From Sphaerodactylus townsendi (lineage: Eukaryota), in assembly GCF_021028975.2 (NCBI RefSeq), contig NC_059427.1:45942001-46006000 (forward strand): a DNA stretch of 64,000 nt. Direction: 5' to 3'. Both the position numbers and the translations under genes were made by a program. Positions 1 to 64,000 of this stretch are shown here, one piece after another; position 1 is the stretch's first letter; each line of letters begins with the position of its first letter. The notes beneath the pieces were generated by a model. The model did no database searches. It worked only from the letters and a program-made list of their open reading frames with translations, and was not told where the DNA came from.

Positions 1-252
1 CCTCCAGTCCTTATTGGGCAGGGAGGTTGCTTTAGTAACCCCTTTTTGGCACTCAGAAAAAAATTAGTAACCACTTCTAGAGAAGTGGTGAGAACTGGTT
101 GGATCCCACCTCTGGCTCTCCCTCATATTGAAAAATACTTAGTAGTGATAATGCATTCATCTCAAGAGCAACCATTTAGACACAGACATAAAGGGGTGTA
201 AAGCAGGGGAGTGCCAACATTTGTGTTTTTTCATGGAACCTAAATTCCCTAA

Positions 253-393
253 GGCTCATTCCGCACATGCAGAATAATGCATTTTCAAACTGCTTTCAGT
301 ACTCTTTGAAGCTGTGCGGAATAGCAAAATCCACTTGCAAACAGTTGTGAAAGTGGTTTGAAAACGCATTATTTTGCGTGTGCGGAAGGGGCC
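253..393. mobile_element. 141-bp MITE, PIF/Harbinger-like, copy 1
   Basis: TIRs GGCTCATTCCGCACATGCAG / GGCCCCTTCCGCACACGCAA; near-identical copies at 22309-22449 and 32613-32753. Confidence 0.75.
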
Positions 394-684
394 TTTGTCT
401 TGACTTTTCTAGCTAGAACCTGACAGCTGGTTTTGTTGATTTAACCACATAGACCTCACAGATCTTTCTAGTGACTTTAGAAAAAGAATGTAAGACTCTT
501 CATGTGTAGTAGAACTCATCATCCCAGAAGCATCTTAAGTGATGCAGTCTGTGCCCGGAGATACAGAGCTCTGAATCGTGCATGTTGTCCATGTTGGCTT
601 GATTAGAAGCCTCAACAGAAAGTGCCGATACATGTTGCCAGGCTCTTAATCCTCTTTGAACAGCCAACAATTTTCTTTTTTCAG

Positions 685-849
685 GTAGAAATGGGGCCAT
701 TCAAGCACACAGTGGATGATGGCCTTGATGTGAGGAAGGCTGCTTTTGAGTGCATGTATACCCTTCTGGAAAGCTGCCTTGATCGACTGGATATTTATGA
801 GTACTTGAATCATGTGGAAGATGGACTGAAAGACCATTATGATATCAGA
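685..849 (+). CDS. CAND2: CAND2 third-from-last coding exon ([25 protein letters not shown]...HYDIR)
   Basis: CAND/TIP120 C-terminal motif; tttcag acceptor and gtaagt donor; 165 nt, phase 0. Confidence 0.93.
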
Positions 850-1782
850 GTAAGTGTCTCTCTTCCTACGATCAGTACTTTCCAGAGGCGTTCCTCCCAT
901 TGGGCAAAGTGGGCAGTTGCCCTGGGCACAGCCCTGTGGGGGGCACAGGTTTGTTTGTGGGATTTTTGGTATTTTCAGTGTTTTTCCATTTTCGGCCTGC
1001 AGAGGGCGCAGTTTTTAGGCTAGCAGCACCAAAATTTCAGGGATGTTTTGGGAGACTCTCCTGATGCTACCACCCAGGTTTGGTGAGGTTTGGTTCAGGG
1101 AGTCCAAAGTTATGGACTCCCAAAGGGGGTGCCCCATCCCCCATTGTTTCCAATGGGGAATAATAATAGGAGATGAGGCTACACCTTTGAGAGTGGAAAT
1201 AACTTTGGACCCCCTAGACCAAACTTCCTGAAACCTGAGAGGTATCATGAGGGGAGTCTCCTAAACATACCCTGAAAGATTGGTGCTGCTAACTTCATAA
1301 TTGTACCACTTTGCCAGCAGGAACCTCCCAAAGTACCACAGATTTTCCTTTTTAAATCCCCCCACCTTTGGCATGGCTTTAAAGAGGAGAATCACAGGGT
1401 CCCAAGTACAAACAATGCATTGATGCTGTTTTCGGAATTGAGGAGAATCCAACTTAAAATAGCATCACTTCCAATGTTTTGGCTAGGAATTAAGATTCTC
1501 CCTTTAAAGGTGTTGGAATTAAAAGGAGAATCTGGAGCTCCCTAGACCCCAAACACCATTGAAAATGATGCTGTTTGGGGGTGGATTCCAGCATTACTTG
1601 TTTAAACTAGGGAGCTCAGATTCTCCTTTGAAACATTGAAAGTGATGCTGTTTCCCCCAATTGGGGGTACTGGATACAACACCATAAAATGTTTTCATAG
1701 CATAAAACATTTTGAAAGCATTTTGAAAATTTGGGTGCTGTGTGGTTTCCGGGCTGTATGGCCGTGTTCTAGCAGCATTCTC

Positions 1783-1825
1783 TCCTGACGTTTCGCCTGC
1801 GTCTGTGGCTGGCATCTTCAGAGGA
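1783..1825 (-). ncRNA. Minimal type I hammerhead ribozyme motif in the Penelope pLTR
   Basis: TCCT-CTGAAGA-t-GCCAGC(loop)GCAGGC-GAAA-CGTC-AGGA: intact core, stems I and II, palindromic stem III, GUC site. Confidence 0.75.
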
Positions 1826-2812
1826 TCTGATGTTGGGAAAGCAAGTGGAGTATATATCTGTTGGAGTGTCCAGGGTGGGTGGGGAAACCTTTTCTCACTT
1901 TAATATGCAACTTATCCCTGGAATCAGGCTCCATCCCTGAAGACTGGAAGATGGCCAATGTCACACCAATCTTTAAGAAAGGATCTAGGGGGGACCCAGG
2001 AAATTATAGGCCAGTCAGTTTGACATCTGTTCCTGGTAAATTAGTAGAATCTATCATTAAAGATAACATTATAAAACATGTAGAAAAGCAAGACCTGCTG
2101 AGAAAGAGTCAGCATGGCTTTTGCAGAGGCAAATCCTGTGTTACAAACTTACTAGAGTTCTTTGAGGGTGTAAACAGGCATGTGGACAGGGGTGAACCGG
2201 TGGACATTGTCTACTTGGATTTCCAAAAGGCTTTTGACAAAGTTCCTCACCAGAGACTGTTGAGAAAACTCAGCAATGAAGGAATAAGAGGGGAAGTCCT
2301 CCTATGGATTAAAAACTGGTTGAGAAACAGGAAACAAAGAGTGGGTGTAAATGGGAAGTTCTCACAATGGAGAGATGTCGGGAGTGGTGTCCCCCAAGGA
2401 TCCGTTTTGGGACCAGTGCTCTTTAACCTATTCATAAATGACCTGGAAGTAGGGGTGGGTAGCGTGGTGACCAAGTTTGCAGATGATACCAAATTATGTA
2501 GGGTGGTGAGAACCACAAAGGATTGCGAAGAGCTCCAAGCGGACCTTGATAAATTAGGTGAGTGGGCTCAGAAATGGCAAATGCAGTTCAATGTAGCAAA
2601 ATGTAAAGTGATGCACACAGGGGCAAAAAATCCAAACTTCACATACACGCTACAGGGGTCAGTTCTATCAGTCACAGACCAGGAAAGGGATTTAGGCGTC
2701 TTAGTTGATAGTTCCATGGGAATGTCAACTCAATGCATGGCAGCTGTGAAAAAGGCAAACTCTATGCTAGGGGTTCATTAGGAAAGGAATTGATAATAAA
2801 ACTGCAAAGATT

Positions 2813-3165
2813 TGAGAAGGATCCACTCAGCAGCGGTCGTGGTAACAGCAGAAGCAGTTAAGGAAAAGAAAACACAGGAACCCAGGCGTTGCTCACTTCA
2901 AAGAACAGAAGGGTTTTATTCCTTGTTTCCAAAAGCACAAAACAGTCTGACAGAGTGCAGCGCAGCAACTGGATAACCAAAGCACGCATAGACCAAACTG
3001 TTCTGTGCATACATATAGAGACATTCAACCAGGGAGCAGTGATGCAATCACACTAGATGCGCTTAGTCACGGTTGCATCACCCACTGAAACTAGGTGAAA
3101 GGTGGAGGATTGCATCAGCCAAGCTGTCAAGTAGATTTTGGTGATCTAACTGTCAAGTCCTAACA
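2813..3165 (-). repeat. Copia 3' LTR (353 bp)
   Basis: TG...CA ends; PPT GGGAAGGGG adjacent on the minus strand. Confidence 0.92.
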
Positions 3166-6100
3166 CCCCTTCCCAAAACTACTATGACAGCACCTTTATT
3201 ACTTTCAGCTGTTCTAACATTCTCTGATGCTTATTCTGTGACACAGCTTTGGTAAACACATCAGCAACATTTCGCTCTGTCTCAACATAGGCAAGTTGAA
3301 TAGTTCCATTCTGTACTAGCTCTCTAACATTCTGGTACTTTACTCCTATGTACTTAGTTCTTGTCTTCATGTTTGCAGTCTCTGCTAATGCGATGCAGGT
3401 CTGTGAATCATCAAACACGATTATAGGCTTCTTTATGGATTCACCTAACTCAGTTAGCAGTGTCTCAACCCAAAGTAGTTCTGAACACGTTTCAGACAAT
3501 GCGCAGAACTCAGCCTCAGAAGTGGACAGGCTGATTGTGGTCTGTTTTCTAGAACACCAGGTGATAGCTACATCACCATACTGAATGACAAAACCAGTAC
3601 AGGACTTCCTGTCACCACAGTCTGCAAATGAACTATCTGCAATAGGCACTTAAATCTGTGCTTTAAGTGGACTGGATCAGTAAAACCATGATCAGCAGTT
3701 CCTTTTAAGTACCTAACCACACGCTTAACACCCTCCCAATCATGTTTGCTGGGCTCGCTAGCTGTTCTGCTTAGCGTACAAACAGCAAACGCCACATCTG
3801 GGCTTGTCCAGTTAGGATATATGTAGGAGACTACCTACAACAGATTTATACAGTTCAGGATTGTTGAACTCCCCACTTTCACCACCTCTTCTGAAAGTCT
3901 AGGGACATTGGTGCTAGGCAACCCTTGCCTTTGACAATCTAGTCTTGTCCACTAACTCTTTTATTTTATTCTTCTCACTTAGGAGATAACCTTGCTTTGG
4001 TGTAGATATGACATCAATACCCAACGGCAATGCTTGATAAAACCTAAGTCCTTTAGAACATACACATGTCACTGAGTTGTTTGTACAATTTGTCAAATTG
4101 TTGTTTAGGATCTTACACACACACATATTGCTATCATCAACATAAAGAAGAATGACCTCTTGATTCTCTTTAGTTCCCCCCTTGATATATAAACATGCAT
4201 CAGCAACAGACTTCTTAAACCCCAGTTTGGCCAGTCGTACTGTTCAGTTCATTATACCAGTTAGCACCAGCTTCTGTTTTAAACCATACAAAGAACGTAT
4301 GCAAAAGATAAAACAGTATTTGGGTCTGCTTCTTCATACCCTGGTGCAGGCTTCAGATAAATTGCTTCCTTCAATTTAGCATTTAAAAAAGCACACTGGA
4401 AGTCATAATGCTTCACCATAAAGCCTTTCTTACTAGCTAATGCAAGCATAGCTCTCAAAGACTGTGGTCGTAAGCCGTGGGAGAATAGGTCTGGTCATAA
4501 TTCAGCAAACGGTCTTGTACAAACCCCTGGGCTTACAAGCCTTGCTTTTATACCTTGGAGCACCATTTGGCAACTCTTTCCTCCGGAACACCCACTTTGA
4601 CCCAATTGCCCTCTCTCCTTCTGGCAAAACAGTCTTGGTAAACACTCCGTTGTTGCACTAAGGCATTATACTCCTCAACCATAGCTTCACGCCAGAGCTC
4701 TATTTCAGCTGGCGGTAGCTTTAACATCTCTTGATAGGAGCTTGGCTCTGGATACCTGTGCTTGACAAACATAGACGCTTTGAGAAAACCCATACCTGTC
4801 AGGAGGTATCCCTTTTGTAGACCTATCAGAGATAATGGCGCACCTTAATTTGTTTCTCATCTTCTTTCACTACTGCTAGTGTCACTGTCTTGCAGCCCTT
4901 CCCCCTTCTCAGCTTTCCTGGACGCTTGGACGTTTGCCACTACTGGAAGCAGTTGGTTGACCTTGAGCTGCTGCAGGCTGCCGCCCGCAGTTCTGTTAAC
5001 CCCTTCATGCTGAGTGAAAGGTAGCAAAACCTCTGTGTTAGCATGGATAGTTTCCCATCCTGCATGCTTTTCAAAGTTTGCACTTCGAGAGATCACAACC
5101 TTTCCATAGGAATGTGCAAAACGAAAACCTTTTGTCCCAGATTCATAACCAAGAAACCCTTCAATCTCACCCACCTTCTGATCCCCCTTCCGCCTTTGGG
5201 CGTCAGGGTACCAGCACATTGGCATAACTACCAAAGATATGCAAATGATCCAGAGATGGATCTTTCTGGTACAGCAAAAAATAAGGAGTCTGGTTCACAT
5301 TAGAAGACTATACTCTGTTGGTCAAGTATGTGGCAGTGTTCACAGCCTCAGCCCAGAAATGTTCCAGGCATGTTGGCATCCAGAAGCAAACAGCCGCTTA
5401 TAGTATGTAGAACCCTAAATTTCCTCTCAGCAACCCCTGCCTCAAAAGGAGAGAAAGGGTTGGTTTTTCTCTGTGACGTATGCCTTTCTTTCTCAACCAG
5501 TTCTGGAACCCAGAACCCAGGAACTCACCTCCCTCTTGTCCGCTTTGGAGGCAAGCCACTTTTATGTGAAAACTGTCTTTCCACCATTGCCACCCACTCT
5601 TTAAACCTTGGGTAAGCCTCAGCTTTGGATTTCCAGGAAAAGACTATAGGTGAACCTGCTATAGTCATCCACCAAAACCATGTGGTACTTTCCCATGCCC
5701 CTGGCTGGGCTGAAATGGTCCAGAAAGGTCCGTATGAATTAAACCAAATGGCCTATCTGACTGTCTGGTGCTTTTCCCTTGTAGAAGGAAATGCCTTTAC
5801 TTTGGCCTTACTGCGCACAGTACAACCAAGATAATTAGGACAGGACTTGGCTTTCAGTTCACACACAACCTGGACATGTTTCCTAGCACTTTGAAACTGG
5901 TATGTCCTAGCACACGGTGCATATAATGAATACAGTCATCATGCATAGGTTTGTTAACTGCATTAGCTATGCTTTGTCCTACATCATTGTTATTTAGCTG
6001 ATAAAGGTTATTCTGCAGTATACCTGTGGCACACAGACTCTCCCTTGTTTCTTAATAGAACAGGTCTGCCCACTAAATTCCACCACATAACCCTCAGCTG

Positions 6101-7206
6101 TCAATCTAACAACGCTTAACAAACAAAATTCAAAATGAAGGCACAAAATATACATTACTCAGAGAGCTCATTTAGAGCAGGAACAAATGTTGATCCTTGA
6201 AGTTGCACCTTTGCTGCGGTGCCATCAGCTAAACAAACGCGGGTCAATAACAGGTTGGCGCACGTGGCCGCGTAAGGAGACTTTCCTTATTCACTATATG
6301 CTCAGAACAAGCAGAGTCAATGAGCCATAGTGAGTTGGAGTCCTTCTCCTTGCTTGTTACCAGGAAAGTAGATGCTTGTGATTCCTGTCTGTTAGCCCTC
6401 GCTTTCCAAGGTGGCTTGTTCTTCCTCTACCACTTTTGCATTTTGTACAGGCCCGTGCAAAATGGCCAGGATTCCCACAACGAAAACATTTTTTCACAGC
6501 ATTGCGAAGTAGGGACGGCAGAATCAGCAGGAAAATCCCTCTGCGATGATTTCTCTCAGCCGCAATCTCAAGCTGGTAGTCCCTCTGCTTCTGGTGGTCT
6601 AGCAGCTTGGCAGTGACGTGAATCCAAAGTCAGCGTAGACTCCGCGACGCTTCTGGAAACTGCATACCAACTGGTCCCAGCTGCTATCCAACCATCTAAA
6701 GCAACAGATAAACTTTGTGGGAGTCTTCAAACTGTGTAAACCTCCATCAGCCGAAGCTGTGCAAACAGTTCACGGATTCAGCTTCAGATGCTCAAACACA
6801 GATCCTCCTGGCCTCAGTTTGAGATTGTAAAGTTGTCTTGTGAGGAGGACCTTTGCCCCAGCCGACTCACGCTGATAGATGCCTTTCAAAGCCGCCCACG
6901 CCTTGGCTGCAGTCTCAGCTTCTCGCAGATAAACCAACTGTGAGCTTTCCACTGCTAGCACAACAGACGCATCGCTTTTTTCATCTGCACGCCACTCAGC
7001 AACTGTCGGGGCCGCTGGAGGCGTAGAGCTAACGTTCCACAGGTCCTCACGAACGAGATAGCTCTGCATCGGCTGGCTCCAAGCCACATAGTTATGCCTA
7101 TTCAGCCTCTCTCAAACAGCAAGCCGGACATAGTGGAAGCCATGGCAATAGCTGAGTCACATTAAGCACGCAGTACACTCACTGTTACTCACGAAAGCAC
7201 GGAGGA

Positions 7207-7220
7207 GCTGGGCCCATAAC
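7207..7220 (-). promoter_or_regulatory. Primer-binding site complementary to the tRNAi-Met anticodon arm
   Basis: Plus strand GCTGGGCCCATAAC equals an internal tRNAi-Met segment; element strand GTTATGGGCCCAGC resembles the Drosophila copia PBS. Confidence 0.85.
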
Positions 7221-7222
7221 TC

Positions 7223-7586
7223 CGAGAAGGATCCACTCAGCAGCGGTCGCGGGTAACAGCAGAAGCAGCAGCATGCAGGAAAACACAGGAACCCAGGCGT
7301 TGCTCACTTCAAAGAACAGAAGGGTTTTATTCCTTGTTTCCAAAAGCACAAAACAATCTGACAGAGTGCAGCGCAGCAACTGGATAACCAAAGCACGCGA
7401 TAGACCAAACTGTTCTGGTGCATACATATAGAGACATTCAACCAATCAAGAGCAGTGATGCAATCACACTAAGATAAGCTTAGCTCACGGTTGCATCACC
7501 CACTGAAACTATAGGTGAAGATTGGTGGAGGATTGCATCACAAGCTGTCAAGTAGATTTTGGTGATCTAACTGTCAAGTCCTAACA
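7223..7586 (-). repeat. Copia 5' LTR (364 bp)
   Basis: Direct repeat of 2813-3165, adjacent to the PBS. Confidence 0.9.
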
Positions 7587-10426
7587 AGATTGTCATGCCC
7601 TTATATAAAGCAGTGGTGCGACCGCACTTGGAGTACTGTGTCCAGTTCTGGTCGCCGCATCTCAAAAAAGGATATTGAGGAGATAGAAAAAGTGCAGAGA
7701 AGGGCAACAAAGGATGATTGAGGGACTGGAGCACCTTCCCTATGAGGAGAGGCTGCAGCGTTTGGGACTCTTTAGTTTGGAGAGGAGGCGGCTAAGGCGG
7801 GATATGATTGAAGTCTATAAAATTATGCATAGGGTAGAAAATGTTGACAGAGAGAAATTTTTCTCTCTTTCTCACAATACTAGAACCAGGGGGCATTCAT
7901 TGAAAATGGTGGGGGGAAGAATTAGGACTACTAAAAGGAAACACTTCTTCACGCAACGTGTGATTGGTGTTTGGAATATGCTGCCACAGGAGGTGGTGAT
8001 GGCCACTAACCTGGATAGCTTTAAAAAGTGGAAGCTTGGACAGATTTATGGAGGAGAAGTCGATTTATGGCTACCAATCTTGATCCTCTTTGATCTGAGA
8101 TTGCAAATGCCTTAACAGACCAGGTGATCGGGAGCAACAGCCCAGCAGAAGGCCATTGCGTTCACATCCTACATGTAATGAGCTCCCAAAGGGCACCTGG
8201 TGGGCCACTGCGAGTAGGAGAGAGCTGAAGACTAAAGATGGACTTTGAGATCTGATCCAGCTTGGCTTGCATTCTTATGTTCTTATGTTCTTATGTGTCA
8301 CCTTAGCCTTGAGTAACAAAGAAGCGGCAACCAAAGGTCCAATAGTTGAGGGCATCTTTTGAATAGATAGTACTGAAGTAACAATGAAGACTATAGCCTG
8401 GGAAGTAACCCTTGTAGATAGCAAGGTCACTGGTGGGAGCATCTGAAGTATCCTGGCCTTTGTTTCTACTAGCTTTGTCTATGGAGTCATCCTGTGTTTG
8501 TGGTAATGGAGCCCTGGTTTCCGATTACAGTCTTGACCCTAGTATTTTTTCAACACTGGCAGCCAAGAAGTTCTGTTCATTTTTCATAATTTCTTCCTTC
8601 CTAAAATTGTCCATCTCCTTATGGATTTCCAATTTAGCTTCTCTGTGTAGTCTGGACGTGAAAGTGGCTTTCAGAGTAGTCCAGAATTTCTGTTTTTTCA
8701 AATAATATTCTATGTCCAGGTTGGTTTATCATGTGTTCTGCTATTGCTGATTTTTCCTGGCTGAAATAGTCTGGCAGTGCCTTTAAAGTGGTTTAACTTT
8801 GATACGTGTCTGTGCGCTGCGTTTGGTGGTTCCTATGTAGACTTGTCCAGAGCTGCATGGTATGCGATAGACTCCTGCAGTAGCTAAAGGATCCCTCTTA
8901 TCCTTTGCTGAACGTAGCATCTGTTGAATTTTCTTAGTGGGTCTGTAGATTGTGGGATTGTTTCTTAGTGGGTCTGTAGATTGTGGGTCTGTAGTTTGTA
9001 GGTTGTGCTTCTTCATCAGTTTTCCTATGCGATCAGTGGTTCCCTTGATGTATGGTAAGAACACCTTCCCTCTAGATGGCTCTTTATCTTTGTTCATGTG
9101 GCTTGTTCTTGGTCTTGCCACAGACGCAGGCGAAACGTCAGGAGAGAATGCTGCTAGAACACGGCCATACAGCCCGGAAACCACACAGCACCCAAGTGAT
9201 TCCGGCCGTGAAAGCCTTCGACAATACATTTTGAAAATGTTTTCAAAAAATTATTTCTGCTGTGTGGCATGGCTTATTGCTGTGCTCAGATTTGTGAGTT
9301 GGGGCATGTTCTATAATGTGATGGTGACTTTGAAACAACCTGGTGTAAAAAATCATTGCTTGGTCACAGTGGGGGAGGGTGGCTGCCCATGGGGCGCGCC
9401 AAACTCCAGTTTGCCTAGATACACCACTGGTACTTTCCAATTTCATTACTTGGTAGTGGCCTTTTGGTGATGGTTTGAGTGGTGCCCTCAGCCCCCTATA
9501 GTGGTAATTTAAGATTATAAGATTCCTTCCCATGCCCCAGACATAAACGAAATGCCTGCACTGGATGACGGTTATTTGAATGCAGGATCCTCCCTAATGC
9601 TCATTACTGAAACCCTTATCTCTAGTGGTGGTAATACTTGGGATTAATGGAATTAAGTCTGAATATTACATTCTGTTTCTTATTGGGAACGCAGGCTGTC
9701 AGTAGACATCCTGAAATGATTGGTCAGCGATGGTGATTGGATAGGATCCAATTAACTGTTTGGTCTGGACAGGTCTTGTTGGCTTATCATCAGGCCAACT
9801 GGATTTATGAAGCAGGGCTGATGAGGCTGATATTAGATCTGGACTTGCAGTGGTGGGCCAGATCTCCATTATAGCACACGGGCCTCTTACCAGCTGTTTC
9901 TGGTTTGCCAGCTTCAGCCCTTCCTTAAGAGGTCAGTTAACCATGAATTGACCATACTGAGGTTGAACTACTGCAGTGTACTTTATGAGGAGCTGCCTTT
10001 GAAGTCTGAAAGCTTCAACTGGTTCAAAATGTAGTGGCAAGGCTACTTGTAGGTGTAAGATGCTGGCCGTATCTCACCAGTTTTCTTTTTCTGGCTAGTC
10101 TACATCCCTTTCTAGCCTACATGGATGATTGCTAGTCTACATCCCCTTCTAGTGCAGAGTGGAGGAAGCAGGGAGCAAGTATGCAGACTGGGATCCACTA
10201 TGAATCTTCCTGCACACTGGGGAGAGGAGAGTCTGTTTATTTGCTGTACTCTGATGTGCCAAAACCTTTCCCACAATACATCGCTCTGAAATGTGAAGCT
10301 TGAGACTGACAATTGAATGTGTTCCATGAAACTGAGTTACTGACACCTTAGAACCAGAAATCTTTGGGTGGGGTGGACTTTAGAGTACCTTTTGTGCATT
10401 GTTCTATCCTTCATCATTCTTCTTAG

Positions 10427-10534
10427 ATGCTGACTTTCATTATGCTGGCTCGTCTATCAACACTGTGTCCTAACACAGTACTGCAACGGTTAGAACAACT
10501 CATTGAGCCCCTACGAGCAACTTGCTCTACAAAG
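10427..10534 (+). CDS. CAND2: CAND2 penultimate exon ([10 protein letters not shown]...RATCSTK)
   Basis: cttag acceptor, gtaatg donor; 108 nt, in frame with flanking exons. Confidence 0.93.
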
Positions 10535-11199
10535 GTAATGCATTTGGAAAGTTCAGAAGGTTTTCTTTCCCTGGATTACTTTCTTGCATGGTTGTTGTCC
10601 CAGGCAGTCTTTAGATTGTGCTCTTGCGGGTGCAGAAACATCTACTTTAGGGTAATACAACATAGACATTTTCTTTGGAAATTGTTGGTGCAGTTCAACA
10701 CTTTGTTCTTCACTAGAGCAAGGAAGGCATTTACCATCAGCCTTGGTCCACCTGTGGCTAGCTCATATTTTAGTCCTATTTGTGGCTGTTAAGAACAATA
10801 TTATCATAAATAAAACAGAGATCACCCACAACAAAGACTCTATTATGCAAATTAAGAAACCTTGCATGTATTTTCTATTTTATTATTACTTTGGCAGTTC
10901 ATTAACATGGGCAAAAGGACATGGTATGACAAAGCTTTATCTAAAGACCGGGCCTTGATTTCCTTCATTTGCCCATTTCTAGACTGTTATTTCACATACA
11001 TTGTGGTGTTGCTTATACTTGAACCTGATTATTTTAGTGCTGCTGCTGATGGAAAGGTGATTAGTTAGTGAGTCATCCTGCCTCCCATCCCCGCAAGTCT
11101 GTGGCAGAGATGAAAGCCAGTAGGACATTAGCAGCTGGGGATGCCTTTCATGGGTATTTGGCAGAGAAATCTCCTTCTGTCAAAACACATCCTTTGAAA

Positions 11200-11420
11200 A
11201 AGAGTTTATCCTGCCTTTCTCAACTGTAATGAGTCTCGAAACAGCTTCCAAACTCCCCTCCCCTCAACAGACACCTTGTGAGGTACTTGGGGCTGAGAGA
11301 TTTCTGAGAGAACTGTGACTGGCCCTAAGTTACCCAGCAGGCCTCATGTGGAAAAGTGGAGAAACAAACACAGTTCTCCAGATTAGAGACCACCACTTTT
11401 AACCACTGTACCATGCTCGC
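11200..11420 (-). mobile_element. tRNA-derived SINE (squamate type)
   Basis: A/B-box-like head on the minus strand; related to 25640-25845 and 30171-30452; boundaries approximate. Confidence 0.6.
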
Positions 11421-11860
11421 TCTCTGTGTGGTAAAGATCATATGGCAGTAGGTACTAGTTTCTACCTTTGATACTGCCTTCAACTGCATCAGAGTCCATC
11501 AAAGTCAAAACTTTGTACTTCTAGCAGCAGTTTTCCAGTGTCTCAGGCAGAGGCGTTTCACATCACCTATGACCTGATCCTTACTGGAGATGCTGTGCAT
11601 TGAACATGGGTCCCTTTGCACACTGAACCACTGCCTCACTCCTACTTGTTCATGTCAACTCTTGGGACTGTAGGAAATTCAGTTGAACCATTTTTGTACG
11701 TTAGTACATCCCAGATGATTTCATCTCTTCATTTTTTGTACCACTTCATTCTCAGGCACATGATAATGTGATCCTCAGAGCCATTACAATGGGCAGCAGG
11801 TCCCTTTGTCTTGAAGCCTTGGAAGTTGAATCTTCCCTGATTTTGTATTCCTTTCTTTAG

Positions 11861-12088
11861 GTGAAAGCTGGTTCTGTGAAGCAAGAATTTGAGAAACAAG
11901 ATGAACTAAAACGTTCAGCAATGAGGGCAGTAGCGGCTTTGCTGACCATCCCTAATGTAGATAAGAGTCCTGTGATGGCTGAATTTTCTTCCCAAATCAG
12001 AGGCAACCCGGAAATGTCTTCACTCTTTGAAAGCATTCAGAAAGATTCTACTTCACTGTCTGCCACAGAATTAATGGACATAAGTTAA
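11861..12088 (+). CDS. CAND2: CAND2 last coding exon ([24 protein letters not shown]...MDIS*)
   Basis: VKAGS and FSSQIR are CAND2-like rather than CAND1-like; adjacent to RPL32; AATAAA near 12763 and 12779. Confidence 0.92.
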
Positions 12089-13261
12089 GGTCCTCTTATT
12101 CTCCAACCACATTGTTCACTTTGCAGACGAAAGATCTTCTAAGGCTGATGCTAGCTGGCCACTATTTCTATTAAGATGGGCATGGATTCAGGCATGATAG
12201 CTAATTCTGTTGATGTCATTAGGACAACAGCAGTTTGTTACTCCCATAAAACAAATGCACAATGTGTTTCTGCCAAAAAAAAGTATGATTCCAGTTGATT
12301 TAGCTAGAGCCTGATAGTAATGTGGTGATTCTATTGGCTATCAATTTGTATTGATAGCACTGTAACATTTTTAAAACAGCGGTAAATAAGACCCTGCTAT
12401 ATCTAATACTATAGCCATTGTGGCAGTTCAGCTTCCATAGTCATATTGGTTAAATAGCAGCTTTCATTTGTACTCAGTATTTAAACTGACTCGAGTCACT
12501 TCCATACTGCTAAAATGGATTAAATTTACACCAGACCCCTTTTTGTATCCAACTTCTGAAACTGTGAAAGTGTCTCACTGTCATTCAGTATAGAATGCCT
12601 TATGCTTAATTAATGGAGTTCTAGCCTGCCACACTCCTTTGAACACAGTGGTTTCCTCCTGTAGGTGCCCTCTGGCAAGTTTACTTGAGAAGCTGATACC
12701 AAAGCACTGACGATTTTCAAACCACAAAAGTTAGCATGTTTCTCCAAGAGACATTCGTCTGTAATAAAGGAACCACCGAATAAAAACACAAATGCTCTTG
12801 TACCATTAAACAAATGTTGCTGGGTTGGATTCGAAGAACTTCTGCATCTTTTCTCCCATCCAGGGAACTCCAGAAAACTGAAGCTCAATATCATGCAAGA
12901 CCTGTGGACAAAATGTAACCAGGCAAGGGGGGCTAATAGGAAATTGATGTTATGTTATTTCTCCTTGCTTTAGATCCCCCCACTTCACAAGCCCCTGCTG
13001 GGCTCTGTAGCATTTTATCCATGGGGCTTCTGAGCCAGACTTTTCAGGAAAGGGGGTGAAGATCCATGAGCCCCTTCAGCTCAGTTTGTAAGAACAAGCT
13101 ATTGCTGTTTGGCAAATACAGAACATTGACTTCTTGTGATCATGGATTGCTAGTTAATTGTTAGAATTTATTCCTTATGATTTATTGTGTGAATCACTTG
13201 TGCTCTATTTATAAAACAGGGTGTGTTTCCATCCTACATAAAATACATCTGGTAAAAATAT

Positions 13262-14309
13262 TTTTGCAAGTAAGCTGAAAAGATGTGGACTAGACAATGC
13301 AATTGTTAGATGGATTTGTAATTGGTTGACTGGCCGAACACAAAGAGTGCTCATCAATGGCTCATTTTCATCCTGGAGAGAAGTGAGCAGTGGAGTGCCA
13401 TGGAGTTCTGTCCTGGGCCCAGTGCTATCCAATATTTTTTTTTAATCAATGACTTGGATACTGAATTGGAGGGCATGTTTATCAAACTTGCAGATACCAA
13501 ATTAGGAGGGGTAGCTAATATCCTGGAGGGGCAGGATTCAAAATGATCTGGACAGATTAGAGAGCTGGGCCAAAACTAACAAAATGAATTTCTACAGAGA
13601 TAAATGTAAGATTCTACACTTAGGCAGAAAAAAATGAAATGCACATAGGATGGGTAACACCTGGCCTGACACAGAACATGTAAAAGGGATCTGGGAGTCT
13701 TAGTAGACCACAAACTGAGCATGAGTCAGCAGTGTGATATGGCAGCCAAGCCAATGTAATTCTGGGATGCATCAATAAGAGTATAGTGTCTAGATAGAGG
13801 GAATTGTACCACTCTATTCTGCATTGGTGAGACCTCGCCTACTGTGTTCATTTCTGGGCACAATTTAAGAAGGGTATTTACAAGGTGGACTGTGTCCAGA
13901 GGGCAACCAAAATGGTAAAAGATGTGGAATCCATACCCTATGAAGAGACTTAGAAAGCTGGGGATGTTTAGTCTTGAGGTTAAGTGAGGACATTAAAGCT
14001 ATGTTTGAAGGGACGTCATGTCGAAGAGGGAGCAAGCTTGTTTTCTGCTGCCTCAGAGACTAGGACACGGAGTAATAGATTCAAGGTGCAGGAAAAGAGA
14101 TTCCACCTAAACATTAGAAAGAATTTTCTGTCAGGGCTGTTCGATAGTGGAGTTCACTGCCTCGAAGAGTGGTGGAGTCTCCTTCTCTGGAGGTTTTTAA
14201 ACTGGCTGAATGATCATATGTCAGGAGTGCTTTGATTGTGTGTTCCTGCATAGCAGGGGGTTGGACTTGATGGCCTTTGGGATCTCTTCCAACTCTATGA
14301 TTCTATGAT
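13262..14309 (+). mobile_element. Older degenerate CR1 3' fragment
   Basis: Broken RT motifs (INDLD, LADTKLGG); CTATGATTCTATGAT tail. Confidence 0.85.
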
Positions 14310-14499
14310 CATGTATTAATATTATTGTGATCAGCTTTGACTCTGTATGGCTTTGCTGAATAGAGCAAATTTATTGGTTTGCATTCCTTACTGTCAGACT
14401 TCAAGTACTCCTTATAAATTGGGTTGACTGCACTTAGAAATAAATTCCCTTAAAGCCCAGCTCTGTAAGCATTCCTTAACGAAACAATTTTTATTTCGC

Positions 14500-14697
14500 C
14501 ATCAAGTCACATCTGGCTTATGATAACCCGTTGGGGTTTTCAAGGAAAGACAGTGGGGCTGTTTGCTATTGCTTCCCTCTGCATCGCAGCTCTAGTATTC
14601 CTTGGAGGTCTCCTGTCCAATACTCGCTTAGCTTTAGAGATCTGGCCATGAGTTGAGATCCTCTTCCCTATTCTCCTAGCCGCAGCTATCCAGGTCA
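14500..14697 (-). mobile_element. 5S-derived SINE (5S-Sauria-like), degenerate
   Basis: 5S-like segment followed by the CCTTGAAAACCCC tail; related to 31645-31844. Confidence 0.55.
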
Positions 14698-15359
14698 TGG
14701 AATCGTAACAATAGTTATCCAGAATTTAATATTCCTTCCCCCTCAGGCAAAAGCACAACAGCTGGAATTTGAAACATGGAAGTTATCAAGTAACTTCAAC
14801 CTGTACAGAACTGTATTGAGTTTGAGGGGCACTACCATCCTGTAAAACATTTAACCAGAAATGCCAACCAGCAGTGCCTGTATAATGCACACATTTGGTA
14901 GTGGTGGAAAGTATTGTCAAGTCATAGCTGACTTCTGGCAAAATCTGGAGGGTTTTCAAGGGAAGACATGTTCAGAAGTGGTTTGCCACGGTCTGCCTCT
15001 GCATATTAACACAGGACTTCCTTGGTGATTTTCCATCCAAATACCTGCCAGAGCCATCCAGGTCGAAGCTTGGCAAATTTACATGTATTTAAAAAGATGA
15101 GGGAACTCAATTATTTTTATCATCCTTTGTTTTCAGCTGTGGAGATTTACTTTAACGATAAGCCAGATTTGAGTCCAGTAGCACCCGAGAGACAAATTAG
15201 ACTTTCAATTTTCCCTTTGGAGCTTTGAAAGCTCACACCCATTAGCAGTTGCTGGATTTCACCCTTTTAAGACTTAAACCACCACAGTTCAACTAAACTC
15301 AAACGAAACGTCAAGCTTTCAGTACTTTTGATTTATTAAATATTGTTGCACAAGAACAA

Positions 15360-15593
<234 letters not shown>

Positions 15594-16491
15594 TTAAGGA
15601 GAATTCTATACTACCTGCCCTGCTCTACACAAAGCCTCTGTACACAATGCTTTTAGATCTTATAAAAATACCTATAATTATGTGGTGCCTCTTCCCCAAA
15701 GATCTGCTTGTAGAGTTGGAATTTACTCCAAGAACTCCTCATGCCACTGGCAAGCCAAGTTAACAACCCTGCATCTCTGCATTCTAAAACTGGGAATAAT
15801 GTAAACAGGCTGTTCTACTTGTACAAGTAATGCCTCTGTGAATCCCATCCCACCACAGACCCCCCCCCCCCCCCCCCCCGTGCTCTGTGCTGTTTCTGAG
15901 TGTTCATCAAACCCTAGAAGGGACGGTTTAGGGAGAGAAGGCTGGAACAGCCAAGGGAAGGTAGGAAGTTGTTCCTCAAACTCAGCTCCACTTGCAACAT
16001 ACAAGATCCACTTCTTGCTGAGGTCTACTGTATTTGCATCTTGCCCTTCCACCAAAGAGCTCACTGTGAGTCTTCAGCCCTAGCACCCTGTGGAAGAGGA
16101 TAAGCTTTATGAGGGATACTGTCTTCTTCCCATAGCTAACAGATCAAGAGAGCTTCTATTTCCAACAACAGTGGCCAACCAGAGGGCATCTGTTGCTGGA
16201 CGGGATAGATCTTTGGGCAAACCTGGGAGGGGGGTCTCATGCCACCGTGAACTGGAATTTCTGCCAGGTCTTATCCTAATATCCAGCCAGCCTAAAATTA
16301 CTTAAAAAAAACACAAACTGAGATACACAGACTGATACTCTGAATATTTAAAAAACATGCAACAGTCATGTAAAGAGTGATTCCTCCATTTCTGTCCAAC
16401 CCCACTTACTGCTCCTTTAGCCAGAATCAGAATCATGACATGTAAAAGCACAATTCTAAAAGTAACTACTAAAGGTAGTTTTCCCAACTTA

Positions 16492-16674
<183 letters not shown>

Positions 16675-16863
16675 CTACAAAAATGCAGAGGTAAATTAAA
16701 ACATTAGAAATTGAGATACCACACAAACTTCAAAGCATCTGCAACATCTCTTTATAACTGTACGATTTTGTTAAACCAACGCTGCAAACTCACCCACAAG
16801 GTAACCATCAAAATATTCTGAAACAATTTGGGGGGGGGGGGATCCACATGTACCTTATCATCA

Positions 16864-17019
<156 letters not shown>

Positions 17020-17055
17020 TTACTACATCCAAGAGGTAGTAAAGGAACCTACTAA

Positions 17056-17195
17056 GCCTGTCGCAGTGTTATCTTCCGTTCACTGGCCTATTACCAAGCC
17101 AGCAAAGGAATGGGTATCTCACTGCAACTTCTCTTCCTCCTGTATCCGAAGCTGGTAGAGTATGGGAAGCTCTCCAGATGCGATCCTAGGAGGTC
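17056..17195 (-). ncRNA. SNORA7: H/ACA snoRNA SNORA7 in RPL32 intron 1
   Basis: Starts GACCTCCTAGGATCGCATCTGGAGAG; H box AGAGAA; ends CTGCGACAGGC (ACA + 3 nt); RPL32 is the known host gene. Confidence 0.9.
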
Positions 17196-19431
17196 ATAAC
17201 TTCAATTATCCCCCCCACATGCTTCAGTTCTGAGAGTCTTTAAAGTCTGACGTTGTTGTCCTACGCCTTGAACAAAGTTGAACCAAAGCTCCACTGTAAA
17301 TCATCATATTACCAACTTGCCTCCTGGCGTTGCCAAGTCTGACCTTGACACTATCACGCACATAACTGCTACCGAAATATTCATGTTATTCTTCATCTTA
17401 GCAGCAGAATCACAGACCACATGAGATCTCTGCTAACGCTCCTCCTAACAACATATGCATTAAGCGTATTTTCAATGCCCATTTCAAAGTTACGGAGTTT
17501 TGATTCAAGTACAAAGTTACATGCCCAGGGCGCTAGTTGTATGTAACAACAATGCCTATTTACCATTCCAATGGATGCACTGACACTTTCAGAGCCCAAT
17601 CCTATCAGTGCTTAAACACCCTGGACATGCAATTCTGAGAGTGAGCTTCAAAACATTTAAAAACTACCAAACACTCCAAACAATGCAAAAGTTTGCTGAA
17701 CATACACAAATTATCTGCAAAAGACTTAAGCAAGCACATATCCTGCCTTTCAGAGCTAGAGGTGTTAACCTGGAATATCTTTTATAAGAAACCGTAATTT
17801 AAATTAAAGGGATTATTTGCATGCTACAAAATGCAACCAAAAACACAACCACTCTCTCCCTTTATTTTCCACGTGTCAGAGCAGCATCTTAGGAAAGTGT
17901 TTAAAAATGTTCAGTTTAAAAATGCAATGGCCTAGAAAACAGAAAAACTGGGAAGTTGCACTAAAAAGGAATTTCTGAAATATTTTTCTTACAAATAAGT
18001 CAAATCCTTTTTAAAGAAAGGCTTTCTTCACTTAAAATGTATAACATGAAAACCTAACTACATTTGTTTCAATTTTATTTAAAAAACTGAGAAACTTTGA
18101 GAACTGGGAAAAAAAACTCCTTTGTTTGAAGAACTGGCATGGACACACACAAAATGTAGTTTTCAATTTTTTCATTAGAAAAATTGAAGTGCTAAAAAAA
18201 CTTGAGTAAAATGCAGTAAGACAACACCAATGCACAATTTTCCCATTATTATGGAGATTACTTGCCACTTTTCTTGTAGAAAACTTAAACAATTGAGCTC
18301 TTAAATTCCATAAATATACCAATTAATACTATTTGATATTATGTTTTACACTGCTTAAGCGGCAAAAAAGTTACTTTCCTATCAAACTCAAATCTATTAC
18401 ATGTATTTTAATCCACCTCCCCCTAAGCCAAAACCCCGAGGGTGGAGGGAAAACATTTCCCATGGGTTCAATATTTCCACCTTTTTATTTCTCCAATTTA
18501 CTTATATCTGTATTTTCTTCCTACTGGCGAAATAAACACCTTATGTTGTTCTCCTCTTCTCCAGTTTACCTTGTAAGGTAGGCTGGGCTGAGACACGGAC
18601 TACTTTAACATCACCCAACACATTTCCAGGTCAGTGTGGGGATTCAAACCCAGATCCGACTCCGCCTTCAAGCCACTACATCACGCACGGGGAGAAGCAC
18701 ACACCACACTCACAATGAGAACCACAAAGGCTTTCAACGTCTATCAAAGCACAACCAAACAGGAGTCCCTTCGACAGTCCATTCCACAAAGAACGCCGTC
18801 CCTAAAACCAACTGCATTTTAAGGCCTGAAATCTCAAGCTGAGATTTTTCTTACCAATATTTTGCAACCTCTTTAGGGAAAACCTCAGCGCTCCCTACAT
18901 TGGAGATCTGTGCAAACTGCAGCTCAATAGAAGCCATCAGGCCGATTCCTCTTGGCAAGCGTCAGACAGTAATTCACTCGCTACTTCAATCATTTTTCTC
19001 ATCCCGCGTTACAAGTTAAAGATTTTCCAAGTTAACTATCTGCGGAAGCCTCCCATAAAATACTTTAAACATTATATGCTCATCCCCCCCCCGCAAGGAT
19101 AGACAAGCCTTTCATGTTTTTGCCTCTTGTCCCTCGCCTGCATTCACACGTTCAGACTACACGTGTATAACCCCACACACTCCCCAAAACCTGCTTTGGA
19201 GCTACGAAAGGCTCAACAAGCGCAGGCTACTCTGTCTCCTGGCGCGCTTCCCCCACCGAAAAGCACAGCAGCCCGCGAGCGCAGATGAGCATCCACTGCG
19301 CCCTGCCCTCTCCCGCGATCCTACAAATAGCGGCCGGCCCTGACGCAGGAGGCCCCGCAGCACCCTTGAAAAGGCGGCGGGGCCACCCCCGGGGGCTCGC
19401 CGGCCAGGATGCCGCCTGATCTCACACTCAC

Positions 19432-19482
19432 CGGTCCGCTAATGGCACCTCCTGCACTGCTCGAGAGCGCCGAGAGAAAGAG
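19432..19482 (-). promoter_or_regulatory. RPL32: RPL32 non-coding exon 1 with 5'TOP/TCT start, in a CpG island
   Basis: CTCTTTCTCTCGGCGCT start; GTGAGT donor at 19431-19426; CpG-rich about 19200-19800. Confidence 0.8.
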
Positions 19483-22308
19483 CGAAGGGGGAAACCGCAG
19501 AGGCTGATGGGACGCCACCCGCAGGTCCTGGCAGGTCGGTATTTTCTCGGGAGTGCAGCGGGATGGACAGCTGCTTCCGTGGGCTGAGCCTACTTAACGT
19601 CTCAAATTTAATGAGACAAAACATGAAACGCGTTACGAAAAATAGCTCGTTCAGGCTGTTATAATGATTTCCTTAAGCTGGTACCGACATGCAAGACCCT
19701 TCTACGTCAGTCATTATGCGCCGAAAGATCGACTATGAGCAAAGGTGGTGGAGCGGCCGTTTGCTGGCACAACGACATCTGGTGGCGAGGATGAGCTGTC
19801 ATGCTGAGACTGCCTTGTGGGTGGCTCTGTGTAGTTTTATTTGTGTTGCATTTGAAATTCAGTTTTATCTATTCTTAAAAATTATTTTTTCTCCTGTCGT
19901 GGCTTCCAAGAATGACATTTCAAGCGACACTGTTCCTTATCATTCATTTCTACTCTGTTTGAGCCACAAATCAGTTCGTTACATGAGAGTACTTCCAACT
20001 GTTTTTCTTGTTCACAGATCAGTTTTTATCATTGCTAAATTTCAACACACACAACCAAGGATAAATTTAAATTCCTGTTTTAAGAGTTCCTTTGAATATT
20101 GCTGTGCCAGGTGGAGCATGACCAGTTTCTTCAGGGCTCTTTTACACAAAATAGATTCACTTCTGCACAATGGGAGCTGCAAGAATGACCCAGACATGCA
20201 ATTTATGTAGAATACCATGGAGAACAAAACTGTGTTTATATGCAGAATGGTACAGTTTTAGAAGCACGAATGTAGGCAATCTATCCATTTTATGTATCAT
20301 TCATTGGAGACAGAGTAGGCACTATGCAACAGGATTTTCAATATTATAACATCTTAGAACGAGTGATCCAATTACATCTGTTTGCTATACAAATGGAAGG
20401 AAGTTTACGTGTATTAGTCTGCCTACCACCTGAGTGAGCTCAACACAACATCTTTCTGTAGGTGCACCTGGTCTCAATGTAGTGATTGCTACCATGGCAG
20501 AATAGTCTTTTTGAAGAACCTCAAAGGGCCCGTTCTTCAGTAATATTGCAGAACTTTGCAAATGGCACCTCTTTCAGTAGGCTTGTAGGATGATTTGTCC
20601 CAGATATAAATGGTTAGATAGGTCCACCGTATAAAAGCAAGCTGCTAGTTGTTGGTCTGTTATGTAGTCTTTGTGGGATACTGTCTTGGGTTTAGTTATG
20701 TTGTTAGTTATGTTGTATATGGAACCACCTTGCAGCTAGTTGAGGTGAAATATACTTTTTAAAAACCAACTATGAACAATGATTTAATTGTGAATCAAAA
20801 TAGCTGTAGTAGGCTGCAGAGGTTTGTAGAACCTGAATTTCGTAATATGGAGACTTCTAAGCACATATGGCCTTAATTAATCAAATTGACATTTTGCTGC
20901 CATTACTATGAAAACTACTACTAACCAGGTCCCCCATGGCCACCAGTGGGGGATAAGGGAGCAAAGTTGCCAGATCCAGGTTGGGAAACTCCTGGAGATT
21001 TGGGGAGGGAGTCTTGGAAGGACAGATCCACAGTGGGGTACAACGCCATGCAGTCCATCCTCCAAAGCATCCATTTTCTCCAAGGAAACAGATCTCTGGA
21101 GTCTGGAGATGAGCTGTGATGCCAGATGATCCCCAGGTCCCACATGGAGGCTAGCATCCCTAAGTACAACAAATATCCCCTAGTTTGCAAAACCCTTTTT
21201 GTTTAAAGTATAGGAGCCGAGCTTGAATTTAAGTGTTCTCTTTCTCTTGTAGACACTTTCCAAAGTCTGATGGATATTTATGCACTGGAAAATACTTCCT
21301 CGTCAGCCTACAGATAACACAAAGGGACTGCCTTGATTAAAGTCAGAAGAGACTGTGAAACGGCTGCTCTGCGTGGGCACAACAGGCCTGAATTGCTTTA
21401 TGTGGATTATTGTCCTATATACTTTGTCATTTCAGTTCTTTAACTGTCCATCAGTTCTTTAACTGAAGAATTTCTTTTGAGAAGCCTCTTTGTGTTTGAA
21501 TCAGGTAGAAGTTAAACACACACTTAAAATTCCTTGGAGATGGAGGATGCAAAACTCTCAATACCTATTTCTTTCAAATGCATAAAAAACGAGAAATTTA
21601 CAAAAATCAGTCACAAAAATGCAGCACTGGTCATACCCCTGCCTTTTTGGTCAGGAGGAAAAACCCACACCGGTCTTTTCCATATACTGTTTTGGCCAGA
21701 GTTTTTAATAACTGTGTTTAGGATGCCAATGGTTTTGAGACAGTCTTTAATCTTAATTAGCACAACACCTCGCTTATTTGGCCATCATTAAATCAAATCT
21801 TTATTATAAGGAGCAAACTAGTCTATTGTTATAATCTATGTCCTTTTACATTCCATACACAGTTAGGACTACTCAGAGTGCAGGAATGTCAATGACAACA
21901 TAATTGGGGTTTTTTTGGTACAATCTAGAAGTGGCGGAGGGAGCACAACTTGTGCCCTTCCAGACATTTAATCTTTTGAATGGAAGTTACTTGTACATAT
22001 ACAAATTTGATTTGTGGATTTCCAGACATTTTCCTTAAGACTGCTACAGATTCCATTTTGCCAACATCCTGCTACAATATCTTTTTGTTGAGAAAACGCA
22101 AATTTCTGCCTACCAAATGTGTGTATTTTATCATCAACTTATGGCAGCAAAGTTAAAAACCTCCAAAACGACCTATCGGTAACAGCCTTGCTCATGACTT
22201 GCAAACAATACTGTGGCTTTCTTTATTGAATCAATCCATCTCATGATGGGTCTTCCTTTTTTCATATTGCCTTCAACTTTTCATTGCTAATACTACTGGC
22301 CTATGAAA

Positions 22309-22449
22309 GGCCCCTTCCGCACACACAAAGTAATGTGTTTTCAAACCACTTTCACAATTGTTTGCAAGTGGATTTTGCCATTCCGCACAGCTTCAAAGAG
22401 CATTGAAAGCAGTTTGAAAGTGCATTATTCTGCATGTGCGGGATGAGCC
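22309..22449. mobile_element. 141-bp PIF/Harbinger-like MITE, copy 2
   Basis: Reverse copy of 253-393; flanks AAA/AAA. Confidence 0.75.
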
Positions 22450-22737
22450 AAAGTTACTTGTTCAATTGTGCCTGTGGTATGAATGATGGTCATAAGGTTA
22501 CATACACACAATCTGATGTTTACATTTTACTTTTTTTTAAAAAAAAATCCCCTATATTAATGTTTCCTGCTTCACAGCTCCATTTAATGCTGTATCCAAG
22601 TTAGACCATTTGTCTATCTAGTTCAGCCCTGTCTATTTTCATTTACTAGAACAATGGCTTACTGCAGCAGATTCACTGAGGTAGCCAACAGTTTATGCAA
22701 CGTTAGCATAGTATAACAGTTTCTCCTCAGAAGAGAG

Positions 22738-22993
22738 TCAAACATAATAATTCTTTCGGGAATCTGGATCACCATAGGTCACAAACTTCAGCTCACTGAC
22801 TGGCCAGCTGCGGTGAGGATGATAAGTGCCAGGATAGACAGGATGTGCACGAGAAACATGGCTGAACAGAGCATCTCCTTCATCACGTTTCATCTGGGGT
22901 AGGTACAGACGCAGTTTGTCTAGAACATGTCCTGGCCAGAAGCTGTTGGGATCTGTCTTGGGATTGAGGAAGCGAAACATTTTTCTCATTTCC
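22738..22993 (-). CDS. EFCAB12: EFCAB12 last coding exon (PNSFWPGHVLDKLRLYLP...YPGTYHP...NYYV*)
   Basis: Matches the EFCAB12 C-terminus; tatag acceptor, phase 2; synteny. Confidence 0.88.
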
Positions 22994-24854
22994 CTATAAA
23001 CACAATTAAGGAAAAAAACGAAATATGTATGAGCAAGGAACAACAACAATAGGAGGGAATGGTGCTTGAAGCCCCACGAAATAAGGGTCCGCAAGAATTA
23101 TTAGTATAATGGTGATTATTATTTAAAACATGTATATGCCACTCTTGCGGCAGCTTATAAACACAGATATATACCTCTCACTCCCTTCTCAATGAGTCAT
23201 AATCAACTGGTAGTTCCAGTTCCTAAAGACATCCAGCTGTCCTCAGTCAGAGCCTTTTTTATTCTTGCCTTGGCCTGGTGGAACTCCCTGTCATATGAGA
23301 CCCAGACCCTGAGGGATTTGATTCAGTTCCATAGGGCCTGCAAGACAAAGTGTTCCGCCAGGCCTGTAATTGAGGCAGTAATGGCTGCCTCTTAGCTGGC
23401 CTCCCTATTCCTACTCCTGTCTTCTTGTTCCCTCAATTATTTTGATTTTGGGGTATTGTCTTCCTTCAGTGTCCCCTCCCTCACTGATTCGTTATCCATA
23501 TTATGAAGTGTTAACTTGACAGGATGCCTTCCCTTCACCAGGGCCTAAAACAGAGAAAGGCCCACAGCAAAGAGATGCTGTTTTGATCTACAGATATGAA
23601 AATTACTAGTTCTATCAGAATAAGAAGGAGGTCTTGCATCTGAATATGGCCACCTATTGTAATGTTAAACTATCTCCAAATCAAAATGCACCTTTGTTTT
23701 TATAAAGAAATCTGAGTGAATATGGCATCAGTGCAGTCATAGTCAAGGAAATCAATTTAGTTGATCACATGGAGTGTGAGCCAATCTAGTTACATATACT
23801 GAAGATTAGCTAGAGATTCCAGTTTGTTCTTCCAGCATACAGAGAAACAGAAATGACGGATGACCACACACCTTTTGCTGTCCTATATCCAATTAGTAAT
23901 CACAGGCCTGACCCTTTAAAAGTAAGGTAGAGGAATATGGTTTGACAATGTTTTATTTACTGTTTGGTATGCATCCACTGTGCATTCAGAGTCAGTGCTT
24001 TTCTCTCACTTTGGGAAAGAGCCAGAATATACTATACGTGTGAGAATAGTGTAGTAGTCAAGAAATTGAGCTGTGAACGAGGAAGTCAGTTTCATATCTT
24101 AGCTCTATCACAAATTCAACTAGGTGGCTTATCAGATTTCTTTATGGATTTCTCTGGATCCCATTCATATTTCCTGCAGCCATACAGCAGCTGTGGGGAA
24201 TGGGAGAGGGAGCCCAAACAGGCTTGGAAGGACGCCATGGGGAGGGGAGTGGGGGTGTTCCTGCCTCCCTGCCAGCTGTTTTCCTGTGCAAAAATGGCAG
24301 TGTGGGGAGGGGAGTTATTTCTCCAGTTCTGTTGTGGAATCCAGACCTAAATCTTTCAATATGGTAACATATAGTTCAGCACTATGTATGAATTAGTTCA
24401 AGGGGCTGTCGTAACCTTTTTCTTGCATTTCCACTGCCACAAGAACTCAGGCGCAAGCGGAAATTCTGCACTGGATCCAACCAATCATCTTGAGCAATGG
24501 ATATATGAACTGACACTATCCTAGGGGCAAACCAGCAGAAATCCCTGAGCGTAGTTAACATATGTCACTCTGATGTCATCAATTAGTACACAATTAAAAA
24601 TATTTCTGCTCCTATATATCAGCAACATTAGCATCATTTCCCCTTGCAGTAATATGTCTTCAGCGAGATGCCCAGCATCGAAATCTTACCATGCAGGTAC
24701 TACCGCTAAAGTGTGTTGATAATGGTATGTTATCACTGATCAGCAGGGAAGACCAAACTGTGCCCAAGAGAAATCTTTCACGAGAAATCCCTGCTCAGGC
24801 ACAACAGCATAGAAAGTTTTTAATACTGTACTAGAAAGAAATCATGCACTGTAC

Positions 24855-24965
24855 CTTTCAGTGAATAGGTTTTCAAACTGTTCTTGAGCCTCACTAGTTA
24901 AACTGCTACAGGACTTGTCATCCCAAAGATTTTGTGTAGCAAGCCGCAGTCTTTTTGAGTGCCAT
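24855..24965 (-). CDS. EFCAB12: Candidate extra EFCAB12 exon (WHSKRLRLAT...QFENLFTER)
   Basis: tttacag acceptor, AG|gtacag donor; 111 nt, phase 2-2, open frame; no recognised homology. Confidence 0.55.
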
Positions 24966-25136
24966 CTGTAAATAGAAATGTAAGAAACGTTAAGTCAGAG
25001 GAAGATGGAACCTAGCCAGCTGTGTGTGCACTTAAATCCAATCTCTGCATATGTCTGGAACATTTCACATCAGAATCAGATGTAGCCAGCACTGTCTATC
25101 TTCTACTTGTAATATGTACACTTACACATATTAGCA

Positions 25137-25365
25137 GAGAACCAGTGTGGTATGGTGGTCAAGAGTGGTGGACTCTTAATTTGGAGAACCAGGTTCAGTT
25201 CCCCACTCCTCCACATGAAGTCTGCTGGGTGACCTTGGGCCAGCCATAGTCCTCTCAGAACTCTTTCAGCCCATGTGGAGGCAGGCAATGGCAAACCACC
25301 TCCAAACGTCTCTTGCCTTGAAAACCCTACGGGGTTGCCAAAAGTCAGCTTTGACTTGACAGCAC
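25137..25365 (+). mobile_element. Sauria-type SINE (tRNA head, BovB-like tail)
   Basis: tRNA-like head then GGCAATGGCAAACCACCTCC...CCTTGAAAACCC tail. Confidence 0.7.
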
Positions 25366-25998
25366 ACATATACATACCAATACAAACATGTATGTCCATT
25401 CACCTCGATTAAACATGCTCACTGAACCTATTGAATGAACTAGATTAGCAGGCAACAATACCCAGGCTTGGGTAGAGTAAGGAGAACTGGACTGGGTAAA
25501 AGGGACAATAAAATGGTGTCATGGCACCCCATTGCTCTGGGAACTCCACGTTGCCACTGAGGATAGCATCAGATTCTATTGAAATTTAGCCTTAACATTT
25601 ACAGCCCTGCCTCATATTGACTACAAGTTCCTCTACCTGTAGCCAGCATGGTGTAGTGGTTAAGAGCAGGTGCACTCTAATCTGGAGAACTGGGGTTGAT
25701 TCCCCACTCTTCCACATGAGCGGTGGACTCTTTATCAGGTGAACTAGATTTGCTTCCCCACTCCTACATTCCTGCTGGGTGATCTCGGGCTTGTCACAGT
25801 TCTCTCAGAACTCTCTCAGCTAAACCTACTTCACAAGGTATCTGCAGATGTATGTATCTGTGTCTCCAGTCCTTTCCAGTTGATCAGGGCAATTTTAATG
25901 ATTCTAATAGAACTAATAAGTCATGAATCACAGAGTTCCACCATCAGACCCAGGAGATCTGGGTCAAACATTCATTTGCATTCAAACCTGACACATAC

Positions 25999-26091
25999 TT
26001 CGTGAGGTTCCTAAACTCTGTGTACGATAACCAGCGGCACCCAGTAGTGTTGTCCTTCTGCAGTTGCTTTTCAGGCTTTCTCTCTTGTTTT
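25999..26091 (-). CDS. EFCAB12: EFCAB12 exon (KQERKPEKQLQ...WLSYTEFRNLTK)
   Basis: cctag acceptor, gtatgt donor; 93 nt, phase 2-2; resembles human FKEFEEFTR. Confidence 0.75.
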
Positions 26092-26564
26092 CTAGGGAAG
26101 AAAGAAAAACAACCCATCGTTTACGCAAATCAAACTTAGTGCAGCTTGATTTCACTGATGACAGCACCTCAGTCTGTAATACAGAGTGACAGTGCAGCTA
26201 AAGCAAACAAACAAGAATTTTAGGAAATTACCAGATGCCAGGCACATGCTGGAATTAGGCCAGAGAAGCAGTACTTGCACAGAAGAACACATCACAGAAG
26301 CAGTGCTCTTAACAGCATCAGAAATGACCAAAGTCCGTTTTGATCAGTATTCTGTTTCTAAGGGCTGAGCTACACATTACATTTGGCTGTGACCTACAGT
26401 TGGACATGAGGAACCTACAGTCAGATGTAAGCTGTGAGTTCCTTGTGGGAATTCATCTCTCAAGCATGTGAGGCTCTGGTTTGGATGGAAAGTGCAGTGT
26501 CTACTGAGAAGAGGCTTCAAGCCTTCTCTCCTGAGCTGTTTTCCCAACCCTAGATATATATAAC

Positions 26565-26820
26565 CACTCCAAACAATGTGCCACTGAACTGGAGTAGAAA
26601 AACCCAGCTTCAAATCCCCAGGTATATCATGGAAGCTTCCTGGATGACCTTAGCCCAGTCACACACTCTCAGTCCTGACCTCAGCTAGTATTTGGATGGG
26701 AGACCTCCAAGGAAAACCCAATCTTGTGACACAGAGGCCAGCAATGGAAAACCACCTCCCAATGTCTCTTGCTTTGAAAACTCTATGGAGTCCCTGCAAG
26801 TCAGCTGTGACATGATGCCA
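26565..26820 (+). mobile_element. tRNA/5S chimeric SINE, copy 1
   Basis: Same junction as 61632-61870; boundaries approximate. Confidence 0.55.
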
Positions 26821-27781
26821 AAAACAACAACACCCAGCTATTAACAGACACACTGTCCATGAAAGGTGTTTTCTAAAAGTTCAGGCCTTAGGTGCTCCTC
26901 AGCAGTTAATGGATATGAACTTACAACCTTATGGTACAGGTTACTTCTGTCTCACCTGTATGGAACATAAAGTGCCCAATGCCAGCCCCAAAGAACACCT
27001 GGGGTAACTGAAAGTGCAGTTCTCCCAGAGCACAATAGACAATGTGGCATCCTCTAGAGGCACCTGACCTGAATAAACTGTGCAGACCAGAAGAGGGGTT
27101 TAAAAAACTGTTTAAACCATATGCACTTGGAGAATTAACTGCTTCAGAAGAAGAATTAACTGCTTCAGGGGTGAAGAAGATGAGAACTCAGGTCTCTTGG
27201 AAGGTGAGGTGAAAAGGTGGAGTGGAGCAGGTAGGGACATCATGGAGGGACAGCCACAGGAATCACCCCTTGTCGAGACACTGCTGAGCACATCTACTTG
27301 GTGCTCCCAGACAACTTATTGCCATGGCTCTAACAATTTTGAAAGTAGGCTTTTCTGTCAGAGATCCCGACCCCAACAAAGAGAAATCAGAAGAAGCCAT
27401 GAAGAAACTAAAAAAAATACCAGTTAAGGCAGAAGGAAAAGTACAATCAAAGAACCAAAAACAAAGAACAACAAGGGGCAAGACAAAAGACTGAGGCTAA
27501 CATTTTCTGAGAGAAAGTTCTTCACAGTGCTGCATCTTAGATGGCCAAAAGAGAACTGTGAAGGATGGTGCAAGTTCTGCCTTTCCAGGTGTGTTCAGTA
27601 GGACTTTTCCCTGAGGGGAAAGGACTCTTGTGCCAAGTTTAGGTTTTTGCTCTAAAAGGTTCACAAAGGCATGTTTTGGTCATAGTAACAATACTGCGAT
27701 CAGATAATTCCTAAGGACTCTTGTGCTGTTGGAAACATAGTAAGAAATCATCTTCCCCCTCCCCCGCCCAATCAAACAAAC

Positions 27782-27956
27782 CTTTCTTTTTTCTTGGAAG
27801 GCCTTTTTGGCTGTTCTCGTGATTTACTCCTTGATTCTCTCCTTGATTTGCGCCTTGACGTTTCTTCATCATAAACTTCATAATAACCTCCTGGCTGTCT
27901 TAACTTTTGCCAGATACCCTCATAATGTAATAATCTATCCCCTGGGTAAAGAAGAG
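27782..27956 (-). CDS. EFCAB12: EFCAB12 exon (ALLYPGD...RQPGGYY...KKER)
   Basis: Conserved motifs; 175 nt, phase 1-2. Confidence 0.88.
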
Positions 27957-30170
27957 CTTTTGGACAGAGAACAAATAAAACCAAAAGATGAAATCAGAGA
28001 GTTATCACACAACAAAAACTGTTCAATACAACAGGACTTTTAACTACTACAACTTCAGCTATCTGAAGCATCCTGGGTTGGTTGAGACCTTTTGTTCATT
28101 TGCACGTAGAAGACCAAGTAATCAGGTTGTCTGAGGGAGTCCAACAAGTAATGGTTTTCATCTCTATACAATTACACAGAACAACGGTCTGAATTAAGAA
28201 GGCATCCTCGATAGCAATTCCACATCAGGGTGACCTGTCCAGTTATCTCACCTTGCTTCAGAGTTTCTTCTAACGTGCTGTGCGGTGGGAACTATGGGTT
28301 GTATTTCACAGGACTGTTCTACTAACTCTGGCATTTTCCTCCAATGTAACGATCTTTTGGTTGGCTCAGAGAGCTACAGAAAGCTCCTTGTAGCCAAGCA
28401 GTGCCACTGTCAGTGGTAGGGATCTATGGGATCCAACCACTGGCATGGTGAGGAGGGCACGAGGGGGCTAGAGCCCTGGGCACCACTTCCTGGGGGATGA
28501 ATTGCTGTGTACCCCTGCTCGCAACTGTGCTCCAGCCCTGAGGAGTTCAGGGCAGGGGTGCAGTTAAACAGTGGCCAGCAGGAGTGGCCCCTCTCCCAAA
28601 TTCCACATGGATCTCAGAAGGGGGCTAGCCGGGCTGGCCCTGCCCCCGAATTCCACATGGAGTTCAAGTGCAGGACCATCTGGCTCACCCCACCCCACCC
28701 AATCTCCACATCGAATTTGGGAGCGGCACAGCCAGTTTGCTGCTAACCTCAGCTCATTCGAGCCAGCTTTAAACCATGGGCTGACCAGCTCTAGCTTTAT
28801 ACTGTTGGCTCTGCTTGATGGAGTTTGGGAGGGCTCCCCATGGAATTGCGGGAGGTGCAGCGCCCAGAGTGAACCCTGGCTGCTGTTTAAGTAAGCTACA
28901 CCCCTGGATCCAACCCTGTATTTTTCTGTAGCTCAACATGCTGGGCTTAATAAGGAAATAGACGGTTCCCTAACAACAAATAGAGAAAAAAAGATATCAC
29001 AAAAACCAGAAAAATTAAAGAGTAGTCTTTTTTTCTCTTTGACTTCTTCATTTGTTCGTTTTTCTTTCTCTTACCTTTTCTGTTTCCTTCTTTTCTATTC
29101 TTTCTGTCAGAAAAAGTTTCAGCGTTTATGTTTGCAAGTGGGCAGGGTACTGGTGGTCCACAAACTATTTATATAAAGGCAATTGAAGGGTACAATAAGC
29201 CCACCCCAGCTTTCCTAACTCACAGAACTTTTTCAAGCACTGCCTTGGAAGAATACCTATAGTTGCATGAAGACAAGAAACTTATTGTTTATTTTGAATG
29301 CAATCTGAATTATCGAGAGACTGAGTTCCATCCCTAGTGCCCAGTTCTATAAATTTGGGCAGATTCAGTCACACAAGTTAGTTTTATTTGTAGTCAACAA
29401 CACTCCCACCTATACCAGATCCACTGCCACAAACATCCACAAAACCATAACTGTTGATTTGCTTCAGGTTTTGCTTTTGTCAGCCAGAAGCTTCCATCAT
29501 GAATTATCCTGAAGCTATGCATTTGGGCCTAAAGGACCGATTATGCACAAGGCATCTGCTGTGTGATGGGGACAAATGCACGTTGCTGCAAGATTTCTTG
29601 TACGGATGTATTTCCTCCAGCTCTGCTTTCACTTTCTATTCTCCCCATGGCAAGGGAGACCACTTCCAGCTTGGATTTAAGTTTGCCTCGCAGCCAGATT
29701 TGCCAGTGAACACTGCTTTGCTCCAGACCTCTTCCCTCCATCCACAGCCAGCCCACCTAGTCTCATTTCTTTGTGCTGCCCCTTGCCTTTCTCCCTGTGG
29801 CCAACTTCTTCCCACTTCTCTAAATGATTGTATCACTACATTGATATGGCTGTACAGGAACAGCACAAGTGTTTCTTTCTGGCTCCACCCCACCTCCTCC
29901 ACTCTCCTCTGATGATCAGGAGGGAATTTTAAAAACTTTCTTTCAGACAAGCTTCTGTTTTAAAAACAAGCCTCTCTTGCAGCAGCAGTGAGAAAGAGAG
30001 TGAGCGAGTAGGGATGTGTGTGTAGGGGAAGGGAGGGGAAGATAATATCAGTGAGATCTGTGTCTTTAAGGCTGCTGATGGGTGGAGTTAAGAGAAGCAG
30101 CAAAAAGAGGGGCCAGTTGAGACTTCAGCTAGCAGCTGCAAGAGAGGCACTGAGCTGCCTCCTCATGTGT

Positions 30171-30452
30171 AGAAGGAGAAGAGTTTGGATTTATATCCCC
30201 CCCCTCAAAGGGGCTTACAATTTCCTTTCCCTTCCCCCCTACAACTAATACCCTGTGAGGTGGGTGGGGCTGAGAGAGCTCCGCAGAGCTGTGAGTAGCC
30301 CAAGGTCACCCAGCTGGCTTGTGTTGGAGTGCACAGGCTAACCTAGTTGCTCAGATAAGCCTCCACAGCTCAAATGGCAGAGCGGGGGAATCAAACCCAG
30401 TTCTCCAGATTAGAGTGCACCTGCTCTTAACCACTACGCCACTGCTGCTCCT
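30171..30452 (-). mobile_element. tRNA-derived SINE (Squam-type)
   Basis: Head GCAGTGGCGTAGTGGTTAAGAGC...GGGTTTGATTCCC; (TTC/CT)n tail. Confidence 0.75.
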
Positions 30453-30588
30453 AAACAAAGAAGCATGAGAAGAGCCCTCTGTAAGTTCACTAGTCTGAGA
30501 AGAATCCCAAGGCAAGCGTTCCCTGTGTAATTGGCCAAGCAGAATTCAGACTATTCATTTCCCTGCCAATCCCTTGGTTTTACTGTAC

Positions 30589-30802
30589 CTCTTTTCAGCA
30601 GTTTTTCAGTAAGCTGAACTCCGTATTGTTCACAAAGCTTGACGCACTGAAACCAGACCAGGTGGCAAGTCATCCGATGCTGGTCCACCAGTTCTCCCAT
30701 GTCACCCTCAATAGTGCTCGGCTTGCAATGCTCATCCACAACCCGGTCTCCAGTCTTCACCACTCGACAATTTTCTGCCCATTCTAAGGGGTTCATCTTC
30801 CT
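30589..30802 (-). CDS. EFCAB12: EFCAB12 exon (RKMNPLEW...DEHCKPSTIEGDM...LLKR)
   Basis: DEHCxPSTIxGDM motif; 214 nt, phase 0-1. Confidence 0.9.
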
Positions 30803-31644
30803 CTGTAACACAAGACAACATCTTTGTTATAGAAGACCTGACATTGTTACAAAACAACCAAATATCATTGCGAAAAACTGGTGCCAGTGAAGAGGTGTGA
30901 AGGATTCTTCGCCTGGAAAAAAAATTCCCAACATTTAAGAGTACCTGTAAGAATTAAGACTGACATGTATCAGTCAGTGTTCCTCAGGGCCTGCAAGACG
31001 GAAATCTTCCATCACGCCTTTAGTTGTGGCCTCCCACTGTCTTTATTTCATCAGCTGACCTCCCAACTCACAATCATATTTATCATTCATGTTTATTTAT
31101 TGATTGCTGATGCCAACCCTTTTGGTCTTGGTTTTATGATGGTCATTTGGAAATTCGCTCTGTCGCCATCTTGGGGTTATGGCTTTAATGACTGTGACTT
31201 ATATTTTGTATTGTTATGTTTTAAATTCTGTGAGTCGCCCTGAGCCCGACCCTAGTTGGGAAGGGCAGGAAACCAATTTAATAAGAAAATAAAAAAATAA
31301 CAGAACCCTAGTGCAACAGTAGTCACTGGAGGACAAGGTGATTGCCTCTACAATACAATGCTGCAGATCTTTGAGGAATAGTGCTATGCATGCTGTTTGT
31401 GCGTGTTGGGAATATGACTACTTTTCCACAAATAGTCCCGCCAGGGCTATTTTGGGACAGGAAAACCATCATGGGGGGCTGGAGTCCCTTCTCCCTCGTA
31501 CCATGGTCCTGATCCAAGTTGGAGTTATGTATGCTTGAGAACTGAAATATGTGGCTAATTACATGAGAACGTGTTAGGAGAACCCAGACCTGACTGTCAG
31601 AAAATTGTCTCATATCATTTGGCCCTAAGACATGCAAAATGCTG

Positions 31645-31844
31645 TCAGGTCGCAGCTGACTTTTGGCAACACAGTAGGTTCTTCAAAGCAAGGAACTAAC
31701 AGATGTGGTTTGCCATTGCCTTCTTCTGCATGGTGACCCTGGTGTTCCTGGGTGGTCTCCCACCCAAGTACTAACCACGCCAACCCTGCTTAGCTTCTGA
31801 AATGTCACAATATCAGGCAAGCCTGGGCCATCCAGGTCAGGCCC
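31645..31844 (-). mobile_element. 5S rRNA-derived SINE (5S-Sauria-like)
   Basis: AGAAGCTAAGCAGGGT...GGTTAGTACTTGGGTGGGAGACC (5S internal control region) fused to a GGCAATGGCAAACCAC tail. Confidence 0.75.
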
Positions 31845-31909
31845 TCAAAGAGAGATACACACCCAAACCCACCTCAATCATATAAACTGGTACCAAAGGA
31901 ATACAGTAC

Positions 31910-32130
31910 CTTCAGCCGCCGTCTCACTTCTCTGTATCTCTTCCCAACCTCTTCCATTGTATTATAAGATAGTTGCATACGGTCCGGTGCCAGGTCAGTG
32001 GGGGGGACTTCCAAGTAGTTTGATGCAGGTTTCTGAGATGGTTCAACTTTAGACTTGCCACAGCTTGATGGAAGACCCTTTGAAGTCACAGGGCCAACTT
32101 TTGGGACAGTAGGTGGGAGCCCTTTTGTAC
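31910..32130 (-). CDS. EFCAB12: EFCAB12 exon (GTKGLPP...MEEVGKRYREVRRRLK)
   Basis: MEEVGKRYRE motif; 221 nt, phase 1-0. Confidence 0.88.
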
Positions 32131-32612
32131 CTGTCAAAGGAGAAAAGACACTCAGTTACAAATCTATCAAAATTGTCCTACCTAATCATCTAAATGTGTT
32201 GCATCCTCTGAGCCAAACTACAGACAAGCCTTCTGTCTTCAGTATTGCACACTAGAGGATCCCATCACAGACACAAAGCTTTCCGGGGGGGGGGGGGGGG
32301 GGCCTCCTTAATCTTTCTCCTCTGTATCCTTTCCTCCAACTGAAGATGCCCACACTGATTTGCTAGCAGCCTTGTTTTACTGTTGCTAACCTGAGCTGTT
32401 TTGATTGGCTAATGTTTAGTCAGTTTACCTAATACTGACTGTTTTACATTGGCTTTATGTTTGTTGTGGCCTACTTTAGACTGGTTTGCTCAGGAGAAGC
32501 AGCAGAGAAATGTGAGGGGGAAAAGACAAGAATCTGTATTGTGCCTGAGCCAGTGCCATCCCCCCCAAAAAACTTTTTTAGACCAAACGAGGGGCTCTGT
32601 GTCACTCACATG

Positions 32613-32753
32613 GGCCCCTTCCGCACACGCAAAATAATGCATTTTCAAACCACTTTCACAACTGTTTGCAAGTGGATTTTGCCATTCCGCACAGCTTCAA
32701 AGAGCACTGAAAGCAGTTTGAAAGTGCATTATTTTGCATGTGCGGAATGAGCC
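32613..32753. mobile_element. 141-bp PIF/Harbinger-like MITE, copy 3
   Basis: 3-bp TSD ATG/ATG. Confidence 0.78.
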
Positions 32754-33991
32754 ATGCAGTTTGGTCCTTACAGTATAAAGTGATCCACCCAATGCTTTCA
32801 CCTCTGGATTCCACTGACACTTCTGCTTTCGTTATGGGAAGATTTCATGAGATGTTAAAACAATAACTTCTCATTGAAGCCAACAGGCTTAGAAGGAGGT
32901 GGCTGTTTAAGATTGTACTGTCAGGCTTTCATGCTTTTAAATTCCATGTATATGCCAATTAGTATGATTTCACAGTTTTATAAATGACATATTTTATGTT
33001 ATTAAAACAGGAAAATACGTTTCAATTTGATAGGAAAGCAAGTATTATACATATTTCAATTCCTTCCCTAAATATATACTTTTTGTGCCCTCCTCCAAGT
33101 CCTCAAATTACTCCCCCAATGGTTTCAATATTTCTGGAAATTTCACATCTCTGAAAAGTACACATTCTACTTATTCAAAACAGACGTGTCAATGTCCATG
33201 TTTTCAGGTACACAGAAATGTCACACAGGGAACAATCACACACACATTTCTTTTCCACAGAAATGTGTATCCAGTATGTTTCAGAAGCATTTCCAGAGAC
33301 TGTTACAAGTGACGGAAGAGTGAGAAAACTAGCCAGGCAGCCCAATCCAGAGGAGGGGGGACTGAATCGGCTTTTGGAGCCAGTGGGGGACTGCGCAGGC
33401 ATGTTTGCCCACTCTGCTGGCGTATGTTGCACTTACGTCAGCAGGGGAGCGCAAACTGAGAGGCGGGCTGGGGCATTCCTAAAGTCGGATCCCACTGGGC
33501 TTTGAAGCCAGAGACACCCCTGGCACAGGCCCCAGACTGTTCAGCCCTCGGGAGGGCTTTCAGGCAGCTGGGGAGTTTCTGGAGCTTGCTGCCTTCCCAC
33601 ACCACCTGGAAGCCCTCTGGAGGCGGTGTGGCGGCCCAGCAGCACCACCAGTCCCAACCATCAGAGTCCTCTGGATTAGGGTGTAAATCGCCAACAATGT
33701 AGAACTCAAAGGAGCTCCAGCACTTTTTAGCAAGTAAACTTGTTACATGATCATTTCTGATAGCAGAGTGACTTCTTCAAGAAGGAATGAAATCTTGCTT
33801 GCAATACTGAATCTAGCGTAGGAACTCATTCTTCTAGCACAGACTTCATGGTGGGCTTAGCCATGCTTACACAGTGAACCTTTCACTCTGAAAATTCACT
33901 CTGGACGAGGGAATCACTTTTGTCATAGAATCTAGCAGGGCTTGTGTAGTACAAAATTATCTGCCTGCAGGGGCCAGCAGGGGGTCTATAT

Positions 33992-34176
33992 CAGTGGTTC
34001 TCAACCTTCCTAATGCCAGGACCCTTTCATACAGTTCCTCATGTTGGGGTGACCCCCAACCCTAGCATTTATCCATTTTACAGATGGAGAACACTGATGC
34101 AGAGAGTCTTAGGCGACCGCTGTGAAAGGGTTGTTCGACCCCCAAAGGGGTCCCGGGCCCCAGGTTGAGAACCACT
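33992..34176. mobile_element. SPIN/URR1-like hAT MITE with a foreign middle segment
   Basis: CAGTGGTTCTCAACCTTCCTAATGC...CAGTTCCTCATGTTG and GTCTTAGGCGACC...GTGAAAGGG...CAGGTTGAGAACCACT ends; right end runs into the gap. Confidence 0.75.
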
Positions 34177-34358
34177 NNNNNNNNNNNNNNNNNNNNNNNN
34201 NNNNNNNNNNNNNNNNNNNNNNNNNNNNNNNNNNNNNNNNNNNNNNNNNNNNNNNNNNNNNNNNNNNNNNNNNNNNNNNNNNNNNNNNNNNNNNNNNNNN
34301 NNNNNNNNNNNNNNNNNNNNNNNNNNNNNNNNNNNNNNNNNNNNNNNNNNNNNNNNNN
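34177..34358. other. Assembly gap (182 N)
   Basis: Run of n. Confidence 1.
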
Positions 34359-34689
34359 TGTATTAGCTACTTTTCTACCTTGTAGGAACTCAAGGTGGCT
34401 TACATTGTAAATCATAATAAAACACAAAAAATACCATTAAAACACCAGTTAAAGTCAATAACGTAAAACTGCCGGTAGACAGAGGAACTAATCAAATCTG
34501 TCATGAATAATACTGACTTCAGTTGCCTCCTAACTATCAAGAATGAGGGGGCCAGGTGTACCTCCTTGGGGCAGTTGTTCTTCAATTGTGGGGCTGCAAC
34601 TGAAAAGGCCCTCTCTCAGGTACCCACCAACGGAGGCTAAATATGTCAGGAGAACTGAAAACTGCTTCACCACTCTTCTTTTCCCCCAC

Positions 34690-34861
34690 CTGATTTGCCC
34701 TCTTTGGATTCTTTCGCCTGTTTCCATTGCTCCTTTAGGTAATCAGACCATATTTTCTGACTCTCAATCAGATCACTGTGGGTTATATACTGCCCTTTCC
34801 TTGTAGAAGTGAGGTAGACGACCACATCCTCCAAGTCAGCTTTACTGACAGGCACCCTTGT
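34690..34861 (-). CDS. EFCAB12: EFCAB12 exon (TRVPVSKADLEDVVVYL...GKS)
   Basis: Similar to human VPLKNQEVEDIVIYL; 172 nt, phase 0-1. Confidence 0.82.
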
Positions 34862-37283
34862 CTGGAAACAAAGATAGAAGTGAAACAAAGATTTGTAAAA
34901 AGTGACATAAAGGTCTGGAAACAAAGATAAAAGGGCAACTGCAGTCATGTCAGATCACATTTCAGATTGAGGGAATGACACTCCACAAGCAACACGTTCT
35001 TACACGGAGATTTCCTCCACATAGGAATCCCAAATGTACAGCATGGCCCTGAACCAACTACACACATGCACATGTGCCCTGGCAGCACATGGATATAGAT
35101 TGACGTTTTCCCCAAATGCATTCTTGGGTGCACCAATGGGTGCAAAAAGGTTTTGGGAAAGCATATGCATGTCCTAATCTGATTTCAGTGGAAACAGTCT
35201 CCCATTTATGCAAGACATACCATGTGCCTCAACAGGAGCTGGACACAAGTGCCCTGTCACAAAGAAATTTACCTTGCAGCTGGAGAAAGATAGATGTTTG
35301 TGGTTGTTTGAAACAAGGGAGGTATCTCTGCATACGTACATACTTTTACAGAAAAGGATGCTTGTATGTTGATTCCATAAGAATAAGCTCCTATCTTGGT
35401 CATGAGCAGGTATACGCCGTCAAAACGCAATCAATACACATATTTCCCTTCAAATGCATCTAAATGCAGCCAGAAGCTGCAACTTGCCATCAGGGGTTTG
35501 GAGACTTCAATAGCTAGGGAAGGCTGTCAAGAATTGAGATCCTTGCTTTTGCCATTCAAAGGCCCTTCCCCACCGTGTGGATCTATCTTATGTTGCAGAT
35601 GGCCACCTCTGTGCCAGGTATCTGTTTCATGGATTAAGAATAAGCTCCACACAAATGGGCAGCTATGTGTACTTTTGTGATTCCAGATGCAGGGGATTGT
35701 GAGCACTGGGTGCGTTGAACAAATTGTTGGTTTGACAGAAGCATGCCAAACCAGGTGCTAATCACTAGTTCAAATGGATCAGTAGAATCAGCTCCCATTT
35801 GGTGCCACCATCGTGTGAAACAGGGGTCAGTTGGCATACATCTGAACTAGAGACAACTGCCAGTGTCTATGGGCACCAAATTATGTCCCATGTGACGTTT
35901 TAGCCCTCTGATCTTTTTTCCCTTGATAAATGATATTCTTCATAATTGACAAAAAGAGAAAAATAGATACATGCATTATTAACTGAAATGGAGCTTAGCA
36001 TTAGTACTATTCCACACTTAAGGGTGCCTTTAATGTTTTCTGATAATTTTAGACTAAATATTTAGACATTTGATTAAATCTGTAATTTTTAAAGTTAACT
36101 GTTACCTATGGCACCCATTAACCAAGAGGACTATTAGTATAACAACTTTACTACTACTTCTAAGCTCCAGTATTAAAGCTGTGTCATTTTAACTCTTGAT
36201 CAGTCTCTATCGACATTAAAAGAAAAATAACCTTATTCTTGTTTTCAAGAATAATAAGCAAAATACAACTTCTCTTGGAAAGTTTGATTGGTCTTCTATT
36301 TACGAAGTTCATTAGTTTTGCCATTGTGGCATATTCTCTTAATTTATTTTCCCAGTTTTCTAAATAAGAACATTCTTCTGCTTTCCAATTTAACTGCAAA
36401 TACCACCCTGACAACTGTCTGGATGTTGTAGAGAGCCAAAAGGGTGGGTATAATGAAAACTACAGTTGGAAAACTCGGGCACCTGAAGAGATGCTTCTCC
36501 TCAGTTTCCAGAGAATAAGGCTAACTGAGCACAGAGTAAGCAAGCTACTTTCAAAAGCTGGATACTGCAACTGGCCCTTGGCAAGAGGATGGATTAGTCT
36601 ATGCCACAAGTTTTCCTCTGCTGCCCTCCTCTCTTCCTCAGTGTGAAGTGAGTCAAACCGTATGCAAACCATTTCCCGCAAACTCTTCTACTGCCTCTGA
36701 TTATACTGGGCATTGACACAAAAGAACTTTAGCGTTACATGGTAAGAGAGTGGTGTTGTAGGCAACAAACAGTCTAACTTGAGGGCTGTGGGAATGGAAT
36801 AATAGGAACAGAGGCCGCTGTGGGGGCAAGGCCTCGTAATATCCTACCCAAGAAATCCAGCGTCAAACCCCGAGAGAGGGGGAGATCTCTTCCAGTCTCT
36901 CTGAACTGCTTACCCATCTATATGGGCTCACAGAAAGGTTTGAAATAAGCCAACCGTAAACTTTTTAATAGACTGTGATCTCATTTAAGTACTTATAACC
37001 CATAGGTAGACTGATCCATACCACACAGACTGGTTTTTTTTTAGTTCTTTTGTTTTAACACAGTTTAATTGCCTGTGGAATATAATTATTGCTAAGCTTG
37101 TATACCCAACACAGAGAGAAAGGCTGAAAGAGAAGATTGACATCAAAAAGGTGTAAGTTTGCTCAGGATGGCCTTGTTCATCTACCTTTTCTTATTTTGC
37201 TTTCAAGGAATGCCCACATTTACTTACATGTAAACAGGGAAATATTTTATGAATGGACGTTCCTACTGGACGTTCCTACTAAC

Positions 37284-37472
37284 CTTTTCAATGATTCTGA
37301 TGAAGTCTTCTCTCTTGAAATTCATGGTCCTGGACCGATCTTCTTTGCCGAATACATCCACCAGCTTGAGTTTCTGCTTTTGCAGAAGATTTTGCAGGGT
37401 AATGAGAGATTCTGGGTAGGGAGCTGTGACGACAGGGATGGTTCTCTTTGTCTTTCTTGCTGGCAGTTGCTC
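37284..37472 (-). CDS. EFCAB12: EFCAB12 EF-hand exon (EQLPARK...KLVDVFGKEDRSRTMNFKREDFIRIIEK)
   Basis: 189 nt, phase 0-0, AG/GT. Confidence 0.85.
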
Positions 37473-37933
37473 CTGAAAAACACCAAAATACTTAAAGAGA
37501 CCTGGACAATGTTATTCCAGCATCAGATAAACCAGAAGGAACTACTTGGGGGTGGGGGTGGGGAAGAGACAGACTATAACAGGGATATAACATAATATCC
37601 CCTTTATGGTCTGCTCAGCCCAGTTTCCAAACATGTCTTTTCTATTCCCCAAATCTTTTCCCTGGAATCAGTGATGATTCTGTTGCTTCTTGTTGTCTCC
37701 TCTGCTCTGGCCTTACTTGAATGAGGTACTGAAGAACAGTTTTTCTGCATTCTGAGGTGAAATCTAGTTTTGGCACCGCTCTTCAACCACACAGAGATTC
37801 ACAAAATGGTTACGAAGCTTTCACTTCTCTAGATGTCAAAGTCCTTCCAAGTCCAGTTGAGAGGATGGTCTGGTTGAATGAGTGCTGGTGAGCCAATCCA
37901 GCAGATGGGGGTTGAGAAACAGGCTTCGCTTAC

Positions 37934-38434
37934 CTCGGTACTGCTGGTAGCAACAGCTAACTGGACATTCATCTGGGCCTTCTTCACTTCTTTGGCCTCC
38001 TTAATTTTTCTGAGGATTTTGGCTTCCTGGTCACTGATGGATTCTTTTTCCATCAGCCACAACTCAACATCTGCACATTGGTTCAATAGATTCCGCAATT
38101 TCTTCCTGTCTTCAATCCAAGCTGCCAATTCTCTAACTTTATCCTCCTCTGTAGGGATTTTAGTAACTTCCTTAAGATGTTCTTGGGCAGCGAACATTTC
38201 CTGCTTTTGACCCAACAATTCGGGTGATGGTGGTTTGGCCCTAGGAAGAGATGCCCCTTGCATAGGTGGGGCAATAATAATGCGACGTCTAGATACCACT
38301 CGGCCAAATCGACTTGGTTCCAGTTTAAAGAAAACATTTGGATGTTTCTCTCTAAGCTTGTAGCGTTTAAAGCAATGCTGAATAAACCCATCCAAGTTGT
38401 GCTCTGATCCTTCTTTAAGCAACTCGTCAGGCAT
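37934..38434 (-). CDS. EFCAB12: EFCAB12 large 5' coding exon (MPDELL...HCFK...RRRIIIAP...SSTE)
   Basis: Acceptor at 38449-38448, in-frame ATG at 38434, gtaagc donor; an upstream coding exon cannot be excluded. Confidence 0.82.
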
Positions 38435-38519
38435 GATGTTGCCATCACTGGGAAGAGATGGAACAGGTGAAAAATTAGACATCTGAATTGAAATCATATT
38501 TCAGAGCAAAAGTGAGGCA

Positions 38520-38808
38520 TGCCTCACCTACTGACCTTGCTATCTCCATTGTTACTCACATGCTACACTTCATTGTTACTCACTTGCCAGGCCACTCCTA
38601 TTCAGATGCCCTCACCTATTGACCTTTACTCACCCTTACTCACTCCACTTGCTTTCCTTTCCTACTATCAGATCCTCTGAAGATGCCAGCCACAGATGCA
38701 GGCAAAACGTCAGGAGAGAATGCTGCTAGAATACAGCCATACTGCCCAGAAACCACACAGCACCCCAGCGATTCTGGCCCTGAAAGCCTTCGAGAAGCCT
38801 TCGATACA
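38520..38808 (+). mobile_element. Penelope 3'/pLTR fragment with a mutated hammerhead (GAAA to AAAA)
   Basis: Reverse-homologous to 1731-1850 and 8340-8430. Confidence 0.8.
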
Positions 38809-39609
38809 TTTAACAGTCAGCTAAATTATGTTCAGAGCAGGGGTCCCCAGCATGATGTCTGAAGGCGCCATAGTGCCCGCTGACACTTTTTCTGGTGCCT
38901 GTCAAGTGTGTTTAGGAAGTGGGTGGGGCCAGACAGGGTTTTTGCCCCAGCAAGGCTTCTGATTGACTACTGTAGATTTGATTTGGTTGTGCAGATTTTT
39001 TTAAAAAAATATTTCTTTGGCAGCAGCTGTTACCACATCACAAAGATCTGCACAGTGTTACTGAAATTAAGCTATGGCAATCATTCTGTGGCTTGCTCCA
39101 ACTCAGGGCAACTATTTTGTTACTGCACCCACCAAGTTGGGTCAGAATTCCAAATATATCAACAAGCTGAAAAGTGTCATATCTTGGACACTGGCACAGC
39201 TCCAGGGGAGTGGCTTCTACCTGGTGTGGCTGCTGCAGAGCTGTGTGGTGTCCACACACGGCCATCTTTGCTCTCCCCACTGCATAGGTGCCCCTTGTGC
39301 TGGTGGGGTGGGCAAATGTGCCAGTGCAGTCCTCCACTGCTTCAACAGGCTGATTCACCAACCACCCCATCTGGACTGGGCCCTTAGAAAAGTTCCCAGC
39401 AGCAAATACAGAAAGATAATTTTATGATAAATTTATGAACAGCAGCAATACAAACACATATACTTATGACACCACAGAAATAATCTGTTTTAATGATGAA
39501 AAAAACTGGGGGACTGAATTAAGTGAAGGAAGAAACATTTATAATTTGTCACTTTCTTCCTGAGAATCATTGTGTATTGGACTAGCAAATGGGGTCAGTT
39601 GGCACAGGA

Positions 39610-39880
39610 TGTATACTCAAAAACAGTCAAAACATTTTAAAAACGACAATATAGTGTTATTAACATTAATGAATTCTTATCACTACATTAATGAATTTCT
39701 ATTATTTTAGTATTTTTCCACTGTTTAGGTAACATGTTATGAAATGATGTTCAGAGCGTAGTAGTCATTTCGCAACATATTGCCTAAACAGTGTAAAAAA
39801 TACTACAATAAGAACCCATTGACGTAAATAAAGGCATATTGTCGTTTGTAAAGTATTTCGACTGCAGTTTTTTTTGTACA
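39610..39880. mobile_element. Fold-back (palindromic) MITE
   Basis: Arms such as CACTGTTTAGGTAACATGTTATGAAATGA / TCATTTCGCAACATATTGCCTAAACAGTG. Confidence 0.65.
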
Positions 39881-39899
39881 TGATCCATTTTAATTAAAA

Positions 39900-40560
39900 A
39901 AGAGAAAATGCAGGTTATGATTTTTAAAACGCAGAAATCGTCGCTGAAAAGGCGCTTGATTCTTCGGGAACGGCAGTCTTATAGCCCAAATGGGTGTGTC
40001 AGAAAGTTTGTAGCCCGTTTCTCGCCGACAACCGATTTTGGAGTTTCACGGGCAACGACGCCCACGTCACAATCGGAAAGGGCCCATTGTGCATTATTGA
40101 CGACACGCCGTTCCTAGAGCGGGATCAAAGGCAGAGCGCGCGTTCTTAGGGCGTTCTACAAACCGTTTCGTTCCAGCAGGGGCACCGCTGGGCGCAGGGC
40201 GCGCCGTGCAACTCGCGGGGCTCCGTTGACTTCTCCTCTCCGGTCGCCGACCCGTCCGCTCCATCGGAACAAACTTTACGCATGGCATGTGGCTGCTTTA
40301 GAAAAGCTCTCCGAGGAGCTTTGCAGAAGAGCTTTTGCACTCCAGCCAGCCGCGTCTTGCCTGAAATCGCCCTTGCCCTTTGCAAAGGGGTCCACACCGA
40401 CGACCAGCCCACCTCCCAATCTTTCCCCACAAAAAGACAATTCCAGCGCTAGCGCCCAAGGCAAAGCGACTTTGCAGTGGTTGCCAAGGCAACCGGCGCG
40501 TTCTCTTGCAGCTGATTGGCTGAGGGGCACAAGACTGAAAGGAGCGTGATCCATCCCAGC
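39900..40560 (-). promoter_or_regulatory. CpG island, probable EFCAB12 promoter/exon 1 with RFX X-boxes and a CCAAT box
   Basis: GTTGCCAAGGCAAC 40480-40493; GTTTCACGGGCAAC 40043-40056; ATTGG near 40515. Confidence 0.7.
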
Positions 40561-40789
40561 AAGGCGACAAGTATTCCTGGGTTAAGTATGTTCAATGAGG
40601 AGTCACTCTTGCAATGGCAGTAAGGTGTTGAGGGCCATTGCCGATTCCCTAAAGAAATGTTGGGGAAAATGGCTCGAGGAAGGGAGCGGGGAGAAAATAT
40701 GGCTGAAAGGAGCCAGTGAATAGGAAAGAGAAGGAAGCAGCACAGGCTGGCCAGCCTCCCAGCAGGGGCTGGACATTTCCAGGAATGAT

Positions 40790-41110
40790 ACTTGTTCTCC
40801 AGGTAGCAAAAGGTTTCTCCCATGTGGATCTTTCGATCCTAAACAACCCCCCTCTGACTGAATCTCTTTCTACATTCTAAGCATGTATAAGGGTTCTCCC
40901 CTGAGTTCTTTGACAATATTGAAGAGCACCACTCTGATTGAGTTTCCTTTAACTCTCAGATCATTCAAAAAGTCTCTTCTTTGTGTGATGTGAGTTCTTT
41001 GGAGCCTTGACGAATGCCACTATCACTGAATCTCTTTCCACACTCTGGGCATTCAAAAGGTCTCTCCTTTGTGTCTTTGATGCTGTTGAAGAGTGCATTG
41101 GGTTTTTTAA
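40790..41110 (-). pseudogene. Decayed tandem C2H2 zinc-finger fragment
   Basis: About 84-bp periodic units: KERPFECPECGKRFS, HTKKRLFE*, GENPYTCLECRKRFSQ, TWEKPF; stops and frameshifts. Confidence 0.7.
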
Positions 41111-42700
41111 AATTGTGGTGTCTAATCCTATCCTTAAATGGAGCAACACCATTTTCTAGAAAGGGCAAAGGACTTATTCCCCTGATGGGATTCAAATAAT
41201 TTAACAACAGGTCCCGGTGGTGGGATTCAAATAAATTAACAACTGTTGTTTACAAGCACCATTTTAACAACTGGTTCTGCCGAAGTGGTGTGAACCTGCT
41301 GAATCCCACCACTGCCCCCATCTGGTTCAAGCCCTCTCCCCAGTCACCAACCCGGTACAATGTACCCCGTCCCCCCACCAGCTCCACCTCTGCTATAACC
41401 AAAAGGTTTTTCTCACTTGATTGGAGGGCTGCAACCTTTTCTTGTGTTATTAACAGCTATATGACAGGCAGAAATTCAAGAGCATCAATTTGTTTCAGTC
41501 TACAGACTGGAAAAGATTTCACTTCTTTTATTTTGGTAAGCAGCTGCCAGAGGAACAGGAGCTTAGGCATAAATGAAGGTGGCAACCCTTCATTCACCAG
41601 GTAAAGCTATCAAAGCAAGATAATTATCTAAAGGAGAATGTGGATACTGGCAAAATGACATCATTTCAGTCCTACTTTCTTCTGAGAGTGGATTATCATT
41701 TTTCAGCTAAACCAGGCTGTTTCTGGTTTGCAATTTTATAGGTTTTTTAAGTCATAAAGATAAAAAAGAAAGGCAAAATAAATAATTCTGGTTGGCGAGT
41801 TTGCTACTCAATTGAAATTATACACACCTGTTCTGACCTAGATCTATGGATGCAGCACTTCGGCACACTCCTTTTCCTGCTTTTAATTACATAGGTTGCC
41901 TCATTAATGAGAGACTCATTAATGAGAGAAAATGCCCCTCTACCCTTCATTGAGAAACAGTGCAGTGTAGCTGTTAAGAGTATCAGACTTGTGAGTCCAA
42001 AGTTCCCAGAGTCTCCACTGGACCATGGAAACTCACTTGGGTGACTTTGGGCCAATCTGATTGATTGTCTTGATAAAATATATTTATATTTTATTGCACT
42101 GTGCTTGGCTCTCATCAATAGAAAACTTTATAAGAATCCAGCACAGTTCAATAAAATGTATATTTAATATATTTTAACAGACATCTATCAGACTTCACAA
42201 CCTCTTAGGGTTCCTAGTTTGTTTTTCAGGTTGGGTCTGGATTTTTTTCCCTTTTTATTTCTTTTCTTTGGCTGACTTTGGGCTTATCACACACTGTTAG
42301 CTTAACCTACCCCACAGGATTGTGGTGAGGATAAAACAGGAGAGGACGAAGCTCTATTGGGTCTATGATGGGGAGAAAGGTCAGTTGTAAATGAAGTAAA
42401 TAAAATATATACATTGCAATTTATGCAATTACTTCCTTGTTACAGGACAAGAATAAATTGCATACCAGCGAGACTAAACAAAACTATATCTGCATACTTG
42501 AAGAACTAGAACAATTAAAAAAATTACTCTGAACATATTTTTAAAATGTTTTAACCACCTTTAATTACAATAAGTTCAGACACTGTACTTACTCAAAGTT
42601 ACAAATATACATATGTAAACATTTACATTTATGATATCCAGAGGGACTGTAGAAAGACCAAAACATGAAACACTGAGAAAAGCATTTTTATATAAAGCTA

Positions 42701-42778
42701 TTAACTAAGATTCAGTTTCTCATGGTTTTCCCAAAGCCAAGCGTGATAATCATTTAGTTTATGGTCTTGTGGCTGTAC
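42701..42778 (-). CDS. MBD4: MBD4 exon 8 ([25 protein letters not shown])
   Basis: MBD4 C-terminus; 78 nt. Confidence 0.95.
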
Positions 42779-43633
42779 CTGAAAGGAAATCAAGATATCA
42801 TCAATTTAATTAATAAATACATTTGCATATATGTTTAGAGTAATTAAGCATTCAACTGACATCCATTTTGTAGCTTATGGTTCATACGTACCTGGGAGTA
42901 AGTCCCACTGAACAAAGTTGAATGCTTAGGAGCAAGTTGTAGAGATACTGTAGGATTCTGGTATTGTATTGTAAAGCTTATTCTGTGATTTAGCAAATTC
43001 ATTCAGCAAAACAAAAGACAGGTGCTGCAATAACCAAACTGGTATTCTGTCTCTGGGATATCTGCCCCGCATGCCGTATATCTGCCTTTCCACAGTGGTT
43101 TGTAGAGCAGCACATAACACATGATGCTGCCTTATAGCGAATCAGGCCATTGGTCTAACAATGCCAGTACTGTCTATTCTGATTGACAGCTGCCCTCCGG
43201 GGTCTCAGGCGGAGTTATTTCATGTCATTTGCCACCAAATCCTTTCAACTGGAGATGCCAGGAATTGAACCTGGGGCCTTCTGCATACAAATCTATGCTA
43301 ATAATTTTTAAGGTAAAACTGAATGCATTGCTGATTACTCTGCTTTGGTCTCTTGTCCTACATTCAAAAACATTACATTCAATGCTGCTTCCTCCCCAAT
43401 ACAGAATAGGACAAACTATAGCATCACAGTAAGGATATATGGGATCCCTTTATACGAGTTCTGTTGCTACGAAGTGAACTGTGACTGCAGCTCATGCAGT
43501 ATAAAAGCCAGGTCTAATTACAGCTGCCCTGTGAATAAACTCAGACCACAAACATCTTATTCAACAGGAATTAATGCTAAAATACATTAATCAGCACTTG
43601 ACTCCCATTGTTTTTCACAGACTAGAGACACAT

Positions 43634-43634
<1 letters not shown>

Positions 43635-43700
<66 letters not shown>
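43635..43700. repeat. (AG)33 microsatellite
   Basis: Perfect dinucleotide run. Confidence 0.95.
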
Positions 43701-43703
<3 letters not shown>

Positions 43704-43839
43704 GTGAAGTGCTGCCAAGTCTCTTTCAGTTTATGGCAACCCTATGTATCAATGTCTTCCAAAATGTCTTATCATTAACAGCCTTGCTCAAGTGTAGCAA
43801 ACTGAGGTTCCCTTTCTAGAGGCAAATCATCTCATGTTA

Positions 43840-44040
<201 letters not shown>

Positions 44041-45069
44041 TTACCAAAAGGAGAGGAATGATTTAAGATTGATTGCTTTTACATTTGTAAAGCTCACTTT
44101 TCTGAATACAACAGAGTTTACAGTAGACTTTTTTTTAAAAAAAATGCACACACATTCAAAATGTTGCTAATTACAGGGAAGCACACTGTTAGTATTCTGG
44201 AGAAGCAAAGAAAAATGTATCATAAACTTATAACTGAATTAGCTGAAGTAAATACATCACACACAATCTGGAGTATTTATTTTCTGTGCACTAAGAACAC
44301 AACCACATAGAAATTGCAAAACACAGGGCCATGGTTGCTATTATGAAGTCTCTTCCTATTAATCTCTATTCTATTTAGGGAGTGATCCACAGGTCATGCA
44401 TGTAATTCCCACATACAAGGTGTTGTGGTTTCTTTTACTTTCTCCATATTACTTGTTTTAACATGCTTTAACTTGAATTTCTACATGAATGCTTACATGT
44501 CTGGTCAATTTTATTTTAAGGGTATCAGGGTAAAAATATACATGAGCACCAAACCCCCTTGTTTTTTAAAAAAATATGATGAATACAGGTTTTGGAGATT
44601 ACTTCTGGGTTTAACCCCTCTGAAGCAAACAATGTATAGTTGTACATGGAACATGCATGTCAATTGCAGTCAATCGTAGTCTATACCAGGGGTCTCCCAC
44701 GTTTTTGAGCCTGAGGGTAGCTTTGGAATTGTAACATAGGGTGGTGGGTGCAACCACATCATGGTTGCAACCACATAATGGTTGCACAGAGGGCAGAGCT
44801 AACCCAAAATGCACATACCAAAAATACCACAGGAGGCAGAGCCAACAACAAAATGAACCCGGGAGAGGTGAGGCATAATCCTTAAGCTGATTATTCACTG
44901 GTGCTCTGCCCCACAGTGAGAATAAGTTTCCTCCAAGGGAGAGATTTCTGTACAGATGCAATCCCATGTGTTGCACCAAAGATCCCAGAAGCCCCATGGT
45001 TAGTGAGAGCTGGGAAATCCTGATGTTTTTCCTCACTTTGGGGTTTCTCTCCTTCTGGGTTGCTCCTCC

Positions 45070-45394
45070 ATCCAACACAAGATTATAGATTGCTGGGGGG
45101 GGGGGAGTTGAGCCCTTTCAATATAATATTGATATTCTTTATGTCAATGTTGAGCAGGTTGCTTTCCTTGTTTTTGTTCTTTAGGGAAATGCCGGCTGTT
45201 GATCCCTGCAAGGAGTGGGGGGAGGGAAGACCGTCTCCCCCCTCCCCCTCCTTGCAGGGAACAACAGTTGACATTTCTCTAAATAAACAAAAAAAGAGTA
45301 GCAGCCCATACAATATTGATACAGAGAATATTGATATTACATTTAAAGGGCTCAAAATCCCCTATCCCTGCAACCTTTAACCTTGTGTTGGATG
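45070..45394. mobile_element. Long imperfect palindromic element inside a larger hAT-like repeat (about 44686-45788)
   Basis: CATCCAACACAAG / CTTGTGTTGGATG termini; self-complementary throughout. Confidence 0.7.
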
Positions 45395-46222
45395 GTGGAA
45401 TGATCTGAAAGTGGGGTCAGGCATGTCACGCAGCAGGCAATGGGTCACCTCCTCGCATGTAAACGAAGAAACAGAAGGAGACCCCACTGCAAAGGCACTG
45501 TGGGGCAAGGAGCATCATGGGAAGAACACACATAATGGGCCACGATACTAGTTTTTCAGTATTTCAAGGTAGAAGCTGTTTAACAGGATGCCTTCTGAAA
45601 TGAACGCATTGTTTAAAAATCTTTTCTCGCATATAAATAGCTTATTTTTAGTCACACCATGAAGATCCTTGTAACTTTTTAAAAATCTGCACAGCCAATC
45701 AGAAGCCCTGTTAAGCCCCACCTTGCCATCTAATAAACTTGTTGGGACCAGGGACCACGTGGGTACCACATCTGGGTCCCCTGCCCTGCACTTACAGCTA
45801 GTGAAATATTGTGGCTCATAATGTGAACTAAGAAGACCTTAGGCGCGCGCGCGCACACACACACACACACATGGGTAATAGGGGATAATTTTTTTTGTTT
45901 TGTTGGCATTCTCTCAGCAATCCCTTCCCCTTTCCCAGTGATCCGTTATTTTTATACATTGTTTTTTAGCTCTGGTTTTAGTGATGCGCTTTTGTTGGTT
46001 TTAATGCCTTTTAAGATGCAATTTTACTCTGTTAGATTCCTTGCTGGTTTTATGCAGGCAGACAGGGGGGCTGAAAGTTTTGTAACTAAAGAAATAATTT
46101 TAACTGCTTTATAGGGGTAAAAATAAAGATTAATGATAAAACTTATGCAAAGCACTTGGGGACAACCCACGATAGTGTACATTCTATGTGCTATTAGTAT
46201 TGACTCATGTGGGAGAAAATAC

Positions 46223-46372
46223 CTGAAAATTTGATAATAGTCTTTGCTCTGAGTTCATATAGACCAAGAGGTTTAAGTAGCTCTGACATTTCCTTGCAGT
46301 TGGCAGTTCTTGCTGCTTTAGGTGAAGGATATTTCTGTAAAAAATCCCAAAGAACAGGGATGGCCATCTTAC
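46223..46372 (-). CDS. MBD4: MBD4 exon 6 (GKMAIPVLW...[18 protein letters not shown])
   Basis: 150 nt, phase 1-1. Confidence 0.95.
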
Positions 46373-47208
46373 CTAGGAAGAAGCAGCATGCTGTGAATGG
46401 CAATGTTTGCACTTTTTTTTAAAGTTGACATAAACAAGAGATATTCTAACCAGAGGTATTCAAAGTAGCACATCTTCACGCAATACAGGATTTCTTATAC
46501 AAAAATCACTTTGCATTAATACTGGCGGCAGTGATGGCTTTCTCCAGGTGTACATACAGTGAAACTGACATGTGTTTTTGCCTACAAGCAGGATTAAATG
46601 ACTTCAATTAATTAATCTCACATGGAGCGGTCCCATGATACAAACGTCACGATGCATTTTGCCAACTGAATTTTTAACTAGGTCCCATTATTTCGTAATA
46701 CATTCAATAAATGGTGGCAATGCATCCTCATTTTGTGTATGTTAAAGTAAATATTGGCACTCAACTCCCAGCTGTATAAGAACTACGTGGTGGTGGGGTG
46801 ATCCCACACTACTGGGGAATGTTCAGGAATCAAGTAATTAAGTGAGCACTGAAGCACTCCAAAGGAAATTGAACATAAATGCATTTCATGGATGTCTGAC
46901 AACTCATAGTCTGAGATTATATAACAGGAAAGTGGCCCCAGGTTGTGGTGAGTCTGGCTTTGATCCAACAATGTTGGATGACTTCAACTTGTGGAGTGTG
47001 ACTTCTCACCTTCCCCTACTCCCAACTACAGCCCAAAGTACCCCCCCCCCCATGCTGTTTGTTGGGGTTCCCTGTCAGTCAGGAGCAGAATTTCAGGGGC
47101 TGTGGAGAGGGAGAAAGTCACACTCTGTTGGTACAAATTGTTCCATCTGCAGAAATGCTCTGTTGGATCCAAGTCTCCCTGCATGAGAGAAACAAGGCCC
47201 TGTTTTTA

Positions 47209-47352
<144 letters not shown>

Positions 47353-47869
47353 TCACATACAAGATCAAGAAGAGAAAAAAGTAAACTGTTTATTATTGCA
47401 TGTAAATACAGCATCACAATGTGTATCTGAATTTGGAGATGTGAAGCAATTTACACTGCCTCTTCAGGCTCTAGAGACCGGTATGTTAACAAAGCAGGCT
47501 TCCTAGGTTTCAGTAGCTTAGTAGCTAAGATTCAAAATATGTTTTTTGCTGGCCTCTATTTCCCAAATCTTCCTCTTTTGCTTGCCAATGGGAGTAAAGG
47601 GAAGAAGGGAATTTTCAGAAATGCTGCAGTTATTGATAACCACTTTGAACCCTTTGCTTTCATTTGATAGTGCAAAGGCAATGGGATTCCTCAATGCACT
47701 GCTGATCATTATTAAATTTCAGCAGAAAACACCTCCCAGAATTCATAGTGTCAATTTCTATAATATTGAGTACCTCAGCTTTGGGCTTACAGTTACCAGT
47801 TTTAAAAGGATTCCTTAAGATTCATGCATTATATATTCCCACAGTACTGCATACAGTAATTACAGACAC

Positions 47870-47926
47870 ATGATGGTAATAATACCATCAAATGATGGTA
47901 ATAATACCATCAAATGATGGTAATAA
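47870..47926. repeat. 22-bp palindromic tandem repeat, about 2.6 copies
   Basis: Unit ATGATGGTAATAATACCATCAA. Confidence 0.85.
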
Positions 47927-48241
47927 TTTGCTATACATTGGAATGACTATGGCGATTATCAGTATCATCTACCTAACAAACTCAAGAGTGTACATGACTT
48001 TTCAGGATTATGCTTTATGTCCAATCACTTCACAACTTCCAACCTCACAGGAATGGGAAACTGTTTAGTCCTATTTATTTTTACTTGGAACCAAAATTCA
48101 CTTCGTTCATCAAGGCTTGTTTTTTTTTTAAAAAAAGTACAATCTTCGCCGGAAGTCTGATGGGACTTTGTTTTGAATCAACACTATTGGATGTGAGCCC
48201 TACAAAAATCACATAAGGCTTTTCCATAGGAAGCAAGTTAC

Positions 48242-48316
48242 CTTCTTTGAGGAATCTACTGGAAAAATATGGACTGGTTTTCCTTCTCTCCACTTGAGTT
48301 CTTCGAACTTGGCCCT
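48242..48316 (-). CDS. MBD4: MBD4 exon 4 (RTQVERRKTSPYFSS)
   Basis: 75 nt, phase 1-1. Confidence 0.93.
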
Positions 48317-48788
48317 CTAAATGTTGAAAAATGAAGACAAATGCAAATATATGACTTGTTCCTTGGTGAATTTTGATTATAACACATGCTACTCTATGCT
48401 CTCTTTTAATGAATGCTAAACAATGATAATATTTGAATACGGAGGATACCCTCACATTAAAGTGTGTTGGGAAAGTAAGATTAACTTTCCGCTACAGTGC
48501 AAATACATTTCATAAGCTTACCTAAAACTGGTAAGCTTATGAAAATAATACAGAACACCATACAGTGACCTGACACTAAAGGCCCACTGATAAAATAACA
48601 ACAATATAATCCTCTACAAATCTACCCGAGTCTAAGCCCACTGAAACCCAACAGGCTTAGACTGGAATGTATGGGATTGCTCTATAACAGTACCAAACTT
48701 TGGAGAATAAAGACAGATGCTTAAGATTCCTTTGTACCATCAGTGTTATATATCCCCATTAGAATTAACTTCCATTCACAATACATAC

Positions 48789-49567
48789 CTTTTATTGAGG
48801 TAAAGTGTTTTTCATCACTGGTCTGTGAAACATTAATATTCTCCTTGGGAGCAAATTTAATATCTTGGATTTTTAAAGGCATCCAATTGTTCAGGCTTTC
48901 AGGTTTTGAAGGATTTTTATCAGTAGTTGTAGTCACAAACTCACTGGGACTCTTACCACCTTTTAAAACTTCTGCACCTGACTTGTATTCCAAGATAGGT
49001 ACAACTGGATTAACATGCATCTCCACTGTTGGTTCAGAAATAAGCAGTTCATCCTTCGAGCATAGTTTCTTTCTTCTTGAGTCTAGCCAACACATTTTCT
49101 GATTATTTACACTCTCACCTTTCTTTTGTCTGCTTCTTTTAATACATCCCGTTCCTCGTTTTTGATGTGATGTTTTTCTCCGGCTTTTGTTTTGGCTATC
49201 ATCTAAATTCTTAGTTTCACAGGTCTTTAAAAAACAGTTCTTTGAGTGATCTATCGTGGGCCCATCTTGCAAACAGATAGAAACATTTTGCAACTCCCTT
49301 GCATTAGTTTGCAGTTCCAAAACTTCATTTTTCAGAAATGTTCCATGTCCCCCCTCACTATTTTGCAAACCAAGATTAGAAATCTGGCTTTTTGAGTTGC
49401 AGATCTGTACTCTTGACTCCGTAACAGTTGATCCTTGGATTCTCAATTGTGCACTGTTCTGAACAGGAACATTAAAATCAAAATCCTCTGATTTAAGAAC
49501 AATTTCACCATTCTTTTTAAAGTAATCTGAGAGAGCCCGTTTAGAGCGGAACTTCATTCCTTGAGGA
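48789..49567 (-). CDS. MBD4: MBD4 exon 3 (end of [13 protein letters not shown], plus linker)
   Basis: 779 nt, phase 2-1, open frame. Confidence 0.92.
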
Positions 49568-51414
49568 CTGAGGGGATAACAAAGCATTAACTATTTAGTG
49601 CAATATACACAAATGCTAAAAAAATGTACTTGGGGAAAAAAACAACCAACCAAACAACCAAAGCTCTCTAAAAATATTTAAGTAACATTTGCTACAATAA
49701 GAGGATTACATCCTTTTAAGTCTGTTGAAGTCAACAGGCTTAGCAGGGTATAAATCTGTTTAAGCGGCTTTTTAGTTATCATGTACACTTCAGTAGCTAT
49801 ACCTTTTTCAGCAAAAGGAAACAGCGCGGTTGTGCATTCTTTGGTGTAAGCCTTTGCAATTCCCTTTTAAGGCTAGAGAATTGTATTGAAGTACTGGCCA
49901 CATCCAAACTGTTGCCCTTTGCAGTGGTAAACAAAGCACTTTCGTAAAAGAGCATTTATAGCGTTTTGGATGGCTTACAGCAACATTTCCGCTTTTCCAC
50001 AGTTGTGCCTACCATTTTGTTTCCTGCGGCAGCACACAGTCTACAAAATGGCGGGCACAACTGCAGAAAAGCAAGAGTTGGTATAAGCCATCTGGAGCAT
50101 TTATGAAAGCGCTGTGTTTAACATTGTGAAGAATAATGGTCTTGATGCAGCCGACGCTTCAATACAATTCTCTAGCCTAAAAGAGAATCAGAATGGGAAG
50201 GGAAAGCAAGCCCTAGGACCCCGGAGGCATTCCTCCAAGCAAAAGATGTGATTCCCACATCCCCTGTTGAAAAGGTACAGAAGTGCCAGAATAAATACTT
50301 CAGTAGCTTGCAGTGACTGTAGCATAAACTAATATTATATACATATACAGGTATGTATATATTTATACATAAATATAAATGAATCATAGTGTATCCATCT
50401 TTAATAATTTTGTTGATGCAATATAGTAAAAGTCAGACCTCCCCAAGGAAGAACACTGTACTTGCCAGGAAAAGAGGGGAAGGAAACTCTTCCTTGATCC
50501 AGCTCAAGTATATTTATCCTTCTATCCACTAAAAGCTACACCATGAACCCCTATGACAATCCAGAACTTGCTGCTAGCATACAAAAGATGTTCCGTTCCA
50601 AGAAGCAAGGCCGGGGTGGAAGGAACCACTAAACACAATGTTTATTCTTAATGTACATAAACTTCTCTCAGCTCCAGATTAGGGGAGCAAAATGTGTCTT
50701 CTAAGCAGGAGGACAACACTTTTTATACTTTAGAACAGCTTTTATTTTCCCTGGCTCCAAATAAATGAGGAGAACAAATGCTTTTTAACACAACCCTTCT
50801 AGACCTCAGTAAGTAGGATACATTTAGAGTTGTTGCCAAAGAAGCTAATGGATATAGTTTGAAGCTTTATCCAAAACGAAATATGATCATCTTGGAAAAC
50901 TTAGTACATACTATATGGCTGAATAAATAATGTGAAACAATCCTATGAATATAGTGGATTATAATAATCAGATTCTACAGAGGCCATTTGTACGTGGAGT
51001 GTTAATATGCTATTTTAGCATATTCTTAAATGATACCCATAATGTCAAGTGTTACTTAAGCAAAGATAAAAGAACAAGCTTCAATCTGGACTCAAGAAAC
51101 ATTGCAAATTCTTTCCAAGTGTACACAGTAGATTAGATATTAAAAATGAATATTATATCCATCTATTTCAGGCAATATTTATTTTTTCTGTGCCTCTAAA
51201 TAGCAGCTCAACGGGTAGAGCCCAAGTAGATGAAGTTTTTTGTTGTTAGAAAGATGAAACAATGGGAAAAGCTTCATCTGTTAAACTTTTCCATGCCAGG
51301 TCAGAGCCAGGAAAACTCACATATCAGCAATCCTAAAATTCATGTGCAAGAGATTTCTCTTTTCCTCTTTTTTAAAGTGATACTTTTATTCACATGAAAC
51401 ATTTTCTTACACCT

Positions 51415-51592
51415 ATGGCCTGATCTCAGAAGCTAAGCAGGGTAAGCCCAGGTTTGCATTTGGATGGGAGACCAAGGAATACCAGAGCTGCTATGTGAAG
51501 GAAGGCAACGTTACACCATCTCTGAATGTCTCTTGCCTTGGAAACCCGGGGGGGGGGGGGGGTCACCATAAGTTGGCTGCAACTTGACATCA
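51415..51592 (+). mobile_element. 5S-derived SINE (5S-Sauria-like)
   Basis: GATCTCAGAAGCTAAGCAGGGT...TGGATGGGAGACC plus Sauria-type tail. Confidence 0.72.
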
Positions 51593-51770
51593 ATCAATCA
51601 ATAAACTGGCACACATCAACATTTTCTCACAATAAAATCCAATCAGTTCTAGTCCACAAAACCTTATGCCACAGTAAATCTAATGGGCTATGAGATGCCA
51701 CAAGCCCTGATCTTGCTGCAGGAGACTAACAAAAGTATCCTTCTGGGATATGCAAATCTTGAAATATTAC

Positions 51771-52031
51771 CTGATAAAATAAATGTCATATCTTCCTGCA
51801 GTTTTGCCTGCCTGCCTTTGCTTTATTATCTTTCCCCATCCTTCTGGGACACCTTTGCGGCCGAGAGAATCTGCTAAAGATATAGTTGCTCCATCCTCTT
51901 TGCATTGGACTGGGCTTTTGGCCAGGTTCTCAGAGTGTTCTTCGTTGGGACCAACATATTCTTCTGCTGCTGTCAGTAACTGACCCTTGTCTTTGTTTAC
52001 ATCTTTGGTCGTTTGTGTAGTACTTATATCC
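51771..52031 (-). CDS. MBD4: MBD4 exon 2 (MBD: [26 protein letters not shown])
   Basis: 261 nt, phase 2-2; methyl-CpG-binding domain motif. Confidence 0.92.
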
Positions 52032-52440
52032 CTGAAATAAGATAATAACAAAATTAAGAGGGCCATGTCTCAGTGACAGGACACATGCTTTGCAGGTGTG
52101 AGTTTACATATCCTATCATATCCTGTTAAAAGATCTCAAGACAGCAAAGGTGGGGTAGATCTAAGGTGGCAAGTGTAATGGCAGACATTTCTGACTTTAG
52201 TAGACCCACAGATTTTTTTTGCTTTTTTAATATTGGGGGGGGGGGGGGGCATCCAATGTGCATTTCTCCCTCAGCTGCCTCAGTTTAAGGCAACTTTGTG
52301 CATTTTCAAATGACTCTCCTGTAAAATAGTTCCCAAGTAGCAAATGTATGAGAATTGAGAGTTCCTACTAGTGAGAGCAGGCAACGTGCGCCTAGGGGTT
52401 TATTCCTATGAATAATAACTGAAGAAAGTAACACAATCAA

Positions 52441-52646
52441 TGTATTGTCGAAGGCTTTCATGGCCGGATTCAATTGGTCGTGGTGGGTTTTCCGGGCCGT
52501 GGTCTGGTAGATCTTGTTCCTAACGTTTCACCTGCATCTGTGTGTTTTCTCTCTGTGATACACCTCTGAAGATGCCAGCCACAGATGCAGGTGAAACGTT
52601 AGGAACAAGATCTACCAGATCACGGCCACAGTCTGGAAAACCCACC
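52441..52646. mobile_element. Short palindromic Penelope-derived element with a hammerhead (+ strand 52563-52603)
   Basis: 12-bp TSD TAACACAATCAA (52429-52440, 52647-52658); inverted arms. Confidence 0.82.
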
Positions 52647-53152
52647 TAACACAATCAAAATTGTGGCTGATATACTTCTGTAAAGAACAAAAATTCAGCT
52701 CATACTCCTGGCAGGAGGCCTCTTTTTCATGCTCCCTAGAGCTCAGCGTTTTCCAAGGAAAATGATTGGCAGTAAGCTCCGATCCACCTAAAGACACTGC
52801 AAAGTTAATGCAACTTTAAGCTTCCTGGTGAATGAGACAGACGTGTGAGGTGGAGGAAGGAACACGATCACATCACATTTTTACTACTTCCTCCAGTGTC
52901 TACGGCTCTCCATTTTACCACTACAACAATTTTGTGGGGCATCTCAGGCTTGGAGAGTGATTGACTCCGGTCACCTAATGAATTGCCGGGCTAAAGAAGG
53001 ACTGGAACCCGGGAACCAATCTGACACATTAACCACATCACCACCATCGCGCACGGTAGACAGGGTAATTGACTGGGAGATGGGGAAATGCATAAAGCAC
53101 CCACTGCAAGGTCTCCGCTATAATACCCCCCATCCAGCTGGCAGCTCCCCAC

Positions 53153-53190
53153 CTGCCCTGCAGAGGTCCCGACGCTTCCAGCGCTGACAT
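53153..53190 (-). CDS. MBD4: MBD4 probable exon 1 (MSALEASGPLQGR)
   Basis: A at -3 of the ATG, upstream in-frame stop, AG|GTGGGG donor whose phase fits exon 2; total CDS 1620 nt. Confidence 0.6.
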
Positions 53191-53832
53191 CTTGCATAAT
53201 CTTTCTCGCCCATCTGCCTACGTTCCCATCGCGCACGCGCATTCCTACCGAGAGTTTCAAGAACTTTCCCGCCAGAACGAAAATACGTCTACAAAGGACC
53301 TGCGAAATTAGGCCCTGCCTATGTTTTGCGCACGCGCGTTGTTAACGTAGCGCCCTCAACCCGGTAATGAGAGCCGAGAGTTAAGGTATCTCTGTCGTGT
53401 GCTGAACGCTATAGAAACCAGTACGCATGCGCAAAGGCTGGATTCGCGTACTCCTTATCGACACTTCCGTTGTTGAACAGATTTTCTACTGTAATATCAA
53501 GGGTATAGGGACCCCCACTATAGAGAGAAGAAGGCTGTAGAACGAAACTTCTCGGCGCGCTGGAGAAGCAAACCAACCGGCAGTTTCCCGTGGTTACCGG
53601 AAGTTTAGATTGAGCATCAGCATTTTTCCACTTCTATGTCTCTATATTCCAGACTACGATTTGGAGGGGAGAGAGCGCATGCGCGTTGCCCTGGCCGACT
53701 GCGTGGCGTCCTATGTAAATAAAAGTGGTGGGGGGGGGGGCAATAAAAGCAGCACCGTAAAGGGGGAGGGGAGAAAGGGGTGCCTTTCCACCCACCCCCG
53801 AGACGGGAGTGGAAGAGTACAGAAGGGGCAGC
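53191..53832. promoter_or_regulatory. MBD4/IFT122 bidirectional CpG-island promoter
   Basis: NRF1-like GCGCAYGCGC (53231, 53328, 53424, 53675); ETS CACTTCCG (53462) and CCGGAAGT (53597); X-box-like GTTTCCCGTGGTTAC (53583-53597). Confidence 0.8.
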
Positions 53833-53873
53833 ATGAGAGCCGCCCTGACCTGGAAGGATAAGGCTGATCAATG
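53833..53873 (+). CDS. IFT122: IFT122 exon 1 (MRAALTWKDKADQC)
   Basis: IFT122 N-terminus; 41 nt, gtaag donor. Confidence 0.93.
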
Positions 53874-54361
53874 GTAAGAGGCGTTTCTTCTTTAAAAACA
53901 TCGGCTGGACTATTTAATTTATTTAAAACGTGTTTTATTTTAGTAACATTTTGCATGTTTTTCAAGCAGCATCCATGCGTTTTAGTGTCCTTATACTGAA
54001 GTTTTACTTACCGGTATTTACAGATTTTAAATGGACGTTGCTGAGTAACGGTTACTCTCTAAGCAGCTTTGTAACGCAAAAGTGTGATATATGGTTTGAT
54101 AACTATGTAGATTTGAGGGGCGGGTCAGCCAAATGGAATTGGCTTGAGCCATCTAAGGCTTCTTCTGTTCAGAGGTGATTCTCTGTGTGATTTTTGTTGC
54201 ATTTGCACTGCCACCACGTGACAGTGTAGCGTGCACTTACCTTCAGCACCCCCTCCCCTACACACTGTTCCCACCCTCCATCAAAGGGCTCCTTTAAAAA
54301 ACCCAGTGATTTCTAGATAGTGGTTATGTTGTATTGTCACAATCTATTCGTCCTGCTTTCA

Positions 54362-55480
54362 TTTTTTTATTTATTTATTTATTTATTGTTTCGATTTATA
54401 AACCGCCCCATCCCCTGGGGGCTCTGGGCGGTGAACAACATTCACATATACAATTAATTAAATCGATAACAACAATATAATACTAAAAACCATTAAAAAC
54501 TACTTAAAAACAGCGGTTAGCATCATAATAGGTGCCCTATTATGGCCAATTCAATTTAGATCACCCCAGTAAAAGAAAAGGGAGGGGTCAGGTTCCTCTC
54601 TGGGAGGATAATAGGTGGTAAAGTGCAACAGATGGTATGTGCAAGAAGATGCAGGGGGGGAAGGAGAGGGGGAGGGGAAGGCGGCGCCACTCAGCCACTG
54701 GACACTCCAAAGCGCCCGTGGAACAACTCGGTCTTACAGGCTCCCAAGGAACTCATCAAGGTCCCGCAGGGCCCGGGCAGCTGGAGGAAGAGTGTTCCAC
54801 CAGGCTGGGGCCAGGGCTGTAAAGGTCCTGGCCCGTGTGGAGGCCAGCCGCATCATCGAGGGGCCAGGAACCGCCAGCAATTGGCCTCTGCTGATCGCAG
54901 AGGCCGAGTAGGGGCATATGGGGTAATGCGGTCTCTCAGATAATGCAGGGTCCCAGGCCGCGTAAGGCCTTAAAGGTTAAAACCCACACCTTGAAGATGA
55001 TTCGAATTCCACTGGAAGCCAGTGCAGCTGGCGCAGCACAGGTTGAATATGATCACAGAAGGCTTCCCCTGTGAGCAAACGCTGCCGCTGCATGTTGGAC
55101 CAGTTTCAGTTTCTGGAATCAGGCGCTAGCGGGAAGGCTCCGCCAGAGAGCGAGTTACAATAGTCAAGCCTGGAGGTGACCGTTGCATGTATCACAGTGG
55201 CCAGGTCTGCCTGAGAGAGGAAGGGGGCCAGCCGCCGGGCCTGCCGAAGATGGAAAAATGCAGTCCGGGTTACAAGGGCCACCTGGGTCTCCATAGAAAG
55301 AGACGAATCCAGGTGGACCCCCAGACTGCGGACAGAGGGGGCCGGCGCCAAAATGGTCCCCTCCCACTCCGGCGGCTGGAAATCCCCTGCCTCCCCCCTG
55401 CGGCCCAGCCAAAGGATCTCCGTCTTCGATGGATTCAGTTTCAGCCTGCTCTGCTGTAACCAACCAGCGACCGCCTCCAA
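54362..55480 (-). mobile_element. L2-clade LINE 3' fragment
   Basis: RLKLNPSKTE...SLGVHLD...SRLDYCNSL; (TAAA)n tail. Confidence 0.85.
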
Positions 55481-57251
55481 ACAATTTTAATGTTATTTTC
55501 ATTGCAAAATTACAGAGGAAAGGTGCCAATTAAAAAAAATGAAAATGGCAATAGATGGTCATGATGCTATAGGGATTTAGCAGTGGGTGGAAACAAGGAA
55601 TATATCACTAATGGGACAGAACCTGCAAAACATGCACTTTCCCATTCAAAGGGTATCCAGAGTTATTTTGCTGTCTTTCGTGAAGATAATTCCATGGAAG
55701 ACACAGTAAAGCGATGGAAACACCAAACAGGATGCATCGAGGATGACACTGCATGAATACTTTTGAAAACTGCACTGCTTTCAAGGAAGACAACATGGAT
55801 CAAAACATCATGTCAAAAAACCTTGCTCTCTGTGGGCAACTGCTTAACTGTCACAACATTTGTTGCCATAGACATACTAACGGGGAGATCTACTTGTAAA
55901 CTGCTGTGGGCAGAGGTGTGCACATATGGCTCACTCTGCACAGTCAAGATCCCTACTTTCTGAGATTTCTCCATCACACAGAGAGAGCCCTGTGAAAAAA
56001 CTGTCTGAGTCGTTTAAAAGATAAAACATCTTTGTATACAAAAGATCCCAGGTTCAATAACTGACTTTTTGAATTAAAAGACTGAGGCAGTAGCTGATGT
56101 TACTCTGCACAGCTTGAAACTGTGGAGAGTCGCTGCCTGTCAGAATAGACCTTACTAATCTTGGTTTGACTTAGAAGGTTAGATGAATGTACATAGCTTG
56201 GAGACTGAACTTTCTCCCATTATTCCCCCTCATCTCTGTTCACTGCATGCATTTTCAAATATCAGAAATGAACCTTCTTCCAAGCAATGTAGGAAGGCAG
56301 TCCAATTATGATTATTACTGATATGCCCTTCAATGACACCCACAGTTGATGTGGCTTTACTGGAAAGCAAATATACAATTGTAGAATTACAGTCCAGATG
56401 CCTTTTCAATTGACTTCATTGGTAGGTGACTGAATCCAAATTTTATCAAAGCATCAGTTTCTGTTCACATAATAGATGGTTTAATTGTGTTCATCACTAA
56501 AGCTGGAAAAAAACAGACTGATTGTCCAATAGTCTACATGCTGTCACCTAAATATTTTGATATTTCCCCTCTTCTATGCTGGGCTAGTAGCTAAACCTTT
56601 GGTGTGAGTTCTTTTAAAAAATAAACAAACCAAGAATTTGTCCCTCTAAGCCTGTATAAGGTAATACATTTTGACTATTTTTAATTTAAGATAAAATAGT
56701 ATGTTTGAACTATCTTTTTTTGTAGAGCAGGGAACACTGGGACACGTATGTAAAATTATTGATTGTGTTCAGCATGGAGGAACAGACCCAGTTCTAGCAC
56801 TATAAGCCTGACATATTGTGGACCCTTTTCTGATTTTTGTCTGGTCCTTCACGTTTGCATATACTTGCACCCAACCCAGCTAAAAACAGTAACTAACTAT
56901 GCAATCCTAATGAAACTTTTGTTTGAGCAAGTAGGATTCTGATTGGACCTTTAGATTTGCTCTCTGAAATATCATTAAGCATCCATGCTTTGATTAAGGT
57001 ATCCATACATTTCATAGCCTTGTTCTGACATGCCAAATAAAACATGTTGTGAACACCGTGGTATAGTGGAACTGTGCAAATGCCTAACTCTAGTATATAA
57101 ATGTAATTTCTGAACATAAATGCACAAGTGAAATTCTTCTTTAAAACTTCCTGTAGAGTATTGTCCTATACTCGAAATATGGAAATATCATGTGGAAAAA
57201 ATGTTGCTGATAGAGTCTTTCACATTTAAAAATCTTCCTTCATTTTAACAG

Positions 57252-57318
57252 CATTTATGATCTTGCATTTAAACCTGATGGGACTCAACTGATAATTGCA
57301 GCTGGAAACAGATTACTG
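57252..57318 (+). CDS. IFT122: IFT122 exon 2 (IYDLAFKPDGTQLIIAAGNRLL)
   Basis: 67 nt, AG/GT, WD40. Confidence 0.94.
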
Positions 57319-58142
57319 GTATGTTGGAGTTTTGATACATTTTTTTCTCTAGCTTTTTCTCTAGACATTGTGGCATGTACGGTCGAATATTAAAAGAACT
57401 TTCATCCCTTCTCTGTTTAATTTTTTGTACAATGTCTAAAATCATGTCACTGTTGTAAACTTTGGTGGCTTAAGAAAACGTTTTCAATTATATCCTTTGT
57501 AAAGAGAGTATTCTTTCAGTTTTCATTGATTTGAGAAGATAGGTTGATGTTAAAACAGATGAAGAACTCTTTACAATAAATAGGCTTGGTTTATCTTTTT
57601 GGGCACATGTAAAATTTTAATTTCAAAGCTTATCTGTAATTTCTTGGTATGGATTTACAAAAGTTAGAAACTAAGTAAAACTGAGCCTACCACTTTGTGG
57701 GTGAGAGACTGTTTCCTTCCTTATTGACTGTGTAACAAGTAGTGCAGACAGCAAGCTGGAATCCTAAATATTCAAGACCTGAATGCAAGCACCACTGAAA
57801 TAAGAATAATTTTTTTAATTTACTTCATTTATACCCTCATTTTCTCCCCAGTGGAGACCCAAAACAGCTTAGATCATTTTCCTGACCTCTGTTTTACCGT
57901 CACAATGAGGTAGGTTAGGCTGAGATTGTGTGTCTGTCACCCAGGAAGCTTCCTTGGCAGAGGGAGGGTTTAAACATGGGTTACTCAGGTGTGACACTTT
58001 AACCACTACACTGCTCAGGCAGCAGGAATGAAGTGCTATATTAACATACATTGATGAGATTGTGTAATTATAACTTTCACCCTGACGGTATTGATTTGTT
58101 CACTTAAGTCTTACAGTCTACTCTTTGATTTTGTTTGTACAG

Positions 58143-58224
58143 GTGTATGATACAGATGGAACACTAATTCAGCCCCTTAAAGGGCATAAGGAAACCGTAT
58201 ACTGTGTGGCTTATGCAAAAGACG
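58143..58224 (+). CDS. IFT122: IFT122 exon 3 ([27 protein letters not shown])
   Basis: 82 nt, AG/GT. Confidence 0.94.
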
Positions 58225-58510
58225 GTAATTGAACATATTAAATTTCTTTGGCTGGTCAGTATTTGATCCAAGGCTTGTTGTTCCTCAGCACCTGAGTATT
58301 CAAGTAGGTCTAATATTATACATTAACATACAGCTTGTCCTTTTTCAGTCTTTTTGAAAGTGAAAATAATCAACAACATTAGCAACAGGCCACAATAGAG
58401 CTTGAAGTATGGTCAGAAGACAGGAAAAGAGTTTGCAGGGATGAGAGTTCTGATTATTGCTAACCTGATAGCCTGTTCAGAAAATAATGTCTTAATGTGT
58501 TCTCTTGTGA

Positions 58511-58645
<135 letters not shown>

Positions 58646-58701
58646 TGAGTGATTGCCTCATATTTGACCCATCTTTGTCCCATAGCAACTTTATGGTGAT
58701 A

Positions 58702-58787
58702 TTTGGGTGCTGTGTGGTTTCTGGGCTGTATGGCCGTGTTCTAGCAGCATTCTCTCCTGACGTTTCGCCTGCGTCTGTGGCTGGCAT
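58702..58787 (-). mobile_element. 86-bp Penelope pLTR fragment
   Basis: Direct repeat CTTTATGGTGATA (58689-58701, 58788-58800); near-identical to 1731-1817. Confidence 0.85.
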
Positions 58788-59024
58788 CTTTATGGTGATA
58801 AGTAAGTTGTTGATGTCCAACAGCAATGTTTAACAATAAATAGTAGGAATGTATACAAACAATATCAAATACCCAAACCTGTAGACTTCACTTTGATTTG
58901 CACACAATTCCTGATGATGCATCTGGCGAGGATGTTATTGAAGCAATGTCTGAAGTTCTTTGTTGATTCAGTCTGCCACTTTGCTGAATGTTTTGTTTCA
59001 GTTTTGTCTGTTGATCTCTTATAG

Positions 59025-59101
59025 GCACAATGATTCCATACAGTGTGTCTCATACAACCCAGTTACACACCAGCTTGCATCTTGCTCCTCCAGTGATTTT
59101 G
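59025..59101 (+). CDS. IFT122: IFT122 exon 5 ([25 protein letters not shown])
   Basis: 77 nt, AG/GT. Confidence 0.95.
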
Positions 59102-59249
59102 GTATGTCTTCTGCATTTTTGATTTCTTAAGGCCCAATCCTGTGACTTGCCATACCAGTCAGGAAGGGTATGGTATTGCCATCAGGTTTCTGAGGCAATA
59201 TTAATGTATAGATGGAAATGGGCAGATAAGGTGTATAGTATAAAGTCAC

Positions 59250-60960
59250 CTTCTGTCAAGGTAAATGTAATCAAGAGGGTCATCTCCCCCCGCAAATAAC
59301 TGTAAATAGAGGAGTTAAGCAGGATTGTGTCTTGGCCCCAACCTTATTCAAGCTGTTTTTAAATGATCTAGCTCTTGCTCTAATGGCAGTAAATGCTCAT
59401 AGTCCCTCACTTGGTAGAATACCTATCTTGTTATTTGTGGATGATGCCATACTGTTATCCAGACAGAGAGTGGGGCTTGAAGCGCCTCCTTGATCAATGC
59501 TCCGAATACTGCAGTAGCAATAATTTGCACCTCAACTACTCTGAAACTGAGTCTATAAAGAGTTGTTACCTATTATGAATGAAATGTCTATTTTGACTTG
59601 GACAAAAGTATTATGAATGGGAATTTAGCTGTGTATTATACCACAGTAAAATATTATGAATGAGACCTGAAAATTGCTGTGTTACATTGTGACTAAAATA
59701 TTGTTTCTCACCTAATATTTGTTGTTAATTATGAAATGATTTTTCTGTATATAATTCTTCTATGAAGCAATAGGTTTGTATAACTTTGGTACAAAGAAAT
59801 TTTTGTTTATGTTGTTATTCCTATGAAGCAATAGGAAAATACATACATATGAAAATAATTTCCAAGTCAAGTACATGTTTTCATGTCATTATTTATTATC
59901 CTGTGGGTTCTGTTCAAATGTTAAAAAATATTAGATATTTCAAAACACATAACACCATTCAGTTTCTTAGGGTGTGAACTCGCTTGTGTTACTAGGGCCT
60001 GTATTGTAACCAAAATTGCGGACCTGGGTTTATCCCTTGAGGCACTAGCTTTGCTGCCTTCCAGTGAAATATTTTGTACCATCAAGAAAAAACTGTTTGA
60101 TTTGGAACACCGGATGCTAATCAGCAAAGCAGAGACATTTTGCTCTCTTTTTCTTGGGATTCCCCTTAGTCCCTTTGCTATAGCAAAATATTTGTACTTA
60201 TTTGCCGAACCCAAATTTCTCTCGCATGATGCAGTGTCTTACCCTCTGCCTTATGACAGGGGAGGGCCTTAAAACTTCCACATCTTGAAAGATACTGCAT
60301 CTGCGCTATGAACTGTGAGGAATCTGGAATGCATGTCTTGTTCCATTGCCCCCTGTATAGTCGAGTTAGGGCAGTGATGGCGAACCTTTTAGTGACTGAG
60401 TGCCAGGGGAAGAGCGAGGGGAAACTGCACTCAGGGCATGCGTGCGCCCTGTGGCCCTGCCACACCACCATCCACCCCCGCCCTGCCCTGGAATGCCCCA
60501 AAATACCTCACCACACCCCCGGAACACCCTCACTACGCCCCCGCAGGGGAATGTGCCCAGTGCATAACGCACCCCTCTCCCCCTGGGCACTATGCCACTG
60601 CTGAGTGCCCAAACTGGGGCGACAGCGCACGTGCCCACAAAGAGGGCTCTGAGTGCCACCTCTGGCATGTGTCATAGGTTCGCCACCACTGAGTCAGGGC
60701 GAAGATATTACTCTCTCTACTTGTGGGCACTGATTGTTTAACTGAGCAGCAAAAGACTATTGTTTTACTGAACAATGAAGATTGGCATATCCTGGAGGCA
60801 GTGGCCGAGTTTCTTTGCTATGTTATTTCAATTCATTCCAAATGCCTCTAATCACCATTATACCTATGCTCTTATTTATAAGTGTATTATTTCCTTCTCA
60901 ATCTGCTATTTTATCATTGATTTATTATGCCATTAAAGGTTATGTACTACTACTACTACA
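59250..60960 (+). mobile_element. Degenerate non-LTR retrotransposon fragments (clade uncertain, RTE-X/L2-like)
   Basis: RGVKQDCVLAPTLF RT motif near 59310; HVLFHCPLY near 60335; (TAC)n tail near 60945. Confidence 0.55.
60372..60691. mobile_element. hAT MITE with CAGTGATGGCGAACC TIRs, copy A
   Basis: 8-bp TSD AGTTAGGG/AGTCAGGG. Confidence 0.82.
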
Positions 60961-61104
60961 GGTGTATGGTAAAGGAAGGAGTAGTAGTGGAGATTTGCTG
61001 TTATTTAGGAGTTCTTATATTTCATGTCACTTTTCAAAATATAAATGCATCCTACAGTGATGAAATTGGTTTAACTCCTTCTTAACTACCGTTGTGTTTT
61101 TAAG

Positions 61105-61171
61105 GTCTTTGGTCTCCAGAACAGAAGTCAGTCTCCAAACATAAAGCAAGTAGTAAAATCACCTGCTGTAG
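61105..61171 (+). CDS. IFT122: IFT122 exon 6 ([23 protein letters not shown])
   Basis: 67 nt, AG/GT. Confidence 0.95.
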
Positions 61172-61323
61172 GTATGTAAGTGCTCCATTCAGATATATAT
61201 TTTATTTCTGCAAATTATAAATATTTATTATGAAATGCATTTGAATCCTATGTCTACACCAATGGCTTTATGTTTTAAAACACAGTAAAATTTAGACAAA
61301 TATGTAAGTACAGTAGTATTGGA

Positions 61324-61602
61324 CAGTGATGGCGAAGCAAGGAGAAACTATGTCCAGGGCATGCGTGCGCCCTGCACCCCTGCCTTGGAACGCCCTTGGA
61401 ATGCCCCGAAACACCCCCACCACACCCCTGGAATGCCCTCGCCATGCTCCTGCAGCAGCATGCACCCAGTGCATTGTTCACCTCTGGTCCCCTTGGTGCT
61501 ATACCACTGCAGAGTGTCCAAACTTGAGCAACAGTGCGTGTGCCCACAAAAAGGGCTCTGAGTGCCACCTCTGGCACGTGTGCCATAGGTTCGCCACCAC
61601 TG
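61324..61602. mobile_element. hAT MITE, copy B
   Basis: 8-bp TSD GTATTGGA/GTATAGGA; homologous to copy A. Confidence 0.82.
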
Positions 61603-61631
61603 GTATAGGATGATGATTGTCTCCTTTTTTT

Positions 61632-61870
61632 GCTGGTAAGTCACAGCTGATGAATGGTGAACTCATAGAATTTTTGAGACTTGAGAAAATTTGGAGGTAG
61701 TGTGCCATTGCCTTCCTCTGTGTCACAACCCTGGTGTTCCTTGGAGGTCTCCCATCCGAATACTAGCCAGGGTCAAGACTGAGAGTGTGTGACTGGCCCA
61801 AGGCCACCTTTGAACCTGGATTTCCCAGGTCCTAGTCCAACACTTTAACCACTACACCATGCTGGCTCCC
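61632..61870 (-). mobile_element. tRNA/5S chimeric SINE, copy 2
   Basis: tRNA head, then 5S box-C segment, then Sauria-type tail. Confidence 0.62.
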
Positions 61871-62703
61871 TAGGCTAATGATACAGCAGTGAAAAAAGTG
61901 GTCTGTATCAAAAGTCTGTAGAATATGAAATGGAATCTGAGCTACATCAAAAGGTGCTGTTCTGCTGTTGTAACAGCACTTCCATTGGCTAAGGAAGGTC
62001 AGAGGACTGTAGATTTTATCAACTCACCCCTACCACACACCGTATCTCCTAGGTATTCCTGAGGGCCCTTTAATGCCCTGACCCCGACCCCCCGGCAAGA
62101 GCAGAATTTGGGAAACCAGGTTTAGTTGATTGCAGCAAGAAGAGGAAAGCAAGAAGTCCTATTCTGCAAGCTTCATCTCCCATGATGACCTGGATCCAAC
62201 CCTCTATCATGAATTGGTAGAATTTCCCCCCAGATAATGATGAAATTTAAGATTGTAGCATTTTATGAAAGACTTTCAGGACTTGTTGTTCAGCTTAAAC
62301 AGACATGTTCCTGTGCCACTACTCAATATATTTGCTTTACATATCCTCTAATGTTGGGGTCCCCAACTTGTGGGCACCTTGGGTATCAGACACAGTATGG
62401 TGGGCGAAACCACACAATGGCTGCCCAAAGTGTCTCCCTCAAGAGGCGGAGGCTGTTTCAAAACGACCTTCAGTCACACAGTGAAGATCCTTGTGATATG
62501 GTGGCACCTGCTGCCAAAGCAACATTTTAAAAAATTTGCACAGCCAAACAAATTCGCTGGGCAAAGTTCGCCTGGCCTCACCCATGATCTAAAATTACTT
62601 GAGCAGGAACCAGAAAAGGGGTCAGTGGGCACCCTGGGGACCCCTGCTCTAACCCATTCTTATCTATGCATCTTAAGGTGTAAATGAAACACATTCTGAT
62701 CAG

Positions 62704-62938
62704 CTGGTAGTGGTGGTCTGGTGGCTCTTGTTCCTAACGTTTTGCCTGCATCTGTGGCTGGCATCTTCAGAGGTGTATCACAGAGGTGTGTAACAGACTT
62801 CCCTCTGTGATACACCTCTGAAGATGCCAGCCACAGATGCAAGCGAAACGTTAGGAACAAGATCCACCAGACCATGGCCACACAGCCCGGAAAAACCACC
62901 ACAACCAGTTGAATCTGGCCGTGAAAGCCTTCGGCAAT
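62704..62938. mobile_element. Short palindromic Penelope-derived element with two opposed hammerhead motifs
   Basis: Direct repeat ACATTCTGATCAG (62691-62703, 62939-62951); arms about 62714-62785 and 62803-62874. Confidence 0.85.
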
Positions 62939-63101
62939 ACATTCTGATCAGTTTGCGATCACATATGCTCATCTGATAAACAGTATAAAGAGTTCTCCCC
63001 TCACCCTTCCCTGGAGTCTTTTATTACATTGAATCTCAATAGGCCCCTGCAGTCTCTGTCAGGGTGAGGAGATGTTTATTTTTTTTCAGCCTGTTGTATG
63101 A

Positions 63102-63281
<180 letters not shown>

Positions 63282-64000
63282 TAAACTTTTATTTATTTAT
63301 TTTTAAAAAGCATTTACCATTACAAATGTTGGGAGGCCTCTAGAGTCTTTACTGGCTTCAGTAACTGCTTCTGCACCCTGATGTGTACATTTCTGAGGCT
63401 CATATCCTTAGTTTTCTGCTCAATTAAGCAAATCTGGATTTAATTCCTAAGAGCATATGTCATTCTTCTAGATTTGCCACCAATAACAAACTGCCTATTA
63501 ACTCCTGTATCATATTTGTGTACATATGAGTAAAAGGGAATCCTTTTGTGACTCCTACTTTGATGAGGGGTAATCAAGAAAGGTTCTTTATGTTCCTAAG
63601 AGTTATGATTGGATAGCTGAAGTGTCCAAGATTGCTTTTAGCATCACCTTTATTTTCTTTGTGCATTGTAGAATCAGCTGAGCATGAAAGTTTCTTTTTT
63701 TGCATAGCAAAGGCTGATGTTTTTAATACATCTGGGCAACAACATGTCTCAATGTGGATGATTACATTGAAAGCTTAAGAGTGATTGCTCACAACTGATT
63801 GTGGAGAGATTTCACTACCCAAAAACTGACGCAGAAAGTTAATATTTTAGGATCATATGTGATATTTGATATATTTCATAGCACATCATCCTGTTTCAGT
63901 CTGGCCTTCTGCTTTAAAAGATGTCAGTGTGGCCAGTTTTTGTAGTTCACTTATTGAGATGGATACTGTAATGATAGACGTATTTCTCTACTAGCTTGGA

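Follow-up and report, generated by a model that had tools for sequence, protein, structure and literature searches.

A four-layer nest of transposable elements in one intron of a Sphaerodactylus townsendi CAND2-type gene

A single intron of a CAND2-type gene contains four transposable elements (TEs) stacked one within another: a hAT-like element holds a 5'-truncated Penelope/Poseidon element, which holds a 5'-truncated CR1-type LINE, which in turn holds a copia element. The original prediction, made from the 64,000-nt stretch of contig NC_059427.1 that we refer to as the window, proposed this nest; the classes of its layers, their boundaries, the host gene and the nesting order of the element copies are all supported. 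The four TEs quite probably record four ordinary, fairly recent and successive insertions, with the nesting arising mostly from each newcomer enlarging a neutral target. As such, the nest is a tidy instance of an already known phenomenon; a literature search, outside which most subscription papers fell, found no paper on exactly this locus.

The host intron and the limits of the layers

The exons flanking the intron and the parts of the nest, in order along the window, are as follows.

685..849, plus strand: CAND2 exon, third from last coding exon; donor GT at 850; PF08623 (TIP120) positions 27-81
875..882, no strand: left 8-bp TSD copy of the outer element, GTACTTTC; unique contigs of X1 (600-908) and X3 (601-911) span the border
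883..1730, no strand: hAT-like element, left part; starts CAGAG and ends with the Penelope target (1719-1730); very high repeat depth
1731..1889, minus strand: Penelope/Poseidon 3' end; pLTR with hammerhead-type core CTGAAGA (from 1821) and first 85 nt of the ORF
1890..2812, plus strand: 5'-truncated CR1-type LINE, RT part; stop-free frame of 296 codons; RVT_1 E=6.7e-34; boundary +/- 1-3 nt
2813..3165, minus strand: copia 3' LTR; TG...CA; a polypurine tract (~3166-3174) lies ahead of it on the minus strand
3166..7222, minus strand: copia interior; PBS-like site, gag, zinc knuckle, protease region, GAG-pre-integrase, SH3-like, RT, RNase H-like end
7223..7586, minus strand: copia 5' LTR; 10 substitutions per 348 aligned bases and 12 gap events relative to its twin
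7587..8296, plus strand: CR1 3' part, from the right copia TSD (7587-7591); ORF2 end, 3' UTR, octamer tail
8297..9116, minus strand: Penelope body; end of the RT region, GIY-YIG endonuclease region (~632-814 of P0121), then upstream pLTR
9117..9238, plus strand: inverted pLTR copy; ORF nt 7 to 116-120, 31-35-nt tail, no hammerhead core; right copy of the 12-mer at 9227-9238
9239..9437, no strand: hAT-like element, right part and right TSD; ends CACTG at 9429, GTACTTTC at 9430-9437
10427..10534, plus strand: next CAND2 exon; acceptor AG at 10425-10426; PF08623 positions 82-117, which follow on directly from those of the exon before

The intron (850-10426) measures 9,577 bp, and 1,022 bp once the nest is subtracted, in agreement with the predicted growth from ~1 kb to 9.6 kb; 25 intron bases precede the first TSD, likewise as predicted. 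The protein encoded by exon 685..849 shares 98-100% identity with bird and squamate proteins, many of them labelled CAND2 or CAND1-like, and in a PDB comparison it slightly favoured human CAND1 (109.6 bits) over human CAND2 (104.2 bits). RPL32 and MBD4 lie downstream of this CAND2-type gene, surroundings that we take to be the CAND2 neighbourhood. Judged by exon sequence and neighbourhood, the host gene is the sauropsid CAND2, not CAND1. Its downstream exon had a depth of 0.1 in RNA run X23 (another organism, ~6% of the run), and an Rfam scan of positions 1-11,000 gave one chance MIR319 match and nothing else.

The three TSDs proposed for the nest are all exact, and each abuts an element terminus. 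At a single specified pair of positions in the window, an 8-mer would match exactly by chance with a probability of 2.8e-5, a 12-mer with 9.4e-7 and a 5-mer with 1.3e-3.

Composition of the four layers

The outer element is 1,039 bp long, non-autonomous and hAT-like. Its 8-bp TSD and hAT assignment stood, with the qualifications that 1.04 kb is long for a MITE, as the element had been labelled, and that the TIRs agree at only 9 of their first 13 positions. The direct match at the element's ends reaches 10 nt because the target continues CA; a 10-bp TSD was nevertheless rejected, as the ends would then be asymmetric and only the 8-bp reading gives the symmetric CAG...CTG. The left part contains internal palindromes (1009-1113/1199-1303 and 1457-1479/1631-1653), and none of its six translated frames had a Pfam match. 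The termini, CAGAG and CAGTG, both fit the YARNG motif of PMC3014272. In the accessible part of that paper, the composite hobo/hAT families of Anolis carolinensis are likewise lizard non-autonomous hATs with 8-bp TSDs, YARNG ends and Penelope and CR1 inside. The TIRs found here (CAGAGGCGTTCC / CAGTGGTGTATC) had no exact counterpart in its Table 1, the nearest being the start CAGAGSCGG of hAT-N6 to N8, and, unlike the families described there, the present composite gave no sign of having itself been amplified.

The Penelope layer is delimited by a 12-bp duplication, CATTTTGAAAAT, at 1719-1730 and 9227-9238, and carries an inverted pLTR plus tail. Because the first 4 nt of the 12-mer double as the end of the element's own tail, the TSD is 8-12 bp long, compared to 8-10 bp in Adineta (PMC3846280) and 11-13 bp in a second Penelope copy. 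A protein search returned 20 matches, one of them annotated GIY-YIG; the best was A. carolinensis P0121 (78% identity), which carries PF00078. When P0121 was aligned to the Penelope body by tblastn, residues 632-814 matched (E=1.9e-52), and the Pfam GIY-YIG model had no direct match on the window's broken Penelope frames. The body also carries a local 31-bp tandem duplication (8930-8991), and the 3' end (1731..1889) matches the N-terminus of P0121 and differs from a second Penelope copy at 58703-58790 by 1 mismatch in 88 nt. P0121, an 836-aa Anolis protein named "uncharacterized" at its source, may be the Poseidon_Ac product.

The inverted pLTR pair is complementary to 1731-1809 at 79 of 79 nt, and the element's ends sit at ORF nt 85 and 116-120, consistent with what is described for Anolis Poseidon, an internal RT start at 111-118 nt and a tail of 30-40 nt (PMC11167929). 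Inverted pLTRs with a 30-40-nt tail at one end are given as a PLE hallmark in the accessible text of PMC8557442. The layer resembles Poseidon_Ac / PAc of Anolis (PMC11167929) and the Adineta Penelope insertions (PMC3846280) in its C-terminal GIY-YIG-type ORF end, the hammerhead core at the ORF start, the inverted 5'-truncated pLTR, the tail at one end and the short TSD. The hammerhead core (CTGAAGA...GAAAC, minus strand) had no Rfam match and folded no better than its shuffles (z=0.37). A ribozyme acting on CAND2 pre-mRNA was rejected, as the core lies on the strand opposite to that of the gene and the inverted copy on the sense strand lacks it.

The CR1 layer ends, as predicted, in a microsatellite tail, (TTCTTATG)x3 at 8272-8295 (x3.1 if counted to 8296), and its ORF2 C-terminus is presumably that of a CR1. 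No clear TSD flanks the element: the best direct repeat spans 5 nt and lies 4 nt off the tail end; ACCTT is a candidate. Octamer 3' microsatellites are described for CR1 in the available portions of PMC8665684 and PMC4316615, and the amniote CR1 LINEs treated there share with this copy the 5' truncation, the RT and 3' UTR and the octamer tail, the TTCTTATG unit being close to the avian unit ATTCTRTG. The likeness does not extend to the 3' hairpin, which is not intact in the window's copy (not stable, z=+1.98), and reads part from the window at 8227. We called the CR1-in-Penelope junction by collinearity with a second Penelope copy: the one at 38.5 kb is collinear with both flanks of CR1, but 59 nt shorter across the interval. 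The corresponding joint (~1889->8297) was absent among the 15 read joints listed of 1,713, and two exact Penelope motifs flanking CR1 were each found at 0 loci in metagenome contigs.

The copia element is 4,774 bp long and has the 5-bp TSD AGATT at 2808-2812 and 7587-7591. At its outer ends the element is canonical; at its inner end, the 5' LTR differs from its twin. As assembled, the interior is split into many frames. It matched PF13961, PF14223, PF00098, PF25597 and PF07727, and also PF13976 (E=4.4e-4), PF22936 (E=0.012) and an RVT_2 divided over two frames, and the domains run in the copia order: gag (7111-6770), zinc knuckle, Pol_BBD (weak), GAG-pre-integrase, SH3-like and RVT_2. No match to the integrase core (rve) was found in the broken frames. 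The terminal region is presumably RNase H, a label taken from motifs, with no Pfam match, and among 295 candidates no protein matched it at E<=1e-40. The PBS-like site we take to be of the half-tRNA-Met type; Drosophila copia uses a half-tRNA. With Ty1/copia elements of the Drosophila copia type, the layer shares TG...CA LTRs, a 5-bp TSD, a polypurine tract, the copia gag and RVT_2, and also the placement of the integrase region ahead of RT.

Order and history of the insertions

Removing copia and one TSD copy (4,779 bp) had been predicted to restore contiguous CR1, and the outcome was an exact read joint, 2806->7586, present in reads of other CR1 copies (contigs of all three contig runs and 626 raw X23 reads). 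Other copies of the hAT-like element showed the uninterrupted joint 1730->9251, in contigs of X1 and X3 and in 2 reads of X23. At the locus itself, one independent individual carried both outer junctions at full single-copy depth, and a second carried the left junction; an X3 contig (9401-10600) spans the right one. Unique contigs end 26-29 nt inside the hAT termini, so that in the read graph the repeat borders fall at the TSDs. No listed contig bridges any inner junction of the present copy.

Going by what is known of how each class moves, the non-autonomous hAT would have been pasted in by a trans-acting transposase, with the 8-bp TSD left behind. A Poseidon-clade Penelope would next have been reverse-transcribed into an AT-rich near-palindrome within it and, as is usual for such elements, have ended up truncated, with an inverted pLTR and a tail. 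CR1 would have followed by target-primed reverse transcription, with the Penelope pLTR as its target, and finally a copia cDNA would have been integrated into the CR1 RT with its 5-bp TSD. All four events presumably took place at the present locus, and the nest is probably neutral for CAND2. No orthologous empty site was seen.

One comparison runs opposite to what this order predicts: the LTRs of the innermost element differ by 10 substitutions and 12 gap events over 348 nt, more than the arms of the Penelope further out, which show no difference over 79 nt (Fisher p=0.22 on substitutions, p=0.02 including gap events). We tentatively attribute this reversal to assembly error. Dating by the LTRs was rejected: gap events (12) outnumber substitutions (10), 10 of the 12 are extra bases in the 5' LTR copy, and such dating is unsafe because the repeat interior appears error-rich, its gap pattern resembling long-read error.

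We think it unlikely that the Penelope layer captures, in vivo, an integration that proceeded from both ends, and that the site in this abundant hAT family repeatedly receives Penelope insertions and so gives rise to deep nests. On this reading, a Poseidon dimer would make a staggered cut of ~12 nt in the AT-rich near-palindrome and both strands would be primed, one from each internal RT start site (ORF nt 85 and ~116-120), so that a single step would account for the pLTR inversion, the tail at one side only and a TSD of 11-13 bp. Were this geometry general, the nest would gain weight, because the steps of PLE integration after first-strand priming are still unvalidated (PMC11167929).

The order of insertion had been called unambiguous, which holds for the element copies but is too strong for the locus, since lizard hATs can arrive pre-loaded (available text of PMC3014272) and none of the listed read joints confirms the CR1/Penelope junction. 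The hAT might thus have entered CAND2 already loaded with Penelope, and perhaps CR1, in which case fewer than four events occurred here and the order of the copies would stand while the history of the locus would differ. Both hAT ends and the exact 8-bp TSD are intact, and non-autonomous hobo/hAT families of Anolis, as far as PMC3014272 is accessible, amplified with Penelope, CR1 and other fragments aboard, some spreading with a 520-bp Penelope insert or CR1 cargo. We nonetheless judge this history improbable: the 15 joints listed of 1,713 include uninterrupted (1730->9251) and internally deleted (1615->9281) hATs and no composite, and the imperfect TIRs (9/13) give no hint of recent remobilisation.

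Insertion preference, assembly quality and wider comparison

The nest had also been suggested to mark an insertion hotspot or a tolerated site. Tolerance is plausible yet trivial, given outer junctions at full single-copy depth (both in one individual, the left in a second), and the hotspot is unsupported, as a uniform-insertion model already gives such nests and a single locus cannot show targeting. A true local preference, by which the AT-rich near-palindrome of the hAT or young-TE chromatin draws in insertions, is decidedly improbable: it would concern one locus only, strict nesting has a chance of ~6% without any preference, and the four TE enzymes follow unrelated target rules. The Penelope target is indeed an AT-rich near-palindrome, four young insertions share an original intron of ~1 kb, and Anolis Poseidon favours AT-rich DNA with ATT in vitro (PMC11167929). 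Human target TEs have position-specific hotspots in the accessible part of PMC2836564, but 35,846 of 36,478 insertion types there occur at about chance frequency. Under the uniform model, the probability of strict nesting given four hits in the intron is 0.059. Elements at depth of at least 4 number ~3, 87, 475 and 1,850 per Gb at 10, 20, 30 and 40% TE, values that overstate the frequency of young four-class nests because the simulation leaves out deletion and selection and takes in nests whatever their age and class. For squamates, a TE content of 23.7-56.3% is given (PMC6050309).

Inside the repeats, the assembly looks error-rich: 21 of the 35 listed copia difference sites leave no X1 contig depth for the window's letter, and the window's extra CR1 and Penelope bases are missing from most reads. 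The unique flanks match X1 without a difference over 309 and 1,155 nt; none of the listed records spans the nest. That the assembler joined repeat copies from separate loci in at least one inner layer is nevertheless very improbable, as a mis-join would neither yield exact TSD pairs 4.8, 7.5 and 8.6 kb apart nor restart each host element at the correct base, short-read contigs hold both outer junctions, and copia sites 3883, 3885, 4664 and 5826 keep a roughly single-copy remainder in X1 and X3, which is suggestive only but expected of a real locus-specific copy.

Transposition-in-transposition (TinT) analyses reportedly rank families from many thousands of nests. Read as four successive insertions, the present nest resembles the human nested TEs of PMC2836564, in its accessible text, in that the interrupting element is younger than the interrupted one and in having a TSD per event; the surveys described there draw their family ranking from many thousands of nests, in contrast to the one locus here. 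Compared to surveyed nests it is unusual only for its four stacked classes and three clean TSDs. It can serve as a clean example for teaching and as a single data point on the activity order hAT, Penelope, CR1, copia in this lineage, and it shows four TE classes active in a short time and a 1-kb intron that can expand ninefold. Should a genome-wide count show true targeting of the hAT position, the nest would matter more. Organism B has the same unique intron sequence, and the nest may therefore supply presence/absence markers among close relatives.

Structure of the nest and its host gene

The nest lies between two exons that match consecutive stretches of Pfam TIP120. Although human structures gave the host exon a slightly higher score for CAND1 than for CAND2 (109.6 versus 104.2 bits), we assigned the gene to CAND2, because within its 98 to 100% identity to bird and lizard proteins the 100% matches were sauropsid proteins named CAND2 or CAND1-like, and because RPL32 and MBD4 lie downstream, a neighbourhood that we take to be that of CAND2. 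Judging by the proteins that the exon and the Penelope fragment match, the window is vertebrate and most probably squamate DNA. Removing the nest shortens the intron from 9,577 to 1,022 bp, in keeping with the original prediction of an expansion from about 1 kb to 9.6 kb. Features of the region are as follows.

685-849, CAND2 exon (TIP120 positions 27-81)
850-10426, CAND2 intron, with the nest at 875-9437
10427-10534, CAND2 exon (TIP120 positions 82-117)
~11861-12085, last CAND2 coding exon
~16.5-17.0 kb, minus strand, RPL32
near 22.7-23.1 and 37.8-38.5 kb, minus strand, exons of a putative EFCAB12
34177-34358, assembly gap of 182 N
~43.9-49.6 kb, minus strand, MBD4
55109-55486, RT end, presumably L2-like

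The observation of a four-class nest was confirmed. All three target duplications quoted for it are exact and sit at element ends, where the chance of a match at a given position pair is 2.8e-5 for 8 nt, 9.4e-7 for 12 nt, and 1.3e-3 for 5 nt. The layers measure approximately 1,039 (hAT), 1,088 (Penelope), 1,629 (CR1), and 4,774 bp (copia), with the CR1/Penelope borders uncertain by 1 to 3 nt. The outer hAT-like element starts with CAGAG and ends with CACTG, both fitting the YARNG motif, and has an 8-bp duplication, as described for lizard hATs (PMC3014272). Its terminal inverted repeats agree at only 9 of 13 positions, and its left part matched no protein family in six frames.

The Penelope body, on the minus strand, corresponds to residues ~632-814 of P0121, an 836-aa Anolis carolinensis protein (Penelope fragment 78% identical), and both element ends match the P0121 N terminus. 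The left end stops 85 nt past the ORF start. At the right end lies an inverted copy of ORF nt 7 to 116-120, which is complementary to the left end at 79 of 79 bases. The element has the architecture described for PLEs, with a truncated, inverted pLTR and a 30- to 40-nt tail at one end (PMC8557442). For Anolis Poseidon, reverse transcription is reported to start internally, 111 to 118 nt into the ORF, at two sites that enclose the tail; in vitro, cutting and extension affect both DNA strands (PMC11167929). Because the tail's last bases double as the opening four bases of the 12-mer duplication (1719-1730, 9227-9238), the duplication is 8 to 12 bp long; Adineta Penelope duplications measure 8 to 10 bp (PMC3846280). 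A second copy, an 88-bp 3' fragment at 58703-58790 (site 58689-58800), has the same end base, shows one mismatch in 88 positions, and is flanked by an 11- to 13-bp duplication. Relative to CAND2, the hammerhead core lies on the antisense strand, the sense-strand inverted piece is without it, and neither Rfam nor folding gave independent support for a ribozyme. Two short palindromic inserts derived from another Penelope subfamily, with head-to-head pLTR pieces around the hammerhead core, occur at 52439-52646 and 62713-62947. Within the nest's Penelope ORF, a 31-bp tandem duplication (8930-8991) may be specific to this copy, as reads from the other copies start only at 8968-8971 and it is spanned by one X3 contig of low depth.

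The CR1 layer contains RVT_1 (E=6.7e-34) in a 296-codon stop-free frame and ends in an octamer tail like that of amniote CR1 (PMC8665684, PMC4316615). Between its two LTRs the copia element carries a polypurine tract and a PBS-like site, along with gag of the copia type, zinc knuckle, GAG-pre-integrase, SH3-like, and RVT_2 domains in copia order.

Junctions in sequencing runs and the order of insertion

We compared the window with 4 of 24 listed public sequencing runs: contigs of X1 (which may be the sample behind the assembly), X3 (another sample, different at a few flank positions), and X4, and raw reads of X23, from another organism. Unique contigs cross the left junction in X1 (600-908, 0 differences, depth 84.6) and X3 (601-911, depth 35.4), reaching 26 to 29 nt into the hAT-like element. 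The right junction is crossed by an X3 contig (9401-10600, depth 36.8); that of X1 begins at 9446 (depth 83.4), thus outside it. Junction-contig depth equals unique-flank depth in both runs, which gives no sign of an empty allele in X1 or X3.

Sequence skipping from 2806 to 7586 (4,779 bp, copia plus one duplication) appeared in 22 X1, 11 X3, and 7 X4 contigs and in 626 X23 reads, so the CR1 sequence predicted to be restored by removing copia is real family sequence. The CR1 family looks abundant and homogeneous; a 339-nt X3 contig reaches depth 3,240 versus ~36 for unique DNA, although contig depth is no copy number. A joint from 1730 to 9251, with 14 letters between that open like 9239-9246, occurred in 2 X1 contigs, 3 X3 contigs, and 2 X23 reads, which shows that other hAT-family copies are uninterrupted at the Penelope site, with a single 12-mer.

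The CR1/Penelope junction is the weakest of the nest. No clear CR1 target duplication was found (best direct match 5 nt, offset by 4 nt), no joint across CR1 is among the 15 listed of 1,713, and two exact flanking motifs gave 0 loci in metagenome contigs. Support comes from an older, tailed copy of the Penelope pLTR at 38,532-38,796, which aligns in order to 8429-8333 and then 1851-1733, although its 14 nt stand against 73 in the nest, making it 59 nt shorter across the CR1 site. This site would therefore also be intact in other copies. Since copia and Penelope each interrupt a site shown to be intact elsewhere, and CR1 presumably does too, the order of the element copies is hAT, Penelope, CR1, copia. 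The original prediction of an unambiguous order thus stands for the copies but not strictly for the locus: Anolis nonautonomous hATs are described as having amplified with Penelope and CR1 cargo (PMC3014272), making it less certain that all four insertions occurred at CAND2.

Divergence of the copia LTRs

Between the two copia LTRs there are 10 substitutions over 348 nt plus 12 gap events, of which 10 are extra bases in the same LTR. The older Penelope arms show fewer differences, 0 in 79 (Fisher p=0.22 on substitutions alone, 0.02 once gaps are included). At face value, this contradicts the insertion order. Of 40 difference rows listed (of 577), 35 fall in copia; at 21 of these 35 sites the X1 depth leaves nothing for the window letter, and at 4 the remainder is near single-copy depth in X1 and X3 alike. 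Among the listed differences, extra window bases in CR1 and Penelope are missing from many or most reads (for example, 2,725 of 3,034 at 8029; 16 of 16 at 8545), and the unique flanks of the nest agree fully with X1. The pattern is most simply read as long-read error left uncorrected within the repeat. Alternatively, X1 may be without the nest's copia copy and the differing letters be real private changes. Whether error or private change, the differences make the LTR pair unsuitable for dating.

Chance nesting and neighbouring repeats

The interpretation originally placed on the nest is partly supported. Its suggestion of a hotspot is not supported, as a null model of uniform insertion suffices and a single locus cannot outweigh it. 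Given four successive hits in the intron, this model gives strict nesting a probability of 0.059; it predicts ~3, 87, 475, and 1,850 elements per Gb at depth four or more for 10, 20, 30, and 40% TE, figures generous for a young four-class nest because deletion, selection, and age are left out. Squamate genomes are reported to contain 23.7 to 56.3% detectable TEs (PMC6050309), and most human nesting types to lie near chance expectation, with a minority over-represented (PMC2836564). There is no evidence for targeting of the site or for an effect on CAND2, and the nest, well preserved and built of four classes, adds a new case to a known phenomenon.

The 1 kb of intron outside the nest contains, at 9909-10019, a weak older LINE remnant that resembles the RT segment at 55109-55486 (tblastn E=0.002) and would be a fifth TE of the intron. 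A 145-bp palindromic MITE-like element has three copies, 94 to 96% identical (251-395, 22306-22449, and 32613-32754), the first of which lies a short way upstream of the nest, in intron sequence. Contigs of X4, a run labelled as another organism, match the unique intron and exon sequence within 9861-10455 without a difference over 335 and 226 nt, which marks it as a very close relative.

Follow-up and report, generated by a model that had tools for sequence, protein, structure and literature searches.

The window analysed here (the whole 64,000-nt stretch of DNA) carries a Ty1/copia element on its minus strand from position 7586 to position 2813 (coordinates exact, with no N inside). It is inserted into a LINE whose reverse transcriptase (RT) was recognised (PF00078) in a profile search of open stretches, and which we take by resemblance to be of the CR1 type. 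The features of the element are collected in Table 1. In a Pfam scan of 14 open stretches, nine of which gave a match, the domains follow one another on the minus strand in the order Retrotran_gag_2, zf-CCHC, Pol_BBD (weak), gag_pre-integrase, SH3_retrovirus and RVT_2; the RNase H motifs come last, after RVT_2, and the RNase H stop codon lies 7 nt from the polypurine tract (PPT). These coordinates and this order agree with the first-pass annotation, which had described both LTRs, a PPT, a perfect target site duplication (TSD), a gag with a CCHC knuckle and the order protease, integrase, RT, RNase H (PR-INT-RT-RH).

Table 1. Features of the copia element and its insertion site (window positions)
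Feature	Position	Strand	Remarks
5' LTR	7223..7586	-	364 nt; starts TG, ends CG in the window copy, CA in siblings
Primer-binding site (PBS) GTTATGGGCCCAGC	7207..7220	-	pairs over 14 nt with nt 25-38 (linear numbering) of an initiator-type tRNA-Met
5' leader	7144..7206	-	has the GTGAGTAA word common to most families of the clade
gag	6430..7143	-	PF14223, DUF4219; CCHC zinc knuckle starts at 6488; broken in the window copy
Protease region	6050..6345	-	WLIDSAC at 6327; PF22936 weak; limits approximate
Integrase region	5050..6010	-	GAG-pre-integrase/zinc part (HRVLGH at 5919), core, SH3-like domain; limits approximate; broken
Reverse transcriptase	3900..4700	-	PF07727 RVT_2; YVDD at 4144; limits approximate; broken in the window copy
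RNase H and stop codon	3182..3650	-	ADSSFAD at 3640, DDSQ at 3412
Polypurine tract GGGAAGGGG	3166..3174	-	adjoins the 3' LTR
3' LTR	2813..3165	-	353 nt, TG...CA
TSD AGATT, left copy	2808..2812	+	
TSD AGATT, right copy	7587..7591	+	
LINE reverse transcriptase (PF00078)	1831..2807	+	split by the copia element; resumes after 7591

The gecko element is a member of the Ty1/copia group (Pseudoviridae), the identity it had been given at first pass. It has two LTRs of the form TG...CA (apart from the CG end noted in Table 1) and a 5-bp TSD, its integrase lies upstream of an RT-RNase H whose RT belongs to the RVT_2 family, and gag and pol form one frame with no env-like gene, two copies of the family having a single open frame of 1309 codons. 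The earlier description "full-length" holds for the span, but in the assembled sequence the window copy is broken: its longest stop-free stretch is 155 amino acids, and aligned to the two open stretches of a sibling it splits into 38 ungapped pieces that shift from frame to frame. Between its two LTRs there are 11 substitutions (7 of them transitions) and 12 gaps, and its junction is imperfect, the 5' LTR ending two bases before the 14-nt PBS match.

The host, which the annotation had taken for a reptile, is a gecko and so a squamate amniote: an MBD4 exon in the window (48721-49590, minus strand) shows 100% identity with proteins labelled Sphaerodactylus townsendi, against 61-77% with those of other geckos and 42-48% with those of other lizards. 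This exon and a SNORA7 snoRNA (17056-17195, minus strand) are ordinary host genes. A 79-nt perfect inverted match (1731-1809 versus 9117-9195) brackets the LINE and the copia copy; it does not belong to the element. The fragments that carry it are presumably of the Penelope type, and we take a frame at 8783-9250 to resemble GIY-YIG endonucleases.

The window copy belongs to a young, multi-copy family. A query made of LTR and leader gave 349 first-look candidates, 40 of which were scored, and exact matches in the genome number at least 64 for the family's LTR-end plus PBS junction and at least 181 for its LTR start (reversed control, 0 in both cases). Thirty-nine scored siblings were fetched, and 35 have two LTRs in the fetched span; a matching 5-bp TSD flanks 30 of the 35 (the five misses include boundary mis-calls), and the LTRs are identical in 7/35 and have at most one difference in 14/35, values that polishing in a patchy assembly may have inflated. 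A contig of organism C, from a sequencing run, spans the empty site of sibling L062, with a skip of 4699 nt that equals the 4694-nt element plus the 5 nt of one TSD, although this flank may be paralogous. The identical LTRs and the L062 site, empty in a related run, bear out the earlier description of the family as recently active.

In comparisons of one copy with another (34 of 36 elements scored), gaps open as often (16-63 per kb) as bases are substituted (20-49 per kb). Frames are shattered even in siblings whose LTRs are identical, and we take this pattern as a sign of read error in the copies; the cleaner copies are 1.4-2.5% apart in substitutions. The breaks in the window copy are most likely uncorrected sequencing error inside repeats, since it sits within another repeat. 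An older, truly decayed insertion would account for its divergent LTRs and for a substitution rate to siblings (37 per kb) that is among the highest, but we think this unlikely, given that the comparison with L062 gives 77 gap openings, 55 of them of one base, against 170 substitutions, that frames are shattered in identical-LTR siblings too, and that the TSD is perfect. Read error in a copy of somewhat greater age fits as well. The window copy, which lies inside the LINE, is one of the worse copies and therefore itself undatable.

Over 14 nt, the PBS GTTATGGGCCCAGC matches tRNA-Met(CAT) genes of the host genome exactly; the word occurs once in the window and in 0/100 shuffles. Two such genes were recognised by ARAGORN among 6 loci picked by a longer pattern (the first 30 loci picked by the PBS pattern gave no tRNA gene), and they have A at position 1 and three G-C pairs in the anticodon stem, signatures by which we read them as initiator tRNA genes. 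All 29 best-matching siblings have the LTR end joined to the PBS without a spacer (CA followed directly by GGTTATGGGCCCAG), and complementarity to the tRNA extends over 15 nt in 26 of them and 14 nt in the other three. The sibling PBS pairs with linear nt 25-39 of the genome's own tRNA-Met, and the match ends at nt 39. The first-pass claim that the site matches the anticodon arm of tRNAi-Met and not its 3' end thus describes the family norm; the canonical 3'-end site (TGG...), as in the 3'-end tRNA-Met PBS TGGTAGCAGAGC of the GalEa clade, was looked for in the family and not seen. Like the Hemivirus elements (Drosophila copia, 1731, Ty5 and Volvox Osser), which share its PR-INT-RT-RH order, the gecko family has a PBS that pairs with the initiator tRNA-Met in its anticodon stem-loop. 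The pairing ends at nt 40 in standard numbering in those elements and at linear nt 39 in the gecko family, a one-position offset that we assume to be due to tRNA numbering (linear nt 39 being standard nt 40). The host of the gecko family is a vertebrate, and the likeness to the Hemivirus elements is one of PBS and domain order.

Several other features were seen in the leaders and elsewhere. Of 18 half-type leaders, which are related rows, 15 have the word GAGTA no more than 45 nt from the PBS (11 at offset 16-18), compared with 75 of 2603 background windows; examples are window positions 7190-7183 (minus strand) and the leaders of L062, L142, L147, L151, L155, L170 and L177. It is often part of GTGAGTAA, a splice-donor-like word, and often has an upstream TACTC arm. 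From two RNA runs of organism C, 839 and 757 reads fell on the element (flanking repeats included), at low depth and in both orientations, and no splice joint was found among them. Two further features were rejected: additional pairing with tRNA nt 1-24 behind the PBS reached p<0.05 in 3/40 leader groups, is not general and was discarded for the window family, and a dimerisation palindrome in the leader (p<0.05 in 2/19 rows) is unproven. Three loci within 25 kb on C1 (L032, L033 and L034) are short head-to-head tRNAi-Met-derived fragments in inverted arrangement that ARAGORN does not call as tRNA.

The LTR, TSD and PPT anatomy, the domain order, and the sequence and position of a PBS common to a young, multi-copy family are observed directly, as is this PBS in most of the gecko copia families sampled (below). 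The reading of them that we hold to be quite probable is of a young gecko Ty1/copia family that has likely long resided in lizards and is likely primed by a 5' fragment of tRNAi-Met cut after nt 39. The transcript would start from the 5' LTR and encode one Gag-Pol polyprotein, and tRNAi-Met would be packaged and cleaved in its anticodon stem, a cut that in Ty5 is attributed to RNase P in a review (PMC5371799). Nucleotides 25-39 of the tRNA would then anneal directly behind the 5' LTR with the 3'-OH of the fragment facing the terminal CA of the LTR, minus-strand DNA synthesis would be primed from this new 3'-OH as in Drosophila copia and yeast Ty5, the plus strand would be primed from the PPT, and integration would produce the 5-bp duplication. 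In cofolding, the sibling leader pairs with the tRNA nt 1-39 fragment at -17.7 kcal/mol and with the 3' part carrying CCA at 0.0. The whole tRNA also anneals (-13.4 kcal/mol) and the cut is deduced from sequence, so one could suppose that the PBS is merely inherited from the ancestor of the clade and that the primer is an intact tRNA opened at its anticodon arm, a tRNA cut later, or another RNA; we give this very little credence, as an intact tRNA offers no 3'-OH at the PBS, and in the best copies of all seven families with half-type sites (below) the complementarity ends at nt 39, right against the LTR end; this is the position given for Hemivirus priming (PMC1181622).

The genome holds 1545 RVT_2 candidates, of which 150 were scored, and 60 of these scored loci, hand-picked across the score range, together with two siblings made up a census of its copia families. 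At 80% identity they form eight multi-member families and seven singletons, 27-77% identical to each other. A half-type PBS is present in 7/8 multi-member families, the eighth having a 3'-end PBS, and in 5/7 singletons, with none seen in the other two; the exact 16-mer of CA plus PBS occurs at 401 genome sites (reversed control, 0). The window element is therefore typical of the copia of this genome. That such an element is scarce or exceptional, as the annotation had implied, is not supported here; Copia makes up 0.47-1.65% of six elapid genomes and is expanding and expressed in hydrophiines (PMC8872380). Across the gecko genome, open frames of 1200-1346 codons persist at many copia loci belonging to several families, which therefore appear to have been active recently and at the same time.

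A second gecko copia group (99/98 in the tree described below) joins family F3 (L165, L139, L141) with family F7 (L166, L163, L158). F3 has a 3'-end tRNAi-Met PBS in 7/7 loci, and F7 has a mismatched half-type PBS behind a spacer of 2-3 nt. Judged from these sites, there is a primer switch inside this group. The 3'-end PBS has 214 exact sites in the genome (control, 5), only part of them shown to be copia. Pieces of the form GGTTAT...GCCCAG lie just behind the F3 PBS and are possibly a relic of a half-type site. The F7 leader pairs with tRNA nt 2-17 better than do shuffles at 45 nt behind the PBS in L166 and L163 (p 0.007 in these two loci, 0.09 in a third), and a two-part PBS that offsets the mismatch in the PBS core is possible in this family.

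Relatives were sought with a sibling's natural 430-aa RT-RH stretch. Word-index protein searches gave at best 40% identity among the 240 matches listed, none of which is a named vertebrate copia, and an exhaustive search of 1.84 billion representatives gave at best 42% among the 150 listed. The best exhaustive match belongs to a cluster with Podarcis lilfordi proteins (99% gag identity); a second cluster, linked to Podarcis at 96%, shares 59% identity with gecko family F3. Between the window family and the next gecko family the identity is 54%, and the best arthropod-labelled proteins among the matches listed are 35-41% identical. A PDB sequence search gave no match, the ESM Atlas gave only generic RVT_2 clusters, and a metagenome scan with the Podarcis-cluster protein gave 19 loci at 24-36% identity and no lizard element. 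A tree of 51 rows was built with IQ-TREE (LG+G4 without mixture, rooted at the midpoint; rows L149, L182, P0394 and P0400 omitted), and an additional quick tree was built without the first Podarcis cluster. The 51-row tree places the window family in a clade of 10 gecko lineages (100/97), which is sister to the first Podarcis-labelled cluster (95/91), and joins three other gecko lineages to the second Podarcis-linked cluster (99/98); three other rows branch off next, and those labelled as arthropod, plant or fungus lie outside. Drosophila copia, Hydra, GalEa and 1731 are not among its rows, and vertebrate transposable element proteins are sparse in the libraries, which makes unsampled donors invisible. 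The Podarcis lilfordi polyproteins (P0265/P0397/P0394), single polyproteins of 1320 aa, are the best single-stretch match listed, yet only 41-42% identical in RT-RH. Long residence in squamates fits these relationships, because two groups are each common to gecko and lacertid.

Near-identical element DNA was found in 13 of 22 listed sequencing runs with six organism labels; no RNA run was among the matches listed in that search. Organism C looks like a close relative of the host because its flank is about 97% identical, and contigs of organism F match the element at about 97-99% and contain none of the L062 flank. The annotation had suggested possible horizontal acquisition, and a recent entry into the gecko lineage from an unsampled animal (arthropod, fish, amphibian or other reptile) followed by a burst would suit the closeness of the cleaner copies, the lack of a close older relative in the sample (the next gecko family being so distant) and near-identical DNA under six organism labels whose kinship is not given. 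We regard such an entry as improbable: the nearest lineages are all gecko and then the Podarcis-labelled cluster, the best arthropod-labelled proteins are only 35-41% identical, and in organism C, the one other organism for which flanks were compared, the flank is present too. With a deep gecko clade, its Podarcis sister and no outside protein above 42% among the matches listed, recent horizontal transfer appears unsupported by these comparisons, and long residence in lizards is the reading we retain as likely.

In the hemiviruses Ty5, Osser, 1731 and copia, nucleotide 40 of the anticodon stem-loop supplies the 3'-OH at which priming starts, and the genus Hemivirus is not one clade on RT trees (PMC1181622); more generally, the ICTV genera miss much of copia diversity (PMC2774666, PMC3601003). 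Half-tRNA PBSs like that of the gecko family are described, for Ty1/copia only, in Osser, Bryco, Gymco-II, Bianca and rust-fungus Copia (PMC6317226, PMC10886601); these lineages differ in having plant or fungal hosts, and Bianca uses a half-tRNA-Ile. GalEa of aquatic animals is, like the gecko family, a metazoan Ty1/copia with a tRNA-Met primer, but its PBS is of the 3'-end type (PMC3587641), and the Hydra clade (Hydra1-1, Hydra1-2) holds Danio Hydra1-2 (PMC2774666, PMC3587641). Mammals and birds lack Copia, reptiles have it, and it was probably already present in the vertebrate ancestor (PMC4350176). Silencing by 3' tRNA fragments (3'-tRFs) is described for mammalian ERVs (PMC7472051, PMC7773854), with nothing on vertebrate copia primers in the cited parts of those papers. 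The word "Copia" is absent from the main text of PMC7070016 and PMC6050309, whose supplements may list squamate Copia families or transfers. Matches to the PBS word in the literature are, by their listing, tRNA primers or oligonucleotides and not retrotransposons. The literature searched holds no statement on a vertebrate half-tRNA copia; subscription papers, supplements and Repbase lay outside that search, and a prior record is quite possible.

Half-tRNA priming is textbook knowledge for fly copia and yeast Ty5 and is known in algae, mosses and rust fungi as well, and copia is known in squamates, so the window copy is in itself ordinary. A modest value lies in the census, in which the half-tRNA site is carried by most of the copia families sampled in this gecko, these families are young, and a 3'-end-primed family stands beside half-primed ones. 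With such neighbours, a vertebrate offers a natural comparison through which to ask how the half primer arises and whether half-primed elements escape 3'-tRF silencing. A wider reading, which we put forward tentatively and with more doubt than confidence, is that half-tRNAi-Met priming may be the main mode of a still-moving, lizard-wide copia radiation, undescribed in vertebrates, that avoids silencing by 3' tRNA fragments and has switched at least once to a 3'-end primer, in the second gecko clade. If true, lizards would be an amniote system for finding the enzyme that makes the 39-nt primer.
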